From contig CAXGUD010000072.1 of NCBI GenBank assembly GCA_964012805.1, forward strand, positions 1 to 13,236: 13,236 nucleotides of DNA, read 5' to 3'. Positions within the stretch are counted from its first letter, which is position 1, and every line of letters starts with the position of its first letter. This document shows positions 1 to 13,236 of this stretch, in pieces. The position numbers and the translations under genes are program-made. This DNA is from an uncultured Bacteriovoracaceae bacterium. GTDB lineage: Bacteria; Bdellovibrionota; Bacteriovoracia; Bacteriovoracales; Bacteriovoracaceae. The notes under the pieces are model-generated. The model was not told the DNA's origin, ran no database searches, and saw only the letters and a list, made by a program, of their open reading frames with translations.

Positions 1-971
1 AGGTTTTAAAGAAAGGTGATGTCGTTGTCTTTGAATCAACGGTTTATCCCGGCGTAACTGAAGATCATTGCCTCCCTATTTTGGAGGAAACCTCAAAACT
101 AAAATTGGGAGACTTTAAGATAGGGTATTCTCCTGAAAGAATAAATCCTGGAGATAAAGAACACACTTTTTCCAAAATTAAAAAAGTTGTTTCAGCATGT
201 GACGATGAGGCCACAGAAATTATTGCAGAGACTTACGGTGCAGTAGTTGATGCAGGCCTTTTTAAAGCTTCCAGTATTAAAGTTGCTGAAGCGGCAAAAA
301 TTATCGAAAATACCCAAAGGGACCTTAATATATCTTTAATGAATGAATTGGCCCTTATTTTTGAAAAGATGAATATTGATACAAATGAAGTTATCGAAGC
401 GGCTTCTACAAAATGGAACTTTCTCCCTTTTCGTCCTGGACTGGTTGGAGGGCATTGCATAGGAGTAGACCCATATTATTTGACTCATGAAGCAGAGCGT
501 TTGGGCCACATCCCGCAGGTGATTCTTGCTGGAAGAAATATTAATGACAGTATGGGGAAGTATATTGCTGAAAAAACAGTGAAAGAAATGGTCAAGGTTG
601 GAGTTAATGTTAGTGATTCTAAAGTTGGGATTCTTGGAGTTACTTTTAAAGAAAACTGTGGAGACACAAGAAATAGTAAAGTTTTTGATATCGTTAAAGA
701 ATTAAAAACTTATGGAATAAAAGTTCTTATTCATGACCCCCTTGCTGACAAAAAATCTATTGAAGAAGCCTACTCAATAAAAATATCAGAGTGGAACGAG
801 ATATCAAAACTTGATGCTTTGATTTTAGCCGTTCCTCATTCACAGTATCGAGAGCTGAATCACCAAAAACTTGATGAACTTTGCCAAGAAAAGGCCATAT
901 TAATCGATATCAAAAATACAATTCCAAAAAAGGTCCAGTTTAAAAACATAAAAAAGGTTTGGCGGTTATAG
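1..971 (+). CDS. wbpO: UDP-N-acetyl-hexosamine 6-dehydrogenase, WbpO/TviB family (5'-truncated by window edge)
   Basis: The frame is open from position 3 (VLKKGDVVVFESTVYPGVTEDHC), so the TTG at 81 is internal. Family motifs: ESTVYPG, YSPERINPGD, AEAAKIIENTQRDLNI, catalytic GGHCIGVDPYY, GVTFKENCGDTRNS. Directly followed by a WbpP-like epimerase, as in wbpO-wbpP/tviB-tviC pairs. Confidence 0.9.
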   Translation, partial: VLKKGDVVVFESTVYPGVTEDHCLPILEETSKLKLGDFKIGYSPERINPGDKEHTFSKIKKVVSACDDEATEIIAETYGAVVDAGLFKASSIKVAEAAKIIENTQRDLNISLMNELALIFEKMNIDTNEVIEAASTKWNFLPFRPGLVGGHCIGVDPYYLTHEAERLGHIPQVILAGRNINDSMGKYIAEKTVKEMVKVGVNVSDSKVGILGVTFKENCGDTRNSKVFDIVKELKTYGIKVLIHDPLADKKSIEEAYSIKISEWNEISKLDALILAVPHSQYRELNHQKLDELCQEKAILIDIKNTIPKKVQFKNIKKVWRL

Positions 972-972
972 G

Positions 973-2001
973 ATGAAATTTTCGAATTACGAAGATTTGA
1001 AAGAAAAGCTAATTCAAACGCCTAAGAAGTGGTTTCTAACAGGTGCGGCTGGCTTTATTGGAAGTAACCTTCTTCAAGAACTTTTGGAATTGAAACAAGA
1101 GGTAGTGGCCATTGATAATTTCAGTAATGGCCATAGGTCCAACTTGGATGATGTAAAGAGCAAAGTCCTTGAAAAAAAATGGAAAAACTTATCTTTCTAT
1201 GAAGGAGATTTTACCAACTCCGAGCTTATGAATAAGCTTTGCAAAGGGGTAGATTATGTACTCCATCAGGGCGCCTTAGGATCTGTTCCGAGGTCTATTA
1301 AAGATCCGATAAGGTCTAACCACCACAATGTTGGGGGGCAATTATCAGTTTTAGAAGCTTCCAAAAATAATGGTGTACAGAAAGTGGTTTATGCGAGCAG
1401 TAGCTCAGTTTATGGGGACCATTCCATGCTTCCTAAAATTGAGCACACAATAGGAAAACAGCTTTCTCCATACGCTGTATCAAAATATGTTAATGAACTT
1501 TATGCAAAAGTTTTTTTTGATACTTATGAACTCTCTTCAATTGGCCTTCGCTATTTTAATGTGTTTGGTAGAAGACAATCTCCTGAAGGGGCTTATGCTG
1601 CCGTCATTCCGCTTTGGTTAAGGGCCATGATTAGAAATGAGCAGCTTTTCATAAATGGGGATGGAGAAACAAGCCGTGACTTTTGTTATGTAAAAAATGT
1701 TATTCAGGCCAATATACAGGCCGCTGTTAGTGATACAAAAGGAGCTGAGGTCTACAATATTGCCTGTAATGATCAAACAACTTTAAATCAACTTTTTAAT
1801 CATTTAAAAGATATCCTTTCATCTGAATGCGGAATTCATTATAAAAAAATGCCTGTTTATAAACCTTTTAGAGAAGGCGATATTAGGCACTCTAGAGCTG
1901 ATATTAAAAAGGCAAAAGAAGACTTCAAGTATTGGCCTAAATATAAAATACAAAAAGGTTTGGAAGAAACAATTCATTGGTATGTGAGTAATTTGAAATG
2001 A
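973..2001 (+). CDS. wbpP: UDP-GlcNAc(A) 4-epimerase, WbpP/TviC family (extended SDR)
   Basis: TGAAGFIGS Rossmann motif, HQGALGSVPRS, ASSSSVYG, catalytic YAVSK, LRYFNVFG, YAAVIP, GDIRHS, all typical of WbpP-type epimerases acting on N-acetylated substrates. Starts 1 nt after the upstream stop. Confidence 0.92.
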   Translation: MKFSNYEDLKEKLIQTPKKWFLTGAAGFIGSNLLQELLELKQEVVAIDNFSNGHRSNLDDVKSKVLEKKWKNLSFYEGDFTNSELMNKLCKGVDYVLHQGALGSVPRSIKDPIRSNHHNVGGQLSVLEASKNNGVQKVVYASSSSVYGDHSMLPKIEHTIGKQLSPYAVSKYVNELYAKVFFDTYELSSIGLRYFNVFGRRQSPEGAYAAVIPLWLRAMIRNEQLFINGDGETSRDFCYVKNVIQANIQAAVSDTKGAEVYNIACNDQTTLNQLFNHLKDILSSECGIHYKKMPVYKPFREGDIRHSRADIKKAKEDFKYWPKYKIQKGLEETIHWYVSNLK

Positions 2002-3113
2002 AAGTATTAGTTATTTCAGCAGACCCGAGGTCTCTCGTTCAATTTCGTAGGGATCTGATGGTCAAAATGAAAGAAAAGGGCCATGAGGTTATGGCCTTGT
2101 CTCCTATCAATGATGAAAGAGGGGATTCGTCATGCCTTGAAAAGGAGGGCATTAAAGTTAATTTTGTGGATATTGATCGAACGGGTCTTAATCCTCTTCA
2201 CGACCTCAAGGCATTTTACGAGATTTTTACAATCGTGAAAAAGTTTAAGCCTGATGTTGTTTTCTCTTTCACAATCAAACCTGTCATTTATGGTTCTTTG
2301 GCTTCTTTTTTTGGTGGTGCAAAAAGAATTTACTCTCTTATACCAGGTGTTGGACACGTTTTTTTAAACAAAAGCTGGGGTGGAAAAGTTCTTAGGTTTT
2401 TAGTTTCAAGAATGTACCAAATCTCTTTAATTACTAATTCTAAAGTTTTTTTTCAAAATAATGATGACCTGGACCTCTTCATTTCAAAAAGGATTTTGAA
2501 AAGAAAGAAAGCTTTTAAAGTGAATGGCTCTGGAGTCAATACGGATGAGTTTAAGCGAAATGAAACTCTTCCAAAGAGGCCCGTCTTTTTACTAGCAGGT
2601 CGAATCATTAAAGAAAAGGGAATTAAAGAATACGTTGAAGCCGTTAGAGTTTTGAAAAAAAATAAGGGTTATTCTTTTAAGGCTTTTCTTGTTGGTGGCT
2701 TTGATAAAAATCCCACTTCTTTTAACGAAAAATCCTTAAAGGACTTAAATTTTGATGGTGTTATTGATTATCTTGGTGATCAAAGTGATATGAAAAGTGT
2801 CTTTGAAAAATCTTCAGTCTATGTACTTCCTTCTTACCGTGAAGGGACACCAAGATCGACTTTGGAAGCTATGAGTATGATGATGCCTGTCGTGACAACT
2901 GATGTTCCTGGCTGTCGAGAAACCGTAAAGGAAGGAGTTAATGGTTTTTTAGTCGGTTTAAAATCAGTGTCAGATTTAGCAAAGTCCATGGAAAAATTTA
3001 TTATAAATAGTGAATTGATTTCAATAATGGGTAGTGAAAGTTTAAAGATCGTACGTGATAAATTTGATGTTAGAAAAGTAAATCAAGTTTACTTGGAAGA
3101 AATGGGCCTCTAA
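1998..3113 (+). CDS. GT4 (GT-B) glycosyltransferase, CapM/PglA-like
   Basis: FTIKPVIYG, FFQNNDD, GSGV, GRIIKEKG, and VLPSYREGTPRSTLEAM (EX7E) followed by TTDVPGCRETV. ATGA overlap with the epimerase stop. Confidence 0.9.
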   Translation: MKVLVISADPRSLVQFRRDLMVKMKEKGHEVMALSPINDERGDSSCLEKEGIKVNFVDIDRTGLNPLHDLKAFYEIFTIVKKFKPDVVFSFTIKPVIYGSLASFFGGAKRIYSLIPGVGHVFLNKSWGGKVLRFLVSRMYQISLITNSKVFFQNNDDLDLFISKRILKRKKAFKVNGSGVNTDEFKRNETLPKRPVFLLAGRIIKEKGIKEYVEAVRVLKKNKGYSFKAFLVGGFDKNPTSFNEKSLKDLNFDGVIDYLGDQSDMKSVFEKSSVYVLPSYREGTPRSTLEAMSMMMPVVTTDVPGCRETVKEGVNGFLVGLKSVSDLAKSMEKFIINSELISIMGSESLKIVRDKFDVRKVNQVYLEEMGL

Positions 3114-3133
3114 TTTAATTCACAATAGGGTTT

Positions 3134-3161
3134 TTTACCTAAATGGGTCCTTAGATATAAT
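3134..3161 (+). promoter_or_regulatory. Putative internal sigma70-type promoter upstream of the wecB-wecC fusion
   Basis: TTTACC (3134-3139), 16-nt spacer, perfect TATAAT (3156-3161) in a 156-bp intergenic gap. The AT-rich background lowers specificity. Confidence 0.45.
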
Positions 3162-3269
3162 AAGGTAAAATAACGTACTTTTTTGATAAAATTTATCTAC
3201 TTATGACAAATTATTCATTATCATATTAGGAAGAATTTTAGGGGTGGCGCCAGGATTAATGGGGTTTTT

Positions 3270-5516
3270 ATGAAAGTTTGCATAGTCGTAGGAACGAGGC
3301 CAGAAATAATTAAAATGTCTTCGGTCATTAAGGAGTGCCAAAAACGGGGACACGATTATTTTATTGTTCATTCGAATCAACATTACAGTGAGTCAATGGA
3401 CAAGGTATTTTTCCAGGATCTTCAGCTTCCTCCGCCTGATTACAATTTAAATGTAGGTCCAGGACCTCATTCTAACCAAACTGGAAATATACTTATTAAG
3501 ATTGAACCTGTCCTAGAAAAAGAAAGACCTAATATTGTCTTAGTGCAAGGTGATACTAATACTGTTTTGGCAGCAGGACTGGCCGCCAGTAAATTAGGCA
3601 TCAAGGTTGGTCATGTTGAAGCAGGTCTCCGGTCTTATGATAGAACAATGCCAGAAGAGACCAATAGAATTGTCGTTGATCATCTTTCTGATTACCTTTT
3701 TGCCGTTTCCTCTACGCAGAAGGATATTCTTTCTCACGAAGGTGTTGAAAAAGGAAAAGTATACACTGTAGGAAATACTGTTGTAGACTCCCTTTACCAA
3801 CACTCAAAGCTTTCACAAGAAACAAGCCTTATTCTTTCTAATCTTGGGATTTTAGAAAAAGAGTATTTTCTTGCGACGATCCATAGAAGCGCAAATGTAG
3901 ATAATATGACGGCCTTAAAGGAAGTCCTCTTGCTTTTAGAAAAAGTTGCCAAAACTTTTGGAAAAGTTGTTGTATGGCCCATGCACCCCAGGACCAAAAA
4001 AAGGATAAAGGAATTTCACCTTTCAATTCCTGAAGGAATCAAGATTATCGATCCTCTGGGTTATAATGATTTTTTAAAATTGGAAAACAATGCAAAACTT
4101 ATTCTAACCGATTCTGGTGGAGTTCAGGAAGAGGCCTGCATTTTAAGAGTTCCATGTCTTACTATTCGAAACAATACCGAACGCCCTGAGACGGTTGCCG
4201 TCGGTGCAAATAAAATTGTAGGGAGGGATCATAAAAAGGCCATAGTAGAAATCGAAAACTTCCTTAATAAACTTCCAAATTGGGAAAACCCTTTTGGGAA
4301 TGGAACAACGTCTGTTTCGATCTTGGATATACTGGAAGGCGACCTTTGGAAGAAATCAAACGAGAGAGTTTGTGTTGTAGGATTAGGCTATATGGGGCTT
4401 CCGATGGCATCCCTTCTAGCGGCTTCGGGTTTTAACGTCTCTGGTGTCGATATAGATAAAGCAAAAAGAGATGCCATTAATAAAGGGGAGTGTCCGTTAA
4501 ATGAACCGGGTCTTGTAGAACTCGTTAAAAAAGCCGTCCACAAGTTTGGGATGAAGGCTTTTTCAAAACCCGTTGAAAGTGACGTCTTTATAATTTCTGT
4601 CCCAACGCCTAAAACAGAAAATCAGTGTGATCTTTCCTATGTTATCAACGCTTGCGAGTCGATTGTTCCCTATGTTTCGGACGGGGCCCTCGTTATTTTA
4701 GAGTCTACAATGAAGCCAGGGACTTGCCGTGATATTATTTCTCCCCTCTTTGAAGAGAAAGGCAAAAAAGTTTTGATCTGTCATTGCCCTGAAAGGGCCA
4801 TTCCTGGAAATACCCTTCATGAAATTATAAACAATGACCGGTTGATAGGTGGAATGAGTGCTGAGGCAGGTCGTCTTGCAAAAGAAATTTATGGGAAATT
4901 TATTAAAGGCAACCTTTTGATGACTGACGCTACTACTGCAGAATGCGTTAAGCTGATGGAAAACACATACCGAGATGTTAATATTGCTTTGGCCAACGAG
5001 TTTGATCTTATTCTTCAAAAATATGAAGTAGATTCCTTCGAGGCCATTGAATTGGCCAACAGGCATCCTAGAGTTAATATTCTTTCTCCCGGTCCTGGTG
5101 TTGGAGGGCATTGTATTGCTGTAGACCCCCACTTTTTATCTGAAGGCAACGAAAATGCACGGCTTATTAATTTGGCCAGAAAGATCAATGATGAAAGACC
5201 TCGTGTTGTTGCAGAGAGGGTTATTAAAGAGGCCAAAAAACATGGTAAAAAAATAGGTATATTAGGGGTGGCCTATAAGAAAAATGTTGATGATTGTCGA
5301 GAAACACCTGCTTTAGGCATTGTAGAGGAATTACTAGAAGAAGGCCTAGAGGTTCGGTGTCATGACCCTTTTGTGAAAAAATGGAGTCATAAGATGTTCC
5401 ATTATGATGAGCTAGAAAACTGGAGTGATCTCTTTGTTTTATTAACTGATCATGATGCTTTCAAAGAATTGAAAATTGTTAAGCCTTTAGTAGATACTCG
5501 AAAGATGTTTAACTAG
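3270..5516 (+). CDS. wecB-wecC: Bifunctional fusion: non-hydrolysing UDP-GlcNAc 2-epimerase (aa ~1-356) + UDP-ManNAc 6-dehydrogenase (aa ~366-748)
   Basis: N-half: GTRPEIIK, VQGDTNT, HVEAGLRS, PEETNR, TIHR, TDSGGVQEEA, TERPE, NPFGNG. C-half: VCVVGLGYMG, VPTP, ILESTMKPG, CPERAIPG, KLMENTYRDVNIALANE, GPGVGGHCIAVDP, GVAYKKNVDDCRETPA. No stop between the halves. Confidence 0.92.
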   Translation: MKVCIVVGTRPEIIKMSSVIKECQKRGHDYFIVHSNQHYSESMDKVFFQDLQLPPPDYNLNVGPGPHSNQTGNILIKIEPVLEKERPNIVLVQGDTNTVLAAGLAASKLGIKVGHVEAGLRSYDRTMPEETNRIVVDHLSDYLFAVSSTQKDILSHEGVEKGKVYTVGNTVVDSLYQHSKLSQETSLILSNLGILEKEYFLATIHRSANVDNMTALKEVLLLLEKVAKTFGKVVVWPMHPRTKKRIKEFHLSIPEGIKIIDPLGYNDFLKLENNAKLILTDSGGVQEEACILRVPCLTIRNNTERPETVAVGANKIVGRDHKKAIVEIENFLNKLPNWENPFGNGTTSVSILDILEGDLWKKSNERVCVVGLGYMGLPMASLLAASGFNVSGVDIDKAKRDAINKGECPLNEPGLVELVKKAVHKFGMKAFSKPVESDVFIISVPTPKTENQCDLSYVINACESIVPYVSDGALVILESTMKPGTCRDIISPLFEEKGKKVLICHCPERAIPGNTLHEIINNDRLIGGMSAEAGRLAKEIYGKFIKGNLLMTDATTAECVKLMENTYRDVNIALANEFDLILQKYEVDSFEAIELANRHPRVNILSPGPGVGGHCIAVDPHFLSEGNENARLINLARKINDERPRVVAERVIKEAKKHGKKIGILGVAYKKNVDDCRETPALGIVEELLEEGLEVRCHDPFVKKWSHKMFHYDELENWSDLFVLLTDHDAFKELKIVKPLVDTRKMFN

Positions 5517-5531
5517 GAGACGAGATTTTTT

Positions 5532-6716
5532 ATGAGGATTCTCTTTATTTCTGATAACTTCCCTCCTGAGGTCAATGCTCCTGCATCGAGAACGTATGAG
5601 CATTGTCGTGAGTGGGTTGAGAAGGGGCACAAAGTCACAGTTTTGACTTGCACACCGAATTTCCCGCAGGGAAGAGTTTATCCAGGTTTTAAAAACAAGC
5701 TTTTCCAAGTTGATGAAATTTCTGGAATTAAAGTCATTAGGGTGTGGAGTTATGTGGCGGAAAATAAGGGGTTTTTAAAAAGAGCACTGGATTATTTAAG
5801 CTTTGCTTTTATGGCCATTATTGTTGGAACATTTTTAAAAGCGGACCGAATTGTTACAACCTCTCCCCAGTTTTTTGTAAACTTTACGGGTCTTTATTTG
5901 AAATTGTTAAAAAGGTGCCCTTGGATTATGGAGGTCAGGGATATTTGGCCTGAATCTATCCTCGCTGTTGGCTCGATGAAGAGGAATTTTATAATCAAAA
6001 CTCTCGAAAAGTTTGAAGTTCTTTTTTACCGGACTTGCAACAGGTTAGTTGTCGTAACAGACTCCTTTAGAGACTATCTTTTGAAGAAAAATATTGATGA
6101 TTCTAAAATCTTTGTTGTTAAAAATGGAATTAATACAGGTCTTTTTCAACCTGGGCAAAAAATACAAAACAAGAAAGATTTTATCGTCGGCTATATGGGA
6201 ACTCTAGGTTTGGCCCACGGCCTTGATTTTATCCTTGAATGCGCAAAAGATGTTCAACTCCTTGATAAAGATATAAAGTTCTACTTTGTGGGTGATGGAG
6301 CCGTTCGAAAAAAGTTGAGGGCACGGGCCAAAGAGCTTAACCTGGCAAATGTTCATTTTTTTGACTCAATTCCTAAAAAAGAAGTGCCTTCAATGATAGA
6401 AACGTTTGATGTAGGACTGGTTAATTTAAAAAAATCAGAAACCTTTAGGTCTGTTATTCCATCAAAAATTTTTGAACTCGGGGCCATGAAAAAACCAATT
6501 TTGATTGGAGTTGATGGCGAGGCAAGAAAAATGGTTGAAGACTACGAATTAGGCCACTTTTTTGAACCAGAAAACAAACAAAAATTTATTGAAAAACTCT
6601 TCCTTATGAAAAATAATAGAGGAAGTATTGAATCAAAGGCCTATTTACAATTTTTAAAAGCCTATGACCGGAAAGTTTTAGCGGATAAGATGTTGAGGTA
6701 TGTGACTAACTTATGA
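5532..6716 (+). CDS. GT4 glycosyltransferase, WbuB-like
   Basis: N-terminal ISDNFPPEVNAPASR, PNFPQG, TSPQFF, EVRDIWPES, YMGTLGLAHGL, VGDG, PSKIFE. AGGAG at 5515-5519 upstream. Confidence 0.9.
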   Translation: MRILFISDNFPPEVNAPASRTYEHCREWVEKGHKVTVLTCTPNFPQGRVYPGFKNKLFQVDEISGIKVIRVWSYVAENKGFLKRALDYLSFAFMAIIVGTFLKADRIVTTSPQFFVNFTGLYLKLLKRCPWIMEVRDIWPESILAVGSMKRNFIIKTLEKFEVLFYRTCNRLVVVTDSFRDYLLKKNIDDSKIFVVKNGINTGLFQPGQKIQNKKDFIVGYMGTLGLAHGLDFILECAKDVQLLDKDIKFYFVGDGAVRKKLRARAKELNLANVHFFDSIPKKEVPSMIETFDVGLVNLKKSETFRSVIPSKIFELGAMKKPILIGVDGEARKMVEDYELGHFFEPENKQKFIEKLFLMKNNRGSIESKAYLQFLKAYDRKVLADKMLRYVTNL

Positions 6717-7774
6717 CTCTTGCAATCTTAGGATCTTTTTTTACTGCTTGCTTTCTGACTATTCTGTCGATTCCAACAATTATAAAAATCTCTGAGCTTA
6801 AGAATTTAAATGATAATCCGAGCCCAAGAAAACTGCACTCAGTGAGTACTCCAACTCTTGGGGGAGTCGCTATTTTTGCAGCATTTATCATTAGTAGTAC
6901 CCTTTGGTTAAACCCTGAAACTTCTATAAATCTTCAATATATCATTTGTGCCCTTATCATCCTTTTTTTCATTGGAATTAAAGACGACATATATGACATT
7001 ATTCATTACAAAAAGTTTATTGTTCAGGCCTTCGCTTCGTTTGTTATTATCCATTTTGCGGGAATTAAACTTACGAGCTTATATGGCCTTTTTGGAGTGT
7101 ATGAAATTTCAACTTTTTGGTCTTATGTCCTTTCTTTTTTCGTTTACACTGGGATTATTAATGCGATTAACCTCATCGATGGAATCAATTGCCTAGCTGG
7201 TTCAATAGGGATGATTTCCTCTGTTGCTTTTGGGGCTTTCTTTTATTACTTAGGTTTGGAAAACTGGTCAATCCTTTGCTTTGCCCTTACGGGGAGTCTA
7301 GCTGGGTTTCTTTATTTCAATAAAACACCAGCAAAGATTTTTATGGGCGATACTGGCTCTCTCATAGTTGGTTTAATGTGTTCAATTTTTGCTATTCATT
7401 TTATTGAATACAATGCTGATGCTGTTATCTTCAAATCAGGCCCTACTATTGCAATTTCAATTCTCATTATTCCTATTTTTGATACTATCCGGATTATATT
7501 AAGGCGTTTATGGAACAAGAAGGGAATTTTTCAGCCGGACAGAAACCATATTCACCATATATTAGTTGATAGTGGTTTTTCACATCATAAATCAGTTTTT
7601 TTCCTTCTATCAGTTAATCTCTTTGTTATTGGTTCATGCTATATTTTCCAAGACTTGGATAAATATAAGATTTTCGCAGGTCACGGAGCAGAACTTCTTC
7701 TCTTTTTTATTTTTATTTTTATGTTTCTTTTATTTAACCTAATTGAAAGGTCTCTGGTCAAAAAAGTTAAATAA
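6713..7774 (+). CDS. wecA: Undecaprenyl-phosphate HexNAc-1-phosphate transferase, WecA/TagO/MraY family
   Basis: About 10-11 hydrophobic segments; RKLH..TPTLGGVAIF, GIKDD, NAINLIDG, FMGDTGS, PIFDT..R, PDRNHIHH. ATGA overlap with the upstream GT. Confidence 0.9.
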   Translation: MTLAILGSFFTACFLTILSIPTIIKISELKNLNDNPSPRKLHSVSTPTLGGVAIFAAFIISSTLWLNPETSINLQYIICALIILFFIGIKDDIYDIIHYKKFIVQAFASFVIIHFAGIKLTSLYGLFGVYEISTFWSYVLSFFVYTGIINAINLIDGINCLAGSIGMISSVAFGAFFYYLGLENWSILCFALTGSLAGFLYFNKTPAKIFMGDTGSLIVGLMCSIFAIHFIEYNADAVIFKSGPTIAISILIIPIFDTIRIILRRLWNKKGIFQPDRNHIHHILVDSGFSHHKSVFFLLSVNLFVIGSCYIFQDLDKYKIFAGHGAELLLFFIFIFMFLLFNLIERSLVKKVK

Positions 7775-8668
7775 ATTTTGAACGGCCATGAGTCCTTGTT
7801 TTTCTACATTCTCTTTTGTTCTCGAACTGACGTGGGGAGTTATATAGACATTTGAAAACTTTTTAAGAGGGTGGTCTTCTACCATAGGCTCAAAGTCCAG
7901 GACATCAGTTAAATAGGCACCAATTTTGTTTGATTCTAATTTTTCAAGTAAGGCTTCTAGATCTACCAAATTAGATCGGGCGGTATTTATGAGTATTTTT
8001 GTTTGATTGAAAAAATTGAGTAACTCTTTGTTAATAATATGCTTAGTGCTTTTATTTAAATTAAGATGAAGTGTAATGATATCACTTTCCTCGACAAGTT
8101 CGTTAATGCTTTGGCATTTTTTAATGCTATTTTTACTTAAAAAAGATTCGTCATAGATTTTATCGAACCCCAAAACATTCATCTCAAAGGCATTTGCAAT
8201 CCGGGCTACAGCTTTACCAATGTTTCCGAGGCCTACGATCCCAATAGATTTTCCTTTTATTTCAAATCCAGTTTTTCTTTCCCAACCTTTTTTAAGATGC
8301 AGATGCATATTTTTTGAGAAGCTTAAAAGAAGTGTGAATACGTGTTCGGCCACTGTTGAGTGGTTCACTCCTTTGCAATTTCTAACTTCTATACCAAGTT
8401 TTCCTGCACTTTTGAGGTTTATTTTGTCGAGTCCTACACCATACTTTGAAATAATTTTGACTTTAGATTCGGCTCCTTTTTTAAGAACTTTCTCAGTGTA
8501 TTCATCATCTCCGCAAACGATGCCATCATATTTATGGATAACGTTATAAATATCCGATTCAACTAAAGGACCTCTAAGAAATTCAATTTTATAACCCTTG
8601 GAGTTTAAAAGATCGTGATGTTTACCCGGAGTGTCTAAAAAAGAGGTTGATGTCACGAGAATATTCAT
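7739..8668 (-). CDS. D-isomer-specific 2-hydroxyacid dehydrogenase (phosphoglycerate-dehydrogenase-like, no ACT domain)
   Basis: KYGVGLDKI, NHSTVAEH, GIVGLGNIG, INTAR, DVLDFEP, TPHV (Arg/Glu/His catalytic triad present). GGAGG ribosome-binding site at 8681-8677, 8 nt from the ATG. Confidence 0.9.
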   Translation of the reverse strand: MNILVTSTSFLDTPGKHHDLLNSKGYKIEFLRGPLVESDIYNVIHKYDGIVCGDDEYTEKVLKKGAESKVKIISKYGVGLDKINLKSAGKLGIEVRNCKGVNHSTVAEHVFTLLLSFSKNMHLHLKKGWERKTGFEIKGKSIGIVGLGNIGKAVARIANAFEMNVLGFDKIYDESFLSKNSIKKCQSINELVEESDIITLHLNLNKSTKHIINKELLNFFNQTKILINTARSNLVDLEALLEKLESNKIGAYLTDVLDFEPMVEDHPLKKFSNVYITPHVSSRTKENVEKQGLMAVQNLFNFFDQRPFN

Positions 8669-8728
8669 TGGTAGCGCCTCCGTTTTTAAATTTGAAATAT
8701 ATACTTAAGGTCAAAAAATGTGAAGTCA

Positions 8729-10240
8729 TTAGGCTTTAACTTCCTCAGGTTTGATATCATTGTTTTCAAAGGAGCGATCCGAAAAAATTTGAACGAGATC
8801 TTTAAAAAAGGGCATATATTTACGAAGGAAAAGGAAGAGCATTCCAAATTGAATGGCCTGATCTGAGGATTGATAGCCAAATATGCCCACTGATGACATA
8901 AGAAAAGATGTCCAAAAGAAAAATATCCAAAAAAGAAATGATTCTTCTTTTTTCACTTTTTTAAATTGAAAGAGGCACATTAGAAATATTAGAAATAAAG
9001 GGCCCCAAAAAGGAAAAGTATAGATGATCCCTAAGGGGACTCCTAGTGCAAGGATAACATCTAGTAGATAAGCGTGGCCTGTAAAGCCATAATCATGAGA
9101 AAATGTACTTGTTTTAGGGAACCCGGCTCCTCTTAAAAGACTTTTGTTTTGACTATGATAAACAATCGCCGTATAAAACATTGAAAACCTATTTAAGTTT
9201 TCAATTCTATCCCCGATTGAAGCCGATTCGATTTTTTCAACATTTTCAACCTTATGCTTTTGAATTAAAGAATTAAAGCGTGACTTACCACCCTCTTTTA
9301 AAAAAGGCATTTTATAAACAAAAAGGAAGCACACTGAAAGAAGTGTGACAAAAATGAATAATTTTTGAAAATTAATCTTTGGAGAGTTTACCCAAAGGAT
9401 CCCTATAAACATTAGGGAAATGAAAGTTCCAATCATGCTTAGGATTTGTTGTAGGTAAACAAAAAAGAAGCTTATTAAAAAAAAGCCTATAAAAAATAAG
9501 GTATCTTTTTTCTTCTTAATAGAGGGAAAAAATCTAAAGAAGAAATAGAAAAGAGCTGGAAGCAGAAGCATAAATTTACGATTTGCTGGATTATCTAGTG
9601 CAAATAAAGCTGCTTTTGGGAATTTTAAGAGAGGGTCTGAAATAGGAAAAAGAAAGATTTTTTTTGCTACATCTAAAGGAATTCCTGCGCCGGCACCAAC
9701 TCCTACTTGAATATCTCTTGCCAAACCATCGGAGGAAACTTTTAGAATAACTGAATAGAGGAAACTGTGGGGGAGGTAGAGTAGGGTAATAAATATTGAA
9801 CTCATGGCCATAAACTTTATAAAAGTATCCTCTTCTTCCTTTTTAAAGGGTATGAAAATAAAAATAAGGCACCATGAAGAAATCACTATATTTTTTATAA
9901 ATTGGGTTGGGAAGTGACCTTGGGTTAGGTAATGACAAAGAGATATAAAAGCTCCTATCCCAAAATAATACCCACTGACCTTTAAGAAATTCGCACAGCT
10001 TTTTAAATTAATGACATGCCTTCTTTTTCTTATAAGATTCAAAATGAGGAGTGAAATAAACGAGAAAAGAAAAAGTCTGGAAAAAGTCAAGGGGACTCTT
10101 CCTATATCAAAATTAAAAGACGTTGAAAAAAAGGGAATGCCCAGAAGTAGATATATAGGAACGACAAGGATAGGTTTTTTTGAAGCCTTATAAGACCCAA
10201 GAATAATAAAAAAAACTCCCACTAAGAAAAGAAGCTCCAT
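8729..10240 (-). CDS. Polytopic membrane protein, probable O-antigen ligase/polymerase (WaaL/Wzy-like)
   Basis: Many Phe/Leu/Ile-rich TM segments with a large late soluble loop reading R..MFYTA...LLRGAGF...GHAYLLDVILALGVPLG, resembling the GxG...H.xY/F.....G..G pattern of Wzy_C/WaaL proteins. ATG at 10240 (AAGG 8 nt upstream) is preferred over TTG at 10246. The CDS is well supported; the function is moderately supported. Confidence 0.6.
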   Translation of the reverse strand: MELLFLVGVFFIILGSYKASKKPILVVPIYLLLGIPFFSTSFNFDIGRVPLTFSRLFLFSFISLLILNLIRKRRHVINLKSCANFLKVSGYYFGIGAFISLCHYLTQGHFPTQFIKNIVISSWCLIFIFIPFKKEEEDTFIKFMAMSSIFITLLYLPHSFLYSVILKVSSDGLARDIQVGVGAGAGIPLDVAKKIFLFPISDPLLKFPKAALFALDNPANRKFMLLLPALFYFFFRFFPSIKKKKDTLFFIGFFLISFFFVYLQQILSMIGTFISLMFIGILWVNSPKINFQKLFIFVTLLSVCFLFVYKMPFLKEGGKSRFNSLIQKHKVENVEKIESASIGDRIENLNRFSMFYTAIVYHSQNKSLLRGAGFPKTSTFSHDYGFTGHAYLLDVILALGVPLGIIYTFPFWGPLFLIFLMCLFQFKKVKKEESFLFWIFFFWTSFLMSSVGIFGYQSSDQAIQFGMLFLFLRKYMPFFKDLVQIFSDRSFENNDIKPEEVKA

Positions 10241-10273
10241 AATCAAAACCTTTAGAAAGGGTTTTTAATCATT

Positions 10274-10307
10274 AAGTCAATACTTTATGGGAAAGTCAAT
10301 TTATGGG
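10274..10307. repeat. Imperfect tandem direct repeat AAGTCAAT(ACT)TTATGGG x2
   Basis: AAGTCAAT at 10274-10281 and 10293-10300, each followed by TTATGGG (10285-10291, 10301-10307), in the gap between the HAD gene and the membrane-protein gene. Confidence 0.6.
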
Positions 10308-10312
10308 GTTTC

Positions 10313-10963
10313 TTAAAGGTTTTTTTCCAAGTTTCCTGGAATTTCTTTAAAGTTATTCATACGAAAGCAATCTATATCCTTAAAATAGTTGAGATTGTCG
10401 TTTGTTTCCCTTAATAGGAATAAAAGCTCACAATTTCTACTGGCCTCATAGTCAGTAAGGGCATCTCCTATGAAAAGAGACTCTTTTCTATCGAGATCAT
10501 GCTCTTTGGTTAACTGGTTGACCCAATCTGTTTTTTTCCCTGGAGTACCAAAAACTCCAAGAAAATAATGATCTAACTTTTTATACCTTACAATTTCTCG
10601 GAGTTCTTCTTGTGGAGTACCTGATATAACCCACATTCTTTTCTCTAATTTTTGGCACTTGTCTAGAAAATTAATGACTCCTTCAACATAACTAGAATTG
10701 ATGACTTCATTAAAGCAGAGTTCTCTAAACTTTTTGGCAAGCTCGTCAATCTGTTTTTGATTTGTTTTCCTTTCAAGGATTATCTCTTCAAAATATCTTA
10801 ACTTTTCAAAACGTGAAAGACCGCCATATTTTAAATGGTAATTGACAACTCTGTTGGCGACTTCTGCACCATATGGTTCGTAAAGTTTGAAAAAAGCATT
10901 AGTCTTGCTTTGCACAGAGTCTAAAATAACACCGTCGAAATCAAAAAAAATATTTTTTAGCAT
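10313..10963 (-). CDS. HAD-superfamily hydrolase (phosphatase, phosphoglycolate-phosphatase-like fold)
   Basis: Motif I FDFDGVILDS, motif II ISGT, motif III K (GKK), motif IV FIGDALTD; 216 aa. Confidence 0.92.
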   Translation of the reverse strand: MLKNIFFDFDGVILDSVQSKTNAFFKLYEPYGAEVANRVVNYHLKYGGLSRFEKLRYFEEIILERKTNQKQIDELAKKFRELCFNEVINSSYVEGVINFLDKCQKLEKRMWVISGTPQEELREIVRYKKLDHYFLGVFGTPGKKTDWVNQLTKEHDLDRKESLFIGDALTDYEASRNCELLFLLRETNDNLNYFKDIDCFRMNNFKEIPGNLEKNL

Positions 10964-10981
10964 CTTAAAATCTCTTTGTTA

Positions 10982-11020
10982 TTGAGAACGGAGTCCACCT
11001 CTAGTAAGATTATTCTACCA
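10982..11020. promoter_or_regulatory. Putative back-to-back divergent promoters (pseB on +, HAD cassette on -)
   Basis: Plus strand: TTGAGA (10982-10987), 17 nt, TAAGAT (11005-11010). Minus strand: extended -10 TG-G-TAGAAT (11020-11012). Confidence 0.5.
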
Positions 11021-11066
11021 AAAACTTAATTACTAGGTTTTTTTATTTTAGGGAGAGAGGTCCACT

Positions 11067-12089
11067 ATGATTGATGGAAGTACTATCTTGGTAACAGGTG
11101 GAACTGGTTCTTTTGGAAAAAAGTTTATTCAAAGAGTCCTTAATAATTATGATGTAAAAAAAATTATTATATTTTCGAGGGATGAGCTCAAACAATTTGA
11201 AATGATGAACGACCCTTGTTTTAAAGAGCACCTAGCTAGCAACCGAATGAGGTTTTTTATTGGTGACGTCAGGGATAAAGAAAGGCTTCATATTGCCTTG
11301 GACGAAGTTGACTTCGTTGTTCACGCTGCAGCTTTAAAACAGGTTCCAACCGCTGAATATAATCCAATGGAGTGCATTAAAACGAATGTCTTAGGGGCAC
11401 AAAACATCATCGATGCCTGTATGACCTCTAAAGTGCGGAGAGTGGTTGCCCTTTCAACTGATAAGGCGGCTTCTCCTGTTAATTTGTATGGGGCCACTAA
11501 ATTGTGTTCCGATAAACTATTCGTCGCTGCAAATAATATTGTTGGTAACCGCGACTTGAGGTTTTCTGTCGTGCGATATGGAAATGTCCTTGGGTCACGT
11601 GGTTCCGTGATTCCTTTCTTTCTTAATAAAATGAACGAAGGAACCCTCCCGATTACTGACGAGCGAATGACACGATTTAGTATTAGTTTAGAGGAAGGCG
11701 TTGATTTTGTTTTAAATGCTTTAATGAATGCCTGGGGGGGAGAGCTATTTGTTCCTAAGATTCCTTCCTATAAAATTACAGATGTGGCCAAGGCGATAGC
11801 TCCTTCTGCAAAATTTGTGATCTCAGGAATTAGGCCGGGTGAAAAAATACATGAGGAGATGATTACAGAAACGGACTCATTTAATACTTTGGATCTAGGC
11901 AACCACTACGTTATTTGTCCTTCAACGAATAATAGAAACCTCAATGTTGAAAAGTTTATTGATTTTTACCAGGCCAAAAAAGTACCCATCGGTTTTCGTT
12001 ATAACTCCGGAGAAAACGAGCATTTTCTGAGTGTCACGGAAATAAGAGAACAAATTAAAACCCATGTAGATCCTTCTCTGGAGGTCTGA
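11067..12089 (+). CDS. pseB: UDP-GlcNAc 4,6-dehydratase (inverting), first step of pseudaminic acid synthesis
   Basis: TGGTGSFG, FSRDELKQ, FIGDVRD, HAAALKQVPTAEYNP, ALSTDKA, NLYGATK, VRYGNVLGSRGSV, TDERMTRF, GIRPGEKIHE. GAGG RBS at 11057-11060. Confidence 0.95.
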   Translation: MIDGSTILVTGGTGSFGKKFIQRVLNNYDVKKIIIFSRDELKQFEMMNDPCFKEHLASNRMRFFIGDVRDKERLHIALDEVDFVVHAAALKQVPTAEYNPMECIKTNVLGAQNIIDACMTSKVRRVVALSTDKAASPVNLYGATKLCSDKLFVAANNIVGNRDLRFSVVRYGNVLGSRGSVIPFFLNKMNEGTLPITDERMTRFSISLEEGVDFVLNALMNAWGGELFVPKIPSYKITDVAKAIAPSAKFVISGIRPGEKIHEEMITETDSFNTLDLGNHYVICPSTNNRNLNVEKFIDFYQAKKVPIGFRYNSGENEHFLSVTEIREQIKTHVDPSLEV

Positions 12090-12090
12090 T

Positions 12091-13236
12091 GTGGTAATAG
12101 GATATGGGAAGCAAAGTATAGACCAAGGTGATATTGATGCCGTCACAAAAGTGCTGAAGTCAGACTTCCTTACACAGGGACCATCCGTATCTCATTTTGA
12201 AGAAGACTTTTCCAGAGAAATGGGATCAAAATTCGCCGTTTCTGTCTCGAATGCAACAGCTGCACTCCACCTTTCTTGTATGGCCATAGGTCTCGAAAAA
12301 AATCAAAAGGTGATCACTTCTCCTTTAACTTTTGCTGCGTCTGCTAACTGCGTACTCTATTGCGGTGGCTTAGTGGATCTTTGTGACATTGATCCCGTTA
12401 CCTACACAATGGATCTTTCTAAGCTTGAAGAAAAGCTCAAAAGGAGTCCGAAGGGAACTTACGCAGGCGTCATACCCGTAAGTTATGCTGGTCATCCAAT
12501 AGACGGTGAAAGACTAAAATATTTAGCGAAGGAATATAATTTTTGGGTCATCGAAGATAATTGCCATGCGCCAGGTTCTTCTTTTAGAGATCAAGCTGGA
12601 ACAATCAATAAAACAGGAAGCTGTAAATATGCGGACCTCAGCGTTTTTTCCCTCCATCCAGTGAAGCATATCGCTGCAGGAGAGGGAGGTGTTATTACAA
12701 CAAATAATAAAAGCCTCTATGAAAAATTAAAGCTTTTAAGGTCCCATAACATGGAAAAATCAAAGGATAGTTTATGGGAATATGATATAGAGTCTTTGGG
12801 TTATAATTACCGCTTAACTGATATTCAAGCCTCTTTAGCGACAACTCAACTGAAAAAACTAAAAGATTCTGTTAGGAGGCGGAACGAGATCGCTCGTTTT
12901 TATAATGAACAATTAAAGTTTTTTCCTCTCGTTCTTCCTAAAGCGAGGGAAGGCTTTTTTCACGCTTATCACCTTTATGCTGTCCAGGCTGAAAAGAGAA
13001 AAGAGCTCTATCTTTTTCTAAGAGAGCGTAAGATTTATACGCAAGTTCACTACATTCCTATTCATTATTTAAGCCTTTATAAAAAGAAAGGTTTCAAACA
13101 GGGAATGTATCCAATTGCCGAAAGTTTTTATGAGAAATGCCTCTCTCTCCCCATGTTTCCAACCTTAGAAGTTAAAGACCTTAAAAGAATTATTTCCTAT
13201 ATAAAAGAGTTTTATGAAAACAAAAAAAATTGGAAT
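12091..13236 (+). CDS. pseC: PLP-dependent UDP-4-keto-6-deoxy-sugar aminotransferase (DegT/DnrJ family), PseC; 3' end runs just off the window
   Basis: Manual translation from GTG 12091 (GGAGG at 12080-12084): MVIGYGKQSIDQGDIDAV..SDFLTQGP, SNATAALH, TFAASAN, IEDNCHAPG, FSLHPVKHIAAGEGG (PLP lysine), LGYNYRLTDIQA, QVHYIP, LSLPMFP. 382 codons with no stop before the window end. Directly follows pseB. Confidence 0.92.
   Translation, partial: MVIGYGKQSIDQGDIDAVTKVLKSDFLTQGPSVSHFEEDFSREMGSKFAVSVSNATAALHLSCMAIGLEKNQKVITSPLTFAASANCVLYCGGLVDLCDIDPVTYTMDLSKLEEKLKRSPKGTYAGVIPVSYAGHPIDGERLKYLAKEYNFWVIEDNCHAPGSSFRDQAGTINKTGSCKYADLSVFSLHPVKHIAAGEGGVITTNNKSLYEKLKLLRSHNMEKSKDSLWEYDIESLGYNYRLTDIQASLATTQLKKLKDSVRRRNEIARFYNEQLKFFPLVLPKAREGFFHAYHLYAVQAEKRKELYLFLRERKIYTQVHYIPIHYLSLYKKKGFKQGMYPIAESFYEKCLSLPMFPTLEVKDLKRIISYIKEFYENKKNWN
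13214..13236 (+). CDS. Possible start of the next gene (MKTKKIG...), overlapping the pseC 3' end
   Basis: ATG at 13214 in a different frame, with AAAGAG just upstream. Only 7 codons are visible, so no product can be assigned. Confidence 0.3.

Follow-up and report, generated by a model that had tools for sequence, protein, structure and literature searches.

Does one gene of an uncultured Bacteriovoracaceae bacterium encode, in a single polypeptide, both enzymes that lead from UDP-GlcNAc to UDP-ManNAcA, and does joining them add anything beyond a tether? WecB/WecC-type pairs are normally separate proteins that catalyse consecutive steps. The stretch of DNA analysed (the window) is an entire contig of 13,236 bp from a 4.47-Mb genome rated 100% complete. 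Translation of positions 3270-5516 (forward strand) gave one ORF with an ATG start, encoding 748 aa with no internal stops. The initial annotation had described this ORF as a complete epimerase joined to a complete dehydrogenase, and the ORF, Pfam and NCBIfam analyses agreed. The motifs GDT, HVEAG, PEE, IHR, GLGYMG and GGHC, and the linker sequence EGDLWKKSNER, were all found at the places that it had given. No second gene for the epimerase or for a ManNAc-type dehydrogenase was found in the 4.47-Mb genome, and the fused wecB-wecC gene was the sole detected copy of either activity.

The N-terminal domain (residues 1-355; 3270-4334, forward strand) matched Epimerase_2 at residues 22-356 (E 7e-108) and passed the NCBIfam model for wecB (TIGR00236, residues 1-355; 387 bits against a cut-off of 210). 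It has the GT-B fold and is a non-hydrolysing UDP-GlcNAc 2-epimerase of the Methanocaldococcus type; the fusion failed the model for the hydrolysing NeuC enzymes (TIGR03568; 86 bits against 236). A linker of about 10 residues (356-366; 4335-4367, forward strand) follows, whose length and sequence differ between family members. The C-terminal domain (residues 366-748; 4365-5513, forward strand), of the Cap5O/Pyrococcus type of UDP-ManNAc 6-dehydrogenase, matched UDPG_MGDP_dh_N (366-536), UDPG_MGDP_dh (556-641) and UDPG_MGDP_dh_C (663-745), and passed the NDP-sugar dehydrogenase model (TIGR03026, residues 366-736; 404 bits against 190). It did not reach the named WecC equivalogs, either bacterial (NF008286; 355 against 459) or archaeal (NF040825; 341 against 750). 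These scores weaken formal membership of the models and leave the predicted reaction unaffected; the substrate call therefore rests on residues and on the nearest structures.

In a protein search, the best 120 matches comprised the window protein and 119 others (737-770 aa, 52-61% identity, at least 98% query cover), and all 120 carry both sets of domains. Organisms named among the matches listed are Halobacteriovorax, Thalassotalea, Colwellia and Cognaticolwellia. At least 176 full-length fusion sequences were collected. The orthologue from Colwellia psychrerythraea (Q48A39/AAZ25607.1/WP_011041181.1) belongs to a UniRef cluster of 103 members, and the ESM Atlas holds a 63-member cluster of the same architecture. 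Among the host's kin the fusion is rare: a full-length copy was present in 1 of 150 other genomes sampled from the host order and in 4 of 400 sampled from the host phylum (a sample that overlaps the former). In the family that contains Thalassotalea, 44 of 401 sampled genomes had a match of almost full length, lying within an open frame of at least 752 aa; 30 of the 44 were read as loci, and every one was a single ORF. The initial annotation had considered that all close relatives might carry split genes. Full-length fusions were instead found across relatives, though one genome of the host's own family (G137) has a split pair with an ATGA overlap. A protein labelled Bacteriovoracaceae has the very sequence of the G137 epimerase, which places the host, by inference, in that predatory family.

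A suggestion that the architecture might be novel or rare was not supported by these counts. UniRef names Q48A39 'UDP-N-acetylglucosamine 2-epimerase/UDP-N-acetyl-D-mannosamine dehydrogenase', whereas the NCBI name gives the epimerase alone. The fusion is thus already on record, though under an epimerase-only label in most sources, and such names on proteins of about 750 aa conceal the dehydrogenase. No characterised example came to light in the literature: a full-text search, judged by listings and abstract openings and with subscription papers mostly outside its scope, returned no study of the fusion, and a search on the three C. psychrerythraea accessions returned no papers. The main text of a preprint on domain co-occurrence does not mention the epimerase; its supplement may list the pair. 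The family is conserved and apparently uncharacterised, while its pair of reactions is well known and the fusion annotated.

The active site of the epimerase half was compared with published enzymes. The catalytic and binding set of the window protein is R10, K15, D95, E117, E129, H205, S282 and E288, and the allosteric set is Q37, H38, Q70, R206 and H239 (E. coli counterparts K15, D95, E117, E131 and H213; residue roles from PMC10622841 and PMC11464976). D95, E117, E129 and H205, and the allosteric Q37, H38, R206 and H239, are invariant in the 120 listed fusions; Q70 is present in 119, and K15 in 116, the four misses being N-terminal gaps in the alignment. A diacetamido-uronate epimerase is set apart by Ala18, Tyr96 and Trp307 from the UDP-GlcNAc epimerases, which have L/M, H/Q and R at these positions (PMC10622841). 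The window protein (M16, Q93, R305) is of the UDP-GlcNAc type at all three; across the family, Q93 and R305 occur in 120 of 120 sequences and M or L at position 16 in 117. The best solved relative is the Methanocaldococcus jannaschii UDP-GlcNAc 2-epimerase (4NEQ/4NES; E 4e-127, 53-54% identity, target TM 0.92), and the GT-B fold of the predicted model agrees (TM 0.92 to 4NES). The N-terminal domain is accordingly predicted to be a non-hydrolysing epimerase that turns UDP-GlcNAc and UDP-ManNAc into each other.

In the dehydrogenase half, the GxGxxG motif (371-376; G371, G373 and G376), K561 and the catalytic C615 are present in all 120 listed fusions. The UDP-ManNAc group of dehydrogenases is marked in Cap5O by E117, R152, P155, R211, H242, V254, H257, V261 and F265, together with R244 (PMC4794789). 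These numbers were transferred by hand from a sequence alignment, with an offset for the 11-residue tag, and all 10 positions (nine group-specific and R244) were matched in the window protein, by E478, R509, P512, R568, H599, V611, H614, V618, F622 and R601. Across the 120 listed fusions eight of the nine group positions are invariant, and the remaining one holds I (110 sequences) or V (10); R509, R568, H599 and R601 are among the residues that do not vary. As a control, the TviB-like dehydrogenase of the same window was examined. It shares E478, R509, P512, R568, V611, H614 and V618, and lacks H599, R601 and F622 as well as the HPRVN motif in which H599 and R601 lie. Since most 'ManNAc-specific' positions are common to the control, discrimination is carried here by H599, R601 and F622 alone. 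The best solved relatives, by sequence and by fold, are UDP-ManNAc dehydrogenases (Cap5O, 3OJL; Pyrococcus, 4R16), and the C-terminal domain is predicted to be a UDP-ManNAc-type 6-dehydrogenase. His242 of Cap5O works across subunits, the enzyme functioning as a dimer (PMC4794789), and the aligned H599 is conserved. Cys453 (codon 4626-4628, forward strand) aligns with Cap5O Cys92, for which a regulatory disulfide with the catalytic Cys has been proposed (PMC4794789); it was found in 120 of 120 fused sequences against 29 of 267 unfused dehydrogenases.

An AlphaFold2 model built with 96 sequences contained two complete folds (mean pLDDT 93.6, pTM 0.68). None of the structure matches shown was a solved chain spanning both halves (best query TM 0.49), and folding the Colwellia orthologue from its sequence alone was uninformative (pLDDT 37.8). 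Q48A39 has the same four-domain order as the window protein and is of the same family (760 aa, identical at 53% of 761 columns); it differs in its longer linker, and its function is an annotation only. The WecB/WecC pair of enterobacterial common antigen, the Cap5P/Cap5O pair of the Staphylococcus aureus capsule and the Campylobacter jejuni HS:11 pair share the two predicted reactions and the catalytic residues, but are separate proteins, and the epimerase half shares only about 31-34% identity with its counterparts from E. coli, Neisseria and S. aureus. Closer are the archaeal proteins, of which the M. jannaschii epimerase is the nearest solved one and the Pyrococcus horikoshii dehydrogenase (4R16) is 40% identical to the fused dehydrogenase; both are unfused. 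Unlike the archaeal pair, the fused dehydrogenase is of a compact form (about 384 aa) that also occurs in some split relatives. A known epimerase-kinase fusion likewise carries the next enzyme of its pathway C-terminal to a 2-epimerase (PMC4793188); there the epimerase is hydrolysing, unlike the window protein with its sub-cut-off NeuC score, and the partner is a kinase.

Taken together, the single chain probably consists of two tethered but independent enzymes that carry out two ordinary steps, UDP-GlcNAc to UDP-ManNAc to UDP-ManNAcA. By analogy with homologues, the epimerase domain, activated by a second UDP-GlcNAc at the allosteric site, would invert C2 and give about 12% UDP-ManNAc at equilibrium. 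This would be freed into solvent and then captured by the C-terminal domain, which would act as a dimer with H599 entering the site of the partner subunit, and C6 would be oxidised twice, with two NAD+, via a thioester on C615. The unfavourable equilibrium that the initial annotation had noted agrees with a published Keq of 0.14, that is 12% UDP-ManNAc, and separate epimerase and dehydrogenase in one pot make UDP-ManNAcA (PMC10919079). Net flux would be driven by the oxidation, as with separate enzymes. The fusion, whose active sites are both intact, is predicted to make UDP-ManNAcA. The fusion itself probably sets a 1:1 stoichiometry, holds both sites close and lets a single gene carry the pair from one genome to another. 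The chemistry itself is textbook and holds little surprise. For chemoenzymatic synthesis, the protein would allow UDP-ManNAcA to be made from cheap UDP-GlcNAc with one gene and probably one enzyme, and a cultured cold-adapted source exists.

The history of the family was examined in a FastTree phylogeny built from 330 dehydrogenase halves. A single branch (support 99; 143 rows) took in every one of the 131 fused rows; among its 12 other rows, seven resemble fragments of fusions (cut by a contig edge or mis-started) and five have a start of their own. Grouping the fused rows to the exclusion of the split rows was weakly rejected on this half (p-AU 0.043, groups named post hoc), and on the epimerase-half tree the fusions were not resolved as one clade (11 changes, six forced by starred branches). 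Archaea supply most of the nearest named unfused relatives (Methanocaldococcus, Pyrococcus, Woesearchaeota, Altiarchaeia and Methanophagales, with pairs on haloarchaeal plasmids); both halves are archaeal-type, and an archaeal-type origin is likely. The GC content of the gene (39.6%, against 35.3% for the genome) is similar to that of pseB and pseC on the same contig and is uninformative on a recent foreign origin. An exhaustive search of 50% representatives for further fusions brought the main clade three divergent members and also yielded six proteins of a second clade and one reverse-order fusion (P0366, a single sequence on two contigs). The six proteins (796-881 aa) form a branch of their own (support 100) and have enterobacterial-type epimerase halves; their active-site residues are intact, with Gln in place of the allosteric His in one. 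They are metagenomic, have one or two members per 90% cluster and are known from protein sequences. Joining the main and second clades was rejected in AU tests on LG+G4 quick trees, both for the dehydrogenase halves (p-AU 0.014, groups named post hoc) and for the epimerase halves (p-AU 2e-10, with five of the six proteins included and groups taken from the other half). The second clade and the reverse-order fusion arose separately from the main family.

Could the junction be an artefact or a recent accident, two overlapping genes having been joined by a single frameshift or by an indel from assembly? The junction contains a GA repeat, a purine-rich stretch lies ahead of an out-of-frame TTG near 4346, and the two genes overlap by ATGA in one close relative (L005). 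Logan contigs from four sequencing runs were therefore compared with the window; two runs, from different studies, reached the junction and two did not. The spanning contigs covered 4285-4578 (19 substitutions, no gaps) and 4217-4643 (28 substitutions, no gaps), with base changes inside the purine stretch, and 17 substitutions listed within 4295-4441 (in 16 codons; 17 further, less-supported rows stand outside this list) created no stop. The indel or stop at the junction against which the initial annotation had cautioned was thus absent from both, and the contigs crossed in frame. At least 119 other full-length homologues align across the junction, and single ORFs were found at 30 of 30 loci checked in the Thalassotalea-containing family and at all three of the new full-length loci from the host phylum. 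The artefact has a vanishingly small probability and was ruled out: the WecB-WecC fusion is genuine, a single chain in which both active sites are intact. Between codon 353 and the glycine that opens the dehydrogenase motif there is no in-frame start codon, so an intact separate dehydrogenase cannot begin within the linker; Met occurs in only 4 of the 120 listed linkers, and an internal restart was ruled out as well. The reaction might still differ, either in order (UDP-GlcNAcA made first, its C2 then inverted by the epimerase) or by acting on a related sugar. The next-best solved epimerase relatives act on UDP-GlcNAc3NAcA (8SXV, E 3e-83) or fall in the CapG/FnlC group, and the TviB-like enzyme of the locus would provide UDP-GlcNAcA. 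Against this, UDP-GlcNAc is contacted at its C3 and C6 hydroxyls by M16, Q93 and R305, and HPRVN distinguishes the fusion from the TviB-like control; we regard a different substrate or order as very unlikely.

The initial annotation had further proposed that fusion could pull or channel UDP-ManNAc into the oxidation and might create an unusual assembly. A functionally coupled protein, with direct hand-over or mutual regulation of the domains and with dimer interfaces building a tetramer, ring or filament, would fit the repeated origin of fusions (the main and second clades being rejected as one clade on both halves, with one reverse-order fusion besides), the dimeric state of both parent types (PMC10622841, PMC4794789) and the enrichment of C453. 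With 27 residues from G343 to G371, the window protein has one of the shortest linkers (27 or fewer in 4 of the 120 listed fusions), across which two two-fold interfaces would have to be accommodated. Retention in 44 of 401 genomes, in a family whose split wecB/wecC pairs are of a different, more distant type, could mean that the tether is selected beyond convenience. Set against these points, the G343-G371 stretch varies between 24 and 39 residues and is unconserved in the 120 listed fusions, both domain orders exist, and split pairs are nested inside the fused clade. When 29 non-redundant fusions (from the 176 full-length sequences) were compared with split relatives (46 epimerases, 63 dehydrogenases), there was no fusion-specific conserved column in the epimerase and there were two (C453 and W718) in the dehydrogenase. 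The high pLDDT of the model with its pTM of 0.68 does not demonstrate that the domains are fixed relative to each other. UDP-ManNAc is a stable metabolite, and a tether between enzymes cannot move an equilibrium. As separate enzymes already complete the reaction in one pot (PMC10919079), a pull needs no fusion. The proposed channelling or special pull was thus unsupported, the variable linker, the nested split relatives and the epimerase columns arguing against a dedicated interface, and we consider functional coupling unlikely. Unlikely, too, is a broader scheme in which at least three separate WecB/WecC fusions, in both orders, would exist because coupling matters, the main family being a higher-order assembly (tetramer, ring or filament) of two tethered obligate dimers that passes UDP-ManNAc under an invariant Cys453-Cys615 disulfide switch and supplies ManNAcA for an undescribed exosortase A/PEP-CTERM glycan in Colwellia and Thalassotalea and for the coats of predatory Bacteriovoracaceae. 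Two tethered, independent enzymes remain the preferred reading. The existence of fused, split and reverse-order forms lets one ask, as in a natural experiment, what leads consecutive enzymes to fuse.

The neighbours of the gene form a surface-glycan locus, to which the two tethered enzymes would supply UDP-ManNAcA. Upstream (3-3113, forward strand) lie a tviB-like dehydrogenase gene (its 5' end cut by the contig end), a tviC-like C4 epimerase gene and a GT4 glycosyltransferase gene, the first two scoring under the equivalog cut-offs for TviB and TviC. A second GT4 glycosyltransferase, a candidate user of UDP-ManNAcA, is encoded 15 bp downstream of the fusion (5532-6716, forward strand), followed by a WecA/MraY-like initiating phosphotransferase that is below the cut-off for the wecA of enterobacterial common antigen (6713-7774, forward strand); pseB and pseC complete the locus. 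The 156-bp gap upstream of the gene holds a sigma-70-like promoter match (3134-3161, forward strand), which was set aside as a signal because one match was found where 1.8 were expected by chance.

Elsewhere in the host phylum the gene occurs in varied glycan loci. In the Thalassotalea-containing family, exosortase A/PEP-CTERM genes (exosortase, PrsT, PrsK, PrsR or associated enzymes) lay within about 8 kb at seven of eight loci, and at the eighth the gene stands beside Wzc-like export genes; the genomes are kin, and the association is therefore not independent evidence. It hints that in Colwellia and Thalassotalea the exosortase A/PEP-CTERM loci may build a ManNAcA-containing glycan; the review text covered mentions none for the carrier C. 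psychrerythraea 34H. The DNA of the window itself occurs mostly in marine metagenomes.

Fusions of a 2-epimerase (WecB) to a UDP-ManNAc-type dehydrogenase (WecC) were also found in a second clade of separate derivation. This clade comprised six proteins (P0367, P0368, P0369, P0371, P0372 and P0396) of 796-881 aa, most with long linkers; the sequences were metagenomic. In a further WecB-WecC fusion, P0366 (825 aa), the order was reversed, with the dehydrogenase preceding the epimerase, and the linker was a low-complexity Ala/Pro segment. The P0366 dehydrogenase was placed in the tree closest to one from an Opitutales genome, in which the genes were split and arranged, as in P0366, in the order dehydrogenase, epimerase. 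Archaeal-type 2-epimerases with no dehydrogenase partner were found fused to a GT4 glycosyltransferase (P0414, 754 aa) or a SAM methyltransferase (P0387, 634 aa). A WecC-like match in genome G567 (G567:C1:4389074-4390303) lay within an open frame of 908 aa, possibly representing a further fusion partner.

One fusion member of 761 aa (P0525, from the cluster of P0363) originated from a eukaryotic transcriptome collection (MMETSP). P0525 probably belongs to a bacterial passenger, but would still represent a transcript of a fusion.

In seven loci from the family that holds Thalassotalea (L033, L034, L036 and L160-L163), the fused gene lay within exosortase A/PEP-CTERM loci and was often adjoined by tandem prsT genes. 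In three genomes of one genus from the host's phylum (L155:10549-12955, L156:5640-8049 and L157:11234-13628), a conserved 174-aa gene and a gene of ~630 aa were located directly 3' of the fusion; the L155 copies of both gave no match in a Pfam search (E 1e-12).

In the window, three minus-strand genes (7739-10963) opposed the glycan operon. The wecA-like gene overlapped at its 3' end, over 36 bp, with the first of these, which coded for a D-2-hydroxyacid dehydrogenase; the others coded for a multi-pass membrane protein of 505 aa, which was without a match in Pfam or NCBIfam and is perhaps Wzy/ligase-like, and for a HAD phosphatase. The pseB and pseC genes (window 11067-13236) were assigned by equivalog models, and since both scored above their cut-offs, the locus would probably make pseudaminic acid as well.
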